Source: Bacteroidota bacterium
GTDB taxonomy: Bacteria; Bacteroidota; Bacteroidia; Chitinophagales; Chitinophagaceae
Assembly: GCA_031417635.1 (NCBI GenBank)
Contig: JANOVY010000078.1
Location: 16,795 to 80,794, forward strand
DNA length: 64,000 bases
Direction of reading: 5' to 3'
The notes below the pieces were generated by a model. That model did no database searches. It worked only from the letters and a program-made list of their open reading frames with translations, and was not told where the DNA came from. How positions within the stretch are numbered: position 1 is the first letter of the stretch; each line of letters opens with the position of its first letter. This document shows positions 1-64,000 of the stretch, in pieces. Both the position numbers and the translations under genes were made by a program.

Positions 1-559
1 GCATGTGGGTGAACAAACATTTTGGGATGTAATCAATACAACATCAAAACCGGTGATAGCCTCACATAGTAATGCCTATACTTTATGCCCTGTTCCCAGA
101 AACTTAAAAGATGAACAGATAAAAGCTATTGGAAAAAATGGTGGGGTTATTGATTTAAACTATTATGCCGGTTTTGTAGACAGTACTTTTCAAAACAAAG
201 AAATGAAATTCACTTTGCTGCATGCAAGAGAATTGGATTCATTAAAGAAAACCGGCGTACAGCAGGATTATGCGTTAACCATGATTTCAGAAAAATATGC
301 TTCTGAAGTGCAGGCATCCAGGCCACCATTAAGTAAGCTAATGGAACATCTTGATTATATCGTCAATTTAATTGGTGTAGACCATGTGGGATTGGGTTCT
401 GATTTTGATGGCATTACTACATCGCCACAACAATTAAATGATGTAACGAGTTATCTAACAATTACAAAAACATTATTGGAAAAAGGATATAGTAGTAAAG
501 AGGTTACAAAAATAATGGGCGGCAATATTTTGCGGGTATTGAAAGCAAATGAAAAATAG
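1..559 (+). CDS. Membrane dipeptidase (peptidase M19), 5'-truncated by the window edge
   Basis: M19 motifs SHSNA, RNLKDEQIKAI, HVGLGSDFDG, GGNILRV. Confidence 0.9.
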   Translation, partial: HVGEQTFWDVINTTSKPVIASHSNAYTLCPVPRNLKDEQIKAIGKNGGVIDLNYYAGFVDSTFQNKEMKFTLLHARELDSLKKTGVQQDYALTMISEKYASEVQASRPPLSKLMEHLDYIVNLIGVDHVGLGSDFDGITTSPQQLNDVTSYLTITKTLLEKGYSSKEVTKIMGGNILRVLKANEK

Positions 560-645
560 CGTTACAAGTAGCGAAAAGTAAAAGGTTAAATGATTGATTC
601 TTACTTTTCACGATTAATATCACAGAAATCTAATACATCATTAAC

Positions 646-2829
646 ATGAAAAAATTACTCCTCCTACTTTTTCTTCCATTGCAATTGCTTGCGCAGCCTT
701 TTACCAAAACGGAAATTAATCAATGGCAACAGCAGGCAAAAAATGTAACCATTATTAGGGACAACTGGGGTATTCCACATGTGTATGGAAAAACAGATGC
801 TGATGCCGTTTTTGGTTTATTATATGCCCAATGCGAAGACGATTTTAAACGAGTAGAGATGAATTATATTGAAAAGCTAGGCCGACTTTCTGAGATAAAT
901 GGCGAAAAAGATCTTTACAATGATTTATTAATAAGAATGATTATTGATTCAGCGGATGCCAAAAAAGATTATTCAGAAAGTCCTGCATGGCTTAAGAAAT
1001 TGTTGCAAGCCTATGCAGATGGCATCAATTATTATCTCTTTACACATCCTGCCATCAAACCTGCCTTGTTGAATCGTTTTGAACCTTGGTTTCCTTTGTT
1101 ATGGACTGATGGAAGCATTGGTGCCATTGATATTGCAGATGTAACAGTGAATGAATTGAAAAACTTTTATTCCGGCGGACCTACCATCAATGCAAAAGTT
1201 ATTTCAAAGGAATTTGGTCCATTGTCGGGCGGGTCGAATGGATTTGCGATTGCACCTGCTAAAACTGCTTCTGGCAATGCAATATTGTATATCAATCCGC
1301 ATGTAACATTTTATTTTCGTCCTGAAGTATCCATGCAAAGTGAAGAAGGTTTGCATGCATATGGTGCGGTAACTTGGGGTCAGTTCTTTATTTATCAAGG
1401 ATTCAATGAACATTGTGGTTGGATGCATACATCCAGTTATAGTGATGTAGCAGATTCGTATGTTGAAAAAGTAAACAAAAAGAATAACGGATTTGTGTAT
1501 GAATATGATGCTAAAGAAAAGCCTGTTACAGAAAAATTGATAACACTCAGCTACACGGTTAATGGTAAAATGCAAAGTAAAACCATTACTACCTATTACA
1601 CTCATCATGGCCCCGTAATGGCCAAAAGGCAAGGGAAATGGATTAGTGTAAAAGCCAATAATCGCTCTATTAAAGGAATTATTCAATCATGGGAACGAAC
1701 AAAAGCAAATGGCCTAGCTGAATTTACTAAGAGTATGGAACTATTAGCGAATACTTCAAACAATACTGTGTATGCAGATGATAAAGGAAACATTGTTTAT
1801 TGGCATGGTAATTTTATGCCTAAGCGAGATTCAAAACTAAACTGGTCTAAACCGGTAGATGGAAGTATAAAGTCCACAGAGTGGATGGGATTACATAGTT
1901 TAGAAGAATTGATTCAAGTTAAAAATCCTTCCACCGGTTGGATACAAAATTGCAATTCAACACCCTTCACTGTCTCCGGTATCAATAGTCCTAAAAAAGA
2001 GAACTTTCCGGTCTATATGGCTCCCAATGGAGAAAACTTTAGGGGTATTAATGCAGCTAAAATATTGAACAGCACTTCTCAGTATACCATTGACAAAATA
2101 ATAGCCAGTGGATACGATACACATCTTGCCGCATTTGATGAATTGTTGCCACCATTGATAAAAGCATTCGAAAGCAAAAAAAATGATCCCGCTTATTTAT
2201 CATTGACTGAACCTATGAAAGAGTTAGCTAATTGGGATAAGAATAGTGGTGAACTTTCTATAGCTACAACATTGGCCATTGAGTGGGGACAAAAACTATG
2301 GCCACTGATTCTTAAAGGATCGGGAGATCCGGAAGAGTCACCGGACCAAGTAGAAAAAACAAAAAAATTTGCAGCAAAAGCTGCTCACGAATTATTATTA
2401 AATACTTTAACCGGTACGATTACTGATCTAACAAATAAATTCGGCACTTGGAAAAAACCTTGGGGAGAGATTAACCGTTTTCAAAGATTGTCAGGTGAAC
2501 TAACAGAAAAGTATGATGATGCCAAACCAAGTATTCCCTCCGGTTTTGCAGCATCTACCTGGGGTAGTTTACCATCTTTTGTAAGCAGAACTTTTACAGA
2601 TACAAAATTACGTTATGGCAACAGTGGCAATAGTTTTATTTGTGCGGTAGAATTTGGAAAAAAAGTGATTGCGAAATCTTTATTGGCAGGTGGTGAAAGT
2701 GGGAATCCTACATCAAAGCATTTTCAAGACCAGGCAGAGATGTACACAAAGGGAAAGTTTAAAGAGGTTTTATTTTATAAAGAGGATGTGATGAAACATG
2801 TGGAGAGGAATTATCATCCCGGGGAATAA
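646..2829 (+). CDS. Penicillin acylase / acyl-homoserine-lactone acylase family Ntn-hydrolase, secreted
   Basis: Signal peptide; IIRDNWGIPHVY; beta-subunit N-terminal Ser in GG-SNGFAI; NPH motif; WIQNCNSTPF. Confidence 0.9.
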   Translation: MKKLLLLLFLPLQLLAQPFTKTEINQWQQQAKNVTIIRDNWGIPHVYGKTDADAVFGLLYAQCEDDFKRVEMNYIEKLGRLSEINGEKDLYNDLLIRMIIDSADAKKDYSESPAWLKKLLQAYADGINYYLFTHPAIKPALLNRFEPWFPLLWTDGSIGAIDIADVTVNELKNFYSGGPTINAKVISKEFGPLSGGSNGFAIAPAKTASGNAILYINPHVTFYFRPEVSMQSEEGLHAYGAVTWGQFFIYQGFNEHCGWMHTSSYSDVADSYVEKVNKKNNGFVYEYDAKEKPVTEKLITLSYTVNGKMQSKTITTYYTHHGPVMAKRQGKWISVKANNRSIKGIIQSWERTKANGLAEFTKSMELLANTSNNTVYADDKGNIVYWHGNFMPKRDSKLNWSKPVDGSIKSTEWMGLHSLEELIQVKNPSTGWIQNCNSTPFTVSGINSPKKENFPVYMAPNGENFRGINAAKILNSTSQYTIDKIIASGYDTHLAAFDELLPPLIKAFESKKNDPAYLSLTEPMKELANWDKNSGELSIATTLAIEWGQKLWPLILKGSGDPEESPDQVEKTKKFAAKAAHELLLNTLTGTITDLTNKFGTWKKPWGEINRFQRLSGELTEKYDDAKPSIPSGFAASTWGSLPSFVSRTFTDTKLRYGNSGNSFICAVEFGKKVIAKSLLAGGESGNPTSKHFQDQAEMYTKGKFKEVLFYKEDVMKHVERNYHPGE

Positions 2830-2928
2830 AAACGGGCGAATGTTGGTCGCCGAACACCTATGGTCAACTGACCAACAACTGCGTCAACGAACAACATCAC
2901 TCATTCATCATTCCTTGTTCAATATTAC

Positions 2929-4470
2929 CTACCCCGCCCATCCTTCTCTATCCAAACTTCGATAATGTATCGCTTCAGCCAAATGCTCCGGCTTAATATC
3001 TTCACTCGCCGCAAGATCAGCGATGGTGCGGCTTACCTTCAAAATGCGGTCATAAGCACGTGCACTCAAGTTTAATTTTTCCATCGCTTTTTTTAAAAGT
3101 GTTTCACCTACTGAACCTATCACACAAATCTCTCGCAATTGTTTACTACTCATTTGGGCATTGGCATATATGCCGGAATGTTCTATGTAACGTTTGGCTT
3201 GTATCTCTCTTGCCTTAATTACCCTTCCCCGAATAGCTGCTGAATTTTCACTTTGTTGCTGACTGCTTAATTCACTAAAAGCAACAGGGGTAACTTCTAC
3301 ATGCAGATCGATCCTGTCTAATAAGGGGCCGGATACTTTGTTCAAGTATTTCTGAACGGCTCCCGGCGGGCAGGTGCATTCTTTATCTGGGTGATTATAA
3401 TAGCCACAAGCGCAAGGATTCATAGAAGCAATCAACATAAAATTTGCGGGAAAATCCAAAGCCATTTTTGCTCGAGAAATGGTTACCCTTCTTTCTTCCA
3501 TGGGTTGCCGCATTACTTCTAAAACCGTTCTTTTGAATTCGGGCAATTCATCTAAAAATAATACCCCATTGTGTGCCAAAGAAATTTCGCCGGGTTGTGG
3601 GGTACTGCCACCACCTACCAATGCCACATCAGAAATCGTATGGTGCGGAGATCGGAATGGACGTTTACTAATTAAAGCACTGTGTTCGGGTAGTTTGCCG
3701 GCAACACTATGAATCTTTGTTGTTTCCAGCGCTTCCTGTAAACTTAATGGTGGCAGTATTGTTGGCAAACGCTTTGCCAGCATGGTTTTACCGGCACCCG
3801 GTGGGCCTATTAATATAGCATTGTGGCCACCGGCAGCGGCAATTTCCATAGCACGTTTAATGTTTTCCTGTCCTTTTACTTCGTTGAAATCAATATCAAA
3901 AGAATATTGATCACTAAAAAACTCTTCTCTCGTATTTACCACAACAGGTTCTAACACATTGGCATCAGAAAAAAAGTTAACTACTTCATTCAAATGCAAT
4001 ACCCCATATACTTCAAGGTTACTAACCATCCCGGCTTCCCGGGCATTGGCAAGTGGAACAATCAATCCTTTAAAGCCTTCTTTGCGTGCCTGAATGGCAA
4101 TGGGCAATGCCCCTTTGATGGATTGTATATTGCCATCCAGACTAAGTTCTCCCATAATTACAAAATTTTTTAATCGTTCAGGTTCTTGTAATTGTTCGCT
4201 AGCACCTAAAATACCAATAGCAATGGGCAGATCAAATGCAGAACCCGTTTTTCGAATATCTGCCGGTGCCAGATTCACAACTATTTTTGTCCGGGGCATG
4301 TAATAGTTATTCGTCTTGATAGCACTTTCTGTTCGTTCTAAACTTTCTCGTACTGCATTATCGGGTAATCCCACAATGGTATATTTCTGTCCCATACTAA
4401 CATTTACTTCAATGGTAATATTGATGGCTTCCACACCAAAAACGGCGCTACCGAAAGTTTTTACAAGCAT
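2929..4470 (-). CDS. comM: YifB/ComM Mg-chelatase-like AAA+ ATPase
   Basis: VNLAPADIRKTGSAFDLPIA, GPPGAGKT, RPFRSPHH, FLDELPEF, SGPLLDRID; start moved to MLVKTF at 4470. Confidence 0.9.
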   Translation of the reverse strand: MLVKTFGSAVFGVEAINITIEVNVSMGQKYTIVGLPDNAVRESLERTESAIKTNNYYMPRTKIVVNLAPADIRKTGSAFDLPIAIGILGASEQLQEPERLKNFVIMGELSLDGNIQSIKGALPIAIQARKEGFKGLIVPLANAREAGMVSNLEVYGVLHLNEVVNFFSDANVLEPVVVNTREEFFSDQYSFDIDFNEVKGQENIKRAMEIAAAGGHNAILIGPPGAGKTMLAKRLPTILPPLSLQEALETTKIHSVAGKLPEHSALISKRPFRSPHHTISDVALVGGGSTPQPGEISLAHNGVLFLDELPEFKRTVLEVMRQPMEERRVTISRAKMALDFPANFMLIASMNPCACGYYNHPDKECTCPPGAVQKYLNKVSGPLLDRIDLHVEVTPVAFSELSSQQQSENSAAIRGRVIKAREIQAKRYIEHSGIYANAQMSSKQLREICVIGSVGETLLKKAMEKLNLSARAYDRILKVSRTIADLAASEDIKPEHLAEAIHYRSLDREGWAG

Positions 4471-4644
4471 AGAATACAAGTTTGCATGAGCGCAAAAATG
4501 CATGTGAAGACAGAACTCATGTAAAATTTACATGAAATAAAATGTTGTCACTTGCACAAGGAGAAAGGTACTTGTATGGAAGAAGAAAGAATAGCGTATT
4601 AATACCTAATCTTAGTGATTGAAATGTTCAGAATGTTCAAACGC

Positions 4645-5409
4645 TTAATTCCATTGAATAGCAAAATATAAACAAGGTGTATTGCCTATATTGGTTATGT
4701 TATGCAGTATCATAGATTCTAAGAAAACCACATCACCCGGATTGCATTTTTGATGGTCGGAGCCTAATTGCATTTCGCCATTGCCGTCTAGCATTAAAAT
4801 GATCTCTTCATTTTTATGGGTATGGGGTTCATGACTTTTAAGACCCATATTTAATTGTGTTACATGAATATCAAAACGATTGAGCATTGTAGTTTGGCGA
4901 TCGAAAAATTGTCGAACCCCACCTCTATCATGCGGTTTGAAAGTAACAGTATTCCAATCAATCATAAAAGAGCCACCCGCTTTTCTACCTCTTTCATCAT
5001 TTGTAGGCGCAATGGATTGAGAATTGAATTCATAAAAACTAGCATCAGAAGTTCCTATATTTTCAATCATCACTAGATCCCCGGGAAGAACTGAGGCCAC
5101 AGAACCCCTATTCAATATAGCTGAACTATCATTGATGGTTATTTTAAGTGGTCCGTTTTTCACGATAAAGAATCTTTCCAATGCATCTTTCTTATAATTG
5201 GCAGTTTTTCCTTTTAATAAAATAATCCCTTTTATTTCATGTTTAGCAAGTATACTTCCGGAACCGGAAAATATAAGCCTACTGCTACCGGTATTAGATA
5301 TTGCGACTTTACTATTGTTCCAACTATACACTTTGGATACCAAGGGTTGTGCAAACGAAATGGTAGAAAGGAGAAGTGCAAAAGATAAAAAGGCTACATT
5401 ATATTTCAT
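4645..5409 (-). CDS. Secreted bicupin-domain protein
   Basis: Signal peptide; C-terminal cupin motif HEPHTHKNEEIILML...GDVVF...HNITN. Confidence 0.75.
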   Translation of the reverse strand: MKYNVAFLSFALLLSTISFAQPLVSKVYSWNNSKVAISNTGSSRLIFSGSGSILAKHEIKGIILLKGKTANYKKDALERFFIVKNGPLKITINDSSAILNRGSVASVLPGDLVMIENIGTSDASFYEFNSQSIAPTNDERGRKAGGSFMIDWNTVTFKPHDRGGVRQFFDRQTTMLNRFDIHVTQLNMGLKSHEPHTHKNEEIILMLDGNGEMQLGSDHQKCNPGDVVFLESMILHNITNIGNTPCLYFAIQWN

Positions 5410-5412
5410 ATT

Positions 5413-6603
5413 CTATTTTTTATAAGTGGTTGTATTGGGATGAAAATATTGCCATGAATGCCAAAATTCCTGGTAAGCCTGCGGATGTAACAATTGGCTG
5501 CCTTGATAAATTCCAGCAATACAATTACCATTCAATTTCCATATTGAATGTGTTTTAGTATCTTCCATTACCTCTTTTGTTGAACCCCTTACAAATTGCA
5601 AAGATTCTCCATTAAAAGTTCGATTAGATACATAAAAAGTTTTTTCATTGGGCTCAATGGTTATTAATAATGGGGTACCATCTAACGAATCATGAATTAT
5701 TTTTTCTTTTATGAGGTCGTTCCAATCATAAGCCTTGCTTTTACCTCTTATATGGATGCCTACCACCCATGATTTTGGTTGCCAAGATAATGAGTCACGA
5801 TGTTCCAATTTCCCTTTGATCGTACCCATATCATATCCTTTCAAGTCTGCATATTGTTTGGTAAAGGAAGTATCGGGCTGTAAAATCTTTGTTTTGGGAT
5901 AAAGGGCAAGCCAATCACCTAATCGCATTTGTTTGGAGGGATATTCTGGTAATTGTTTTCCTTTTTGTTTACCTGCAATAGCAATTCCTGTTGCTTGTTG
6001 CCACCAACTTTTTGTGCTTGCATCTTCAAACATAGCATTAAAATGGTCCATGCCCACTAATCTAAATTCCTCTTTTACTCCGTCAACATAAGGTTTCAAT
6101 ACTCTACCGGTTCTACAAACAGTACAATAAGTAATGATGATAGATTCTTTGTCAATCGTATCTTGTACTTGGTGGTGGTAGCCTATGATTTCAATCGGAT
6201 AGGCCCTAGCTTCTTTATTGGTAGCAATTCCAATGATTAATTTATCTCGATTCGTTGTATCATTTTCAGCAGAAATATATTTCGTTTGTTTGGGTTGATA
6301 AAACATTTTATCGGCCAGGAAACGAAAATTAAAGAAGTAAATGATGATCGCATAGGCAATGAATATCAAAACGAGTAGTATTTTTTGCCAGACCCTACCA
6401 TTCACAATAAAATGTAGAAATGGACTCACAGTGATAGTAATTCCCAAAATCCGTAACCACCAGATATGATTATTTAAAAAATAGGCAAACCAAACGGAAT
6501 CCAGTTTTTGGCTTCCCGGAAATGGCATGATGAAATATACTTTTGCTATTTCAAGTATCAATAAAAATAATATTCCTCCAATTAGGAACCCTGTCTTTCT
6601 CAT
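5413..6603 (-). CDS. DUF3179-family protein
   Basis: RAYP...HHQVQD, ITYCTVCRTG, FEDASTKSWWQQATG; two N-terminal TM segments. Confidence 0.75.
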   Translation of the reverse strand: MRKTGFLIGGILFLLILEIAKVYFIMPFPGSQKLDSVWFAYFLNNHIWWLRILGITITVSPFLHFIVNGRVWQKILLVLIFIAYAIIIYFFNFRFLADKMFYQPKQTKYISAENDTTNRDKLIIGIATNKEARAYPIEIIGYHHQVQDTIDKESIIITYCTVCRTGRVLKPYVDGVKEEFRLVGMDHFNAMFEDASTKSWWQQATGIAIAGKQKGKQLPEYPSKQMRLGDWLALYPKTKILQPDTSFTKQYADLKGYDMGTIKGKLEHRDSLSWQPKSWVVGIHIRGKSKAYDWNDLIKEKIIHDSLDGTPLLITIEPNEKTFYVSNRTFNGESLQFVRGSTKEVMEDTKTHSIWKLNGNCIAGIYQGSQLLHPQAYQEFWHSWQYFHPNTTTYKK

Positions 6604-6771
6604 GTTAATATGGTATTATAACTTTTGTGTTAAAATTATTATTATGCTAATTTATCTACTAAATTGATAGCGAGAGGAAATTTTTTGTAAGCAAGTTTAT
6701 TTTTATAAAAACGCTTGTAGTGCTAGATCAACATCAGTTATCTAGTGGAAAGGAGTAACAATAAAATTGAA

Positions 6772-8085
6772 CTATAGATTTTCTAAAAGCGAAACAACCC
6801 CCTCTTTTCTTAATATCAGGTAGCCTAGCCTATCATTGCTGATTCCTTTTTTTAATTGATAGCTGAATAAAAGTTGGTCATCTTTTACTTCGGTTTCGAA
6901 ATAATGAAATTGAATGTTTTCATATTTTTTAAGTTCATCCCCAATTTCATAAAGGTGGGTGGATAACACAAATAGTGCGTTCTTCATTTTTCGCAAACCC
7001 TCAATCACTGTAATGCTGCACTTTACGGCATCCTGTTGGTTGGTGCCTTTAAATAATTCATCAATCAATATTAACCAGTTTTTTCCATCACTTATTTTTT
7101 CTATGGTGTTTTTAATCCGTTGTACTTCATTAAAGAAAAAACTTTCGCCTTTTGCAATATTATCTACTACTTGAATATTACTCAATAATCCATCAAAAAA
7201 GCTTAACTGCATTTCTTTGGCCGGTACACCCATTCCTACATGTGATAAGTAAACAGATATGCCTACAGCCTTAATAAATGTGCTCTTCCCGGCCATATTA
7301 GCTCCGGTTAAAAAAAGAAAATTTTTATTTACTACAAGCGATAGGTCGCATGAAACAGGTTTCTGTAGTAATAAATGATATAAGCCTGTTGCGGAAACGT
7401 AGGGTTCTACAGTTTTTTTTATTTCTGGGAAGGAATACGAAAACTTTTTACAGGCAACTGCCAAACTCATGTAGGCATCCAGTTTGCTGTAAATGTCTAT
7501 TAACTCGATAGTTGCATTTTTATAGTGTTTTAAAATAAAGCCCCCGTAAATTAATACATCTACAGAGTTCAAATTTTTCTTTTCTTCCTTTATCAGTTGC
7601 TGAATAGTGGGTTTATTCAACAGCATTGAAACACGACTTATTAGCGTAGCCAATTTATTGCTAAGTCCTTTTTCATTTAATAGATCTACTATTTGCTGTA
7701 AACCTTTTGTAAAATCAAAAATATGTTCTACTGAAAATCGAACCAATGAGAAATCATGTTTATGAATTAATTTATAGAAGTAGCTATTGATTATGTTGGG
7801 TTGTTGAGAAAAACCATCAATTTGAGACTCATAAAACTTCTCAACCATCATGATGGTTCCATTTAATATGGTGGTTGGCCATACATCGGCTATCTCCATT
7901 AATTGTCTGATGGTTTGCTGCGTATCCAGAATTTCTTTAACAGAATCCAACGGATTACCCAATATTCGCTTTAGGTACTCTCTTCCATCATTTGTTTGTG
8001 TGAAATTAAGATGATGAAAGACCGATTGCTCTTCTTCACTATGAAAAATGGAAAGATCGGAGAGGGTGGTCTTGTCTACTTGCAT
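6772..8085 (-). CDS. Stand-alone MutS-related ATPase (MutS domain V)
   Basis: TGANMAGKST, ESFFFNEV, LIDELFKGTN, STH. Confidence 0.85.
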   Translation of the reverse strand: MQVDKTTLSDLSIFHSEEEQSVFHHLNFTQTNDGREYLKRILGNPLDSVKEILDTQQTIRQLMEIADVWPTTILNGTIMMVEKFYESQIDGFSQQPNIINSYFYKLIHKHDFSLVRFSVEHIFDFTKGLQQIVDLLNEKGLSNKLATLISRVSMLLNKPTIQQLIKEEKKNLNSVDVLIYGGFILKHYKNATIELIDIYSKLDAYMSLAVACKKFSYSFPEIKKTVEPYVSATGLYHLLLQKPVSCDLSLVVNKNFLFLTGANMAGKSTFIKAVGISVYLSHVGMGVPAKEMQLSFFDGLLSNIQVVDNIAKGESFFFNEVQRIKNTIEKISDGKNWLILIDELFKGTNQQDAVKCSITVIEGLRKMKNALFVLSTHLYEIGDELKKYENIQFHYFETEVKDDQLLFSYQLKKGISNDRLGYLILRKEGVVSLLENL

Positions 8086-8093
8086 TTAATTAG

Positions 8094-8178
8094 TTTGTGG
8101 TTTGTGGTTTGTGGTTTGTGGTTGAATGGGTCATGTATTTTTTACAACTTCAGACCACAAACCACAGACTACAAACCA
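8094..8178. repeat. 7-bp-periodic palindromic element: (TTTGTGG)4 ... CCACAAA/CCACAGA/CTACAAA
   Basis: Read directly from the sequence between the pyrC stop and the mutS-like start. Confidence 0.9.
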
Positions 8179-8180
8179 GC

Positions 8181-9521
8181 TCATCTTTCAAATCCCATTC
8201 TCATTCCCATCTGAGATTCATCAAACACCCCATTTCCATAAGCGAGATGTCCATTTATAAAAGTATGGGTGATGGAAGCGGGAAAAGTAAAGCCTTCCAA
8301 TGGGCTCCAGCCACATTTGTAGAGGATATTTTCTTTGCTAACAGTATTCGATTGATTCAAGTTGGTTAATACAAGATCTGCAAAATAGCCTTCTCTGATA
8401 TAGCCTCTTTCTTTGATCTGGAAGCAAGTAGCCACTGCATGACTCATTTTTTCAACCACTTTTTCTATACTTATTTTTCCTTCTTTTACATAATACAACA
8501 TCAATTGTAGAGGATGTTGAACAAGCGGTAGTCCGGCATGGGCATGTTCATAATCTTCTTGCTTTTCTTCCCAGGTATGCGGGGCATGGTCTGTGGCTAT
8601 CACATCTAACCTGTCATCTAATAAACCACGCCATAAAGCGTCTCTGTTTTCAGGTGCTTTAATAGCCGGGTTACATTTGATTAGGTTTCCTAGTTTTGAA
8701 TAATCATCACTGGTAAAATGTAAATGATGTACACAAACTTCAGCAGTAATTCGTTTTTCGGCCAACGGAATCATATTCGTGAATAACTGTAATTCTTTTG
8801 CAGTACTAATATGTAAAATGTGTAAACGGCTATTGTATTTCTTTGCAAATTGAATGGCAAGAAAAGAAGATTCAAAACAAGCTTCTTCATTGCGAATGAT
8901 GGGATGATCGGAGGGTTCCAATTTTCCTTTCCTGCTTTTAAGTTGTTGAAGATTGGTTTTAATAATACTTTCTACCTCACAATGGGTCGCAATCAATAAT
9001 TCACTACCTGCAAATACTTTATCCAGTGTTAAAGGGTTATCGACTAGTAGATTTCCGGTAGAAGAACCCATGAATATTTTAATACCACAGATATCATTTT
9101 TCTTATCATTCGTTCTTAGAACTTCTTCAACATTTTCATTTGAAGTACCCATAAAAAAAGAGTAGTTGGCCAATGAAGTATTCTTGGCTATTTCATACTT
9201 TTCTTCTAACAAACTTTGAGTGAATGCCGGTGGCTTAGTATTGGGCATTTCCATAAAACTAGTCACCCCACCGGCTACTGCAGCCTTTGATTCAGTGTAG
9301 ATAGTTGCTTTATGCGTTAATCCGGGTTCACGAAAATGAACTTGATCATCAATTACTCCGGGAAGCAAGCAAAGGCCTTCACCATTAATTTCATTGCAAT
9401 TTTCTTTGGTACTAATGTGTGCAGCTATTTTTTCAATTCGCCCTTTTTTTATCAGCAAATCACTAAATATCTTTTCGCCCTCATTAATGATACAGGTGTC
9501 TTTTATGATATATGATTTCAT
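8181..9521 (-). CDS. pyrC: Dihydroorotase
   Basis: PGVIDDQVHFREPG, EMPNT, IKIFMGSS, HILHIST, KCNPAIK, ATDHAPH. Confidence 0.9.
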   Translation of the reverse strand: MKSYIIKDTCIINEGEKIFSDLLIKKGRIEKIAAHISTKENCNEINGEGLCLLPGVIDDQVHFREPGLTHKATIYTESKAAVAGGVTSFMEMPNTKPPAFTQSLLEEKYEIAKNTSLANYSFFMGTSNENVEEVLRTNDKKNDICGIKIFMGSSTGNLLVDNPLTLDKVFAGSELLIATHCEVESIIKTNLQQLKSRKGKLEPSDHPIIRNEEACFESSFLAIQFAKKYNSRLHILHISTAKELQLFTNMIPLAEKRITAEVCVHHLHFTSDDYSKLGNLIKCNPAIKAPENRDALWRGLLDDRLDVIATDHAPHTWEEKQEDYEHAHAGLPLVQHPLQLMLYYVKEGKISIEKVVEKMSHAVATCFQIKERGYIREGYFADLVLTNLNQSNTVSKENILYKCGWSPLEGFTFPASITHTFINGHLAYGNGVFDESQMGMRMGFER

Positions 9522-9658
9522 ATACAATCGATTTTTAATTGGCTATTTATTGTGCAATTTATTAAATTCATCAATACAGTCTTGTTGAAAGAAATTGAAA
9601 AGTATATATGCCACTGAATAATCCTTCACGGTTCACGCGTAACTTCTACCGACCAACA

Positions 9659-10381
9659 TCAATCTTCAAAATGAATTGAAAACACGATCATTCGAGAAAG
9701 TATTTGATCAATCGTATTTGAGTATTTAAGGGTAGGATCGAGCTGGTGTATATTGGTAAGTCCATTACTAATTTTTATTTCCGGGGAAATGGTAACGAAT
9801 GGCAAGTAAAAATTAAATCCCATACCCAATTCAATACCAAAATCATAACGTTTCAACTTAATCAAGTCATCCACATTTCTGGCAGATGAATTACTAGCTA
9901 GATCTGTATCAAACTTTATTCCTGCTAATAAGTAGGTTCTGAAATTATCAATTCTGTCTGAATTGAATTTAATTTGCAAGGGTAAGCTAACCAAGGTAGA
10001 GGGTAATATTTGTTTTTGAATGATGGACTCACCGGGTTTGGGTTTGCCCAAGGTAAAATCAATGTATTTTGCACCTCCAATAATCAACTGAGGGTTTATT
10101 CTAACCTGAAAATGATCAGTTAATCGGGCTGTGGCCATCAAGCCCATGGCAATACCCCCGCTAAAACCTGCTTCTGCAGACATGATAGTGTCTGATTGTA
10201 GAAATAAGGGAGATTTAGAAATATGTAAATAAGAAGAATTGTACCCTAACGTGAGACCAAAATAATACACGAGATCATCATGGTTACGGCGATAGAGTTC
10301 CTTTTGTGCAGCAATTTGTGTGGCACAAAGGAAAAAAAAAATGATGAGCAGAACTACTTGCTTCCGCAGTAAATAGTACAT
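9659..10381 (-). CDS. porT: PorT/SprT-family outer-membrane beta-barrel (type IX secretion)
   Basis: Signal peptide, amphipathic beta strands, SPEIKISNGLTN, C-terminal SIHFED; overlaps the ubiE 3' end, as is common in Bacteroidota. Confidence 0.7.
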   Translation of the reverse strand: MYYLLRKQVVLLIIFFFLCATQIAAQKELYRRNHDDLVYYFGLTLGYNSSYLHISKSPLFLQSDTIMSAEAGFSGGIAMGLMATARLTDHFQVRINPQLIIGGAKYIDFTLGKPKPGESIIQKQILPSTLVSLPLQIKFNSDRIDNFRTYLLAGIKFDTDLASNSSARNVDDLIKLKRYDFGIELGMGFNFYLPFVTISPEIKISNGLTNIHQLDPTLKYSNTIDQILSRMIVFSIHFED

Positions 10382-11097
10382 ATTCCAAAACTAAGTTTTA
10401 TTAAATAAGTTTGGGTAAATCCTGCTTCATGCATAATGGTTAAAAAATTTTCACCTTCCGGGAAGGCTTGAACACTATCGTTGAGGTATTGGTAAGCGGC
10501 TTTGTTTTTTGAAAACAATTTTCCAAAACCCGGGGCAATTGAATTCATATAAAAATTGTATACACTTCTAAATATCGGTTGTGTTGGTTTTGAAAATTCT
10601 AGAACAACCATTTTCCCACCCGGTTCTAACACCCGATACATTTCTTTTAGACCCTTTTCCAGGTTTTGAAAATTTCGAACACCAAATGCCACAGTGATTG
10701 CCTCAAAATTATTATCTGCAAAATTAATAACCTCGCTATCTCCATTTTGCAATTCGATAACATTGCCCAGTTGAAGCTTTTCAATTTTCTTCCTGCCAAA
10801 TTCCAACATCCCATCAGAAATGTCAATTCCGATAATTTTTTCAGGTTTCAGTAATTGGTAAGTCATAATGGCTACATCCCCCGTTCCAGTAGCCACGTCC
10901 AATACTTTTTTTGGAGATATTACCGTTAACTGCTGGATGGCTTTTTTTCTCCATAAAACATCGATACCTACACTTAAAAAACGATTTAGAAAATCATAAC
11001 GGTAGGCGATACTGTTAAACATATCTGCGACCTGCTCTTTTTTACCCAATTCGCTATGTTGGTAAGGCACTACTTCATCATGTGCATATTTCGCCAT
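10354..11097 (-). CDS. ubiE: Demethylmenaquinone/ubiquinone methyltransferase
   Basis: MFNSIAYRYDFLN, LDVATGTGD, AFGVRN, AYQYLNDSV. Confidence 0.93.
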   Translation of the reverse strand: MAKYAHDEVVPYQHSELGKKEQVADMFNSIAYRYDFLNRFLSVGIDVLWRKKAIQQLTVISPKKVLDVATGTGDVAIMTYQLLKPEKIIGIDISDGMLEFGRKKIEKLQLGNVIELQNGDSEVINFADNNFEAITVAFGVRNFQNLEKGLKEMYRVLEPGGKMVVLEFSKPTQPIFRSVYNFYMNSIAPGFGKLFSKNKAAYQYLNDSVQAFPEGENFLTIMHEAGFTQTYLIKLSFGICTIYCGSK

Positions 11098-11244
11098 AAG
11101 CAGCGAAGATATTGATTTTCTGCTGTTCCGTTTTCGTGTTTGACTCTATTACAGGCTTGCATAGGTTAATATTTCGCAAATTTTAATTGATTTTTTGGTT
11201 TCTTTTCTATTTCTGAAGGGTATTGGCGTATTATCTTCGCTGTA

Positions 11245-12171
11245 ATGAAGGCACGTATTTATAAATCTACCGGGTCCTGGTACGCTGCAAAAGGGGATGA
11301 TGGTGTGGTGTATAATGCCCGAATAAAAGGTATTTTTAAAATTGATGAAATTACCTCTACCAATCCTATTGCCGTAGGGGATTTTGTAGAGATGAACATT
11401 GAAGATATACAAGAAGAATCGGCAATGATACATGAAATATATGAACGCCATAATTATGTGGCCAGGGTCTCTCCGCATAATAGAAGACAGCATCACATTA
11501 TTGCATCCAATCTCGACCAGAGTATTTTGTTTGCAACTTTAAAAGAGCCCAAAACATCGCAAGGTTTTATGGATAGGTTTCTAATATCCTGTGAGTCCTA
11601 TCATATTCCGGCCATTATCGTTTTTAACAAGTCAGATATCTATCGTAAAAAAGAAGTAGAAAAATTTGCGCTGTTGAAAAAGATCTATGAAGCAGTTGGG
11701 TACAAAGTGGTGTTGGTTAGTGTGCAAAACAATGAGGGTGTTGAAGAAGTAAAATCGTTATTGCATAATAAAACAACCTTGCTTAGCGGACATAGCGGAG
11801 TGGGTAAATCAACGTTTATCAATGCCATATTTCCGAAGTTTAATTTGCGTACACAGGAAGTAAGCGGCTGGAGTGGAAAGGGATTACATACCACAACTTT
11901 TGCTGAAATGTTTGATATTGAATTAGGAGGTCAAATCATTGATACCCCCGGTTTAAGGGAGTTTGGGCTGGTAGATATTAAAAAGCAAGAACTCTCACAA
12001 TATTTTCCCGAAATGAGAAAATTAATCAATGATTGTCAGTTTAATAATTGTATGCATATTAATGAACCCGATTGTGCAGTTAAAAATGCGGTAAATGCCG
12101 GTACTATTTCAATAGATAGGTATGCCAGTTATATGACAATTTTGGATACGATGGAAGATTTGAATTATTAA
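11245..12171 (+). CDS. rsgA: Ribosome small subunit-dependent GTPase A
   Basis: OB fold, NKSD, GHSGVGKST, GLHTTT, DTPG, CQFNNCMHINEPDC zinc finger. Confidence 0.95.
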   Translation: MKARIYKSTGSWYAAKGDDGVVYNARIKGIFKIDEITSTNPIAVGDFVEMNIEDIQEESAMIHEIYERHNYVARVSPHNRRQHHIIASNLDQSILFATLKEPKTSQGFMDRFLISCESYHIPAIIVFNKSDIYRKKEVEKFALLKKIYEAVGYKVVLVSVQNNEGVEEVKSLLHNKTTLLSGHSGVGKSTFINAIFPKFNLRTQEVSGWSGKGLHTTTFAEMFDIELGGQIIDTPGLREFGLVDIKKQELSQYFPEMRKLINDCQFNNCMHINEPDCAVKNAVNAGTISIDRYASYMTILDTMEDLNY

Positions 12172-12191
12172 AGTTGCATATGAATATGATA

Positions 12192-12235
12192 ATTTCAACT
12201 TTCACCTTTCACTTCTCACTTCTCACTTCTCACAT
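12192..12235. repeat. 7-bp tandem repeat (CTTCTCA/CTTTCAC) overlapping the stop of the gamma-CA gene
   Basis: ttcaactttcacctttcacttctcacttctcacttctcac. Confidence 0.8.
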
Positions 12236-12755
12236 CATTATGATCGCTAAACCAAGACGCATATTTAATATAATTATTCGCTATTCTGTTAATCTCGCCA
12301 TGGATTAAGTCTTCTGACACATCTTTAACTTTTCTAGCCGGAATCCCTGCATAAATGGTTCCTGCTTCTACTACCGTACCTTCTAAAACTACGGCACCGG
12401 CAGCAATGATGGAATTTGGGTGAACTATGCACCTATCCATAATGATAGACCCCATCCCAATCAATACATCATCCATAATGGTACAACCATGCACAAGCGC
12501 ATTATGTCCTATTGATACATTGTTTCCAATAATAGTAGGATTTTTTTCAAAAGTGCAATGTATAATAGCACCATCCTGAATATTTACTTTATGACCCATT
12601 TTAATATAGTTTACATCACCTCTTATTACGGCATTAAACCAAATACTACATTCATCTCCCATGATTACATCGCCAACAATAGTGGCATTGGGCGCTACAA
12701 AACAATTTGCACCAAATTGTGGGTGTTTTCCAAGAACGGGTAGAATGGTAGCCAT
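12216..12755 (-). CDS. Gamma-carbonic anhydrase family hexapeptide-repeat protein
   Basis: VIRGDVN, NIQDGAIIH, IGHNALVHGC, hexapeptide repeats. Confidence 0.9.
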   Translation of the reverse strand: MATILPVLGKHPQFGANCFVAPNATIVGDVIMGDECSIWFNAVIRGDVNYIKMGHKVNIQDGAIIHCTFEKNPTIIGNNVSIGHNALVHGCTIMDDVLIGMGSIIMDRCIVHPNSIIAAGAVVLEGTVVEAGTIYAGIPARKVKDVSEDLIHGEINRIANNYIKYASWFSDHNDVRSEK

Positions 12756-12856
12756 GGGAGAAGTTGTTAGATTTATAGAATGAAGGTAACTTTAATAAAA
12801 GAAATTTACAATGATTGGGTATAAATATCAGGATAGCCCATTGTTTGCGTTTTTTT

Positions 12857-12940
12857 AAACACATAGGAGGAACATAGATTACGAATAGAAAACATATAAT
12901 CCTGCTATATGCCCTTTCTATTTTCCTATGACCCTATGTG
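12857..12940. repeat. 9-bp-periodic palindromic element (CACATAGG ... CCTATGTG), copy 1
   Basis: Inverted termini; similar copy at 47862-47937. Confidence 0.75.
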
Positions 12941-12960
12941 ATTCAAAAAACACCTTTTAG

Positions 12961-13097
12961 TTTCCGCAGGGTATCACCCTTATCCGACAATCCAATATTT
13001 TAAAAATTTACACCATACCCCTCCACAGAAAACGCGGTGTGCGAGGGTATAAGACAATAGTGTTGTTTTGTCATTTAAGGGTGGCGCGCTGCGGAAA
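12961..13097 (+). ncRNA. Candidate 6S-like structured RNA
   Basis: TTTCCGCAG/CTGCGGAAA, CACCCTTA/TAAGGGTG and GACAA/TTGTC stems, then an AU-rich central bubble and an apical ATACCC...GGGTAT hairpin; strand inferred only. Confidence 0.5.
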
Positions 13098-13167
13098 AAA
13101 AAACAGGCATTTACAAAGTTGTATAATGGGTAAAAATCCCAAATAAATGACCCCCAATCTACCCAAT

Positions 13168-13203
13168 TCAATAAAAAGGTTGCATAAACAACCTTTTTAT
13201 TGA
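13168..13203. promoter_or_regulatory. Perfect 15-bp inverted repeat upstream of fadA (terminator or operator)
   Basis: TCAATAAAAAGGTTG-cataaa-CAACCTTTTTATTGA followed by TTTTTT. Confidence 0.6.
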
Positions 13204-13211
13204 TTTTTTCT

Positions 13212-13219
13212 TACATTTG
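13212..13219 (+). promoter_or_regulatory. Bacteroidota sigma70 -7 element (TAnnTTTG) for fadA
   Basis: TACATTTG ending 21 nt before the ATG. Confidence 0.65.
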
Positions 13220-13240
13220 AGTTGCTAAAAAAAGTTTACC

Positions 13241-14416
13241 ATGCAGGAAGCATATATCGTTGCCGGTTACCGTACCGCCGTTACAAAAAGTAAAAAAGGC
13301 GGATTTCGCTTTTTTCGTTCAGACGACCTTGCGGTAGAAGTTATCAAAGGGCTCATGGCCAGTGTTCCACAATTGGAATCGAAAAGAGTAGATGATGTAA
13401 TTGTAGGAAATGCCGTACCCGAGGCTGAACAAGGATTACAATTTGGAAGGATTATTTCTGCCCGGGCATTGGGCATTGAAGTGGCCGGACTTACCATTAA
13501 TCGCTATTGTGCCAGTGGCTTGGAAAGCATTGCCATGGCCACAGCCAAAATTAGATCGGGCATGGCAGATTGTATTATTGCCGGCGGCACAGAAAGTATG
13601 AGTCTGGTTCCTACGGCGGGTTGGAAAACAGTACCCGCTTATTCAATAGCCAAAGACGAGCCCGATTTTTATTTACCCATGGGACTTACTGCAGAAGCAG
13701 TAGCAAAAGAATTCAATGTTAGCCGTGAAGACCAGGATTTGTTTGCTGTTAATTCACACAAAAAGGCAATGAATGCTATTCAGAATGGTTATTTTAAATC
13801 CGGAATTTTACCCATCACTGTAGAAGAAACCTATTTAGATGTAAAAGGTAAAAAAGCAGTTCGTTCTTTTGTGGTTGATACAGATGAAGGCGTTCGTGCA
13901 GATACTACCCTAGAAGCCTTGGGAAAATTAAAACCAGCTTTTGCCCTCGGGGGCTCTGTTACTGCCGGAAACTCTTCTCAAACAAGTGATGGTGCCGCTT
14001 TCGCGCTTGTAATGAGTGAAAGAATGGTGAAAGAATTGGGCTTACAACCCATTGGCCGTTTGGTAAATTGTGCTTCTGCGGGTGTGCATCCTCGCATCAT
14101 GGGCATTGGCCCGGTGGCAGCCATCCCCAAGGTATTAAAACAGGCCAATATGAGCTTGAATGATATTGATCTAATTGAATTGAATGAGGCTTTTGCGTCT
14201 CAAGCATTAGCCGTTACCAGAGAATTGGGGTTAAACCCGGATATTGTAAACATCAATGGTGGCGCCATAGCACTAGGCCATCCCTTAGGCTGTACAGGCT
14301 GTAAACTGACCGTTCAAGTATTAAACGACATGAAACGACTGAATAAAAAATACGCACTCGTTTCTGCATGCGTAGGAGGTGGTCAGGGCATTGCAGGTAT
14401 TATCGAAAATTTATAG
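13241..14416 (+). CDS. fadA: Acetyl-CoA C-acyltransferase (thiolase)
   Basis: INRYCASGL, NEAFA, GAIALGHPLG, CVGGGQG. Confidence 0.9.
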   Translation: MQEAYIVAGYRTAVTKSKKGGFRFFRSDDLAVEVIKGLMASVPQLESKRVDDVIVGNAVPEAEQGLQFGRIISARALGIEVAGLTINRYCASGLESIAMATAKIRSGMADCIIAGGTESMSLVPTAGWKTVPAYSIAKDEPDFYLPMGLTAEAVAKEFNVSREDQDLFAVNSHKKAMNAIQNGYFKSGILPITVEETYLDVKGKKAVRSFVVDTDEGVRADTTLEALGKLKPAFALGGSVTAGNSSQTSDGAAFALVMSERMVKELGLQPIGRLVNCASAGVHPRIMGIGPVAAIPKVLKQANMSLNDIDLIELNEAFASQALAVTRELGLNPDIVNINGGAIALGHPLGCTGCKLTVQVLNDMKRLNKKYALVSACVGGGQGIAGIIENL

Positions 14417-14437
14417 AAAATATTTACCCATTGTTAC

Positions 14438-14470
14438 AAAAATACTCCCCGGCTATGGGGAGTATTTTTT
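14438..14470 (+). terminator. Intrinsic terminator after fadA
   Basis: AAAAATACTCCCC-GGCTAT-GGGGAGTATTTTTT. Confidence 0.85.
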
Positions 14471-14596
14471 TATTGTTATCATTTTAAAAAATGGGTGCCC
14501 ATTAGTGGAAAATCTGTGAAATATGTATAGAATGCATGACGAAAATCATTGTTAAAACAAAGTATCCATAATAACTTCACAGGACAATCATACACC

Positions 14597-15439
14597 ATGA
14601 AAAACATTTTAGTCCCTACCGATTTCTCAACAACCGCTCAAAATGCAACCTTGTATGCTTTACAATTAGCCGCACAATTGGGTGCAGCAAAAATTGTGTT
14701 GTACAATTCTTATGAGATACCGGTTACAATAGATCCGATGGTTCCCGGCGTACAAATGCTCGACATTGAATCTATCAAGGAAGGCAGTGAAAAAAGTTTG
14801 GAAAATGAAAAACACAAACTCTCTGCGTTAAACAAATCAATTGAAATTGAAACAATCAGCGAGTACGGCGCACTCACTGCCGGCTTAGATTCCATTTGTG
14901 AAAAAGCAGGTGCCGATTTAATTGTGATGGGTATTACGGGTGGTGGCTTACTTACTGAAAAACTAATTGGCAGCAATACCATTTCAGTGGCTAAGCATAC
15001 AAAAATACCGGTCATCATTGTACCCACAGACGCGAAATATACAAAGGTTTCACAGGTGATGTTGTTGAGTGATTTTGATCATGCAGATGAAACGATTCCC
15101 ATTGTTCCCGTAAGAAAATTATTAAAAGAAACAAATGGAAAGCTTTTCGTTTTCAATTTGGAAGAAGTGCCGGATGAATATGGAGTGATGTATCCCTCCA
15201 ATATGATGGGTGAGAGTTACGCTATGCATACATTACTGAAAGACTTGAACCCTGAATATCATTTTTCTCATAAGAAAAATTATATTGAAGCCGTGAATGA
15301 ATTTGCACATGAAAATGCGATAGACCTAATAATTACCATCCCAAAAAAACATAGTTTCATAGAGAGCTTCTTCAAAAGTTCACATACAAAAATGTTGGCT
15401 TTTCATAGCCATGTTCCTTTGATGGTAGTGCATGGGTGA
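14597..15439 (+). CDS. Universal stress protein (tandem Usp domains)
   Basis: MKNILVPTDFS, DLIVMGITG, IGSNT, PVIIVP. Confidence 0.9.
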   Translation: MKNILVPTDFSTTAQNATLYALQLAAQLGAAKIVLYNSYEIPVTIDPMVPGVQMLDIESIKEGSEKSLENEKHKLSALNKSIEIETISEYGALTAGLDSICEKAGADLIVMGITGGGLLTEKLIGSNTISVAKHTKIPVIIVPTDAKYTKVSQVMLLSDFDHADETIPIVPVRKLLKETNGKLFVFNLEEVPDEYGVMYPSNMMGESYAMHTLLKDLNPEYHFSHKKNYIEAVNEFAHENAIDLIITIPKKHSFIESFFKSSHTKMLAFHSHVPLMVVHG

Positions 15440-15448
15440 GGGAGGGAG

Positions 15449-15643
15449 TTTGGAGTTTGGAGTTTGGAGTTTGGGGTTTGGGGTTTGGGGTTTGGGGTTT
15501 GGGGTTTGGGGTTTGGAGTTTGGAGTTTGGAGTTTGGAGTTTGGAGTTTGGGGTTTGGAGTTTGGGGTTTGGGGTTTGGAGTGATTTATGTCTTCTACTC
15601 CAGACTTATAACCCCAAACACCAAACTCCAAACCCCCAACTAA
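15449..15643. repeat. 19 x (TTTGGAG/TTTGGGG) tandem heptamers plus a shorter inverted arm
   Basis: Units counted over 15449-15581; inverted arm CTCCAGA..CCCCAAA..CTCCAAA at about 15596-15643; lies between convergent usp and nadE. Confidence 0.95.
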
Positions 15644-17322
15644 CTCAAGTACTTCCCCACTATCGGCACTCTTCTTCCTACGCCAAAGGCTTTTGGAGAG
15701 ATTCTGATGATGGGACAAAATTGATTTCGTTTGTATTCATTGGTATTCACCAATTTTATTGTTCGATCAACCAGCGCATGATCATATCCTTGTGATTTGA
15801 TCTCTTCCGGACCTAATCGTTTCTCAATGTATTGATAGAGAATTTGATCTAGAATAGCATAATCGGGCAAACTATCACTATCTTTTTGATTGGGCCTTAG
15901 TTCTGCACTGGGTGCTTTTGTAATGATATTTTGAGGAATGATTTCTTTGTTTCTATTTATGTGGTTAGCCAAAGCATATACTTGTAATTTGTAACAATCA
16001 CCCAAAACACCCAGGCCGCCGGCCATATCACCATACAAAGTGCCATAACCGGTTGCTAACTCACTCTTATTGGAAGTATTGAGCAATATGTATCCGAATT
16101 TGTTTGCGATTGCCATTAATACATTACCCCTACTCCTACTTTGAATATTCTCTTCCGCCAAAGAAAAAGGTAAGTCTTTAAAAACAGGAGAAAGTGTTTG
16201 TAAAAATGTTTGATAAATTTCATCAATCCGAATAATGTCATAAGGATTGTCAAGTGCTTTACTTAATTGAATTGCATCATTAATTGAATGATCGGTAGAA
16301 TAAGGAGATGGCATTAATACTGCATGCACATTTTCTTTTCCCAATGCATCACAAGCGATGGCAAGGGTTACGGCTGAGTCAATTCCTCCGGATGAACCCA
16401 GAATCGCTTTTGTAAAACCCATTTTACCAAAATAATCACGGATACCCAATAGTAAAGCATCATACACTTGTGAAATATTCAAGGTAGGCTCCAAGGTTGC
16501 CGGGTTGAGTTCTTTATCCGGAACCCTATTTGCCGGTTCAAGTATGGGATGCTGGATGGTGCCATCGGCTAACAATTCAACACCTTCCATGGCTTCCGTG
16601 AACATGGGAAATGATTTACATAAATTCGCATGTTTATCAAATATTAATGAAGCACCATCAAAAACAACTTCTGTTTGGCTGCCGACTGCATTACAATAAA
16701 ATAGCGGAAGCTTGTATTTTAACACATTCGCTTTGATAACCGATTTTCTGTCTTCATCATGCGTATAATCAAAAGGCGAAGCACTAATGTTCAGCATTAC
16801 ATCGGGCTTTTGTTCCATCAGTTTATCCATCGGGCAAATGCGATACAATGGATTATCACCAAGGTTCCAAATATCTTCACAAATGGTAATGGCTAAACGC
16901 TTGCCTTTAAAAGGTACTACCTGCCAATGAAAGGAAGGTTCAAAATATCGATACTCATCAAATACATCATAGGTAGGTAATAAGGTTTTATGAATTTCTG
17001 CTTTCACTTCTTTTTCATAAAGAAAGAAGGCTGCATTAAATAAACTTTTTCCTTTTTGACCAATGTTTCTGGCCGGGCTTCCCAACAATACGCCGATGGT
17101 ATCTGCATGTTCTTTAATGATATTGATCGACTCATAGCATTTGCTAATAAAATCATTGAATTCAACAAAATCTCTGGCCGGATAACCACAAATACTCATC
17201 TCGCTAAACATAATTAAATCAGCACCTTCCGATTTAGCTTGTTTGATGGCTAGAATAATCTTTTCTCGATTACTTTCGAAATTACCTATGTGATAGTTTT
17301 GTTGGGCTAAAAAAATCTTCAT
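15640..17322 (-). CDS. nadE: Glutamine-dependent NAD+ synthetase
   Basis: N-terminal CN-hydrolase (FSEMSICGY, HKTLLP, TICEDIW) plus SSGGIDS, EENIQSR, NKSELATGY. Confidence 0.95.
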   Translation of the reverse strand: MKIFLAQQNYHIGNFESNREKIILAIKQAKSEGADLIMFSEMSICGYPARDFVEFNDFISKCYESINIIKEHADTIGVLLGSPARNIGQKGKSLFNAAFFLYEKEVKAEIHKTLLPTYDVFDEYRYFEPSFHWQVVPFKGKRLAITICEDIWNLGDNPLYRICPMDKLMEQKPDVMLNISASPFDYTHDEDRKSVIKANVLKYKLPLFYCNAVGSQTEVVFDGASLIFDKHANLCKSFPMFTEAMEGVELLADGTIQHPILEPANRVPDKELNPATLEPTLNISQVYDALLLGIRDYFGKMGFTKAILGSSGGIDSAVTLAIACDALGKENVHAVLMPSPYSTDHSINDAIQLSKALDNPYDIIRIDEIYQTFLQTLSPVFKDLPFSLAEENIQSRSRGNVLMAIANKFGYILLNTSNKSELATGYGTLYGDMAGGLGVLGDCYKLQVYALANHINRNKEIIPQNIITKAPSAELRPNQKDSDSLPDYAILDQILYQYIEKRLGPEEIKSQGYDHALVDRTIKLVNTNEYKRNQFCPIIRISPKAFGVGRRVPIVGKYLS

Positions 17323-17463
17323 GAAGTGAAGTTCCGAATTATTTTGCTATTAACATGAATATACAGTCCTAACAACGCTAATTTCCGTTGAAAAATGAAT
17401 CCAGCCAACACATTCTTTAACAGACTCTTAATAATCGGATAATGGTAAATTGAAAGTTGCCGT

Positions 17464-17471
17464 TACTTTTG
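17464..17471 (+). promoter_or_regulatory. -7 promoter element for gldB
   Basis: TACTTTTG matches TAnnTTTG. Confidence 0.6.
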
Positions 17472-17484
17472 CAGGAATCGAATT

Positions 17485-18495
17485 ATGACTAAAATGAGGA
17501 ATGTTGTATTCATCTTTTGCCTACTTGTATTATTTGGGTGTAAAAGCAAAAAGGATATTCCGGATGTATCCGGCATATCTGTTACATTGAAAACTGAAAG
17601 ATTTGAGAAAGATTTTTTTTCAATGGACACTTTGCATCTGAACACTTCCCTCGCTAAATTAAACATTTTACATACAGGATTTACACAAGATTTCTTATTT
17701 AATATTCTAGGAACAACAACCGATAGCGCCCTAAAAAATATTCCTCAATTTATTTCGAGTTATCGTGATTTAAATGCTACGGCCGAAGAAAAGTTCACTA
17801 ATCTTGAACCCATTGAAAAAGAATTAAAACGAAGTTTTCAATTTGTACGCTATTACTTTCCAAAGTACCGATTACCAGAAAAATTGATCACATTCATAGG
17901 GCCCATCAATAGTTATGGAAGTATCATAACGCCAAATGCATTGGCCGTGGGGTTACAGTTGTACATGGGCAAAGACTATCCCCTCTATTTAAGTGAACAA
18001 GGCCAACAAATGTATCCATTGTACATGTCAAGAAAGTTTGAACCTGCTTATATTCCGGTCAATGGAATAAAAAATATAATTGATGATATGTACCCAAACA
18101 ATCTAAATGGAAAACCATTGGTTGAACAAATGATCGAGTCGGGTAAAAGAATGTATGTATTGGATAAATTAATGCCTGAAACACCGGATAGTATTAAAAC
18201 CGGGTACACACAAAAACAATTGGAGGGATGTATAGCCAGTGAGAAAAATATTTGGGTATTCTTTGTTCAGAATGATATGCTTTTTAATACCGACCCCAAT
18301 TTAACCCGCGATTACATGAGTGAAGGGCCCAGTACACCTGCATTAGGCGAAGCTTCTCCCGGTAATATTGGTCAGTTTGTTGGATGGCAAATGATAAAAA
18401 AATGGATGGATAAAAATCCAAAGACTTCATTAGATGACTTGATGAAAAAAAGCGCAAAAGAAATTTTCAATGAAGCAAAGTATAAGCCTGGGTAG
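17485..18495 (+). CDS. gldB: Gliding motility lipoprotein GldB
   Basis: Lipobox LFGC; RFEKDFF; GLQLYMG; SPGNIGQFVGWQMIKKWM; YKP end; divergent from nadE. Confidence 0.8.
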   Translation: MTKMRNVVFIFCLLVLFGCKSKKDIPDVSGISVTLKTERFEKDFFSMDTLHLNTSLAKLNILHTGFTQDFLFNILGTTTDSALKNIPQFISSYRDLNATAEEKFTNLEPIEKELKRSFQFVRYYFPKYRLPEKLITFIGPINSYGSIITPNALAVGLQLYMGKDYPLYLSEQGQQMYPLYMSRKFEPAYIPVNGIKNIIDDMYPNNLNGKPLVEQMIESGKRMYVLDKLMPETPDSIKTGYTQKQLEGCIASEKNIWVFFVQNDMLFNTDPNLTRDYMSEGPSTPALGEASPGNIGQFVGWQMIKKWMDKNPKTSLDDLMKKSAKEIFNEAKYKPG

Positions 18496-18502
18496 GGGGG
18501 AA

Positions 18503-18562
18503 GGTTTGGGGTTTGGGGTTTGGAGTTAGAAGTCTGGAGTTAGAAGTCTGGAGTTAGAAGTT
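18503..18562. repeat. Heptamer/14-mer repeat (TTTGGGG, TCTGGAG-TTAGAAG) between convergent gldB and apaG
   Basis: Read directly; same units as 15449 and 31332. Confidence 0.85.
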
Positions 18563-18572
18563 GAAAGCCGGA

Positions 18573-18959
18573 TTAATTCATTTTTGAGGGTACTATCATA
18601 TCAAAAGAAGGGATGTTTACGGAAAACAGTTGTTTGCTATTTTCATTTTCCATTTGATAGGTTCCATGCATTTTACCCATTTCTGTTCGAAGATTACAGC
18701 CACTCACATATTGATAATTTTCGCCGGGTTTTAAAATGGGTTGAATGCCAACAACACCTTCTCCTTCTACTTCTCTATGTTCTCCGTTACTATCGAAAAT
18801 AAACCATTGTCTGCGAAGAAGTTTGATGGTAAAATTATTATGGTTCTCTATGTTGATACGATAGGCAAACATGTACTCTCCATTCATAGGATTGCTATAG
18901 TCGGCCTGGTAAAAGGTCTCTACACTGATCTCAACCCCTTCTGAAATTTTGGATACCAT
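18573..18959 (-). CDS. apaG: ApaG (Co2+/Mg2+ efflux-associated)
   Basis: YMFAYRINIEN, LLRRQWFI, VEGEGVVG, YVSGC, GKMHGTY. Confidence 0.92.
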   Translation of the reverse strand: MVSKISEGVEISVETFYQADYSNPMNGEYMFAYRINIENHNNFTIKLLRRQWFIFDSNGEHREVEGEGVVGIQPILKPGENYQYVSGCNLRTEMGKMHGTYQMENENSKQLFSVNIPSFDMIVPSKMN

Positions 18960-19125
18960 GTTACGGATGAGTTACTTTATGTAAAAATAGGGAATTGGGA
19001 AATAGAAACTATGTGAAAAATAGACCATGTTCCATAGTCAATGGTCTATGGACTAATTAACCCATTGATTTAACACGGTTGTGTTGCTACAGTGCTTAAT
19101 TTTGCAGCTCAGAAAACGATATTAT

Positions 19126-20580
19126 ATGACAAAAATTGCTGTAGCAAAGGGAGATGGAATTGGTCCTGAAATAATGGACGCTGTTTTGGGTATATTTGAT
19201 GCCGCAAAAGTTCCTTTAGAATATCAAGTGGTAGAGATGGGTAAATGGGTGTTCGACAAGGGCTACAGCAACGGGATGACACCTGAAGCACAAGAAACAA
19301 TTGAGTCATTGGGCATTCTATTCAAAGGCCCCATGGAAACGCCCAAGGGTAAAGGGGTTAAGAGTGTGAATGTAACCGCACGTAAAACCTGGAATACTTA
19401 TGCAAATAAGCGAACTTTTCAAACATTACATGGGGTTGATACCGTTTTTAGTAAAGCGGGCATACCGATAGACATCACCATTGTTCGTGAAAATATTGAA
19501 GATACTTATGGAGGAATTGAGCATATGCTTACTCATGATGTTGCTTTGGGAAGAAGGTTTATTACTCGTCCGGGTAGCATGCAGGTTATCAAATATGCAT
19601 TTGAAATGGCCAAGAAAAAGGGGGCACGCCGCATCACTTGTGGTCACAAGTCGAACATCATGAAGATCACAGATGGCCTTTTTTTAGAAGTATTTTATGA
19701 AGTAGCCAAAGAATACCCTGAGTTAAAATCAGATGATGTAATTGTAGATGATCTTTGTATGAAATTGGTTTCAAGGCCCGACCTTTTTGATGTAGTTGTG
19801 ATGACCAATCTACAAGGTGATATAGTGAGCGATCTATGTGCAGGCTTGGTGGGCGGTTTAGGCTTTGCACCTTCTGCCAATATTGGAGATCATATTTCAA
19901 TTTTCGAAGCCGTACATGGTACAGCGCCGGATATAACAGGTAAAAATATTGCCAATCCAACTGCATTATTATTAAGTGGGTTTGGTATGTTACGACATTT
20001 AGGTCTGATGGAAACTAGCGCAATGATAGAGAACGCGCTTTTATATACTTTGGAGAGCGGTGTTCATACCGGAGATTTTGGCGACAAATCTGTTAAGGCA
20101 CTCAGTACCACAGAGTTTGCATCAGCTATTATTGGAAATTTTGGCAAACAGCCAGTACATCAACCAAAACCAGCTATTGCCAACCATTATGTTACGCCCA
20201 CTCATTTTATGCTTGAGAAGAATCCCATGTTGGAAAGTATTGAAATGGGACAAGAAGAAATTGTAGGAGTGGACATGTTCATTGAAAGCAACGAACAACC
20301 CACTGTTATAGCAGAAAAAGCGCTTAAACACACATTAGACATATTTAAATTGGTAACCATCAGCAATCGTGGAACGCAAGTGTGGCCAAAGGGTTCGGTA
20401 TTTACCAACTTGGTGAACCAATACCGCTTACGTTTTGAAAGCATTGGTGATATTCCGGTCACTCAAACAGATGTGCTGGAATTATATAAACGATTGATGC
20501 AGGATTATAAGATTTGTTCCACAGAACTATTGAATATGTGGGATGGTAAAAAAGCCTATAGTCTAGCCCAGGGGCAGTAA
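19126..20580 (+). CDS. icd: NADP-dependent isocitrate dehydrogenase with C-terminal extension
   Basis: AKGDGIGPEI, RENIED, HKSNIMK, NLQGDIVSD, FEAVHGTAPDI; start moved to MTKIAV. Confidence 0.88.
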   Translation: MTKIAVAKGDGIGPEIMDAVLGIFDAAKVPLEYQVVEMGKWVFDKGYSNGMTPEAQETIESLGILFKGPMETPKGKGVKSVNVTARKTWNTYANKRTFQTLHGVDTVFSKAGIPIDITIVRENIEDTYGGIEHMLTHDVALGRRFITRPGSMQVIKYAFEMAKKKGARRITCGHKSNIMKITDGLFLEVFYEVAKEYPELKSDDVIVDDLCMKLVSRPDLFDVVVMTNLQGDIVSDLCAGLVGGLGFAPSANIGDHISIFEAVHGTAPDITGKNIANPTALLLSGFGMLRHLGLMETSAMIENALLYTLESGVHTGDFGDKSVKALSTTEFASAIIGNFGKQPVHQPKPAIANHYVTPTHFMLEKNPMLESIEMGQEEIVGVDMFIESNEQPTVIAEKALKHTLDIFKLVTISNRGTQVWPKGSVFTNLVNQYRLRFESIGDIPVTQTDVLELYKRLMQDYKICSTELLNMWDGKKAYSLAQGQ

Positions 20581-20670
20581 TTTTTTATATATTGTGATGA
20601 TTTTGTCGGAAGAGAAACTCTTTCTGATTTTTAACGTATTTTCACGGCTCATTTAAAGAGAAATCGAACC

Positions 20671-22326
20671 ATGGCTGAAGCAATTTTAATGCCTCGATTA
20701 AGTGATACTATGACGGAAGGCGTTATTGCTGCCTGGCATAAAAACGTAGGTGATAATGTAAAAAAGGGGGATTTATTGGCTGAAATTGAAACCGATAAAG
20801 CTACCATGGAACTGGAAAGTTATCAAGACGGCATATTACTACATAGAGGCACACCCGACGGTGGCAAAATTCAAGTAAATGATTTGTTAGCCATATTTGG
20901 AAAAAAAGGAGAAGATATCAGTTCGTTAATAGCAGAACATGCCGGCGGAGGCAAGTCGGGAGTTAAAAGTGAGGAGTCTGGAGTAAAAAAGGAGGCAGCC
21001 GTTGCTATTACCAATAACCAAAATCAATCAACTATGGACGTATCTGCTATGGAAGAAGTGGTATTAATGCCAAGATTAAGTGATACCATGACCGAAGGTG
21101 TAATTGCCGGTTGGCAAAAAAATGTAGGTGACACAGTTAAAAAAGGGGATGTGTTGGCAGATATTGAAACTGATAAAGCCACCATGGAATTGGAAAGTTA
21201 TAAAGATGGTATATTATTATATCAGGGTGCCAAAGCCGGTGAAAAAATTCTCGTAAATGATTTGCTTTGCATTATTGGTAAACAGGGTTTGGATATTGAT
21301 GCGATTGTTGCCTCTATTAAATCAGGATCGGGACAAGCCTCAACAGTTATTCCTCAAGAGACAACAGCAGCTAGCCAACCAACCACAGACAACAAACCAC
21401 AAACCACAGACAATGTTGTTTCACCCGAGGTTGTAAACGACGGTAGAATCCTAGCTTCTCCACTTGCCAAGAAAGTAGCATCAGAAAAAGGGATCGATCT
21501 TCGTTTTGTGAAAGGCACAGGTGATAATGGAAGAATTACAAAAACAGATATAGATAATTACACGCCTGCAACACCTGCTACAGTAAGTGTCGCTACTGCC
21601 GCAGCTGCTGTACCCGCTTCTAACATAGCAGTGCCTGCCGGTCAAGTTAGTTTTGAAGATGTGCCGGTATCACAAATGCGAAAAGTTATTGCCAAGCGTT
21701 TAAGTGAGAGCTTATTTACAGCACCTCATTTCTATTTAACCATGAGTATTGATATGGATGCAGCAGTTGCTGCAAGGGGAAAGATTAATGAAGTAGCACC
21801 GGTTAAAGTGAGTTTCAATGATATGGTATTAAAAGCTACCGCATTGGCATTAAAACAACACCCAAAAGTAAACAGTAGTTGGTTAGGTGATTCCATCCGC
21901 TACAATCATCATATCAATATAGGCGTAGCGGTAGCAGTGGAAGATGGATTATTGGTACCGGTGGTTCGATTTGCAGATGGCAAATCTTTGAGTCAAATTG
22001 GTGCTGAAGTAAAAGTATTTGCACAAAAAGCAAAAGATAAAAAATTGCAGCCTGCAGATTGGGAAGGAAGCACATTTACCATTTCTAATCTAGGCATGTT
22101 TGGTATTGAAGAATTCACCGCCATCATTAACCCGCCGGATGCCTGTATTTTAGCCATTGGTGGTATTTCACAGGTGCCCGTAGTTAAAAATGGTCAAGTC
22201 GTTCCCGGTAATGTAATGAAAGTAACCCTAAGTTGCGATCATCGTGCTGTTGATGGAGCAACCGGTGCTGCATTTTTACAAACACTGAAAAGTTTATTGG
22301 AAGAGCCTTTGCGGATGTTGGCATAG
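20671..22326 (+). CDS. pdhC: Pyruvate dehydrogenase E2, dihydrolipoamide acetyltransferase with two lipoyl domains
   Basis: Two ETDKATME lipoyl motifs, ASPLAKK E3-binding domain, DHRAVDG. Confidence 0.92.
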   Translation: MAEAILMPRLSDTMTEGVIAAWHKNVGDNVKKGDLLAEIETDKATMELESYQDGILLHRGTPDGGKIQVNDLLAIFGKKGEDISSLIAEHAGGGKSGVKSEESGVKKEAAVAITNNQNQSTMDVSAMEEVVLMPRLSDTMTEGVIAGWQKNVGDTVKKGDVLADIETDKATMELESYKDGILLYQGAKAGEKILVNDLLCIIGKQGLDIDAIVASIKSGSGQASTVIPQETTAASQPTTDNKPQTTDNVVSPEVVNDGRILASPLAKKVASEKGIDLRFVKGTGDNGRITKTDIDNYTPATPATVSVATAAAAVPASNIAVPAGQVSFEDVPVSQMRKVIAKRLSESLFTAPHFYLTMSIDMDAAVAARGKINEVAPVKVSFNDMVLKATALALKQHPKVNSSWLGDSIRYNHHINIGVAVAVEDGLLVPVVRFADGKSLSQIGAEVKVFAQKAKDKKLQPADWEGSTFTISNLGMFGIEEFTAIINPPDACILAIGGISQVPVVKNGQVVPGNVMKVTLSCDHRAVDGATGAAFLQTLKSLLEEPLRMLA

Positions 22327-22332
22327 AGAGAC

Positions 22333-22465
22333 AATTAGTAATTAGTAGTAAATAATTAGTAATAATAAAGGGGTAAGTTGAAATCAATATTGATTACAAT
22401 TTACCCCTTTAATGTATCTTTTATTTCGCAATAATTGCTAACTACTAATTTCTAATTACTAATTA
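22333..22465. repeat. 7-bp-periodic palindromic element (AATTAGT arms) around a central AAAGGGGTAA...TTACCCCTTT hairpin; probable bidirectional terminator
   Basis: Between convergent genes; inverted arms visible. Confidence 0.75.
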
Positions 22466-22469
22466 TTAA

Positions 22470-24893
22470 TTAAAACCCTCCCTCCTCATCAAAATCACAA
22501 CCAATCGGCGCACCGGGTGGTATTTCCTTGTGTGCAGGTAGTGCAATTTCTTTTGGTTTGCTAATTCTTTCAATTGCATAACTGAAATGTGCCTTTAAGG
22601 AAGGATTGCTATTCTTCATTTGCAATGCATATTGTTTGATAGATTGTAACCGGTCGAAGCAAATGGATTTTACTATGTAATTGGAAGCTTCGCTTTGACT
22701 CAATCCTAACATCCAAGTTAGGACCATTTGTTGTGTTTGCAATTGCACCTCCCCTTTCAAACCCTTTTGGATAGATGCTTTCCAGGTTTTAGTGATGATG
22801 GCATCCAATACATCATCCCATCCGGGTGTGTTAGCTTGAGCTTTGAATTGCGACAGTCTATTGGCTCTTTCCGGATTAAACAAAAAAGCCAATTCAAAAT
22901 CAGTTAAAGCTTCTGCAGCAGCAAGTGGATCGAAGCTCATTCCAGTTCTTTTTGCAAATAATTCACCAACATTATAATATTGTGGAGGGCGTGGAGGAAT
23001 CATTTGCATAATTTTATCCGGTATGGTAAGCATGTCAGGAGAAAGACAATCCAATACTACAGACAAGGCTTTTTCCTGCATCGCTTTCGATAATATCTGA
23101 GGTGTTTGTTGCTTATCGCCCCTCACTGCATAACTATAATCCATTCCGCCTATGAGTTTACATGCCGCTTCTAATTGATATCGATGGTAATTATACACCG
23201 GGACCAATACATCTTCAAGTTTTGCCATTGGCGTATTGAAGGGAATGGCTTGTTCAGAAAACTGGTCTATTGCTTTTTGGCGAACTTTAACAACATTCTT
23301 TAATTCTTCAACTGCATCATTTCCATTATCCCATAAATGTGCTTTGGGATGCATTCCACTTGCAGCACGGGCGTCAGCATCCGCAATATATAGTAACCCT
23401 TTTTTTGTATTTTCTTCCAACAAGTTATTTAAAGCAAGATTCTCATTGGTTTCCAGCGATAGATCAGCATACCCATATGTGATGGCTCGTTTATCCCATT
23501 CTCCAATTTCATTGGTATATACTTCAGAAAAATCTATTTGCCCTTTGCCATTAACAAAGACATTAGGATGTGGGTAATCCATTACTGATGCACGACTATT
23601 AAAACTGGATGCATAGTTGTGTTGTAAACCAAGTGTATGCCCTACTTCGTGTGCAGCCAATTGTCGCAAACGTTGAAGAGCAGCCTTTTGCATAGTTTCC
23701 GGAACAGGTTTTCCGGTTTCGTATGGAGAGAGTAACCCGGTAAAAATAAGATAGTCCTGCCGAACACGTAAGGAACCTAAAGTTACTTGCCCTTTTATGA
23801 TTTCACCTGTACGTGGATCAGTAATTGTTGCACCATAACTCCAACCTCGAGTAGAACGATGTACCCAGTTAATCATATTGTATCGCGTATCCATCGGATC
23901 AGCAGAATCTGGTAATACTTTTACTATAAAAGCATTTTTATACCCCGCAGCTTCATACGCTTGATTCCACCAGCGGGCTCCGTCTAATAAAGCAGAACGA
24001 ATGGGCTCCGGTGTACCATTATCTAAATAATATACAATGGGTTTTACGGGCTCACTTACTATTGCTGAAGGATCTTTTTTGGATAATCGATGGCGAGCAA
24101 TATACATCTGTTGAATTTGCGCTGAGAAAGGACTGCTATAATCAAAATAGGAAATGCCAAAATAGCCTGATCGAATATCATATTTACGAGGTTTGTAATT
24201 ATTATCAGGTAATTGTACAAATGAATGATGCATTCGAACTGTAATAGCTTCAGTAGAGGGAGTTACGGTACTTACAAACCTTCCTGCATCGCCTCCCCCT
24301 GTAAAAGTAATCGTGGCTTCAAATTCACTGTTGAGAGGAAAATTCTTTGTATTGGGCAAATAAATGGCAGAACGTGGTTCACTGAAGGTATAAGTTCCTT
24401 GACGGGCTGTTTTAATTCTATCCGCCACATTTTGGGCATCACGCACGAAAAAAGAAGTTGCATCAACCAAAACTTTATCTCCTACATCTTCATCAATTAC
24501 AAAACTGCCAATGGTAGATTGGGCAAAAGATTCTTTTACTGCTCGTTGTTCATTTTTATCGGCAGATAGTGCTCGATAGCTATAATTGGGCTGAACCAAC
24601 AACAGTTTTTTCCCAACTTTATTAAAAGAAACGATGCGGGAGCCACCAATTAAACCTCTATCTAGGCCAATGTCATTAGATCCCAAACCAGCGGGCAAGG
24701 AATGTACATAAAGAAACTCTTTATCGAATTTGTCTATCTGCATCCACACTTTTCCATTTATGCCATCCCACCAAAAAGTGAAATAGCCATCATAACGTTT
24801 CATGTTTTTGGTTTTATCTGCAATTTTCGAAGGGGTTTGAGCAGATACGATTGAACTGAAAAAACAAAAAAAGGCAATAATGAAAAATCGCAT
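22470..24893 (-). CDS. Zinc-dependent metalloprotease (DUF5117/DUF4953-type)
   Basis: Signal peptide; HEVGHTLGLQHN zinc motif; SVMDY Met-turn; DPRTGEII. Confidence 0.85.
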   Translation of the reverse strand: MRFFIIAFFCFFSSIVSAQTPSKIADKTKNMKRYDGYFTFWWDGINGKVWMQIDKFDKEFLYVHSLPAGLGSNDIGLDRGLIGGSRIVSFNKVGKKLLLVQPNYSYRALSADKNEQRAVKESFAQSTIGSFVIDEDVGDKVLVDATSFFVRDAQNVADRIKTARQGTYTFSEPRSAIYLPNTKNFPLNSEFEATITFTGGGDAGRFVSTVTPSTEAITVRMHHSFVQLPDNNYKPRKYDIRSGYFGISYFDYSSPFSAQIQQMYIARHRLSKKDPSAIVSEPVKPIVYYLDNGTPEPIRSALLDGARWWNQAYEAAGYKNAFIVKVLPDSADPMDTRYNMINWVHRSTRGWSYGATITDPRTGEIIKGQVTLGSLRVRQDYLIFTGLLSPYETGKPVPETMQKAALQRLRQLAAHEVGHTLGLQHNYASSFNSRASVMDYPHPNVFVNGKGQIDFSEVYTNEIGEWDKRAITYGYADLSLETNENLALNNLLEENTKKGLLYIADADARAASGMHPKAHLWDNGNDAVEELKNVVKVRQKAIDQFSEQAIPFNTPMAKLEDVLVPVYNYHRYQLEAACKLIGGMDYSYAVRGDKQQTPQILSKAMQEKALSVVLDCLSPDMLTIPDKIMQMIPPRPPQYYNVGELFAKRTGMSFDPLAAAEALTDFELAFLFNPERANRLSQFKAQANTPGWDDVLDAIITKTWKASIQKGLKGEVQLQTQQMVLTWMLGLSQSEASNYIVKSICFDRLQSIKQYALQMKNSNPSLKAHFSYAIERISKPKEIALPAHKEIPPGAPIGCDFDEEGGF

Positions 24894-25035
24894 AATAGAT
24901 CGTTTTGGTGTAGAACAAAAAAAATGAGTTAAGTGCAATACCTATAAAGATATTTTAAAACAAGATTGGACTTCAAAAAAAAGTGTTTTGCAAAAAACGA
25001 AATAGCCCATTTTTCTTCCATTATATGAATATAAA

Positions 25036-25070
25036 ACTCCGGTTATCATTTAATACCTGATAACCGGAGT
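25036..25070 (-). terminator. Intrinsic terminator after the H1-like gene
   Basis: ACTCCGGTTATCA-9nt-TGATAACCGGAGT, A-run on the + strand left side. Confidence 0.75.
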
Positions 25071-25092
25071 TAAAATATGTTGCTTTTATTTC

Positions 25093-25599
25093 TTACGACT
25101 TTTTACCGCCATTGCCAACAAATGGCTCTTCAGGAGTAAAAAGTGTGGGTATTTCAACAGGGGCCGGTATCACAGGCGCAGGAGCTACAACGGGGGCCGC
25201 TACAGGAACAAGGGCCGGTTGTTTAGCAGCTACTTTTCTCTTGGGTGCCGGTTTTTTAGGTGCCGACTTTACAGCTTTTTTAACAACAGCTTTTTTAGCA
25301 ACAGCTTTTTTAGCAGCTACTTTTTTCTTGGGAGCTGCCTTTTTAGCAACTGCTTTTTTAACTACTTTTTTAGCAGCTACCTTTTTCTTGGGAGCCGCTT
25401 TTTTAGCAACTGCTTTTTTAACTGCTACTTTTTTCTTAGGGGCTGCTGTTTTTTTCTTTGCCACTTTCTTAGTAGCTACTTTTTTCTTTGGAGCAGTTTT
25501 TTTAGCTGCTTTTTTAGCTACAGGTTTTTTAGCTGCTGCTTTCTTTGCTGTTTTTTTGGGCGCTACTTTTTTAGCAACCTTTTTTTTAGATTTTTCCAT
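25093..25599 (-). CDS. Histone H1-like Lys/Ala-rich protein
   Basis: Repeated [13 protein letters not shown] units; Pro-rich C-tail; own terminator. Confidence 0.75.
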
Positions 25600-25713
25600 G
25601 ATGGTATTGGTTTGTATATGTTTAAAGATGAGATTGGAAAGTTAAAAAAATATTTTTGTAAATATCACTTTTTATTCATTGATAAAGTTTATTTAATTAT
25701 CACCCTATCTGTA

Positions 25714-26589
25714 CTATTGAAACCCTAGCCTTTGCAACCAAACCAAACATTGTTTTGGCCATTGGCTTAGCACTGCATCCGAAGAAGCCATTCCAAAACC
25801 ATGCCCGCCATGATCGTAAATGAATAAGGATGACGGAACTTTATTTCGTTTGAGGGCTTCATAAAATAAAATACTGTTTTGCGGAACCACTACTTTGTCA
25901 TCATCAGCAAGTATTAATAATACGGGCGGCGTTTCTGAACTGACTCTTTTATCAATCGATAATGCATTGATTAGCTCAGTATTTGGTGTTTTGCCCAATA
26001 ACATATCTCTACTACCCCTATGAGCAAACATAGTGTCCATCGTAATAACCGGGTACATTAAAATAGCAAATGCGGGTCTGGTTGAGATTTGTTCCAATGG
26101 ATTTTGGGCATTCGGGTCACCTTGTTGAATCATTGTGGCTGCAGTTGATGCCAAATGGCCGCCTGCAGAAAAACCCATCACGCCTATTTTTTTGGGATTA
26201 ATTTGCCATTCATCTGCTCTGGAGCGGATGATACGAAGAGCAGTAGTCACATCATTGTATTGGTCGGGATATCGGTGCCCCTCTTGTTTTGCATTGTTTA
26301 ATCTGTATCGTAAAACAAAAGCATCCATGCCATTGTCATTAAAAAAACGGGCAGGCAATACCCCTTCTTTTTCCCAAGCAAGATGCGCATAACCACCTCC
26401 CGGACAAATTAAAACAGCCGTTTTCTCTTTTGATGGATTTTTGGACGGATAATAATCTATAAATGGAGCAATGGTATCAAACCCTTTGTTCATGACGGGT
26501 TCAGGAGATGGATATATAAAAATTCTCTGTTGTGAACGGCTAACCATTGCTATGGATATAAAAATCAAAACAAGATGTATGGTTCTCAT
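25714..26589 (-). CDS. Alpha/beta hydrolase (BD-FAE/xylan esterase-like)
   Basis: CPGGGY, GFSAGG, DDKVV, HGGHGFG. Confidence 0.88.
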   Translation of the reverse strand: MRTIHLVLIFISIAMVSRSQQRIFIYPSPEPVMNKGFDTIAPFIDYYPSKNPSKEKTAVLICPGGGYAHLAWEKEGVLPARFFNDNGMDAFVLRYRLNNAKQEGHRYPDQYNDVTTALRIIRSRADEWQINPKKIGVMGFSAGGHLASTAATMIQQGDPNAQNPLEQISTRPAFAILMYPVITMDTMFAHRGSRDMLLGKTPNTELINALSIDKRVSSETPPVLLILADDDKVVVPQNSILFYEALKRNKVPSSLFIYDHGGHGFGMASSDAVLSQWPKQCLVWLQRLGFQ

Positions 26590-26744
26590 TGAATGATTGT
26601 TTTTTGAAACATGCTATTTATGAATATGGAAAGTTAAGGAGATTCACGAAAGATATATGGTTGATTTTCGAATTGGCTAAGATGTGAACCAAAGAATCTG
26701 ATTTTGCGTTAATTCGTTAATCTTTATTATGCTAATTTTAAGGT

Positions 26745-27104
26745 ATGAAGAAAACCGTTGTTTTAGGTGCATCCGATAATCCGGCACGTTACAGTTATTT
26801 AGCCGTTGAAAAACTGAATCGATATGGACACACAATAGTGGCTATTGGTAAAAAAGAAGGAATGATCGGTGCAAATCGCATTATCACAACGCATCCTGCA
26901 GAGAATGAGGTAGATACTGTTACTTTATATTTAAACCCAAGTTTACAAAAAGATTATTACGATTATATTCTTTCGTTGCACCCAAAAAGGCTCATATTTA
27001 ATCCGGGTACTGAAAATGAAGAATTATTTGAATTGGCCAAAGCTAATGGCATTAAGCCCATTGAGGCATGTACATTGGTTATGTTAGGTACAGGACAATA
27101 TTGA
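26745..27104 (+). CDS. CoA-binding protein
   Basis: VVLGASDNPARYS, FNPGTEN, EACTLVML. Confidence 0.88.
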   Translation: MKKTVVLGASDNPARYSYLAVEKLNRYGHTIVAIGKKEGMIGANRIITTHPAENEVDTVTLYLNPSLQKDYYDYILSLHPKRLIFNPGTENEELFELAKANGIKPIEACTLVMLGTGQY

Positions 27105-27179
27105 AAAAGAAATTCGTTTTTCGAATAACACATTCATTCGGTTTAAAGAGCAAAAAATAAGCATATCAATTTTATCACT

Positions 27180-27689
27180 ATGCATTCCACACAATTTTCT
27201 TTTCGGGTTACCAAATGTATTGCTGTTTGTTCCATTGCCATCATGCTCCTTTTAATCGTCATTGGAAATACGACCGATTACTATACCAATTATTTTTTTG
27301 TAGCGCATGTAATGAAAATGGATACCATCTTCCCAAATAGTCAAATCCATTATCGATCTATCAACAACCCCATACTTTTTCATGCGGGATATATTTTTTT
27401 AATTATTCTTGAAACCATTATGACAATTTTTTGCTGTTTAGGTGGATTTTTGATGATAAAAAATATTAAAAAACCGGCTCAAAAATTTAATGCTTCAAAA
27501 AAATGGGCGGTTACCGGTATTGCTATCGGCATAGTAATCTGGTTTTTGGGATTTGAAGTAATAGGTGGTGAATGGTTTGGGATGTGGCAAAGTACTACTT
27601 GGAATGGGTTAGGGAGTGCCGGTAGAATTCTTGACTTTTTGGTACTTACCTTGCTGTTATTACATTTTAAAGAAGCGGAATTAACTTGA
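27180..27689 (+). CDS. DUF2165-family membrane protein
   Basis: GNTTDYYTN, HVMKMDT, GFEVIGGEWFGMWQS. Confidence 0.8.
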   Translation: MHSTQFSFRVTKCIAVCSIAIMLLLIVIGNTTDYYTNYFFVAHVMKMDTIFPNSQIHYRSINNPILFHAGYIFLIILETIMTIFCCLGGFLMIKNIKKPAQKFNASKKWAVTGIAIGIVIWFLGFEVIGGEWFGMWQSTTWNGLGSAGRILDFLVLTLLLLHFKEAELT

Positions 27690-27795
27690 TAATATTGACT
27701 AGTTTTCTAACCAAATTTTATAGTTTTATCGGTGAATAACATTTGGGGAGTTTTCAACTTTCTAAATGTTTTAAAAAAACTAAGTATATTTAACC

Positions 27796-28620
27796 ATGAA
27801 AACAGCTAATTTACCTTCGTTTTGCATATTAATGCTGACTTTTTTGGTTTCTTGCAACAATGACGATACGGCAACCAAAGTAGACAATACAACTACTACT
27901 GCCATTCCAAATACTCGTTCTATTTCATCAATGACATCTTCTTCAGGGCTCAATAATAATGCAACATCGGTTTCTGCTTCTACCGGATCAGCATCTACTG
28001 CAACCGGCATTAATCCAGCACATGGCGAACCTAACCATCGTTGCGATATAGCTGTTGGTGCCCCATTAAATTCTGCCCCAACAAGTACAAGTGGGTTAAA
28101 TTCACAGTCGCCTGTTTCTATTTCACCTATTCAAGGAAATGCACCTGTTCAAGTAAATGCTCCCGTTATTTCAAATCCGGCCGGTACTGTTAAACCGAAT
28201 ACAACAAGTGTTGCAGCCGGCATAAATCCTGCACATGGTCAACCTAACCATCGTTGTGATATTGCCGTTGGTGCACCACTTAATTCCACACCTACCAAAA
28301 CAACCCCCATTGAAACAAAACCAACTGTGAGTAGTGTTAAGCCAGCTCCTGCCACAACAACAACAACAGTTGCTCCGGGCATGAACCCTCCACATGGTCA
28401 GCCTAACCATCGGTGTGATATAGCTGTAGGTGCACTTCTTACTTCAGCGCCCACTAAAAAAGCTACTACTGCACCGGCTGTAACAACTACCCCTGCGCAG
28501 ATAACTTCTCCAATACAACCGCTTCAAAACAATACAAAGAGTAATGCAAAATTAAACCCTGCCCATGGACAATCGGGACATGATTGTGCAATTGCGGTTG
28601 GCCAACCTTTAAAAAATTAA
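27796..28620 (+). CDS. Lipoprotein with four NPxHGxPNHRCDIAVGAPL repeats, unknown function
   Basis: Lipobox LVSC; four His/His/Cys repeats separated by Thr/Pro/Ser linkers. Confidence 0.8.
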   Translation: MKTANLPSFCILMLTFLVSCNNDDTATKVDNTTTTAIPNTRSISSMTSSSGLNNNATSVSASTGSASTATGINPAHGEPNHRCDIAVGAPLNSAPTSTSGLNSQSPVSISPIQGNAPVQVNAPVISNPAGTVKPNTTSVAAGINPAHGQPNHRCDIAVGAPLNSTPTKTTPIETKPTVSSVKPAPATTTTTVAPGMNPPHGQPNHRCDIAVGALLTSAPTKKATTAPAVTTTPAQITSPIQPLQNNTKSNAKLNPAHGQSGHDCAIAVGQPLKN

Positions 28621-28677
28621 TACCCAACAGCATTTCATTTAAAGTGATCAGTGAATCTAGTGCTTGCTTTTTTGATC

Positions 28678-30240
28678 TTATTTACTGACTAACTTAATAT
28701 GGTATTCTTGAATAAGTGCGGGATTCTCCGGTGTTAGTGTAAAACTAATCCAAACATTTGCCTTTTCTCCTTCGATGATAAAATATCCTCTCAATTGATT
28801 CTCAGGAATCACATCTCTTACTTTTCCGATCTTTCCTGCTTTCAGATAAATTTCATTCGCTTCTTTTCTCAAAGTCTCTGTAAAATAATCCGAGAAGAAA
28901 TTTTCTGCAAATATGCCCGCCGATTTCGCATTTGGAAAATCAGGAAGCAAGGAAACAATTTCATTTCTACGTTTCGTTAATATAGCAGAGGGAGGCAATT
29001 GTCTGGGTTGAAGCTTAGCTATACGAATCAAAGTATCCAAGACCATTGTATTGGCTATACTTGTAGGTGCATAAGTTCTATTGGCAAAAAACATTACACC
29101 CAATCCATACTCAGGTAAAATATTCCAGTTACTTCCAAAACCGGGAAGTCCGCCTGTATGGCCAACGTATTCGCGACCCTCACAATCCTTTGTCCAACGT
29201 AATCCATATCCATATGCAGATGCAGTTACACATGCTCTGCCGCCTGGATATGTATTTGTTGTATTTAAAGCAGAAAACCGCCAGGGCTGGTGCATTTCAC
29301 GAATAGAACTTCTTTTAATAGGACCAGTTTCTGTTCCATTCCTTACAGGCCAAGCCAATTGATGCAATGCCACATACTTGCTAAAAGATTCTATAGAGGT
29401 AATCATACCACCCATGGCCCCATAGATTCCATCGTGCAACAAAGGTTCTTCACGCCATTGATCCTCAATCCAACGATAACCATGTGCTAACTCATTTGGA
29501 GAAACCTTATTAAATTCCCATTCTGCCTGGTTCATGTTGAGGGGCTGCCAAATATTCTTTTTGATATACTCGCTATAAGGAATACCGGTAACCTTTTTTA
29601 TGATGTACCCTAACATAGCGAACCCCATATTACTATATTCATAGACTAATCCCGGGACATTAGAAAATGAAATTCCTTTCTTAATCATAGAAATGAGTTC
29701 TTCATCCGTATCGGCCAATTGTCTGTCACCCCAAGGATTGTCTTCCGGAAATCCGGCAGCATGCGTCATTAAATTTCTAACTGTCAGGATTGGAGCATCG
29801 GAACTCAATTGTTGATTTTTGATTTCGGGAATGTATTGATACACAGGATCATCTAACCTTAATTTTCCGGCATCCCTAAGTTGCAGAATGGCCATTGTTG
29901 TAAGGCTTTTACTCATTGAAGCAATTCGAAACATGGATTGTGTAGTTGCCGGAATTTTTTTACCAATATCAAGATATCCTCCGCTGCCCGTATACACTAA
30001 TTTTCCATCAAGCATTACCCCAAAAGAGTAGCCGGGAAAATGATTTTGTTGTGCATATTCTTTATACATCTTTTCTACCAATGGAAAAAGAGTTTCCAAT
30101 TTTTGCAATCTTGTACCATCGCTAAATGCTGGAGCCTGGTAAGCAGCAATGGGATTTGATGACTCAGAAATTTTTTGTCCGAAACCGGTAAAAGATAAAA
30201 AGAGTAAACTTAGACTGATAAGCTTTTTAAAATTTTCCAT
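28678..30240 (-). CDS. Serine hydrolase (beta-lactamase/class C family), secreted
   Basis: FRIASMSK (SxxK), YEYSN, GHTGGLPG. Confidence 0.88.
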   Translation of the reverse strand: MENFKKLISLSLLFLSFTGFGQKISESSNPIAAYQAPAFSDGTRLQKLETLFPLVEKMYKEYAQQNHFPGYSFGVMLDGKLVYTGSGGYLDIGKKIPATTQSMFRIASMSKSLTTMAILQLRDAGKLRLDDPVYQYIPEIKNQQLSSDAPILTVRNLMTHAAGFPEDNPWGDRQLADTDEELISMIKKGISFSNVPGLVYEYSNMGFAMLGYIIKKVTGIPYSEYIKKNIWQPLNMNQAEWEFNKVSPNELAHGYRWIEDQWREEPLLHDGIYGAMGGMITSIESFSKYVALHQLAWPVRNGTETGPIKRSSIREMHQPWRFSALNTTNTYPGGRACVTASAYGYGLRWTKDCEGREYVGHTGGLPGFGSNWNILPEYGLGVMFFANRTYAPTSIANTMVLDTLIRIAKLQPRQLPPSAILTKRRNEIVSLLPDFPNAKSAGIFAENFFSDYFTETLRKEANEIYLKAGKIGKVRDVIPENQLRGYFIIEGEKANVWISFTLTPENPALIQEYHIKLVSK

Positions 30241-30309
30241 TCTAATAATGTAAATATTGATGAATGATTTGTACAATTAAACCGCTGTGTAACCTCCCGA
30301 TCTCTTGTC

Positions 30310-30369
30310 CTCTGCGGTAAATTTTATTTCAACCGCAGAGAACATGAGAACGCAAAGCTACCCGCAGAG
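30310..30369. repeat. 9-bp-periodic palindrome (CTCTGCGG...CCGCAGAG)
   Basis: Inverted 9-mer plus ACGCAAAG/CCGCAGAG units. Confidence 0.6.
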
Positions 30370-30375
30370 CAGAAT

Positions 30376-32406
30376 TTAATAGTCAATTAGTTTTTTTATA
30401 TAATCCCCTAATCGGGACTTAGCCATGAAATTTTTTTCCAATTCAATATTAAAGGGAATGGGTGTATCTAAAGAACCACATCGCAATACTGGTGCATCTA
30501 ACAATTCGAAACAATGTTCACTTATCCAAGCGCTAATTTCGCCGCCAAGCCCACCCATTAAAGTATCTTCATGTAATAGCAATACTTTCCCGGTTTGTGA
30601 AACCGCTTCCTTAATAGCGGGATAATCCAACGGTAATAAAGTTCTCAAATCTAGAATATGCAATGATATTTCCGGATATAGTTCTTGGTATTCTGTAGCC
30701 CAATGTACACCAGCGCCATAAGTAATCACTGAAATATCATCTCCTTTTTTTACTAGTCTTGCTTTACCTATTTCAACTTCATAATAGGTTTCAGGCACCA
30801 ACTCGGATACACTTCTATACAAAGCCTTATGCTCAAAAAATAAAACAGGATTGGGATCATTAATGGCAGCTATCAATAATCCCTTTGCATCGTGGGGTGT
30901 TGATGGATATACTACTTTGAGTCCGGGCACATGTGTAAACCAGGCTTCATTACATTGTGAATGAAACGGGCCTGCGCCTACTCCACCACCTGTGGGCATT
31001 CGAATAACCACATCTGCATTTTGCCCCCACCGATAATGCATCTTGGCTAAATTGTTTACAATTTGATTAAATCCAACAGTCACAAAATCGCCAAACTGCA
31101 TTTCCATTACACTCTTATAGCCTTCCAAACTTAGTCCCAATGCAGTACCCACAATAGCACTTTCACACAAGGGTGTATTTCGAACCCTTTCTTTTCCAAA
31201 TGTTTCTACAAACCCTTCTGTAATTTTAAAAGCTCCGCCATATTCTGCAATATCTTGGCCCATTAAAATCAAATTGGGATGCTGTTGCATGCTTTGGTGA
31301 AGGGCAGATTTGATGGCATCTACTAAGCGTAAGTCTGGAGTTTGGAGTCTGGAGTTTGGAGTTATGATTAGTGAATTTGGTGTATCAATTATTTCTACTC
31401 CAGACTCCAGACTCCTAACTCCTAACTTTTCTGCATATACATCCTCCAATTCTTCGTCCGTATTGGGAATAATTTTTTCTTCTTGTTCGGCTAGTTTTAT
31501 TTCATCTTCAATATGTTTTTTGAACTCATTTCTAATATCAGCCACCTGCATTTCAGAGATAATATTCTCAGAAATTAGAAATTGCTCATAATTTTTAATA
31601 GGATCTTTTCTGCCCCATTCTTCAAACATTTCCTTAGGTACATATTTGGTACCACTGGCTTCTTCATGGCCACGCATCCGAAAGGTGATGCACTCTATCA
31701 AATATGGCTTTTGTTGTTGAATGCAATACGCACGTACGCCTTTAATGGTATCATATACTTCCAATATATTATTACCATCAATGCGAATGCCTTCCATTCC
31801 ATATCCTTTTGCTTTATCTATTAAATGATCACATCGGTATTGTTCATTTACCGGCGTACTTAACCCATAGCCATTATTTTCTATTACAAATATTACCGGC
31901 AAATCCCAAACGGCAGCAACATTCAGGGCCTCATGAAAATCGCCTTCACTGGTTCCGCCATCACCACTATATGCAAGCGATACTTTGTTTTCTTTTCTAA
32001 GTTTATATGCCAATGCTACCCCATCTGCAATGGCCAATTGCGGTCCTAGATGCGAAATCATTCCACAGATATGATGGTCTTTGCTTCCAAAGTGAAAACT
32101 TCTCTCTCTGCCTTTACTATACCCTTCTTTATTACCCTGCCATTGCATAAATAATTTATGCAATGGCATTTGTCGCGAAGTAAATACACCTAAGTTTCTA
32201 TGCAATGGCATTATCCATTCATCTTGTTGTAAAGCCAATGTACTTCCCACAGAAATGGCTTCCTGACCAATTCCACTAAACCATTTACTTATTTTACCTT
32301 GCCTAAGCAATACCAACATTTTTTCTTCAATCATTCGCGGCAAAAGAAGCTGCCTATATAGAAATATGAGTTCTTCGCTTGTAAAATTTTGACGATTGTA
32401 ATGCAT
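30376..32406 (-). CDS. Fused 2-oxoacid dehydrogenase E1 alpha/beta (branched-chain/pyruvate type)
   Basis: GDGGTSEG...NN TPP motif, RMRGHEE, TPLCES, EMQFGDF, FFEHKALY. Confidence 0.9.
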   Translation of the reverse strand: MHYNRQNFTSEELIFLYRQLLLPRMIEEKMLVLLRQGKISKWFSGIGQEAISVGSTLALQQDEWIMPLHRNLGVFTSRQMPLHKLFMQWQGNKEGYSKGRERSFHFGSKDHHICGMISHLGPQLAIADGVALAYKLRKENKVSLAYSGDGGTSEGDFHEALNVAAVWDLPVIFVIENNGYGLSTPVNEQYRCDHLIDKAKGYGMEGIRIDGNNILEVYDTIKGVRAYCIQQQKPYLIECITFRMRGHEEASGTKYVPKEMFEEWGRKDPIKNYEQFLISENIISEMQVADIRNEFKKHIEDEIKLAEQEEKIIPNTDEELEDVYAEKLGVRSLESGVEIIDTPNSLIITPNSRLQTPDLRLVDAIKSALHQSMQQHPNLILMGQDIAEYGGAFKITEGFVETFGKERVRNTPLCESAIVGTALGLSLEGYKSVMEMQFGDFVTVGFNQIVNNLAKMHYRWGQNADVVIRMPTGGGVGAGPFHSQCNEAWFTHVPGLKVVYPSTPHDAKGLLIAAINDPNPVLFFEHKALYRSVSELVPETYYEVEIGKARLVKKGDDISVITYGAGVHWATEYQELYPEISLHILDLRTLLPLDYPAIKEAVSQTGKVLLLHEDTLMGGLGGEISAWISEHCFELLDAPVLRCGSLDTPIPFNIELEKNFMAKSRLGDYIKKLIDY
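31332..31427. repeat. Palindromic heptamer element in frame within the E1 alpha-beta linker
   Basis: AGTCTGG/AGTTTGG x4 ... ACTCCAG x2/ACTCCTA x2; encodes LGVRSLESGV...TPNSRLQTPD. Confidence 0.85.
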
Positions 32407-32576
32407 TTTCCTAAAAAATTTTATTACCGGCTAATGTATGCGCTCCAGAATGAGTGGTGAAAGTTGATCATGAGATGCCGGGCTTCAATTCTGAACATAG
32501 TCCATTTTCTCACAACTCACAACTCAGATCCCACGCTTGACGTTTATCTAAGTTACTTGTATTTAACTTGATTACA

Positions 32577-32611
32577 TAAAAAAGCCACCTACCTAAGGCA
32601 GATGGCTTTTT
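32577..32611 (-). terminator. Intrinsic terminator after the BI-1/YccA gene
   Basis: AAAAAAGCCA..CT..AG.TGGCTTTTT hairpin. Confidence 0.65.
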
Positions 32612-32626
32612 GTGCAATAATAATTT

Positions 32627-33394
32627 CTAATCTTTTCCGCCCAACTTAGTTAATAAACGCAATATCTCAAGATATAACCAAACCAAAGTAATCAGCAATC
32701 CAAACGCTCCATACCACTCCATAAATTTAGGAGCGCCTCTTTCTGCACCTTGTTCAATCATATCAAAATCCAATATAAGGTTCAGTGCTGCTATTGCTAC
32801 AATAAATAAGCTTATTCCGATACTTAATAAACTACTATCGTTCATGAAACTCACATTCACTCCAAATAAATTCAAGACCATGGTCAATAAATAAAAAATA
32901 CCAATGCCTAAAGTGGAGGTGAAAATGACAGATTTAAAACGCTCAGTTGCTTTTATAACCCTGAAATTGTATAAAAGAAACATCGCAATAGCTACGCCAA
33001 AAGTTAACCCCACAGCTTGCATAATAAGACCGGGATATTTTTCAGCGAAAGCTGCATTTAAAATAGCAGAAATACCACCAATAAACAAACCTTCTAATAA
33101 ACCATACAATGGCGCCAAATAAGAAGCCAAATTAGGCTTAAAACTTATGGCAATGGCAGTGATCAATCCACCAAAAATACCTACCATCATTAGGGTAGAC
33201 ACAGTAGCTTGCTTACCTTCTTCAAACATATGCCAGTTGTATGCTGCGCCGGCTATAACCATGATCAATAAAAAACCAAACTTATTGATGGTGCCTCGAA
33301 CACTCATGGTTCCTTGCATATCTGATTCAATACTGAGACCCTTATCAAACATTTTTTGTGTTAATGTTGGATTACCCGATTTAAACATTGCCAT
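32627..33394 (-). CDS. Bax inhibitor-1/YccA family membrane protein
   Basis: SGNP N-terminus, seven hydrophobic segments, LDFDMIE, WLYLEILRLL. Confidence 0.88.
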   Translation of the reverse strand: MAMFKSGNPTLTQKMFDKGLSIESDMQGTMSVRGTINKFGFLLIMVIAGAAYNWHMFEEGKQATVSTLMMVGIFGGLITAIAISFKPNLASYLAPLYGLLEGLFIGGISAILNAAFAEKYPGLIMQAVGLTFGVAIAMFLLYNFRVIKATERFKSVIFTSTLGIGIFYLLTMVLNLFGVNVSFMNDSSLLSIGISLFIVAIAALNLILDFDMIEQGAERGAPKFMEWYGAFGLLITLVWLYLEILRLLTKLGGKD

Positions 33395-33504
33395 ATTTTA
33401 AAATTTAGTAAGTACAAATATATAGAAACTAATAGAGGTTTGGAGGAATGGATGTTTAAGGAATTCTTAAAATTTAAAGAGGTGTATCGGGAGAAATGAA
33501 TCCT

Positions 33505-33567
33505 GAGTGGTGAGACGTCAGTAGTGAGTATTTTTTTAGAGTACTCACGACTGACGTCTCACTACTC
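33505..33567. repeat. Palindromic element GTGAGACGTCAGT.GTGAG (26-bp arms, 2 mismatches), copy 1
   Basis: Near-identical core at 36862-36940. Confidence 0.9.
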
Positions 33568-33584
33568 ACTATAATCCTTTTCAA

Positions 33585-34436
33585 TTATTGCCTATCCAAT
33601 TTCTTCAAACCCGGGTAATGATCTACTGTTTCTAGAATGTAATTAGGATTTGACTTCAATATTCGAATAAATTTTGCTAGAGAGTCAGCATCAGCAGGTC
33701 TTTTAAACATTCTGTCATGTGTGAGAATCACCAAATGATTCTGCAGATGGGTTTCATTCTTGGCAAAAGCACTATCAATTTGATTGGCTAATTGTTGGGG
33801 ACTTTGAACCGGACGTGCCGATTTCTTTTTGAAATTCCATTCTACATCCCACCCAATTAAATTATAACAGGCGCTATCCAATAAATGGGTTAAGGGTAAC
33901 ACCAAACTGTTTGCTTTGATATCATTGTCTCTTAACCAAGCTCTATTTCCCGGTAAACGTCCAATTTTATAAGGCACCTCTAAATATGTTTGTGCTTTTT
34001 CAAAATCAAGTTCGGCCATTGCCGGATGTTCATAAAAAAAATGATAATGGCTATTGGCGTGGGTAAAACTATGATTGGCCAATAATAACTGTGGATAGCT
34101 TTCGCGAATAAGGTTTACTATTTTCTTACCATCGCTTTTTTTGGCTGTATGCAAACCAACCATAAAAAAGCTGGCTTTTATCCCTGCTTGTTTGCAAAGA
34201 TTGTAACAGTCCATGGTGCCATTTTGCGGACCATCATCAAAACTCAGGTATATGTATTTTTTGGAGCTATCATAGAAAAATGGCTGTCTGGCAAATTTAT
34301 CAATTATCCTTCTCAAATGCTTGTAGCTATTCGGCTTTGTGTGTTCTAAACCATGGGAATCGGTACAAGAAACACAAAATCCCATTAAGAGTATCCCAAA
34401 AAGGCTTACAAACAGCTTCTTACTATCACTTTTCAT
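33585..34436 (-). CDS. Polysaccharide deacetylase (CE4) lipoprotein
   Basis: YLSFDDGP, ANHSFTH, RLPG, WDVEW, ILTHDR. Confidence 0.85.
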   Translation of the reverse strand: MKSDSKKLFVSLFGILLMGFCVSCTDSHGLEHTKPNSYKHLRRIIDKFARQPFFYDSSKKYIYLSFDDGPQNGTMDCYNLCKQAGIKASFFMVGLHTAKKSDGKKIVNLIRESYPQLLLANHSFTHANSHYHFFYEHPAMAELDFEKAQTYLEVPYKIGRLPGNRAWLRDNDIKANSLVLPLTHLLDSACYNLIGWDVEWNFKKKSARPVQSPQQLANQIDSAFAKNETHLQNHLVILTHDRMFKRPADADSLAKFIRILKSNPNYILETVDHYPGLKKLDRQ

Positions 34437-34589
34437 CTGTCCCCTACATTTTTTGCAAAGGTACGAATAGAAAAAATGGTGAACAATCGTCATTAAATAA
34501 TTAAATTTTAAATCAGATCAAACATCTCCAAAAAACAGTATTTCTGTTACGTCTGATTAATTACCTTCGCACAATAATTTTTTAAGTCG

Positions 34590-36437
34590 ATGAGTACAAA
34601 AGATGAAGTTTTACAGGACGTAGTAATCAAGTTTGCAGGAGATAGCGGCGATGGAATGCAGCTTACCGGACAACAGTTCACCAATAATACAGCTATGCTG
34701 GGAATTGACCTGGCAACTTTCCCCGACTTTCCGGCAGAAATCAGGGCTCCAATAGGTACCCTGCCGGGTGTGAGTGGTTTTCAATTGCATTTCTCTTCAA
34801 ATAAGGTATTTACCCCCGGAGACATTGCAGATGTTTTGGTGGCCATGAATGCGGCTGCCTTGAAAGTAAACCTTACAGCCATTAAACCCGGCGGCAAAAT
34901 AATCGTAAATATTGAAGGTTTTGATGCTAGAAATTTACGATTGGCTAATTATCCGGAAGGTGTAAATCCATTAGAAGATGGTAGTCTTGACAGTTATGAG
35001 GTAATCAAAATAGATGTAACCAAACTTACTCGTGAGTCATTAAAAGACTTTACTGAATTGGGTAACAAAGAGCGTGATAGAGCAAAGAACATGTTTGTAT
35101 TGGGTTATATTTATTGGATGTACAATAGAAGTTTAGAAAATACCATCGATTTTCTAAAAGAAAAATTTGGCAAAAAAGAATTGATTCTGAATAGTAATAT
35201 CAAAGTATTACAATCCGGTTACAATTATGGCGATACTACAGAAACATTTACCACCCGATATAAAGTAGAAAGAGCAAAAATGAATCCGGGTCTGTACCGT
35301 AGTATTATGGGTAATCAGGCACTTTCTATGGGTTTAATTGCTGCCTCAGAAAAAAGTAATTTACCTATTTTCTTAGGTGCTTACCCTATTACTCCTGCTT
35401 CTGATATATTACACGAATTAAGTAAGTACAAAAGTTTTGGAATCAAAACCTTTCAAGCTGAAGACGAGATTGCCGCAATTGCTGCAGCAATTGGTGCTAG
35501 TTATGGCGGATCATTGGGAATCACGGCTACATCGGGACCCGGAATGGCACTGAAAACAGAAGCAATGGGTCTGGCTGTTATGCTAGAAATACCCCTTGTA
35601 ATTATTAATATTCAACGTGGTGGTCCATCAACCGGTTTGCCAACTAAGACAGAGCAAAGTGATCTAATGCAAGCATATCATGGTAGGAATGGAGAATGTC
35701 CAATGCCAATCATAGCTTCTTCTACGCCAAGTGATTGCTTCGATGTTGCCTATGAGGCTGTGCGGATTTCTGTACAACATATGACACCGGTTATTTTATT
35801 GAGTGACGGTTATATAGCAAACGGAGCAGAGCCTTGGAAGTTTCCTGTTTCTGCAGATTTAGCGCCGATTACTGTAAATTTTAAAGCAGGTCTGGCTGAT
35901 GATGAACCTAAATTTCAACCCTATCGCCGAGACGAAAAACTTGCCCGTCCTTGGGCTATTCCAGGAACACCGGGATTGGAACACCGCATAGGTGGATTGG
36001 AAAAACAAGATGTTACCGGAAATATTAACTATGAACCTGAGAATCACCAACACATGGTGAATGTAAGGCAATCTAAGGTTGATAAAATAGCCGACCATAT
36101 TCCTTTACAAACGATTGATAGTGGTCCTGAAAAAGGTAAAGTATTGGTCATTGGCTGGGGCTCAACTTATGGTGCTATTAAAAGTGCTGTATTACAATTA
36201 CAAGCTGAAGGTCATGCCGTTAGCCATGCACATATCCGTTATCTGCGTCCATTCCCAAGAAATTTAGGGGAAATTATTAAGAATTTTGATCAGGTAATCA
36301 TTCCTGAAATCAATAATGGACAATTAGTAAAAATTATTCGCGATCAATACCTTGTAGATGCAAAACCTTATAATAAAGTAATGGGGATTCCAATTACAAA
36401 AGGTGAATTAATTGATGTGATTAGGAAGATGATATAG
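34590..36437 (+). CDS. korA: 2-oxoacid:ferredoxin oxidoreductase subunit alpha
   Basis: FAGDSGDGMQLTG, AYPITPAS, TATSGPG, QRGGPSTGLPTK. Confidence 0.92.
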   Translation: MSTKDEVLQDVVIKFAGDSGDGMQLTGQQFTNNTAMLGIDLATFPDFPAEIRAPIGTLPGVSGFQLHFSSNKVFTPGDIADVLVAMNAAALKVNLTAIKPGGKIIVNIEGFDARNLRLANYPEGVNPLEDGSLDSYEVIKIDVTKLTRESLKDFTELGNKERDRAKNMFVLGYIYWMYNRSLENTIDFLKEKFGKKELILNSNIKVLQSGYNYGDTTETFTTRYKVERAKMNPGLYRSIMGNQALSMGLIAASEKSNLPIFLGAYPITPASDILHELSKYKSFGIKTFQAEDEIAAIAAAIGASYGGSLGITATSGPGMALKTEAMGLAVMLEIPLVIINIQRGGPSTGLPTKTEQSDLMQAYHGRNGECPMPIIASSTPSDCFDVAYEAVRISVQHMTPVILLSDGYIANGAEPWKFPVSADLAPITVNFKAGLADDEPKFQPYRRDEKLARPWAIPGTPGLEHRIGGLEKQDVTGNINYEPENHQHMVNVRQSKVDKIADHIPLQTIDSGPEKGKVLVIGWGSTYGAIKSAVLQLQAEGHAVSHAHIRYLRPFPRNLGEIIKNFDQVIIPEINNGQLVKIIRDQYLVDAKPYNKVMGIPITKGELIDVIRKMI

Positions 36438-36543
36438 TAGAAGCTGTTAGCTTTTAGACATTAGCTCCCAGTATTTTTAAATATGGGAGTGACCATTTCG
36501 ACTAGCTAGTAGCTTACTTTCTTCATCTCTAAAGCTATCACCC

Positions 36544-36870
36544 TTGAATATTGAACAACTGCGGGAGTTTTGTTTACAGAAACCCGATTCAGAAGAAACC
36601 CTTCCATTTGGGCCGGATACTTTGGTGTATAAAGTAAATGGTAAAGTTTTTTTATTGGCCGGACTAGATAGTCACCCCCTCCAATTTAATGTTAAATGCA
36701 ACCCTGAAAAAGCAGATGAGCTTAGAGAGCATTACCCGCATTGCATTCTGCCCGGCTATCACATGAATAAAAAACATTGGAACACAATTATTATTGACGG
36801 GAGTTTAACAAATAAACAACTGCACGAGTTTATTGATAACTCATACGAATTGGTTAGGAGGAAATCGTGA
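36544..36870 (+). CDS. MmcQ/YjbR family protein
   Basis: PFGPDTLVYKV, NVKCNP, PGYHMNKKHWNTI; TTG start. Confidence 0.88.
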   Translation: MNIEQLREFCLQKPDSEETLPFGPDTLVYKVNGKVFLLAGLDSHPLQFNVKCNPEKADELREHYPHCILPGYHMNKKHWNTIIIDGSLTNKQLHEFIDNSYELVRRKS

Positions 36871-36940
36871 GGTGTGAGGCGTCAGTCGTGAGATTTTATA
36901 GATTCTTTATTCACGACTGACGCCTCACACCTCACGATTT
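36862..36940. repeat. Perfect 30-bp inverted repeat containing the stop codons of both convergent genes, copy 2
   Basis: AAATCGTGAGGTGTGAGGCGTCAGTCGTGA ... exact reverse complement. Confidence 0.92.
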
Positions 36941-37566
36941 ACATGCCTACACCAATCCTTCAACACACACTCTTTACATTTCGGACTACGTGCAAGGCAA
37001 ACATATCTGCCATGCAGGATAAGCCAGTGATGGGCTTTATGAACGAGTTCGGATGGAATATATTTGATTAGCTCTTTTTCTACTGCTAAGGGAGTGGATG
37101 CCTTTTGCGAAACCAGTCCTAATCTTTTACTTACTCTGAAGACATGCGTATCCACAGCCATATTGGGTTGTTGGTCTACAACACTGGTAATTACATTTGC
37201 TGTTTTACGACCAACGCCTGGTAATTGAATCAATTCATCTACCGTCATAGGTACTTCGCCGTCAAATTTTTCGAGCAACATGTTGGCCATGCCAATCAGG
37301 TGTTTTGTTTTATTGTTAGGGTAAGAGATACTCTTGATCAGTGGAAATAATGATTCAAAACTTGCTTTTGCCATTTTTTGAGGAGTGGGATATTTAGCAA
37401 AGATGGCAGGGGTGGTAAGGTTTACCCGCTTATCGGTACATTGAGCAGAAAGGATAACAGCTACTAATAATTGAAATGGATCATCATACAAAAGTTCCGT
37501 TTCTGCATCGGGATTGTTATGCTGAAAATAATTGAGAATATTTTCGTATCGTTGTTTCTTAGTCAT
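36925..37566 (-). CDS. nth: Endonuclease III
   Basis: LSAQCTD, LPGVGRKTANV, AVDTHV, C-x6-C-x2-C-x5-C. Confidence 0.95.
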   Translation of the reverse strand: MTKKQRYENILNYFQHNNPDAETELLYDDPFQLLVAVILSAQCTDKRVNLTTPAIFAKYPTPQKMAKASFESLFPLIKSISYPNNKTKHLIGMANMLLEKFDGEVPMTVDELIQLPGVGRKTANVITSVVDQQPNMAVDTHVFRVSKRLGLVSQKASTPLAVEKELIKYIPSELVHKAHHWLILHGRYVCLARSPKCKECVLKDWCRHVNREV

Positions 37567-37586
37567 TATGGGCTGAAATAAATTAG

Positions 37587-37638
37587 CACAGATTCACAGA
37601 TTACCACTATTGAATCTGTGCTAATCTGTGAATCTGTG
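37587..37638. repeat. Palindromic element (CACAGATT)2 ... (AATCTGTG)3
   Basis: Read directly. Confidence 0.85.
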
Positions 37639-37652
37639 GCAATTAAAATTAT

Positions 37653-38546
37653 CTAAAACTGATGAAAACTATCTCCAATAAATTTTAATGCATCGGTAAT
37701 TCCTGTGCGCCAGTATGTCCAAGTATGCGCTCCATCTCGAACCCGATATTCATGAGGCACCCTTTTTTTAGTTAATGCGATATGTAATAAACAATTGCCC
37801 TCTGTTAAAAAGTCATCATCTCCACAATCTATCCAGTAACGAACTTTTTTTAGCTCATCGGCAGATTTTGTATCTACTATTTTCAATATTGAATTATCGT
37901 ACCAACTTTTATTTAATCTGTCATTGCCTTTCAAGTCGCGACCATAGAGTTGTCCAAACGTATTTTTCCAACTGTTTTCTGGAGAGTTGATAACTGCTTC
38001 ATCATTAAATACTGCCGCACTTAAAGGGGCAGCGGCAGCAAAAAGTTCGGGATGCTTTAAAGAATATATTAAAGTGCCATAGCCACCCATCGATAAACCG
38101 GCCACACCTCTATACTTTTTTTCAGTTTTAATTCGATACGTTTTTTCTATCGAAGGCATAAACTCTTTAATAAAAAAATCTTCGTAATTTTCTTTGCCAT
38201 CATAGGAATTTATGTACCAACTAGAATCTCCATTGGGCATCACAATAATCATTGGAGGAATGATCCCCTCTGCAATGGCTTTATCGGCATATCTATTGAT
38301 TTCTCCAAATTGTAACCAACCTGTATTATCATCTGTATAGCCATGCAAAAGATAAACAACCGGATAAGAACGTTCAGCTGTCCCATAATCGGCGGGTAAA
38401 TAAATAGAATATCTAACATCCCTTCCTAAAATGGAACTTTTGATCATTTTAGTCTCCATTACTTTTCCATTGGATTGAGCTGTAGCGAAAAAGGTAAAAA
38501 CAATGAAGAAAAGTAGGCAAGTAATTTTACTAATAGCTATTTTCAT
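37653..38546 (-). CDS. Putative esterase (alpha/beta hydrolase), secreted
   Basis: LLHGYTD, GLSMGG, DCGDDD, GAHTWTYW. Confidence 0.88.
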   Translation of the reverse strand: MKIAISKITCLLFFIVFTFFATAQSNGKVMETKMIKSSILGRDVRYSIYLPADYGTAERSYPVVYLLHGYTDDNTGWLQFGEINRYADKAIAEGIIPPMIIVMPNGDSSWYINSYDGKENYEDFFIKEFMPSIEKTYRIKTEKKYRGVAGLSMGGYGTLIYSLKHPELFAAAAPLSAAVFNDEAVINSPENSWKNTFGQLYGRDLKGNDRLNKSWYDNSILKIVDTKSADELKKVRYWIDCGDDDFLTEGNCLLHIALTKKRVPHEYRVRDGAHTWTYWRTGITDALKFIGDSFHQF

Positions 38547-38639
38547 GGCAGTAGGTTTAAGGGCGTAAATGTAAAACATTATCGCTTGATTGGTCAGGTC
38601 GCATGAACGTCCAAACCAAGCATAAACTTCTAGTCTGGG

Positions 38640-38861
38640 CTAGTGGCGATTTGCGTATTTCAAAATGGCTTTAATAGATGCTTTAGAAGGAGATTGTAAT
38701 GTTAGTTTGTCTAATTGCTGTATGGTACGACGTAAAATCTGTAACCGATCTTTCAGTTCCAAATCTTCTTCTTCCAAAGCCGCTTCAATGGCTTGGGCTA
38801 TTTTAGGAGAACAATCATTGTATAGGTATAGGATCAGATCCTCTTCTTTAAATTTTTTCAT
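38640..38861 (-). CDS. Small hypothetical protein resembling an anti-sigma N-terminal helix bundle
   Basis: EDLILYLY...AIEAALEEEDLELKDRL pattern; co-oriented downstream of ftsB. Confidence 0.55.
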   Translation of the reverse strand: MKKFKEEDLILYLYNDCSPKIAQAIEAALEEEDLELKDRLQILRRTIQQLDKLTLQSPSKASIKAILKYANRH

Positions 38862-38970
38862 ATCAGAATAACCACTTAATTAACGGGCTACAACGTTTTA
38901 TGTAAACGGTGTTTGCTCATTAATATTGTCATTATTCGCTAAAAGAAAATCCAACGATTTTGAGTGAGAT

Positions 38971-39273
38971 TTATTTCTTTATAACGGCAGAATCTTCAAT
39001 AATATAGATTTCCTCACCCTCTTTTTTCATCAAATAATGCTCTCTGGCAAATTTTTCGAGTGCAGCGGGGTTATTCTGTAGATCGGTGAGTTCTTGTTGG
39101 GTTTTTTCTATTTCCCGCACATAATAACGCTTTTTCGTTTCCAGCTTTTTTAGTTCCTCGCCTCGGTCTCGCTGCTGAAAATAATCTCGTTGATCAAAAA
39201 ATAACATCCACACCACAAAAAAGGCAGAAACTACCAGGTATTTGTTAGTGATGATGTTGGCAAATTTTTTCAT
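38971..39273 (-). CDS. ftsB: FtsB/DivIC septum formation initiator
   Basis: Single TM, coiled coil, LEKFAREHYLMKK.GE; downstream of eno. Confidence 0.8.
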   Translation of the reverse strand: MKKFANIITNKYLVVSAFFVVWMLFFDQRDYFQQRDRGEELKKLETKKRYYVREIEKTQQELTDLQNNPAALEKFAREHYLMKKEGEEIYIIEDSAVIKK

Positions 39274-39484
39274 GGATACAGAATGCTAGGTATTGGCTAC
39301 TGGTTAGTGAATATTATTATTCAATAAAAATAGAGATATTGTAATTCTTGTCAGTAATAAACTAATTAACAGCTGTTAAAAAGTTGTTGGCTATTCAAAA
39401 AAAGCATAAATTCTTCTTTGCAATATTAACTACCTACAAACCATATCCAGAACCCATTATCCAGTATCTAGCATCCAGATCCAT
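39273..39484. repeat. 7-bp-periodic inverted arms (TGGATAC/TGCTAGG ... ATCCAGA/ATCTAGC) flanking the eno-ftsB spacer
   Basis: Degenerate arms at 39273-39307 and 39446-39484. Confidence 0.6.
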
Positions 39485-39489
39485 GCACC

Positions 39490-40797
<1,308 letters not shown>

Positions 40798-40862
40798 TTA
40801 TGATTAATCTATTAAATATTGTGTTTTTGTAAAGAGTCCGCAATTTAAGCATTTGTAGGCTT

Positions 40863-41360
40863 TTATTTTTTGAAATCATCTAATGGACCCCTTGTTTTTC
40901 GCATAAATACCTCATCATAGCCCTTTATGATATAATCTTTTAATATACCAACCGTTTCATAGCCTAGTTTCTGATACAGTTTTTGAGCGCCCGGATTAAA
41001 TGAAGATGCGCATATAAAAACATTAGGAAAACTTTGAAAAATAAGTTCCTCTATATATTTGATGGCAGCTTCACCAATTCCTTTATTTCTAAATTCTTCG
41101 GCTAAAGCGATGACCTGAATATAACCCGTAAAACTGCCTTTCATTTTTATCATGATAAAACCGATGGGGCCTTGGTCATTTTTTAATAGATAAACTTCAC
41201 TGACAGGATCTTGAAGGAGTTTACACCCATCTTCATAATTTCTTTTTAGCGTAATCCAAGGTTCATTGGATGCCATGAGATGGGCGCACCATTGGAGGTC
41301 TTTTGGTTCGTTGGTTTTTTGGATAGAAACCCGAATTGATAAGGTTGGAAGTAACGTCAT
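40863..41360 (-). CDS. GNAT family N-acetyltransferase
   Basis: FRNKGIG motif, AQKLYQKLGY. Confidence 0.85.
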   Translation of the reverse strand: MTLLPTLSIRVSIQKTNEPKDLQWCAHLMASNEPWITLKRNYEDGCKLLQDPVSEVYLLKNDQGPIGFIMIKMKGSFTGYIQVIALAEEFRNKGIGEAAIKYIEELIFQSFPNVFICASSFNPGAQKLYQKLGYETVGILKDYIIKGYDEVFMRKTRGPLDDFKK

Positions 41361-41404
41361 AAAAATTGAGTAATACGAATGTAAATGTATTATCCTATTG
41401 AACA

Positions 41405-41500
41405 CCTTGCGTTCTTTGCGACTCTTTGTGAGCCTTGCGATCCCTCTTTTAAGTTCTTTCTGTATCGCAAGGTTCGCAAAGGATCGCTAGGAACGCAAAG
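41405..41500. repeat. 9-bp-periodic palindromic element (CTTTGCG ... CGCAAAG)
   Basis: Four units in each arm, read directly. Confidence 0.85.
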
Positions 41501-41503
41501 AAA

Positions 41504-42412
41504 TTATTTAGTAGTCAAAGAACGGAACACTTCTTCTAAACTGTTGCCTTCTGTTTGTAGGGAAACAATATTTAAATTATTTTCTACAGCCAAGGTTAAG
41601 AGTTGTTTACGAACCGATTCGGGGTTGCCGGTTTGTAGTTTGTAATTTGTGGTTTGTGGTTGAAAGAGTTGGTCTACTTCAGTGAGTTTTTTTATCAAAT
41701 TTCTGTCAACATTCTCTTTAAATATAACACTAACAATCTGTTTGTTATTTTTTTTATTTTGCAAATTAGCCAACGAATCATCGGCAACAATTTGTCCTTT
41801 GTTAATAATGATTACCCGATCGCAGATGGCTTCAACTTCTTGCAAAATATGGGAAGAGAAAAGAACTGTTTTATTTTTTCCCTGCTCTCTAATTACATTG
41901 CGGATTTCGATGATTTGGTTTGGATCGAGGCCGCTGGTAGGTTCATCCAGAATTAAAACTTCCGGATCGTGTATTAATGAAGCAGCCAGCCCCACTCTTT
42001 GTTTATACCCTTTTGATAATTGGGCGATCTTCTTTTTCGATTCAATCGTTAAGCCTGTTAATGCAATTACTTTTTCGATAGCATGTTTTCGGTTGTGTAT
42101 TTTATGAACGCCCGCAACAAAATCGAGGTATTCGCGCACATACATGTCAGGGTAGAGGGGATTGGCTTCGGGTAAGTAGCCGATCTTTTTTTTCACATCT
42201 ATTGGACTTTTGCTGACATCTAACCCACATACAAAAGCTTCACCGCTATCTGCTTGAAGGTAGCCGGAAATGATTTTCATAGTTGTGCTTTTTCCTGCAC
42301 CATTGGGGCCCAGGAAACCAACAATTTCTCCATTGCCTATTTTGAAAGAGACATCATTAACTGCTTTTTGTTCGCCGTATTGTTTTAGTAGATTAGAGAC
42401 CAGAATGGACAT
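41504..42412 (-). CDS. gldA: Gliding motility ABC transporter ATP-binding subunit GldA
   Basis: GPNGAGKST, IGYLPEANPLY, LSKGYKQRVGLA, LDEPT, LEEVFRSLT. Confidence 0.8.
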   Translation of the reverse strand: MSILVSNLLKQYGEQKAVNDVSFKIGNGEIVGFLGPNGAGKSTTMKIISGYLQADSGEAFVCGLDVSKSPIDVKKKIGYLPEANPLYPDMYVREYLDFVAGVHKIHNRKHAIEKVIALTGLTIESKKKIAQLSKGYKQRVGLAASLIHDPEVLILDEPTSGLDPNQIIEIRNVIREQGKNKTVLFSSHILQEVEAICDRVIIINKGQIVADDSLANLQNKKNNKQIVSVIFKENVDRNLIKKLTEVDQLFQPQTTNYKLQTGNPESVRKQLLTLAVENNLNIVSLQTEGNSLEEVFRSLTTK

Positions 42413-42614
42413 CTTGATTCTTTTGGTAAAATTATAGGAATGAATGTGAAGATTGTGCTTCATTTTTGAATCGAGGCACTCTTCAATTAGTCTAAGGCAA
42501 TCTCTTTTTAGTACATATTTATAGAAGAATTATGAATAAATGTTTTGGGGTAAAATATTAAAAATGCCAGGAAATTTAGTATCTTGCTATCTTTACTAAC
42601 TGATTTTCGTGACA

Positions 42615-43844
42615 ATGGCAAAGTATACAGAAATAAAAAGCAAACTACAAATTGAAGTTAACAAATTGACTGGCAATGAATTAGCAAATTTGACACATTA
42701 CTTTCAAAACCATAAAAATGGAGTATCAAAATACTTCAAACCAAAAGCGACAAGCTATTTGACTAAATTACACGAAGAATTAAACATACTACAAGAACCC
42801 GATTTCCAATATTACTTACCCATCAAATGGGATATACCTTTCCCTCCAAAGACAAATCCAAAATTCAAATTTATTGATTTATTTGCAGGGATAGGTGGAA
42901 TTAGACTCGCATTTCAAAACCTTGGTGGACAATGTGTATTTACTTCCGAATGGGATACATACTCGAAGAAGACATATGAAGTGAATTTTGGAGAAGTTCC
43001 TTTTGGAGATATTACAAAAATAAAAGAAACTGAAATTCCCGACCATGACATTTTACTTGGCGGCTTTCCTTGTCAACCCTTTTCAATCGCTGGTGTTTCA
43101 AAGAAAAATGCCCTAGGCAGAGCCCACGGATTTTTAGATGAGACACAAGGAACATTATTTTTTGATGTTGCAAGAATTATAAAACATAAAAAACCAAAAG
43201 CTTTTATGTTAGAGAATGTGAAAAATCTTGTATCACATGACAAAGGGAAAACTTTCAAAGTAATTACTGAGACTCTAAAAGAATTAGGTTACTCAATACA
43301 TTCTAAAGTTTTAGACGGAAAACATTTTGTACCTCAACATCGAGAAAGAATAATAATTGTTGGTTTTAAGAACTCTATTTTTAAAGGAAAAGAGAATTTT
43401 CAGTTTCCTAAAATGAGCGGAGATAAATTTGCTATCAAAGATATATTAGAAAAAGAAGTAGATAAAAAATATACACTTTCCGAACATCTTTGGAATTATT
43501 TACAAGAGTATGCAAAGAAGCATAAGGCTAAAGGAAATGGCTTTGGTTTTGGTTTGACTGATTTAAATGGTATTTCAAGAACAATGAGTGCAAGATATTA
43601 TAAAGATGGTGCAGAAATATTAATCCCACAGGCAGGAAAAAGTCCGAGAAGATTAACACCAAGAGAATGTGCTAGACTTCAAGGCTTTCCTGATAGTTTT
43701 TTAATTCCTGTTTCAGACAACCAAGCATACAAGCAGTTTGGCAATTCAGTTGTAACGCCTTTAATACAAGCAGTTGGTAAAAATATCATCAAAGAATTAT
43801 TAGCAACCAATGAACCTAAAAAAACTCAAGTCGCTTTTTGCTGA
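42615..43844 (+). CDS. dcm: DNA (cytosine-5)-methyltransferase, Dcm/EcoRII-like
   Basis: [58 protein letters not shown]. Confidence 0.9.
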
Positions 43845-45113
43845 TCATGGGTGCAATCAAATTTACATAAAGAGACTTTCACCAAATGACAATTCAAAAA
43901 ATCAAGTTTACTTTGGCGGTAGCTTTGAGATATTAAATATTTTGCCAATTTCAGAAATTAAAACTGAAGAAGCTGGAGACTGGAATAAAGAACGATTTAA
44001 AGCATCAATAAATTTTAGTTGGATTAGCGATGATGGCAATATTTATCCTGCACCAAACTCACAACTCATTCTTTATCCAAAGTACCCCGAAGTAAGGTTT
44101 TCAGGTTTTCTTACAAAATGCGAAAATCCGCCATCAGACTTAATGACACAAAGACTAGCAGACAGGTTTTTATTTTTTGCTGTCGCGAAAAATGGAGTTG
44201 TGTTAGGCTATGTAGCTTCTCCAAATTCAGAAGTCGCTACTGTGTTTGAAAAGACAAAATCAATATCCGAACACGGAGTCTTTAAAGTAATTGATTTGCC
44301 AAAAGCCATAAACAACAAACAAAAACTGCTTGACGAATTATATAGAATTCATTTACTCAACTGGATAAATTCTAAAAGCCTAACAAAAAATGGGTTGGTT
44401 GCATGTGATTCATCTCAATGCGGTGGTTATACTTTAGAAGCAGAATTGGGTATTATTAGAAATGGAATTTCTGAACCTGATTTTTTAGGTTGGGAAGTGA
44501 AAAATTTTGGAGTAACAAACTTCAATAAACTCAATGCAAAAATTATTACTCTATTTACACCTGAGCCAACTGGTGGACAATATAAAGAGCAAGGTGTAGA
44601 ATCATTCTTGAATCGATATGGCTATCCTGATAAAAAGGGTAAAATTGATAGAATAAATTTTGGAGGTGTTCATAAAATAGGCAAAAGACATCCATTAACT
44701 AACCTTGAAATGCAATTAATTGGCTTTGACACAGAAAGTGGAAAAATTAGAAATACAAATGGCAGAATCGCTTTGGTTGACACAGAACAGCACGAAGCAG
44801 CATCTTGGAGTTTTTCTTCATTACTTTTGCATTGGAATAGAAAACACAATCAAGCCTGTTATGTTCCTTCACTTTCAGACATAACTCAAGACAGGAGATA
44901 TAAATACGGCAACAATATAATTTTAGGAACAGGCACAGATTTTCAACTCTTCCTAAAGCAAATGGCAATTGGAAACATATACTATGACCCAGGTATCAAA
45001 ATGGAAAATGCTTCGAAAGCACCTAAAATAAAAAACGTAGTCAGTTTCGAATAAAGTCAGGAAATTTACCATACCTATATAAGGCAAATGAAGTCATTGA
45101 CATTACAAAGTAG
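43810..45113 (+). pseudogene. MvaI/BcnI-family restriction endonuclease; ORF stops at 45054, and the conserved-looking C-terminus continues in the -1 frame to 45113
   Basis: GYTLEAELG, PDFLGWEVK, ITLFTPEP, HNQACYVP, YYDPGIK; frameshift inferred at A6 (45030-45035). Confidence 0.65.
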
Positions 45114-45176
45114 TAATACTATCAAAAATATAGCTAGCAAATTTCAAATGCAGGTATGTCTTCTTAAAAATATTTT

Positions 45177-45674
45177 ATGAACCTTCTTGAACTTATTAAT
45201 ACTAATAAGTGGCTAAGCGTTCAATTTACGCTACTAAGTTTGTACCCTGACCAAGAGGATAATTTAATCAGTTATAAAAGTATCTACTCTCAATTGCAGC
45301 AAAGCAATGCATTAAATAAAAATATACAAATTGTACTGACTCAATATTTTGACGAGGAAACAAACGAAAAGAGTTATGTTGACGTTTCAGGGTTTAAAGA
45401 AAGTCAAAATCAAGTCGCATTATCGGAAAGTTACGCCATTGAATTTTTTCCTTGGAAAGAATGGCTTGGTATGAAAATAAAAAAAGAAACTTTGGTTGAA
45501 TTCAACGAATTAGAAATCATAAGTCACTGCTTATATGAAATGACTTTTGTTGGTTATAATGAAGAAGAAATACAAAAACAATTTTCCTCAATTAATGATT
45601 CTATGGTAGAATACAAAAATATGACTAATGAGAAAAAGATATTGAATACAAAATCATTAGACAATCTTTTTTAA
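45177..45674 (+). CDS. Hypothetical acidic protein in the RM islet (recalled as DUF6557-like)
   Basis: 165-aa ORF; PWKEWLGM and IISHCLYEMTFVG motifs. Confidence 0.65.
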   Translation: MNLLELINTNKWLSVQFTLLSLYPDQEDNLISYKSIYSQLQQSNALNKNIQIVLTQYFDEETNEKSYVDVSGFKESQNQVALSESYAIEFFPWKEWLGMKIKKETLVEFNELEIISHCLYEMTFVGYNEEEIQKQFSSINDSMVEYKNMTNEKKILNTKSLDNLF

Positions 45675-45866
45675 GAAGGGAACGATGTATAAAACGGCGG
45701 CCAATAATATATTGCCCCAATTGGGTCATGACTTGTAACTGCCAAGTCCTGTATCTTTTTCTCATTACGACAAGACCTCACGTGATTGTAAAAATAGGTT
45801 TAAAAGCCCTGCTGATAAGGTATTTACCGAAATAAATAATCCCAAATACAATACGCAAAGATTTCT

Positions 45867-46112
45867 TCAATCAATCAACTCCTCCGACCTTTCCGGCAAG
45901 TGATCGTATTCTCCTTTTAGTGCATAATAACCAAAAATAACCATCCCAAAAGCTATCGGAATAAATACCACGACAAATACACCCCACTGTATTTTGGTAT
46001 CCAACAAAGGCTTTCTGGCAATTTCTGCTAAAGCGGTTTGTATTAAATAATAAATGGCTACCGGGCCTAGCAACATCCAAAGTACGCCGAAATATCTTTT
46101 AATATTATTCAT
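45867..46112 (-). CDS. Small two-TM membrane protein (DUF6814-like) downstream of the MFS gene
   Basis: Two hydrophobic segments, GYYALKGEYD tail; start moved to MNNIKR. Confidence 0.7.
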   Translation of the reverse strand: MNNIKRYFGVLWMLLGPVAIYYLIQTALAEIARKPLLDTKIQWGVFVVVFIPIAFGMVIFGYYALKGEYDHLPERSEELID

Positions 46113-46126
46113 AATTGCTTTTATTA

Positions 46127-46256
46127 CGTCAATTCGATGAGGAAGGAGGAGTAACCTCATAATCATTAAGCAGATTTCTCCATTCCTTTCTTTTAAGTGA
46201 CATCTATTAATCGATTTACAGATTTCTCCCTTCGCTACGCTGTGGTCGAAATGACG
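46127..46256. repeat. REP-like element (CGTCA[A/T]TTCGA ... AGATTTCTCC x2 ... TCGAAATGACG)
   Basis: 11-bp inverted termini with 1 mismatch; internal AGATTTCTCC at 46172 and 46220. Confidence 0.65.
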
Positions 46257-46262
46257 GGTTAA

Positions 46263-47813
46263 TTAATCATTCACATCCGGATCTATTTTATTTGAAATAT
46301 AAATGGTTCCTATTATTAAACAAACGGCTGCTACAATAATGGGGTACTTTAACCCTACCAATGCATCATTTGTATAAATGGTTGTGAGCAATGTAGCTAT
46401 AAATGGTGTTAATCCTCCAAATACCCCATTTCCCACATGATAGGGTAACGACATAGACGTGTACCGTATTTTGGTGGGAAACATTTCCACTAAAAAGGCA
46501 GCAATCGGTCCATATACCATGGTTACATAAAAGATCATGATAAATACCAAGAATACCATTTTCCAATAATCGGTATTGCCCACTTTTTTTGCTATTGTTA
46601 CCAAAGGCTTGATGGTTTTGTTTGTTGCAGCTGCATAGAGTGTATCATTCTTAGTTTCCAACATTGTCATACCATCTTCATAAAACGTTTTGTTCATTAC
46701 GGTTCTCACTGAATCGTTAGAATTGGGAATGGCCACTACATGGGTTTTCGTTTCTTTCTTTGCAACCCATTCTGTTTTTGTTTTAACATTGGTAAAATCT
46801 AACAATTTTTGAAAAAGAAACTGATAAGTAACAATGGCTAATAACATTCCCGATAACATAATCCATTTACGGCCAATTTTATCGCTCCAACTGCCAAATA
46901 CCACAAAGAAAGGGGTGGCCAATAAAATAGCCCAAATAATAATGGTTCTACTCTGATCAAAATCTACTTTACAAACGTTTTCAATAAATGATTGTGCATA
47001 AAATTGTCCTGTGTACCATACTACACCTTGCCCCATGGTTGCCCCAAATAAAGCCAGCAATACCATTTTTAAATTCGACTTGTGTCCGAAACTTTCTTTT
47101 AATGGATTTACTGATCGGGTGCCCGCTGCTTTTAACTCTTCGAACAGCGGTGACTCCTTCATTTTTAATCGGATATAGATAGATACTACCACCAATAAAA
47201 TACTAACTAAAAAAGGAATACGCCATCCCCAATCATTAAATTTGGCAATGGATTTTGCAGGGTCAATATCTAAACTATGCCGGGTTAGCAAAATAACCCC
47301 TAATGATACAAATAAGCCCAATGTGGCTGTGGTTTGAATCCACGATGTAAAATAACCTCGCCTATTGGCCGGAGAATGTTCTGCCACATATGTTGCTGCT
47401 CCACCGTATTCGCCTCCCAAAGCTAGACCTTGTAATAAGCGAAGAACTAACACCAAAATAGGTGCAAAAAAACCAATCGCTTCATAGCTAGGTACTAAGC
47501 CAATTGCAAAGGTTGAGCCCCCCATAATCACAAGGGTTAATAGGAAAGTATGTTTACGACCTATTAAATCGCCCAATCTTCCAAAAACCAAAGCTCCAAA
47601 AGGCCTTACAATAAAACCGGCAGCAAAAGTGGCTAAGGTTGATAGCAAAGCAGCAGTAGGATTGGTTTTTGGAAAAAACTGACTGGCTAAAACAGTAGCC
47701 AGACTACCAAATATGTAGAAATCGTACCATTCAATCAATGTTCCCAGTGAAGAAGCCCCAATTACTTTCCAAATCCCTTTGGTTTCGTTTGTATTGTTCA
47801 TAATCTCTTCCAA
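46263..47813 (-). CDS. MFS transporter, MHS family
   Basis: GTLIEWYDF, FGRLGDLIGRK, RLLQGLALGGEYGG, WGWRIPF. Confidence 0.92.
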   Translation of the reverse strand: MEEIMNNTNETKGIWKVIGASSLGTLIEWYDFYIFGSLATVLASQFFPKTNPTAALLSTLATFAAGFIVRPFGALVFGRLGDLIGRKHTFLLTLVIMGGSTFAIGLVPSYEAIGFFAPILVLVLRLLQGLALGGEYGGAATYVAEHSPANRRGYFTSWIQTTATLGLFVSLGVILLTRHSLDIDPAKSIAKFNDWGWRIPFLVSILLVVVSIYIRLKMKESPLFEELKAAGTRSVNPLKESFGHKSNLKMVLLALFGATMGQGVVWYTGQFYAQSFIENVCKVDFDQSRTIIIWAILLATPFFVVFGSWSDKIGRKWIMLSGMLLAIVTYQFLFQKLLDFTNVKTKTEWVAKKETKTHVVAIPNSNDSVRTVMNKTFYEDGMTMLETKNDTLYAAATNKTIKPLVTIAKKVGNTDYWKMVFLVFIMIFYVTMVYGPIAAFLVEMFPTKIRYTSMSLPYHVGNGVFGGLTPFIATLLTTIYTNDALVGLKYPIIVAAVCLIIGTIYISNKIDPDVND

Positions 47814-47861
47814 CTTACATTAAACAGTTCAAATAGCCAAGCAAGGGGGGAAGGTTTTTTT

Positions 47862-47937
47862 TAAACACATAGGCAGATAGGGGCATAGAACTGTAAGCTT
47901 ATATACGCTTTGTCTTCCCTATCAACCTATGTGTTTA
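47862..47937. repeat. 9-bp-periodic palindromic element (TAAACACATAGG ... CCTATGTGTTTA), copy 2
   Basis: Perfect 12-bp inverted termini. Confidence 0.8.
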
Positions 47938-48018
47938 CAAATACTCTTTCACCCAATATTTTTCAGCTATTAAAAAAAGGGTTGCCGTATATTTATCGTA
48001 GCTAAATATTTTGCTCCT

Positions 48019-49956
48019 ATGTCTTATCCCTATCAAATAAAATCTTACGACGACTACAAAATACAATACCAAAAAAGTATAGATAATCCTTCTGCCTTCT
48101 GGGCTGCTGTTGCCGAAAATTTTACCTGGCGTAAACAATGGGATACCGTACTAGAATGGAATTTTACAGAACCCAAAATAGAATGGTTTAAAGGAGGCAA
48201 ATTAAATATCACTGAAAACTGTTTAGACCGGCACATCGAAACCAAAGGCAATCAACCGGCGCTTATATGGGAGCCAAATGCGCCAGATGAGCAACACCGA
48301 ATTCTTACCTATAAAAAATTATTGGAAAAAGTTTGTCAGTTTTCACATGTATTAAAAAACAACGGTGTAAAAAAAGGCGATCGAGTTTGTTTATACATGG
48401 GTATGATTCCCGAACTGGCCATTGCAGTGTTAGCTTGTGCAAGAATAGGCGCCATACACAGTGTGGTCTTTGGCGGATTTTCTGCACAAAGTATTGCCGA
48501 CAGATTATACGACGCCCAAGCGGAATACATAGTTACATGTGATGGTGCATTTAGAGGTGCCAAAGATATTCCCCTAAAAAGTGTGATTGATGACGCACTG
48601 ATTGGTAATAGAACGGTTAAACGTGTAATTGTTTGTACCAGAACCCGTACACCGGTATCTATGATAAAAGGAAGAGATGTTTGGTGGGAAGAAGAAATGA
48701 AACATGTTGAAGAAAATGGTCTCAATTTTATTGAGGCCGAAGAAATGGATGCCGAAGATCCCTTGTTTATTTTATACACTTCCGGCTCTACCGGAAAACC
48801 GAAAGGAGTTGTTCATACCTGCGGGGGATATATGATTTGGGCTAACTACACTTTTGTTAATGTGTTTCAATACAAAACTGAACAAGTTCACTTTTGTACC
48901 GCCGATATTGGCTGGATTACCGGACATACATACATTTTATATGGACCACTTAGTGCAGGTGCCATTTCTCTGTTGTTTGAAGGTGTGCCAACCTTCCCTG
49001 ATGCCGGAAGATTTTGGGATATCATTGACAAATTCAAAGTAAATATTTTTTATACCGCCCCTACAGCCATTAGAAGTTTAATGGGCTTTGGTACCGGACC
49101 CATACATGGAAAAAATCTTTCTTCATTGGCAATTTTAGGAACTGTAGGAGAACCCATAAATGAGGAAGCCTGGCATTGGTATGATGAACATGTGGGTAAG
49201 AAAAAATGTCCAATTGTAGATACATGGTGGCAAACGGAAACCGGCGGTAGTTTAATAAGTAACCTGGCAGGTATTACACCGGCAGTTCCCAGTTGGGCCA
49301 CCTTACCATTGCCCGGTATGCAAATGGTATTGGTGGATGAAAACGGCAAAGAAATCATTTCTATAGGAGATGAAACAGTTTCCGGCAATCTTTGTATAAA
49401 AGCCCCATGGCCCGGCATTCTTCGAACTACTTATGGTGATCATGAACGATGTAGAACGAATTATTTTGCTACTTATCCCAATATGTATTTTACCGGTGAT
49501 GGGGCAATGCGCGATAAAAATGGATTTTATCGAATCACCGGCAGAGTAGATGATGTATTAAATGTAAGTGGTCACCGGATTGGTACTGCGGAAGTAGAGA
49601 ATGCCATTAATATGCATGCCGGTATTGTTGAAAGTGCGGTTGTAGGTTATCCACATGACATAAAAGGCCAAGGCATTTATGCATATGTTATCTATCAGGG
49701 ATCGCATGCACAAGATACACATGGTACGGCAGAGATGATACGAAAAGATATTTTACAAACCGTATCGCGCATTATTGGCGCCATTGCCAAACCCGATAAA
49801 ATTCAGTTTGTCAGTGGTCTTCCCAAAACAAGAAGCGGTAAAATAATGCGTAGAATATTACGCAAGATTGCAGAAGGCGAAACCCAAAATCTTGGTGACA
49901 CTTCTACTTTATTAGACCCGGCCATAGTTGAAGAAATTAAAAATGGCAAACTCTAA
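48019..49956 (+). CDS. acs: Acetyl-CoA synthetase
   Basis: YTSGSTGKPKG, DTWWQTETG, GRVDDV, PKTRSGKIMRR. Confidence 0.95.
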   Translation: MSYPYQIKSYDDYKIQYQKSIDNPSAFWAAVAENFTWRKQWDTVLEWNFTEPKIEWFKGGKLNITENCLDRHIETKGNQPALIWEPNAPDEQHRILTYKKLLEKVCQFSHVLKNNGVKKGDRVCLYMGMIPELAIAVLACARIGAIHSVVFGGFSAQSIADRLYDAQAEYIVTCDGAFRGAKDIPLKSVIDDALIGNRTVKRVIVCTRTRTPVSMIKGRDVWWEEEMKHVEENGLNFIEAEEMDAEDPLFILYTSGSTGKPKGVVHTCGGYMIWANYTFVNVFQYKTEQVHFCTADIGWITGHTYILYGPLSAGAISLLFEGVPTFPDAGRFWDIIDKFKVNIFYTAPTAIRSLMGFGTGPIHGKNLSSLAILGTVGEPINEEAWHWYDEHVGKKKCPIVDTWWQTETGGSLISNLAGITPAVPSWATLPLPGMQMVLVDENGKEIISIGDETVSGNLCIKAPWPGILRTTYGDHERCRTNYFATYPNMYFTGDGAMRDKNGFYRITGRVDDVLNVSGHRIGTAEVENAINMHAGIVESAVVGYPHDIKGQGIYAYVIYQGSHAQDTHGTAEMIRKDILQTVSRIIGAIAKPDKIQFVSGLPKTRSGKIMRRILRKIAEGETQNLGDTSTLLDPAIVEEIKNGKL

Positions 49957-49971
49957 ACTTGCTTTATTATT

Positions 49972-51603
49972 ATGCATAAACATCTGTTATTTTTTTTTCT
50001 TTTTTGTATTGCTTGTATTAGTATATCATCGCAATCATTGAATCCGATTGTTCCGGCGCCGATATCATTTGAAAATACAAAGGCATTGCCCGTTCCATTA
50101 AATGCCACTAGCACTTTATATTATCCAAAAAAATATGAGGCGCAAGCAAAATATTTGAATGAGCAAGTGAAAAAACAAATCGGCTTCTCATTTTTATTAA
50201 TTGAAACTAAGCAAGCAATCGAAATACCCAAAACCGGGGTAATCTTTATCATAGATTCTATTTCCAATACTCGCCCTGAAATGTACCATTTGAAAGCCTT
50301 CGAAGGTAAAATATATATTTCGGCAAATGATGTAAGGGGTTTTGTAAATGCAACACAAACATTTTTACAATTACTACCCAATAAAAAATCGAATTCTGTA
50401 GCAGTAATGGCAGTAGCCATCATTGACTATCCAAAATTTAGTTATAGAGGAATGCATTTAGATGTAGTTCGGCATTTTTTCCCTTTGAACTATATCAAAA
50501 AGTACATTGATTATCTAGCCTTTCATAAGTTCAATACCTTTCATTGGCACTTAACAGACGATCAAGGTTGGCGCTTTGAAGTAAAAAGTTATCCTAAATT
50601 AAATTCAGTAGGTTCTTGGCGCGACTCAACCTTAATAGGACATTTCAAAGATAGCCCGGCCAAATATGATGGAAAAAGGTATGGCGGATATTATACAAGA
50701 GCTGAGATTAAAGAAGTGATTGCTTATGCCACAATTCGGGGCATTGTCATTATTCCGGAATTGGACATTCCGGGTCACAGTCGGGCAACGATTGCTGCCT
50801 ATCCGGCATTCAGCACAAAACCCGATACAGCATGGAACGTGGCCACCACCTGGGGAATGTATAATCGGCAGAACAATGTATTGGCACCAAATGAAGCTTC
50901 TTTTACCTTTTTAAAAACTATTTTCAAAGAATTATCAGAATTATTTCCTTCAATTTATATTCACAATGGGGGCGATGAATGTAGTATGCTATGGTGGAAA
51001 CAAGACCCGAAAACCCAGGCTTTTATTGCGAATAAAAAGTTGGGGTCAGAAAAAGCATTGGAAACTTATTTTATTGAATATGTGGCGAATTATTTGAAAA
51101 CACTTAATAAAAAATCGGTAGGCTGGCATGAAATAGCAGAAGGCGATTTAGATACTTCTACATTAATCATGAATTGGAGTGATGACAAACAGGCATTGGC
51201 CGTTGCCAAAAAAGGATTTAATATTATACAAACCCCGGGTAAGCCTTTTTATTTTGATCATTACCAATCCAAAGATCCAAAAGATAGTTTAGCCATTCAT
51301 GGATATAATCCTTTAGCAGCCGTTTATACCTATCAAATTATTCCGGATGCAGTGAAATCGGCAGGACTAGCAAATAAAATTATTGGCGCGCAAGCAAATG
51401 TATGGACAGAATACATGGGCTATCCCACAAAAGTAGACTATATGGTTTTCCCAAGAATGACGGCATTGAGTGAAAATTTATGGAGCGAGAAAAAAGACTA
51501 CCCTGATTTTTTAAGAAGATTGGAACAATTTATTTTACCCAAATATGTAGCTTGGAATAGTTCTTATTTTGCAGATTTTCAACAGTGGAAAAAAGAAAAA
51601 TAA
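49972..51603 (+). CDS. Beta-N-acetylhexosaminidase (GH20)
   Basis: YRGMHLDVVRHF, HWHLTDDQGWR, GGDE, GAQANVWTEY, FPR. Confidence 0.9.
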   Translation: MHKHLLFFFLFCIACISISSQSLNPIVPAPISFENTKALPVPLNATSTLYYPKKYEAQAKYLNEQVKKQIGFSFLLIETKQAIEIPKTGVIFIIDSISNTRPEMYHLKAFEGKIYISANDVRGFVNATQTFLQLLPNKKSNSVAVMAVAIIDYPKFSYRGMHLDVVRHFFPLNYIKKYIDYLAFHKFNTFHWHLTDDQGWRFEVKSYPKLNSVGSWRDSTLIGHFKDSPAKYDGKRYGGYYTRAEIKEVIAYATIRGIVIIPELDIPGHSRATIAAYPAFSTKPDTAWNVATTWGMYNRQNNVLAPNEASFTFLKTIFKELSELFPSIYIHNGGDECSMLWWKQDPKTQAFIANKKLGSEKALETYFIEYVANYLKTLNKKSVGWHEIAEGDLDTSTLIMNWSDDKQALAVAKKGFNIIQTPGKPFYFDHYQSKDPKDSLAIHGYNPLAAVYTYQIIPDAVKSAGLANKIIGAQANVWTEYMGYPTKVDYMVFPRMTALSENLWSEKKDYPDFLRRLEQFILPKYVAWNSSYFADFQQWKKEK

Positions 51604-51687
51604 TTAAACCGGATGAAATCTGCTGAAAGATTTTATACAATGTGATTAGTAGTTTTGTTAACTTGTTATCTTTATTAATGTATACAT

Positions 51688-52407
51688 ATGACTGAAAGAT
51701 ATTCAAGTTTAAAAAAATCTTTGAAAGAACATATTTTTGATTTTTTAATGCTTTTTATTGCCATTTCCTTAGGCTTTTTTGTAGACAATTACCGGGATGA
51801 ATATACTGATAGAAAGCTTGCTAAATCATTGGCATCAGAACTTATAACGGAGATTCAAGAAGATACCCTGTCTTTGCATAACATGTTGGATTACTGTACT
51901 TTAAGAATACAAAGAATGGATAGATTGTTTCTCTTAATAGATGACAATAAAACCTTTTATAATGATTCATTAATTTATTTTTACTCTGCACATATTAATG
52001 AAAGGCTTAAGTTTAAAAGAAATGGTCAAACATTTGCACTTTTTACGAATACCAGTTATCTAGATAATTTTACAAAAGAAGTAGCTTTTGCATTAACAAA
52101 GTTTGATATCAGTTATAAAACAACACTATTATCCCTAGAGCATGAAAGGGAAATTATCACTAACAAAATTTTCCCTTTTCAACAACAGGTTTTTCATACC
52201 GAACTTTTTCAATCTATTATTTTAAATAATAAACTAGATGCAAAACCCATGCTTCGCAATTGGAACAAAGAAGCTAGTTGGATATACCACAATTACATAA
52301 CCGAATTAAAAATTGAAAACCAAAGAGTAAGAGACGAATACAAGAATCTCTTAGAAGACGCAAAAGAAGCTTTGGATATATTGAAAAAGGATTACGCTAT
52401 TAATTAA
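51688..52407 (+). CDS. Hypothetical protein with N-terminal TM helix and coiled coil (DUF6090-like)
   Basis: 239-aa AT-rich ORF; FLMLFIAISLGFFVDNY. Confidence 0.6.
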   Translation: MTERYSSLKKSLKEHIFDFLMLFIAISLGFFVDNYRDEYTDRKLAKSLASELITEIQEDTLSLHNMLDYCTLRIQRMDRLFLLIDDNKTFYNDSLIYFYSAHINERLKFKRNGQTFALFTNTSYLDNFTKEVAFALTKFDISYKTTLLSLEHEREIITNKIFPFQQQVFHTELFQSIILNNKLDAKPMLRNWNKEASWIYHNYITELKIENQRVRDEYKNLLEDAKEALDILKKDYAIN

Positions 52408-52664
52408 AATATAATGAAAATGTATTTTGTAAAATAATCTTAACATCCTTATAACTTAAGATACTTTTTAATGGGCAAAGGCTTTGATTGTTTCATAAAA
52501 AAATTCCAATAACTTTTTCATTACTGAATTGAAAAGAAAAAAATTGATAGATTTCTATAACACAAGCATACATTTAATTGCAGATAGATTTATATGAATA
52601 AATTTTGAGATTTGTAAATAAACGCATATATTAGAAATCTAAATAACTCCTAATATCCCCATTT

Positions 52665-55600
52665 ATGAGAAATCTATCGTTGCCCGGCGAAAGTATGAAA
52701 CCCTTTTATGATATTGTTGTAATTGGCTCAGGGTATGGTGGTGGCATTTCAGCATCTAGATTGTCCCGTTGCGGAAAAAAAGTTTGTGTTTTAGAACGAG
52801 GTAAAGAGATACAACCTGGCGAATACCCCGATACATTAATAGAGGCCACGGAACAAATGCAAGTGCATACTGCCACAGGACATCATGGTTCACCAACGGG
52901 AATGATTGATTTACACGTGCACAAAGGCATCAGTGTATTAGTGGCTTGTGGACTTGGGGGGACTTCACTCATTAATGCAAATGTTTCCATTAAACCGGAA
53001 GAAAGGGTTTTTGATGACCCTCGTTGGCCCAAAGAATTAAGGGATGAATTTGATGACGCAAATAGTTTGCTTACCAAGGGCTATGGATTGGCGAAAGACA
53101 TGTTGAAAGCAGTTCCACTTCCTGCAAATATTCAGTTGAATAAATTAAAAGCCTTAGAGGCTTCTGCCAAAGCAAATGGAGAAAAATTTTACAGAACCGA
53201 TATTAACGTAAATTTTGAAGTAGATGGGCTGAACCATGTTGGTGTTCCTCAAAAACCCTGTAATCTTTGTGGAGATTGCTGTTCGGGATGTAACCACTAT
53301 GCCAAGAATACCATCCTAATGAATTATTTGCCAGATGCCAAAGCACATGGTGCCGAAATTTTTACAGAGACTTCGGTTAGTCATATTGAAAAGAAAGGCG
53401 ACAAATGGCTTGTATTTTATGGACTAGTCAATTCCGGCAGTGATAAATTTAATGCCCCGGATTTATTTGTAGAAGCTGATATGGTAATTTTATCTGCAGG
53501 CACATTGGGTTCTACAGAAATATTACTTCGTTCAAAAGAAAAAGGATTACCCGTGTCCGATAAAACCGGTTTTTCTTTTTCGGGAAATGGAGATGTACTC
53601 GGTTTTGCGTATAATACAGAACATATCATTGACGGTATGGGGGAAGGGGTTCATAAAATTGATCAGGAGAAAAAAGCAGGACCTTGCATTACCGGTATAA
53701 TAGACCTTCGCTATAAAGAAAACCTCGATGATGGAATGATTGTAGAAGATGCTGCAATACCAGGCCCCCTAGCCCCAATTATGCCTTTGCTGATTGATGT
53801 TGAAAATAAAATAGTGGGCGTTGTAGAAAGAAAGAAGAGCGACTTAGGTTTTTTCAACAGATTGAAACACGAATACCAAACACTACTCAGCGATATCAGA
53901 GGTGCATATTATGGAGCAATAAGAAATACCCAGGCTTATTTATTAATGACACATGATGGTGAACACGGAAGATTTTTGTTGAACAATAATCGTTTGGATA
54001 TTGATTGGTCTAATGTAGGAAAAGAAGAAATTTTTGAAAAAGCAGACACACAACTAAGAAAGGAAACCGATGCTCTTTCCGGTGTATATGTAAAGAATCC
54101 GGTTTGGGTAAAGGAAATGAACAACGAATTAATTACAGTACATCCTTTAGGTGGTTGTTATATGGGCGATGATATTGATTCCGCCGTTGTTAATCACAAA
54201 GGGCAGGTTTTTACAAAAGACAGTGCATCTGGCGTATATGAAAATTTTTATATTACAGATGGTTCTGTTGTTCCGAGATCTTTGGGGGTAAACCCTTTAT
54301 TAACCATTTCTGCTATTTCTGAAAGATGCTGTGCAATCATTGCCGCAGACAGAAACTGGGTAATTGATTATTCATCGACCAAAAAACTACAGCTAACAGA
54401 AACAATCAACAAAACGGTTGGTGTTGAATTTACAGAAACCATGCGTGGTTTTTATACAAAAGGCATTGGCAATAACGATTACCAAGCGGGCTTTGATAAA
54501 GGCAAATTGGCCAATGAAGATTTTCAGTTTACCTTAACCATTAGGGGTAATGACGTATATGATATGATCAAAAACCCTGGTCATCCAGCCACGATAAGCG
54601 GAACCGTTACAGCACCGGGTTTATCTTCCTTTCCCTTAAATGCTTCCGAAGGCATATTTAATTTATTTGTTGATGACCCCGATACGGTGAATACAAAACT
54701 GATGAAATACGCTATGAGATTGAATAGTGAAGAAGGGAATCAATATTATTTCAAAGGTTTTAAGTTTGTACATCATGATCGCGGATTGGATGAATGGCCT
54801 GACACCTCTACATTATACATAACTATTTTTGAAGGCATAGATGAAACCGGAAAAATAATTGGGCAAGGTATATTACATATTTTATTGGCCGATTTTGCTA
54901 AACAAATGAAAACAATGAAAGCGTTGAATGCCCCTTCTGTTGAAGAAGGTTTAAAAGCACTTGCTGCTTTTGGTGCCTATTTTTCTAAATCATTGTTTGA
55001 AGTATACGGAGGTATTTTTGCTCCAAATAATTTTTATAACCCCGATGCGCCCCCACGTAAAAAAAGAGAACTTCGATTATCGGATCCCGAATATTTTCCA
55101 ATCAAAACGGAAGATGGTATTGAATTGTTACTCACCCGTTACAATGGCGGGAAAAAGGGGCCTTTATTAATGGTTCATGGCTTTAGCGGTAATCGACTTA
55201 CGTTTTCTATTGATACAGTTGATACCAATATGGCAGAATACTTTTTTGCCCATGGATATGATGTTTGGTTATTCGATTTCAGATTAAGTAATTACCTTCC
55301 TTCGGCCAAAGAACAGTTTACTTTAGATCAAATAGCCAAATATGATTACCCGGCCGCTATCAATAAAATAATAGCCATAACCGGCGTTACCCAGATAGAT
55401 ATTATGGCGCATTGCGTAGGTTCTATTTCTCTTTTTATGGCCATGATGAATGGGATGCAAGGTGTACGCTCTATAGTAAGTGCACAAATTGCTGCTGATT
55501 TCTATCCGGCAACACAGGTTAAATGGAAAGCAGGCTTACATCTTCCACAAGTATTGGAAGCCATTGGTGTTAAAACACTCACAGCTTATGCGGATACAAA

Positions 55601-56096
55601 CGAATCCTGGTACAATAAACTGTATGATAAATTTTTAGAAATGTATGCAGTACCCATTGCGGGATATTGTACTAGCCCTTCCTGCCATCGCATGACTTTT
55701 ATGTTTGGGCCTTTATACGAACACAGCCAATTAAATGATGCAACGCATACAGCAATGGTAGAAATGTTTACCGTTGCCAATGTTCGAACTTATGAACACC
55801 TTACATTAATGATCAGAGAAAATCATTTGGTGAATGCAGAAGGTGCGGATATATATATGCCGAATCTTAAAAATCTGGCCATACCCATTACATTTATTCA
55901 TGGCGAAAAAAATCAACTCTTTAAACCGGAAAGTACACTAACTACGTATCAAAAACTCTGTGAAACAAATGGAAGTGAGCTATATCAACATATCATTATT
56001 CCGGGCTATGGTCACAATGACTGCATGTATGGAAAGAATACAGCAACTGATGTATTCCCGCACATTCTGCAGCAATTTGAAAAATTTTATCAGTAA
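52665..56096 (+). CDS. GMC (cholesterol-oxidase-like) flavoprotein fused to an unknown middle domain and a C-terminal alpha/beta hydrolase
   Basis: IGSGYGG, GLGGTSLINANV, CNLCGDCCSGC, HPLGG, GVNPLLTISA; VHGFS, AHCVGS, GYGHND. Confidence 0.85.
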   Translation: MRNLSLPGESMKPFYDIVVIGSGYGGGISASRLSRCGKKVCVLERGKEIQPGEYPDTLIEATEQMQVHTATGHHGSPTGMIDLHVHKGISVLVACGLGGTSLINANVSIKPEERVFDDPRWPKELRDEFDDANSLLTKGYGLAKDMLKAVPLPANIQLNKLKALEASAKANGEKFYRTDINVNFEVDGLNHVGVPQKPCNLCGDCCSGCNHYAKNTILMNYLPDAKAHGAEIFTETSVSHIEKKGDKWLVFYGLVNSGSDKFNAPDLFVEADMVILSAGTLGSTEILLRSKEKGLPVSDKTGFSFSGNGDVLGFAYNTEHIIDGMGEGVHKIDQEKKAGPCITGIIDLRYKENLDDGMIVEDAAIPGPLAPIMPLLIDVENKIVGVVERKKSDLGFFNRLKHEYQTLLSDIRGAYYGAIRNTQAYLLMTHDGEHGRFLLNNNRLDIDWSNVGKEEIFEKADTQLRKETDALSGVYVKNPVWVKEMNNELITVHPLGGCYMGDDIDSAVVNHKGQVFTKDSASGVYENFYITDGSVVPRSLGVNPLLTISAISERCCAIIAADRNWVIDYSSTKKLQLTETINKTVGVEFTETMRGFYTKGIGNNDYQAGFDKGKLANEDFQFTLTIRGNDVYDMIKNPGHPATISGTVTAPGLSSFPLNASEGIFNLFVDDPDTVNTKLMKYAMRLNSEEGNQYYFKGFKFVHHDRGLDEWPDTSTLYITIFEGIDETGKIIGQGILHILLADFAKQMKTMKALNAPSVEEGLKALAAFGAYFSKSLFEVYGGIFAPNNFYNPDAPPRKKRELRLSDPEYFPIKTEDGIELLLTRYNGGKKGPLLMVHGFSGNRLTFSIDTVDTNMAEYFFAHGYDVWLFDFRLSNYLPSAKEQFTLDQIAKYDYPAAINKIIAITGVTQIDIMAHCVGSISLFMAMMNGMQGVRSIVSAQIAADFYPATQVKWKAGLHLPQVLEAIGVKTLTAYADTNESWYNKLYDKFLEMYAVPIAGYCTSPSCHRMTFMFGPLYEHSQLNDATHTAMVEMFTVANVRTYEHLTLMIRENHLVNAEGADIYMPNLKNLAIPITFIHGEKNQLFKPESTLTTYQKLCETNGSELYQHIIIPGYGHNDCMYGKNTATDVFPHILQQFEKFYQ

Positions 56097-56277
56097 TCTG
56101 CATACGTATCATAAATGCACATTTGTTTTTGGAATCAACAAACTTTGAAAAGCCAAAATCATATGGTCAAGCAGATGACACAAAGGTTTTTCACTAGTAT
56201 ATTCAAAACATCATACAACAAAAATCCAATTGACTGAAAAGTCATAATCCATTTTTTAATGCATTAAAAAGTTATGT

Positions 56278-57690
56278 ATGCCTGATATCCGTTATGTTGT
56301 AATTTCTGATATGCACTTGGGTGCAGAGAACAGTATCCTTACTAATCTTGTAGACAATACTTACGATATTGATACTACAAAAGCTAGTCCCGTAATGATT
56401 AAAATGGTAGAATGCCTAAAAGATATCATTTCACAAAATGAAGGCACTCAAAAGCCCATACTAATATTGAATGGAGATTTAATGGAACTGGCTCTAACAA
56501 CCACTAATAATGCTTCGATGGCATTCGAACGATTTATCGAATTAACAATGCCGGCAAATGGCGAATTACTTTTCGACAATCAAATGTATTTTCTGTCCGG
56601 TAATCATGATCACAATTTATGGGAGCGATCAAGAAATTATCATTATATAGAATACTTGAAAACAGTTCAATCGGGAGAACCCATCAGAGATGAGATACAT
56701 TCAACTACCATGTTCAATCCTGAAATTATTCCGGAAAATTTATTAAATGTACTCATACATAGATCTCCACATCTAAAGCACGTAAATGTGTCAGCAGTGT
56801 ATCCGGCACATGCAGTTCTGAGTAAGGATAAACAGAAATGCGTTATTTTTTGCCATGGACATTACGTTGAGTCGATGTATTCGTTAATGACAAATCTTCG
56901 CTCTAATATTTTTCCCGACCGAAAACCTCCGGAAACTTTTCATGAACTTGAAATGGAGAATTTTGCCTGGGTAGATTTTTTTTGGTCAACACTGGGGAGA
57001 TCTGGATCAGTTGGAAAAGATATTAATTTGATCTATGATAAAATGCAGGATTCTGATCAAGTATCCATCATGATCAATAATGTGGCTAACAGTTTAACAA
57101 ATCAGAAAAAAAACAGGGTCTTGCGGTGGATTGAAAAAGAAGTGCTGAAAGGGTTGTTAAACCTTACTTTGGGAAGAATGGCAAGTAGTGAAAGAAATGA
57201 ACCCGATGTTGAATTAACACCGGATGCAACAATGGGGCTAAAAACGTTTATGGAAAAATTTGTTATGAATCAATTTAAAGAAGAGCTGGCAGGATTTATT
57301 CCTCCGGATATTTCATTTATTTTTGGCCATACACATAAACCATTTGAACGAATTATTTCATATGAAGGATATACGAACCCTGTTAAAGTGTACAACAGTG
57401 GCGGATGGGTGGTAGATACTTTACAGCAACAACCATTGCATGGGGGATCCGTTATTTTGTTAGATGAACACATGGATGTTGTATCATTACAATTTTATAA
57501 AGAAGGAAAAAAAGAGGTAACTGTGAATGAAATTAAAGATGCGAATGAAAAAAGTTGTCCATTCTTTAATAGAGTTAACAGTATCATTAACATGCAAAAG
57601 GAGCCATGGTCAGGATTTGCTAATGTAGTAGCCGCTGAAATTGAAATACGTCATAAAAACCTTGCAGCCATTGACAAAAGTGATAATTAA
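56278..57690 (+). CDS. Calcineurin-like metallophosphoesterase
   Basis: SDMHLG, NGDLME, GNHDH, CHGH, FGHTH, YNSGGW. Confidence 0.8.
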   Translation: MPDIRYVVISDMHLGAENSILTNLVDNTYDIDTTKASPVMIKMVECLKDIISQNEGTQKPILILNGDLMELALTTTNNASMAFERFIELTMPANGELLFDNQMYFLSGNHDHNLWERSRNYHYIEYLKTVQSGEPIRDEIHSTTMFNPEIIPENLLNVLIHRSPHLKHVNVSAVYPAHAVLSKDKQKCVIFCHGHYVESMYSLMTNLRSNIFPDRKPPETFHELEMENFAWVDFFWSTLGRSGSVGKDINLIYDKMQDSDQVSIMINNVANSLTNQKKNRVLRWIEKEVLKGLLNLTLGRMASSERNEPDVELTPDATMGLKTFMEKFVMNQFKEELAGFIPPDISFIFGHTHKPFERIISYEGYTNPVKVYNSGGWVVDTLQQQPLHGGSVILLDEHMDVVSLQFYKEGKKEVTVNEIKDANEKSCPFFNRVNSIINMQKEPWSGFANVVAAEIEIRHKNLAAIDKSDN

Positions 57691-59725
57691 ATTTCAAATC
57701 CCAATACAAATAAAAACATATCCTTCTTTACTAAAATTAGTATTGGCTAGTTTCTTATTTCCATTATTTGGACAAGTTGTATCAGCCCAATCATTTGTTA
57801 CCCTTACAGATTCTAGTAATGAATTGAGAATTGGAAAATCAGTGTATTATATTAAAGAAACCAAGAAGCCACTTGATTTTCAAAAAATTCTACTGGGAAA
57901 CCATGATAAAGATTTCATTCAATTTGACCAAGAATCACCCAATTTTGGAAATGTAGAATTAACCACTTGGAATAAGTTCAGCATAGTTAATAATTCCTCC
58001 AAAGAATGGGTTTTATTAGTAGATAGCTATAGCCTAGATTCCCTGCATTTTTATTATCCTGATACAAATAAAAAATATCAAAAAATCCGTTCTGGCCGAT
58101 CCATCCCTTTTAGTAAAAGACAGTATAAAACCAGTATATATACTTTTGATATAGATGTACCGAAGGGAGACACAGCTGTTTTTTATTTACGTGTATCCTC
58201 CTTTTTTATGCAATACCCAATGATTATAGCTAGTAAGGAAAAATTTATTGCAACATATCATACAAAAGATATTTTAGAGGGATTTTATTTTGGTTTTATA
58301 TTCTTGATTATCGTATATAATTTCTTACTATTTCTTTCTGTTAGGGACAAAAGTTACTTATATTATATCTGTTATGTTATTGCAAATGCATTATTAATAG
58401 CCTTGTTAAAAGGATTTATTGCTGAATTGTGGGGTGATAGTTTTCACTTTTTATGGTCGTATTCACCCGCAATTATTGCAGCCATTTCAGTTGTAGGATT
58501 TCTTTTTATACAAAATGTATTAGAAACAAAGAGATATACCCCATTCTTGAATAAGATAATGAATTATTTATTTAAGCCCTCGTTTTTTATTATCATTTTA
58601 TTTAGCCTTTTCAATAATAATTTAATTGCCTCTTTACTTAATCAAATTTTAGGAATAGTTGGTATGTTAGTTTGCTATATAACTGCTATAAAAGTTTATA
58701 AACAAGGATTTATTTATGCACGATTTTATATTGCTGCTTGCTGGATATACTTTTTAGGTATTATTATTTTTGTTTTAAAAGCATTTAATATTCTTCCTTA
58801 TAATTTTTTTACCAATAATGCTATTGAAATAGGCTCAACACTTCAACTGATAATGTTTGCATTTACTATTTCGGATAAAGTAAACACATATAAAAAAGAA
58901 AAGGCAAAAGCGCAAGAAGAATTGGTACATTCTCTCAGAGCGAATGAGGAGTTAATAACTGAACAAAATAAAGTGCTTGAAGAAAAGGTTGAAATGAGAA
59001 CTAGTGAGTTGCAACTTACTTTGTCTGCTTTAGAAGTTTCTCAAATTGAACTGAAGCAAAAAAATGAACTGATTACCTTTGAGAAAGAACGTAGTGATAG
59101 TTTATTACTAAATATTCTTCCTTATGAAACTGCCCAAGAACTGAAAGAAACGGGCTCAGCAGAAGCAAAGTTATTTGACAATGTTACCGTTATTTTTACT
59201 GATTTTAAAGACTTTAGCACCATTTCAGAATTTATGAAACCTGCTGAATTGGTTGCAGAACTCCATACCTGTTTCACGGCATTTGACAGTATAGCAGATA
59301 AATATGATATAGAAAAAATTAAGACCATTGGTGATAGTTATATGGCCGTATCCGGCTTACCGGTTGCAGACAAGTTAAGTATGGCCAAAGCTATTTATGC
59401 AGCACTTGATATAGAAGTATTTATGCGAGAATACAATACTGAGAGGATTCAAAAAGGTTTACAACCCTTTGAAATTCGGATAGGTATTCATACAGGTGAT
59501 GTAGTGGCTGGTATTGTAGGAAGTAAAAAATTCGCCTACGATATTTGGGGCGATACAGTAAACACGGCTTCCAGAATGGAGAGTTCCGGCGAAGCGGGAA
59601 AAGTAAACATAAGCGGCACCACTTATGATTTGGTAAAAGATATTTTCCATTGCACTTATCGTGGGAAAGTGGCCGCAAAAAATAAAGGTGAAATAGATAT
59701 GTATTTTGTAGATGGAGTGAAATAA
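57641..59725 (+). CDS. 7TM-DISM receptor class III adenylate cyclase (start uncertain)
   Basis: Extracellular DISMED2-like region, seven TM helices, coiled coil, FTDFKDFS, KTIGDSYM, YDIWGDTVNTASRMES. Confidence 0.88.
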   Translation: MKYVIKTLQPLTKVIIKFQIPIQIKTYPSLLKLVLASFLFPLFGQVVSAQSFVTLTDSSNELRIGKSVYYIKETKKPLDFQKILLGNHDKDFIQFDQESPNFGNVELTTWNKFSIVNNSSKEWVLLVDSYSLDSLHFYYPDTNKKYQKIRSGRSIPFSKRQYKTSIYTFDIDVPKGDTAVFYLRVSSFFMQYPMIIASKEKFIATYHTKDILEGFYFGFIFLIIVYNFLLFLSVRDKSYLYYICYVIANALLIALLKGFIAELWGDSFHFLWSYSPAIIAAISVVGFLFIQNVLETKRYTPFLNKIMNYLFKPSFFIIILFSLFNNNLIASLLNQILGIVGMLVCYITAIKVYKQGFIYARFYIAACWIYFLGIIIFVLKAFNILPYNFFTNNAIEIGSTLQLIMFAFTISDKVNTYKKEKAKAQEELVHSLRANEELITEQNKVLEEKVEMRTSELQLTLSALEVSQIELKQKNELITFEKERSDSLLLNILPYETAQELKETGSAEAKLFDNVTVIFTDFKDFSTISEFMKPAELVAELHTCFTAFDSIADKYDIEKIKTIGDSYMAVSGLPVADKLSMAKAIYAALDIEVFMREYNTERIQKGLQPFEIRIGIHTGDVVAGIVGSKKFAYDIWGDTVNTASRMESSGEAGKVNISGTTYDLVKDIFHCTYRGKVAAKNKGEIDMYFVDGVK

Positions 59726-59846
59726 TTTTTATGAATCATTCTAATATCACCCTCCAATTTGCTTTCCTTCCTTTGGATCTGGTTAACTACAAGAAAGTTT
59801 AGAACTTTCCCGAAGAGTACCTCACTATGATAAATATTTTTTTTGC

Positions 59847-60896
59847 TTAACTTTTTTCGTTCAACAACCTAACCCTTTTATTCATCACATAGAAAAAGAG
59901 CGGGGGGATATGCGCCAAAATCATCATACCCGGATAGCCGGTTGGCATTTGTGGAGAATCATCAAAATGACGCAGTATTTGGTATTTTCTACTGGCTAAA
60001 TAATGATGATCACTATGTCTGCTTAACTCAAATAACATCATACGACCTAAAACGTGGTTACTATTCCAGCTATGTTTGGGAAGCGTTCTTTCAAATTTTC
60101 CTTGCTCGGTTTCTACTCGCTGTAAACCATAATGTTCTATATAATTAACAGCTTCGAGTAAACCTATGCCAATGAAAGCGGAAGCTAAATAATAAAGAAG
60201 AATGGTTACACCCCAGAAATATACAATCATCAAACAAAAAGATATTTGTATCAAAGTAAATAAAAGCATTTCATTTTTAATACTAAATACTCCATAACCC
60301 TTGTTTCTTACTTCTTTATTTGCTATTGACCAAGCACTTACATAAGAACCCAGAATTGTTCTGGGATAAAACATAAAAAGATTCTCCCCAAAACGAGCTG
60401 AAGCCGGGTCATTTGGTGTAGCTACATGTTTATGATGCCCTTTGTTATGCTCAATAAAAAAATGCAAGTATTGAGAACTTAATAAAAGTAGTTTTGCCAT
60501 AAATTGCTCGGCTTTATTTGATCTATGTCCCAATTCATGCCCTACATTAATCCCCATAATACCACAGAGCAGCCCCATACTGCTTATTCTACCAAGAAGG
60601 GTAACCCTACTTAAATTGGATTCTTGAAATGAGGATAGAAATGCCAGTAATAAGCCATACTGAAAAACAATGGTAGCATACAAAAGATAATTGTAAATAG
60701 GATCGGCTTTCACCAATTCTTCTTCAGCAATACTTAAATTTTGAGGTGTAGGACTTAGGAATAATTCAAGAAAAGGGATAAATGCAAATGACCAAAGAAC
60801 CGGCAAAAAACTTACCCAACCTTTGTTTGTGAATGCTATCAATGCTAGGAAGAATACAATAAAAGGCGACAAGTATTTAAAAAACCGCCAGCGCAT
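59847..60896 (-). CDS. alkB: Alkane 1-monooxygenase
   Basis: HELGH, EHNKGHH, NYIEHYGL, RHSDHH, PQMPTGYP. Confidence 0.9.
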   Translation of the reverse strand: MRWRFFKYLSPFIVFFLALIAFTNKGWVSFLPVLWSFAFIPFLELFLSPTPQNLSIAEEELVKADPIYNYLLYATIVFQYGLLLAFLSSFQESNLSRVTLLGRISSMGLLCGIMGINVGHELGHRSNKAEQFMAKLLLLSSQYLHFFIEHNKGHHKHVATPNDPASARFGENLFMFYPRTILGSYVSAWSIANKEVRNKGYGVFSIKNEMLLFTLIQISFCLMIVYFWGVTILLYYLASAFIGIGLLEAVNYIEHYGLQRVETEQGKFERTLPKHSWNSNHVLGRMMLFELSRHSDHHYLASRKYQILRHFDDSPQMPTGYPGMMILAHIPPLFFYVMNKRVRLLNEKS

Positions 60897-61051
60897 GTAA
60901 AAAATTTATTTAAAGCTAAGGTAAAGTAACCAACATTTTATGGAAACTAATATTACCTATCATTACTTCATTAATAAATGAGCGAATCTGAATAAAAAGC
61001 ATTTCACAATAAATAGAATAGAATAAAAAATCCTATTGATAAAGAGTTATT

Positions 61052-62311
61052 TTATCCTTTCATTAATCCCAAACCCATTCCCTCCCAAGACGGAAACAAT
61101 TTACTATTGTCATGTATCTTCAAATGCTTGCCTGCTACCGAACTGAAAACTGCTCGAAAATCGGTACTTACCGGTAGATCTCGGCCATCTTCCAAATCTT
61201 CTTTGGCAAGCGTTTTTATGTTATGATATACTTTCCCTCCTTGCACATCATTGCCCAATACAAACAAACAACTTGCTCTTCCATGATCGGTGCCACCTGT
61301 GCCATTTTGGTGGGCAGTACGGCCAAATTCAGTCATGGTCATGACTGTAACTTCATCTTGGTAAGCGGCCAAGTCTTTCCAGAAGGCAGCAATACTATCG
61401 CCGAAATCTTTCAGGTTCCTGCCCAGTGTGCCATTGATGGTTCCTTGGTTAAAATGCGTATCCCATCCCCCACTTTCTGCAAATGCTACTTCCATACCTA
61501 CTTCCATTTTTATTAAAGTAGCAATTTGTCTTAATGAATTACCCAACGCAGAATTGGGGTATACAATGCCATTTGCCGGTTGGTAATTTTTAATATTATT
61601 TACATTCAACATCTTCATTGCATCAAAACTTTCTTTACCGGTTTTATTCAACAGTTCACTCGATGTTTGATCGTACAATTGCTCAAAAGATTTGGATGCC
61701 AGGTTTGTAGCCATGGGATTACCACGCATTTGAATAGCAAATTCCTGTAAATTATTTATAGCCAAGGATTCATTATCGCCATACAAACTTCTTGGCAAAG
61801 CACTTGTTAAGCTCACAGCCCGAAAGGGTGTTCCTTCATGTCCAAGTAATCCAACTGCCCTGTTTAACCAACCACTGGCAGTACCTTTGTTGAATGGAGT
61901 GCCACTTTCCATATAATCCTGCGCATCAAAATGGCTGCGGGTAGTGTTCGGACTACCCACACCATGCACAATAGCCATTCTACCTACAGTAAAAAATGGA
62001 GATAAAGATTGCAAAGAGGGATGTAAACCAAAACGGCCATCGAGGTCAGTCATCTTACCCTCAGTCAGTGCGGGACTCATGTATAATGTAGGGCGGAGCC
62101 TTTTTAAATTTGGATCTGCAAATGGACTTACTACCATCAATCCATCCATTGCGCCTCTTTGAAAAATACATACCAGTGTTTTATTTTTTTTATAGGGGGC
62201 AAGGATTTTTCCTCCATCCGCTGCACGAGCAATAAACGTAGGTACACCACCTACCCCGGCTGCGAATAGTGCCAAAGCGCCCGATTTCATAAATGCTCTT
62301 CGATTTACCAT
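61052..62311 (-). CDS. DUF1501 protein with Tat signal
   Basis: NRRAFMK, IFQRGAMDG, RSHFDAQ, GGWDTH, TEFGRT, GTDHG. Confidence 0.88.
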   Translation of the reverse strand: MVNRRAFMKSGALALFAAGVGGVPTFIARAADGGKILAPYKKNKTLVCIFQRGAMDGLMVVSPFADPNLKRLRPTLYMSPALTEGKMTDLDGRFGLHPSLQSLSPFFTVGRMAIVHGVGSPNTTRSHFDAQDYMESGTPFNKGTASGWLNRAVGLLGHEGTPFRAVSLTSALPRSLYGDNESLAINNLQEFAIQMRGNPMATNLASKSFEQLYDQTSSELLNKTGKESFDAMKMLNVNNIKNYQPANGIVYPNSALGNSLRQIATLIKMEVGMEVAFAESGGWDTHFNQGTINGTLGRNLKDFGDSIAAFWKDLAAYQDEVTVMTMTEFGRTAHQNGTGGTDHGRASCLFVLGNDVQGGKVYHNIKTLAKEDLEDGRDLPVSTDFRAVFSSVAGKHLKIHDNSKLFPSWEGMGLGLMKG

Positions 62312-62382
62312 AAACTATTTTTTATTGTTAGAAAACTACGCTTCAGGTTACTTTAGCACCCCACGCGTAGCGCCGCCACACG

Positions 62383-64000
62383 TTATTTTCTTTGAAATTC
62401 CGGTGAACCAATAATAATACCCGTTACCTGCGATACCGTTGAATTATTTCCTTTTGCATACACCATGCTATTGGGTGCAGACTTTTTATTAAGTGCTGCT
62501 TTTTCATTCTGTTTATTATTCTTGTTCGGGTTCATCATATCCTCATCGCCAATAAGATCCGCATCTGATAGTGGCAATTTTGTTGCGGCTTCATTTATTT
62601 TTTGTTCCAGGTTATTATCATGCACCAATGCTGTTAGTCTTTTAATATTTTCGTCTTGATTTCTTTCGGGCAACAATAATTTACTATACACAACCAATGC
62701 ATCATCTGCACTTTCGGGCTCATGGTTATTATTGAGTGCAATCAAATTTAATTTTACCCCGGGTATTTTTTCTGAAGCAAATGCTAAACCAAAATTCATT
62801 CTGTTTAATAACGAACCTGTATTAATCCAATAAGTTGCTTTATCAGGGAATCCGGTTGGGGCCTGGTAAAAATAAAATCGTTGTCCCATTTTTGTACACC
62901 AATTATAAATTTGAAAAGGCTGCTGTACATCTGCATTCGTTGCACGTATGGCACTAATGGCAAATTCAAAAGGTGATTTAACTTTTTTACGCAATGCATT
63001 TTTATCCCAGAACTCAGTACTGTTAACCATGGCTATTAAAACTGTTTTTATATTCCCATTACTCTCTAAAAAAATTTCAGCCATCCGTTTTACCAATTCT
63101 TCTGATGGATTGTCACTAACAAATCGAGTAGCTAATTTTTTGCAGATAAATTTTGCGGTTGCGGGATGGGTACTTAATAATTGTAAGACTTGCATTCCCT
63201 CAGCGTAACCCCCATCAGCAGAAAATTTTTTTCCGAGAATTATTTTCGCACCTTCATCATGTTTATCTGCGCGGAAAAGAAAATCCCCTTCAATGGTAAA
63301 CCCGCGTTTCGTTAACATGGCCGGGCTGGCATTGTCTATTAATTTTTTGGCAGGGCCGTCTTTGTTTAAAGGCATTAATCCCCATCCTGTTAATGCTCTG
63401 GCAACTTCAGTAACATCTTTTTGGGTATAGCCACCATCTACGCCCAGTGTATGTAATTCCATTATTTCACGGGCATAATTTTCATTCAACCCTTGTGATT
63501 TTTTGGCTTTCAAGGTTTGGGTAAGTAATTTGGATGATTGACTCTTATCGCCATCCATTTCTTCCATTCTTTTTTCAAGCCTTTTGGCTATTAATTTATT
63601 TGCGGGACTTTTGGCCATTGCATTTTCATTGCTTACACTGGAAGCATTGTCAAGATATTCCAGCATGGCCGGGTGTTTGGCTGTGGCTTCTAGTAGTGTT
63701 TCAAAATTGCCTAACACATTCGGACGAATAGCATCTCGTTCATAGGTTAGTACAAATTGCTGGCATTGTGGTTTAGTAAGGGATACATTAAAATGATTAA
63801 ACCAAAAATCGGTTAATACCTCTTGCAATTGATTTTGACCATAGGCCGCTTTAATAATTTTTTGATTGATGAATTGTCTTTGCAATTCTTGTGGCGCTTT
63901 GTAACCATTCTCTTCCATTAATTTTTTAATTTCAGCCCGATAATCTTTTTTATCGCCGTTTCTGATGGAATCTTTATCAATTAAACTATGCTTTGCGGCC
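62383..64000 (-). CDS. DUF1800 family protein, 5'-truncated by the window edge
   Basis: FWFNHFNVS, MLEYLDN, NENYAREIMELHTLG, SPEFQRK; frame stays open to the edge. Confidence 0.88.
   Translation of the reverse strand, partial: AAKHSLIDKDSIRNGDKKDYRAEIKKLMEENGYKAPQELQRQFINQKIIKAAYGQNQLQEVLTDFWFNHFNVSLTKPQCQQFVLTYERDAIRPNVLGNFETLLEATAKHPAMLEYLDNASSVSNENAMAKSPANKLIAKRLEKRMEEMDGDKSQSSKLLTQTLKAKKSQGLNENYAREIMELHTLGVDGGYTQKDVTEVARALTGWGLMPLNKDGPAKKLIDNASPAMLTKRGFTIEGDFLFRADKHDEGAKIILGKKFSADGGYAEGMQVLQLLSTHPATAKFICKKLATRFVSDNPSEELVKRMAEIFLESNGNIKTVLIAMVNSTEFWDKNALRKKVKSPFEFAISAIRATNADVQQPFQIYNWCTKMGQRFYFYQAPTGFPDKATYWINTGSLLNRMNFGLAFASEKIPGVKLNLIALNNNHEPESADDALVVYSKLLLPERNQDENIKRLTALVHDNNLEQKINEAATKLPLSDADLIGDEDMMNPNKNNKQNEKAALNKKSAPNSMVYAKGNNSTVSQVTGIIIGSPEFQRK

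Follow-up and report, generated by a model that had tools for sequence, protein, structure and literature searches.

A heptamer-repeat palindrome translated in the inter-module linker of a fused 2-oxo-acid dehydrogenase E1 from a Sediminibacterium-like genome

How does a palindrome of the kind that normally lies between genes come to be read in frame inside an enzyme? This question is raised by a window of 64,000 nucleotides (contig JANOVY010000078.1, positions 16,795 to 80,794, assembly GCA_031417635.1) from the Sediminibacterium-like MAG of a freshwater Bacteroidota bacterium, which comprises 227 contigs and is designated G000 in the following. The original prediction held that a repeat-spreading process is adding new peptide sequence to a fused E1 dehydrogenase at this locus, and it likened the element to Rickettsia palindromic elements (RPEs) and to cyanobacterial STRR heptamers. 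Our analysis partly supports this interpretation: the element is real and translated, and it is probably an inherited, repeatedly rewritten linker rather than a recent insertion.

The element is an imperfect palindrome of 98 bases (window positions 31331-31428), in which two 32-nt heptamer arms enclose the loop (Table 1). Repeat detection resolved positions 31332-31362 into 4.6 copies of AGTCTGG/AGTTTGG, or alternatively into 2.2 copies of a 14-mer with 100% identity, and positions 31397-31427 into 2.7 copies of ACTCCAG followed by 2.4 copies of ACTCCTA. The lag-7 identity of the element is 0.61, as compared to 0.26 at other lags. The motif GGAGTYTGGAGT occurs 13 times in the window, while 0.01 occurrences are expected from shuffles, and all matches except one at position 20973 are located at 15445-15547 or in the E1 element itself. 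The intergenic arrays that had been cited at 15449 and 18503 were recovered at 15445-15582 and 18503-18561, and they form one heptamer family with the E1 element. Folding of the mRNA strand yielded -46.2 kcal/mol versus -20.1 +/- 3.3 kcal/mol for dinucleotide shuffles (z = -8.0), and none of 200 shuffles folded as well. An Rfam search gave no support for a known RNA family, its only matches being far below threshold and to plant miRNA precursors, a generic type of long hairpin. It could be argued that the pattern reflects chance or compositional periodicity, or an assembly artefact, as repeats can be misassembled in a MAG of so many contigs. However, the frequency of the motif and the shuffling of the fold speak against chance, the ORF is intact, and independent assemblies, among them a JGI metagenome contig, have homologous elements at this site, which makes this explanation hardly credible.

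Table 1 Features of the window that are relevant to the E1 element
Feature	Position	Strand	Remarks
Fused E1 alpha/beta gene, 2-oxo-acid (BCKDH/PDH-type) dehydrogenase complex, 676 aa (P0001)	30376..32406	-	ORF, Pfam and PDB alignment
5' arm in mRNA, G-rich	31397..31428	-	TTAGGAG, TTAGGAG, TCTGGAG, TCTGGAG; encodes K LGVRSLESGV
Loop, 34 nt	31363..31396	-	Encodes EIIDTPNSLII; unique in genome
3' arm in mRNA, C-rich	31331..31362	-	CTCCAAA/CTCCAGA x4; encodes TPNSRLQTPDL; 88% complementary to 5' arm
Intergenic palindrome, GGAGTTT/GGGGTTT x19.7 and short inverted partner	15445..15641	.	Between convergent stop codons
Lone heptamer/14-mer array, GGTTTGG, TGGAGTTAGAAGTC	18503..18561	+	Starts 8 nt past stop of ORF 17485-18495
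Intergenic palindrome GTTTGTG/ACCACAA	8091..8178	.	Between tandem genes
Intergenic palindrome AATTAGT/TAATTAC	22333..22464	.	Between convergent genes; further hairpin in loop
Intergenic palindrome, GTGAGTA/GTGAGAC family	33501..33571	.	Between tandem genes, two genes from E1

In the E1 protein, a TPP-binding alpha module (Pfam E1_dh, aa 19-311, E-value 1.2e-80) is followed in a single polypeptide by the beta domains Transket_pyr (aa 362-531, 5.6e-38) and Transketolase_C (4.1e-25). JGI annotates relatives of the protein as '2-oxoisovalerate dehydrogenase E1 component' and the NCBIfam PDH models score below their cut-offs. The protein is the fused E1 of a 2-oxo-acid dehydrogenase complex of the BCKDH/PDH type, its substrate being putative. 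The alpha subunits of BCKDH and 2-oxo-acid E1 structures in the PDB align to aa 9-327 and the beta subunits start at aa 351-361 and extend through aa 676; the element (aa 327-359) thus constitutes the entire linker between the two modules. The translation across the element, ...YAEK LGVRSLESGV EIIDTPNSLII TPNSRLQTPD LRLVDAIK..., agrees with the peptide and the linker position that had been predicted, and the tryptic peptide spanning the element is SLESGVEIIDTPNSLIITPNSR. The expected disordered loop was also recovered: in an AlphaFold2 model of moderate overall quality (mean pLDDT 66), residues 321-350 have pLDDT values of 23-28 and residues 324-360 lack secondary structure, and the linker is accordingly predicted to be disordered. 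At the protein level, the element is best explained as a flexible, low-complexity spacer.

The element belongs to an abundant class of repeats in this genome. TRF detected 758 arrays with a period of 7, compared to 115 and 312 with periods of 6 and 8, respectively. An inverted partner is present for 143 of 612 merged arrays and for only two of 612 random segments, and about 103 heptamer palindromes were derived from the merged arrays. According to the gene calls of a simple longest-ORF caller, which were used for the genome-wide statistics, 31 palindromes lie in convergent, 51 in tandem and 11 in divergent gaps. Convergent gaps hold 31 of these 93 palindromes, yet they make up 15% of all gaps. 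Between tandem genes the palindrome starts at a median distance of 6 nt past the upstream stop, and between convergent genes the arms adjoin both stops. For instance, 6 nt separate the stop of ORF 14549-15439 from the beginning of the array at 15445-15582, whose inverted partner at 15610-15641 reaches up to the stop codon of ORF 15640-17322 on the convergent side. The 5' arm contains more G than C in 95 of the 103 palindromes, and among lone arrays near a stop the sense strand is the G-rich one in 129 versus 50 cases. Thus, the class consists of two inverted arrays of 3-6 heptamers around a non-conserved loop, with the G-rich arm on the 5' side, and is normally located just after stop codons. 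By the same gene calls, only four full palindromes are found inside genes, and the 69 arrays inside ORFs of at least 200 aa are mostly lone or weak.

The peptide encoded by the repeat, K[SL]GVRSLE[SL]GV ... LQTP[DN]S, is also present inside two unrelated enzymes of the genome, a GsiA/YejF-like ABC ATPase and a TIGR00275 flavoprotein, and all three proteins read K/Q-[SL]-[GE]-VRSLE[SL]GV ... LQTP/LLTP. Shorter stretches of it occur in three further long ORFs. In the linker of the ABC ATPase, the same palindrome is present in the genomes G077 and G079, and the G000 copy exceeds theirs by 28 aa. The flavoprotein has the repeat in a beta-hairpin, which in 26 of 29 orthologues can be aligned with a gap of no more than one residue; the repeat overwrites the hairpin with essentially unchanged length. 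The presence of the repeat-coded peptide in two unrelated enzymes supports the original interpretation.

A lineage-specific insertion of about 30 aa with clean boundaries had been expected in E1. However, seven close relatives (L031, with 86% amino acid identity, L034, L037, L040, L033, L035 and L044) share the element, including its location and its heptamer codons, and orthologues devoid of repeats still have a linker of 17-28 aa. The same peptide was not encountered with unrelated codons, as heptamer codons are common to the relatives wherever the peptide is. The start of the loop, ATAATTGATAC, and its peptide IID are likewise shared with the close relatives, and L031 has a more perfect copy of the element than the present genome. 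Among metagenome contigs, the exact loop pattern gave no match and a degenerate arm-loop pattern retrieved a single contig, an independent JGI contig whose element is identical to the L031 form. When a linker is considered heptamer-periodic at a lag-7 identity of at least 0.5 (other lags average about 0.25), heptamer arrays are present at the linker in 39 of 106 Chitinophagaceae E1 orthologues. They are distributed over several clades of the E1 tree, often have different units and show the G-rich 5' polarity in 32 of the 39 cases. The median linker length is 30 aa with repeats versus 23 aa without, so that on balance the linker sequence has been replaced and extended by a few residues. The best explanation is that heptamer arrays were present in the E1 linker before the closest relatives split, and they have probably resided there for much of the history of the Chitinophagaceae.

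The units inside genes follow the repertoire of the genome in which they are found. In G077, G078, G079, G080 and G081, doubled GGAGTYT was counted 97, 7, 43, 0 and 0 times, doubled GTCGTGA 7, 0, 27, 0 and 7 times, doubled GTTTCTC 0, 0, 0, 0 and 9 times, and doubled ACGGGWT 1, 0, 0, 7 and 0 times, respectively; the corresponding counts in G000 are 30, 1, 0 and 0. Each of these four units is most frequent in the genome whose E1 linker uses it. Threefold GCGGGTT with up to two mismatches was found 0, 3, 0, 5 and 0 times in G077 to G081; it peaks in G080, which uses the similar unit ACGGGWT, and the three matches in the carrier G078 include the E1 element. Every E1 unit tested recurs elsewhere in the same genome. 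Moreover, there are 193 and 175 period-7 arrays per Mb in G000 and G077, which both have the E1 element, versus 95 and 32 in G018 and G012, which both lack it. The unit matrix covers six genomes and the density comparison four, and related genomes are not independent samples.

Selection on the reading frame is visible in the translated arms. Of 75 translated arms, 14 would have a stop codon in frame if the consensus unit were repeated without error, and the actual codon is not a stop. These stop-avoiding edits usually concern a single base, and six of them change TGA to TCA. In the 5' arm of the present E1 element, a perfect TTAGGAG array would give an in-frame TAG, and the actual codon is CTG. 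Neither of the two unit families that dominate the genome is free of stops, and neither was encountered within a gene.

Could the element be a mobile palindrome of the MITE or RPE type that was inserted into the permissive linker by transposition in each lineage anew? The arms match at least 20 other loci of the assembly in blastn searches (shared matches of 24-33 nt), the same peptide occurs in unrelated genes, sister orthologues may differ in units and loops, and intergenic copies are present or absent at orthologous sites of G000 and G077, all of which speaks in favour of a mobile element. However, the hallmarks of transposons are absent. A blastn search of the loop against the whole assembly found only the loop itself, other matches being 12-18 nt long with E-values of at least 0.03. 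Apart from the arrays themselves, the element has no terminal inverted repeats, and no target-site duplication was found at its boundaries. A MITE, which combines terminal inverted repeats, a target-site duplication and conserved internal sequence, was rejected because a conserved core and the duplication are lacking. The length-neutral replacement in the flavoprotein also argues against insertion, as does the closest clade, in which the loop is conserved and the arm units have changed (L043 vs L031). With respect to a mobiliser, Y1 transposase counts across five genomes rise with heptamer density (4; 2 strong and 2 near the cut-off; 1 strong and 2 near the cut-off; 0-1; 0). However, no heptamer palindrome lies within 1.5 kb of the four Y1_Tnp genes of G000, which are the only, RAYT-like, candidates; one short period-7/14 array is located close to the C13 copy, and hairpins of other, GC-rich types, different for each gene, flank three of the four. 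A RAYT/REPIN system was therefore rejected as mobiliser, and recurrent transposition is an unlikely origin of the element.

The strong fold at an exact domain boundary might instead indicate a selected mRNA (or DNA) structure, which would either slow translation down so that the alpha module can fold co-translationally or act in processing or stability, with compensatory changes maintaining it. The arms of E1 linkers co-vary: the mean duplex energy is -29.0 kcal/mol for arms of the same linker versus -19.6 kcal/mol for arms from different orthologues (permutation p < 1e-4), and periodicity coincides with a significant hairpin in 17 orthologues. However, no significant fold is obtained for 22 of the 39 linkers with repeats, and 53 of the 106 orthologues retain the fused enzyme although they show no periodicity at all (lag-7 identity below 0.4). 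As the same elements follow stop codons and reside in unrelated genes, nothing ties them to E1, and template switching could match the arms mechanically. We regard a selected structure as quite unlikely, and the hairpin of -46 kcal/mol in the mRNA is most likely a tolerated, presumably neutral, by-product.

It is also conceivable that a palindrome abutting a stop codon between separate alpha and beta genes became the linker when the stop was lost. Palindromes do adjoin stops and can be open in all frames, and in E1 and the ABC ATPase, two of three clear cases inside genes, the palindrome joins modules which other organisms encode separately. However, the fusion appears to be older than the repeats because the E1 proteins of other families of the same order (L022-L030) are fused and their linkers lack heptamer periodicity, and in the flavoprotein the repeat is found within one domain. 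We regard a relic of gene fusion as very improbable.

We consider it likely that a permissive linker has been repeatedly rewritten by the heptamer-repeat dynamics of the genome and filtered by selection for an open frame. Judged from the sequence patterns, units would be gained and lost through replication slippage, one arm could be corrected against the other by template switching, and conversion-like exchange with other heptamer arrays of the same genome, or a mutational drive common to them, would make the in-gene units follow the genome's own repertoire. Selection would act merely as a filter for an open frame and a tolerable linker, so that only stop-free units or units edited at a single base survive in genes. 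Correction between arms cannot be universal because several linkers (L032, L042, L039 and L048) contain two arrays that are unable to pair. Moreover, sister orthologues such as L073 and L096 at times have wholly different units and loops, which fits wholesale replacement better than gradual local change and counts against our preferred explanation. A more far-reaching and rather doubtful possibility is that in Chitinophagaceae genomes an active, polar repeat-writing or conversion process overwrites intergenic and coding DNA with the genome's own heptamers, the G-rich array always on the 5' side and its complement on the 3' side, remodelling linkers and beta-hairpins while their length is kept. 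At breaks or stalled forks, for example, it might proceed by template switching or by templated extension of 3' ends. In that case, the E1 linker would be one of the places where an undescribed mutational mechanism, perhaps driven by an enzyme, can be read out.

Which known repeats does the class resemble? The two analogies originally drawn are reasonable as resemblances. Heptameric SSRs have been described for Xanthomonas (GGGAATC) and Nostoc (GGGGAYT) (Rehm et al. 2015, PMC4692102) and belong with the cyanobacterial STRR or long-SSR class (Mrazek 2007, as presented in PMC4679880). The repeats studied here share with them the tandem 7-nt units and the genome-wide over-representation of period 7, the mostly intergenic location with under-representation in coding DNA, the position within tens of bases of a stop with the G-rich strand as the sense strand, the rarity between divergent genes and the dozens of inverted pairs capable of forming stem-loops. 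In contrast to what the same accounts describe, there are many unit families per genome instead of one, the host belongs to the Chitinophagaceae, some copies are part of the coding sequence of enzymes and are translated, and even close relatives differ in their units through turnover. Moreover, most units including GGAGTYT lack the G3-4 tracts that, at about four units, are required for a G-quadruplex: TTAGGAG, TCTGGAG and TTTGGAG of the E1 element are without any run of three G, and among the families of this genome GGGGTTT alone would be suited. RPEs, as outlined for the work of Ogata et al. in PMC10969869, are families of about 150 bp with a conserved full-length consensus that form discrete insertions. 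On that outline, the present repeats resemble RPEs in being palindromic, in frame in unrelated metabolic genes and a source of a shared peptide at a structurally tolerant place. Unlike RPEs so described, they share only modular heptamer arms around a unique loop, with no full-length consensus of about 100-150 bp; the length of the protein can equal that of the orthologues, and the element is inherited and rewritten in place instead of being discretely inserted. REP/REPIN elements with a RAYT (Y1) gene are also short extragenic palindromes at the 3' ends of genes with hundreds of dispersed copies. However, a RAYT gene is flanked by the repeats that it mobilises, whereas the Y1 genes of G000 have their own different hairpins and the heptamer arms have no fixed consensus. 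Finally, TAACTGA heptamer direct repeats occur in Beggiatoaceae, Cyanobacteria and some Bacteroidetes (MacGregor 2015, PMC4679880). They are similar with respect to intergenic heptamer arrays near gene boundaries and a few Bacteroidetes among the hosts, but they consist of a single unit just upstream of start codons, with one inverted repeat reported, and are not translated (PMC4679880), whereas the present class has several units, inverted pairs, a location near stops and translated copies. Our literature search found no paper linking heptamer repeats to Chitinophagaceae, Sediminibacterium or Chitinophaga.

A poorly understood class of heptamer repeats known as intergenic DNA in cyanobacteria and Xanthomonas here supplies translated sequence to core enzymes of one family of the Bacteroidota, placing one peptide in unrelated proteins of a single genome, and selection can be seen in the single-base edits that keep the frame open. 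For annotation and work on protein families, this explains why such linkers resemble lineage-specific low-complexity inserts. The fixed polarity, the turnover of units and the overwriting at constant length point to an unexplained mutational process, and the sites in E1, the ABC ATPase and the flavoprotein are natural reporters of that process.

The heptamer-built imperfect palindrome that the original prediction had placed in the reading frame of the fused alpha/beta E1 dehydrogenase gene could be confirmed. On the plus strand, it consists of AGTCTGG/AGTTTGG repeated 4.6 times (2.2 times at 100% when read as a 14-mer), a loop of 34 nt, ACTCCAG repeated 2.7 times and ACTCCTA repeated 2.4 times; the arms of 32 nt each are 88% complementary. 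The sequence GGAGTYTGGAGT occurs 13 times in the window (0.01 expected), and all matches except one lie within this E1 element or a single intergenic array. The intergenic arrays already cited in the original prediction are real and adjoin stop codons. The mRNA strand of the E1 element folds with -46.2 kcal/mol, compared with -20.1 +/- 3.3 kcal/mol for shuffled sequences (z = -8.0), and an Rfam search with the element returned no family. It lies on the coding strand and is translated as YAEK-LGVRSLESGV-EIIDTPNSLII-TPNSRLQTPD-LRLVDAIK. Pfam assigns E1_dh to aa 19-311 and Transket_pyr to aa 362-531, while solved alpha subunits align with aa 9-327 and beta subunits from aa 351-361. Therefore, the element (aa 327-359) makes up the entire linker that joins the two modules. 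A model computed with AlphaFold2 from 62 input sequences, of only moderate overall quality (mean pLDDT 66), agrees with a disordered linker: pLDDT is 23-28 at aa 321-350, and aa 324-360 lack secondary structure. The genome containing the window (G000) also encodes another fused E1, with 33% identity, along with separate E1 alpha-like and beta-like genes.

Coordinates of the features, in the window or in contigs (C) of G000
Feature	Coordinates	Strand
Fused E1 gene (676 aa)	window 30376-32406	-
E1 element	window 31331-31428	
Intergenic array with GGAGTYTGGAGT	window 15445-15547	
Palindromes with inner GC hairpin	window 22333-22464; C195:27877-28025	
Tandem repeats coding for the Lys/Ala-rich protein	window 25250-25600	-
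Second fused E1, E1 alpha-like and beta-like genes	C106:18478-20424; C4:10664-11626; C58:97680-98567	
AATATTGAACAAGGAATTTTGAAT palindromes (examples)	C119:58293-58388; C182:1445-1531; C187:16312-16402; C196:2963-3056	
ABC ATPase gene (L111)	C148:25437-27359	
Flavoprotein gene (L112/L115)	C180:20300-21628	
Y1 transposase genes	C115:27563-28027; C223:4163-4624; C13:5574-6035; C34:32834-33262	

The original prediction was borne out as far as a translated linker element belonging to a wider heptamer class is concerned, whereas the proposed lineage-specific insertion of about 30 aa was not. In an alignment of 106 E1 orthologues (27 from a genome search and 79 from genome contigs), the nearest relatives (L031 with 86% identity, L034, L037, L040, L033, L035 and L044) carry the element at the identical site with identical codons, and the loop start ATAATTGATAC and the peptide IID are common to all. 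The L031 form, a perfect 31-bp stem of -69 kcal/mol, is also present on an independent JGI metagenome contig. The window's E1 gene clusters with Sediminibacterium and other Chitinophagaceae records. Lag-7 identity reaches at least 0.5 in 39 of the 106 linkers (average at other lags about 0.25), and these are dispersed among several clades of an E1 tree calculated with the linker masked; among the 106 orthologues, neither the small-genome members of the genus nor the order's other families yielded a heptamer-periodic linker. The median linker length is 30 aa with repeats and 23 aa without. The units differ by lineage (GGAGTYT, GCGGGTT, GTCGTGA, GAATCGT, TACGGGT, GTTTCTC, CTGGATA, AGTCAAT and CCATGGT). 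Between L043 and L031 of the closest clade, the loop is retained and the units of both arms are changed, and some sister pairs, such as L073 and L096, have nothing in common at the linker. A relic of the alpha/beta fusion would explain part of the data and is contradicted by other parts. The same holds for a selected mRNA hairpin. Of the 39 repeat-bearing linkers, 17 also fold with z <= -3. Some linkers, such as L032 and L042, contain two arrays that do not pair with each other. Across 41 repeat-bearing linkers, arms pair with their own partners at -29.0 kcal/mol versus -19.6 kcal/mol with those of other orthologues (permutation p < 1e-4).

The assembly (3.93 Mb, 36.6% GC) contains 758 period-7 arrays according to TRF, compared with 115 of period 6 and 312 of period 8, and the heptamer arrays fall into about 180 unit families. 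An inverted partner within 120 nt was detected for 143 of 612 merged arrays and for 2 of 612 random segments. The resulting 103 palindromes are 89 nt long at the median. With gene positions from our own simple ORF caller, 31 fall between convergent genes (convergent gaps make up 15% of all gaps), 51 between tandem and 11 between divergent genes, and 4 are intragenic. In tandem pairs, the palindrome starts a median of 6 nt past the upstream stop, whereas the arms reach up to the stops on both sides in convergent pairs. G exceeds C in the 5' arm of 95 of the 103 palindromes, and the loops differ among copies. These repeats agree with the published GGGAATC and GGGGAYT heptamer repeats of Xanthomonas and Nostoc (Rehm et al. 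2015, PMC4692102), and the period-7 surplus agrees with the over-representation of heptanucleotide repeats described for bacteria in general (Mrazek 2007, as summarised in PMC4679880). Our literature search found no paper connecting such repeats with Chitinophagaceae. The E1 element is a new variant within a known repeat class rather than a new kind of element. In some intergenic palindromes, the loop itself contains another GC hairpin of ordinary appearance, which gives the impression that the heptamer arms grew around an older terminator. A genome-wide family of longer-unit palindromes, composed of AATATTGAACAAGGAATTTTGAAT and its complement, has arms conserved far above those of the heptamer families and may be a distinct repeat. 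The window also holds tandem repeats of 12-60 nt encoding a Lys/Ala-rich, histone-H1-like low-complexity protein.

Unit counts were compared in G000 and five genomes with different E1 linker units (G077-G081).

Occurrences of E1 linker units per genome
Unit	G077	G078	G079	G080	G081	G000
GGAGTYT doubled	97	7	43	0	0	30
GTCGTGA doubled	7	0	27	0	7	1
GTTTCTC doubled	0	0	0	0	9	0
ACGGGWT doubled	1	0	0	7	0	0
GCGGGTT x3, <=2 mismatches	0	3	0	5	0	

The first four units peak in the genome that carries them in its E1 linker, where they occupy several other loci. GCGGGTT, of which G000 has no doubled copy, is the exception: one of the three matches in its carrier G078 is the E1 element itself, and G080, whose own unit ACGGGWT is similar, has more. 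Genomes with the E1 element contain 193 (G000) and 175 (G077) period-7 arrays per Mb, those without it 95 (G018) and 32 (G012). Because the genomes are few and related, this agreement should be taken as a pattern rather than a test.

Other genes are also affected. The four intragenic palindromes are all members of the GGAGTYT/GGGGTTT group of families, whose main units lack stops on either arm, and three are built of GGAGTCT/GGAGTTA. In a GsiA/YejF-like duplicated ABC ATPase, the palindrome lies in the linker between the ATPase halves; it recurs there in G077 and G079, and the G000 copy is 28 aa longer, with a 3' arm expanded to about 11 units. In a flavoprotein of the TIGR00275 aminoacetone-oxidase family, the palindrome lies at a structural beta-hairpin and leaves the length practically unchanged relative to orthologues, 26 of 29 of which align with a single-residue gap only. 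There, the periodicity is limited to the nearest, large-genome relatives, and the ancestral codons CAG TCT GAA GT. were already unit-like. Shorter stretches of the peptide shared by these translated copies occur in three more long ORFs. As judged from the codons, selection on translated copies can be seen. In all three clear in-gene copies, the alternating TCTGGAG/TTAGGAG arm is read in the one phase that avoids TAG. For 14 of 75 translated E1 orthologue arms, a perfect array of the own consensus unit would contain an in-frame stop; the real codon is never a stop, mostly by a one-base change (TGA to TCA in six), and in the window's element the predicted TAG is CTG. The two commonest G000 families, GTGAAAA and AGTAATT, are not readable through, and their arrays were not found inside G000 genes.

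A mobile element that inserted repeatedly would likewise explain part of the data and is contradicted by other parts. The arms of the E1 element match at least 20 loci; a sequence search with its loop found no other match, and no target duplication is present at the element. G000 has four Y1 (IS200/RAYT-like) transposase genes of about 143-159 aa, and Y1 genes are fewer where heptamer density is lower (five genomes). Short GC-rich hairpins, of a different kind for each gene, recur in the flanks of three of the four, resembling classical REP/RAYT pairs, and the flank of the fourth, on C13, shows a less clear hairpin. Heptamer arrays flank none of the four; these enzymes were therefore rejected as mobilisers of the heptamers. 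Since the loop is unique, target duplication is lacking and the Y1 genes have different flanking hairpins, transposition is an unlikely source of the E1 element. Intergenic sites that are orthologous between G000 and G077, with 66-90% identity in the flanks, often have an array in just one of the two genomes or arrays from different families, and thus turnover outside genes is fast. The best-supported explanation is that the permissive E1 linker is a long-standing host of heptamer arrays, probably rewritten by unit slippage and by template switching from arm to arm. It would also exchange sequence with the genome's other arrays, presumably through conversion, or share a common drive with them, and the sole part of selection would be to maintain the open frame.
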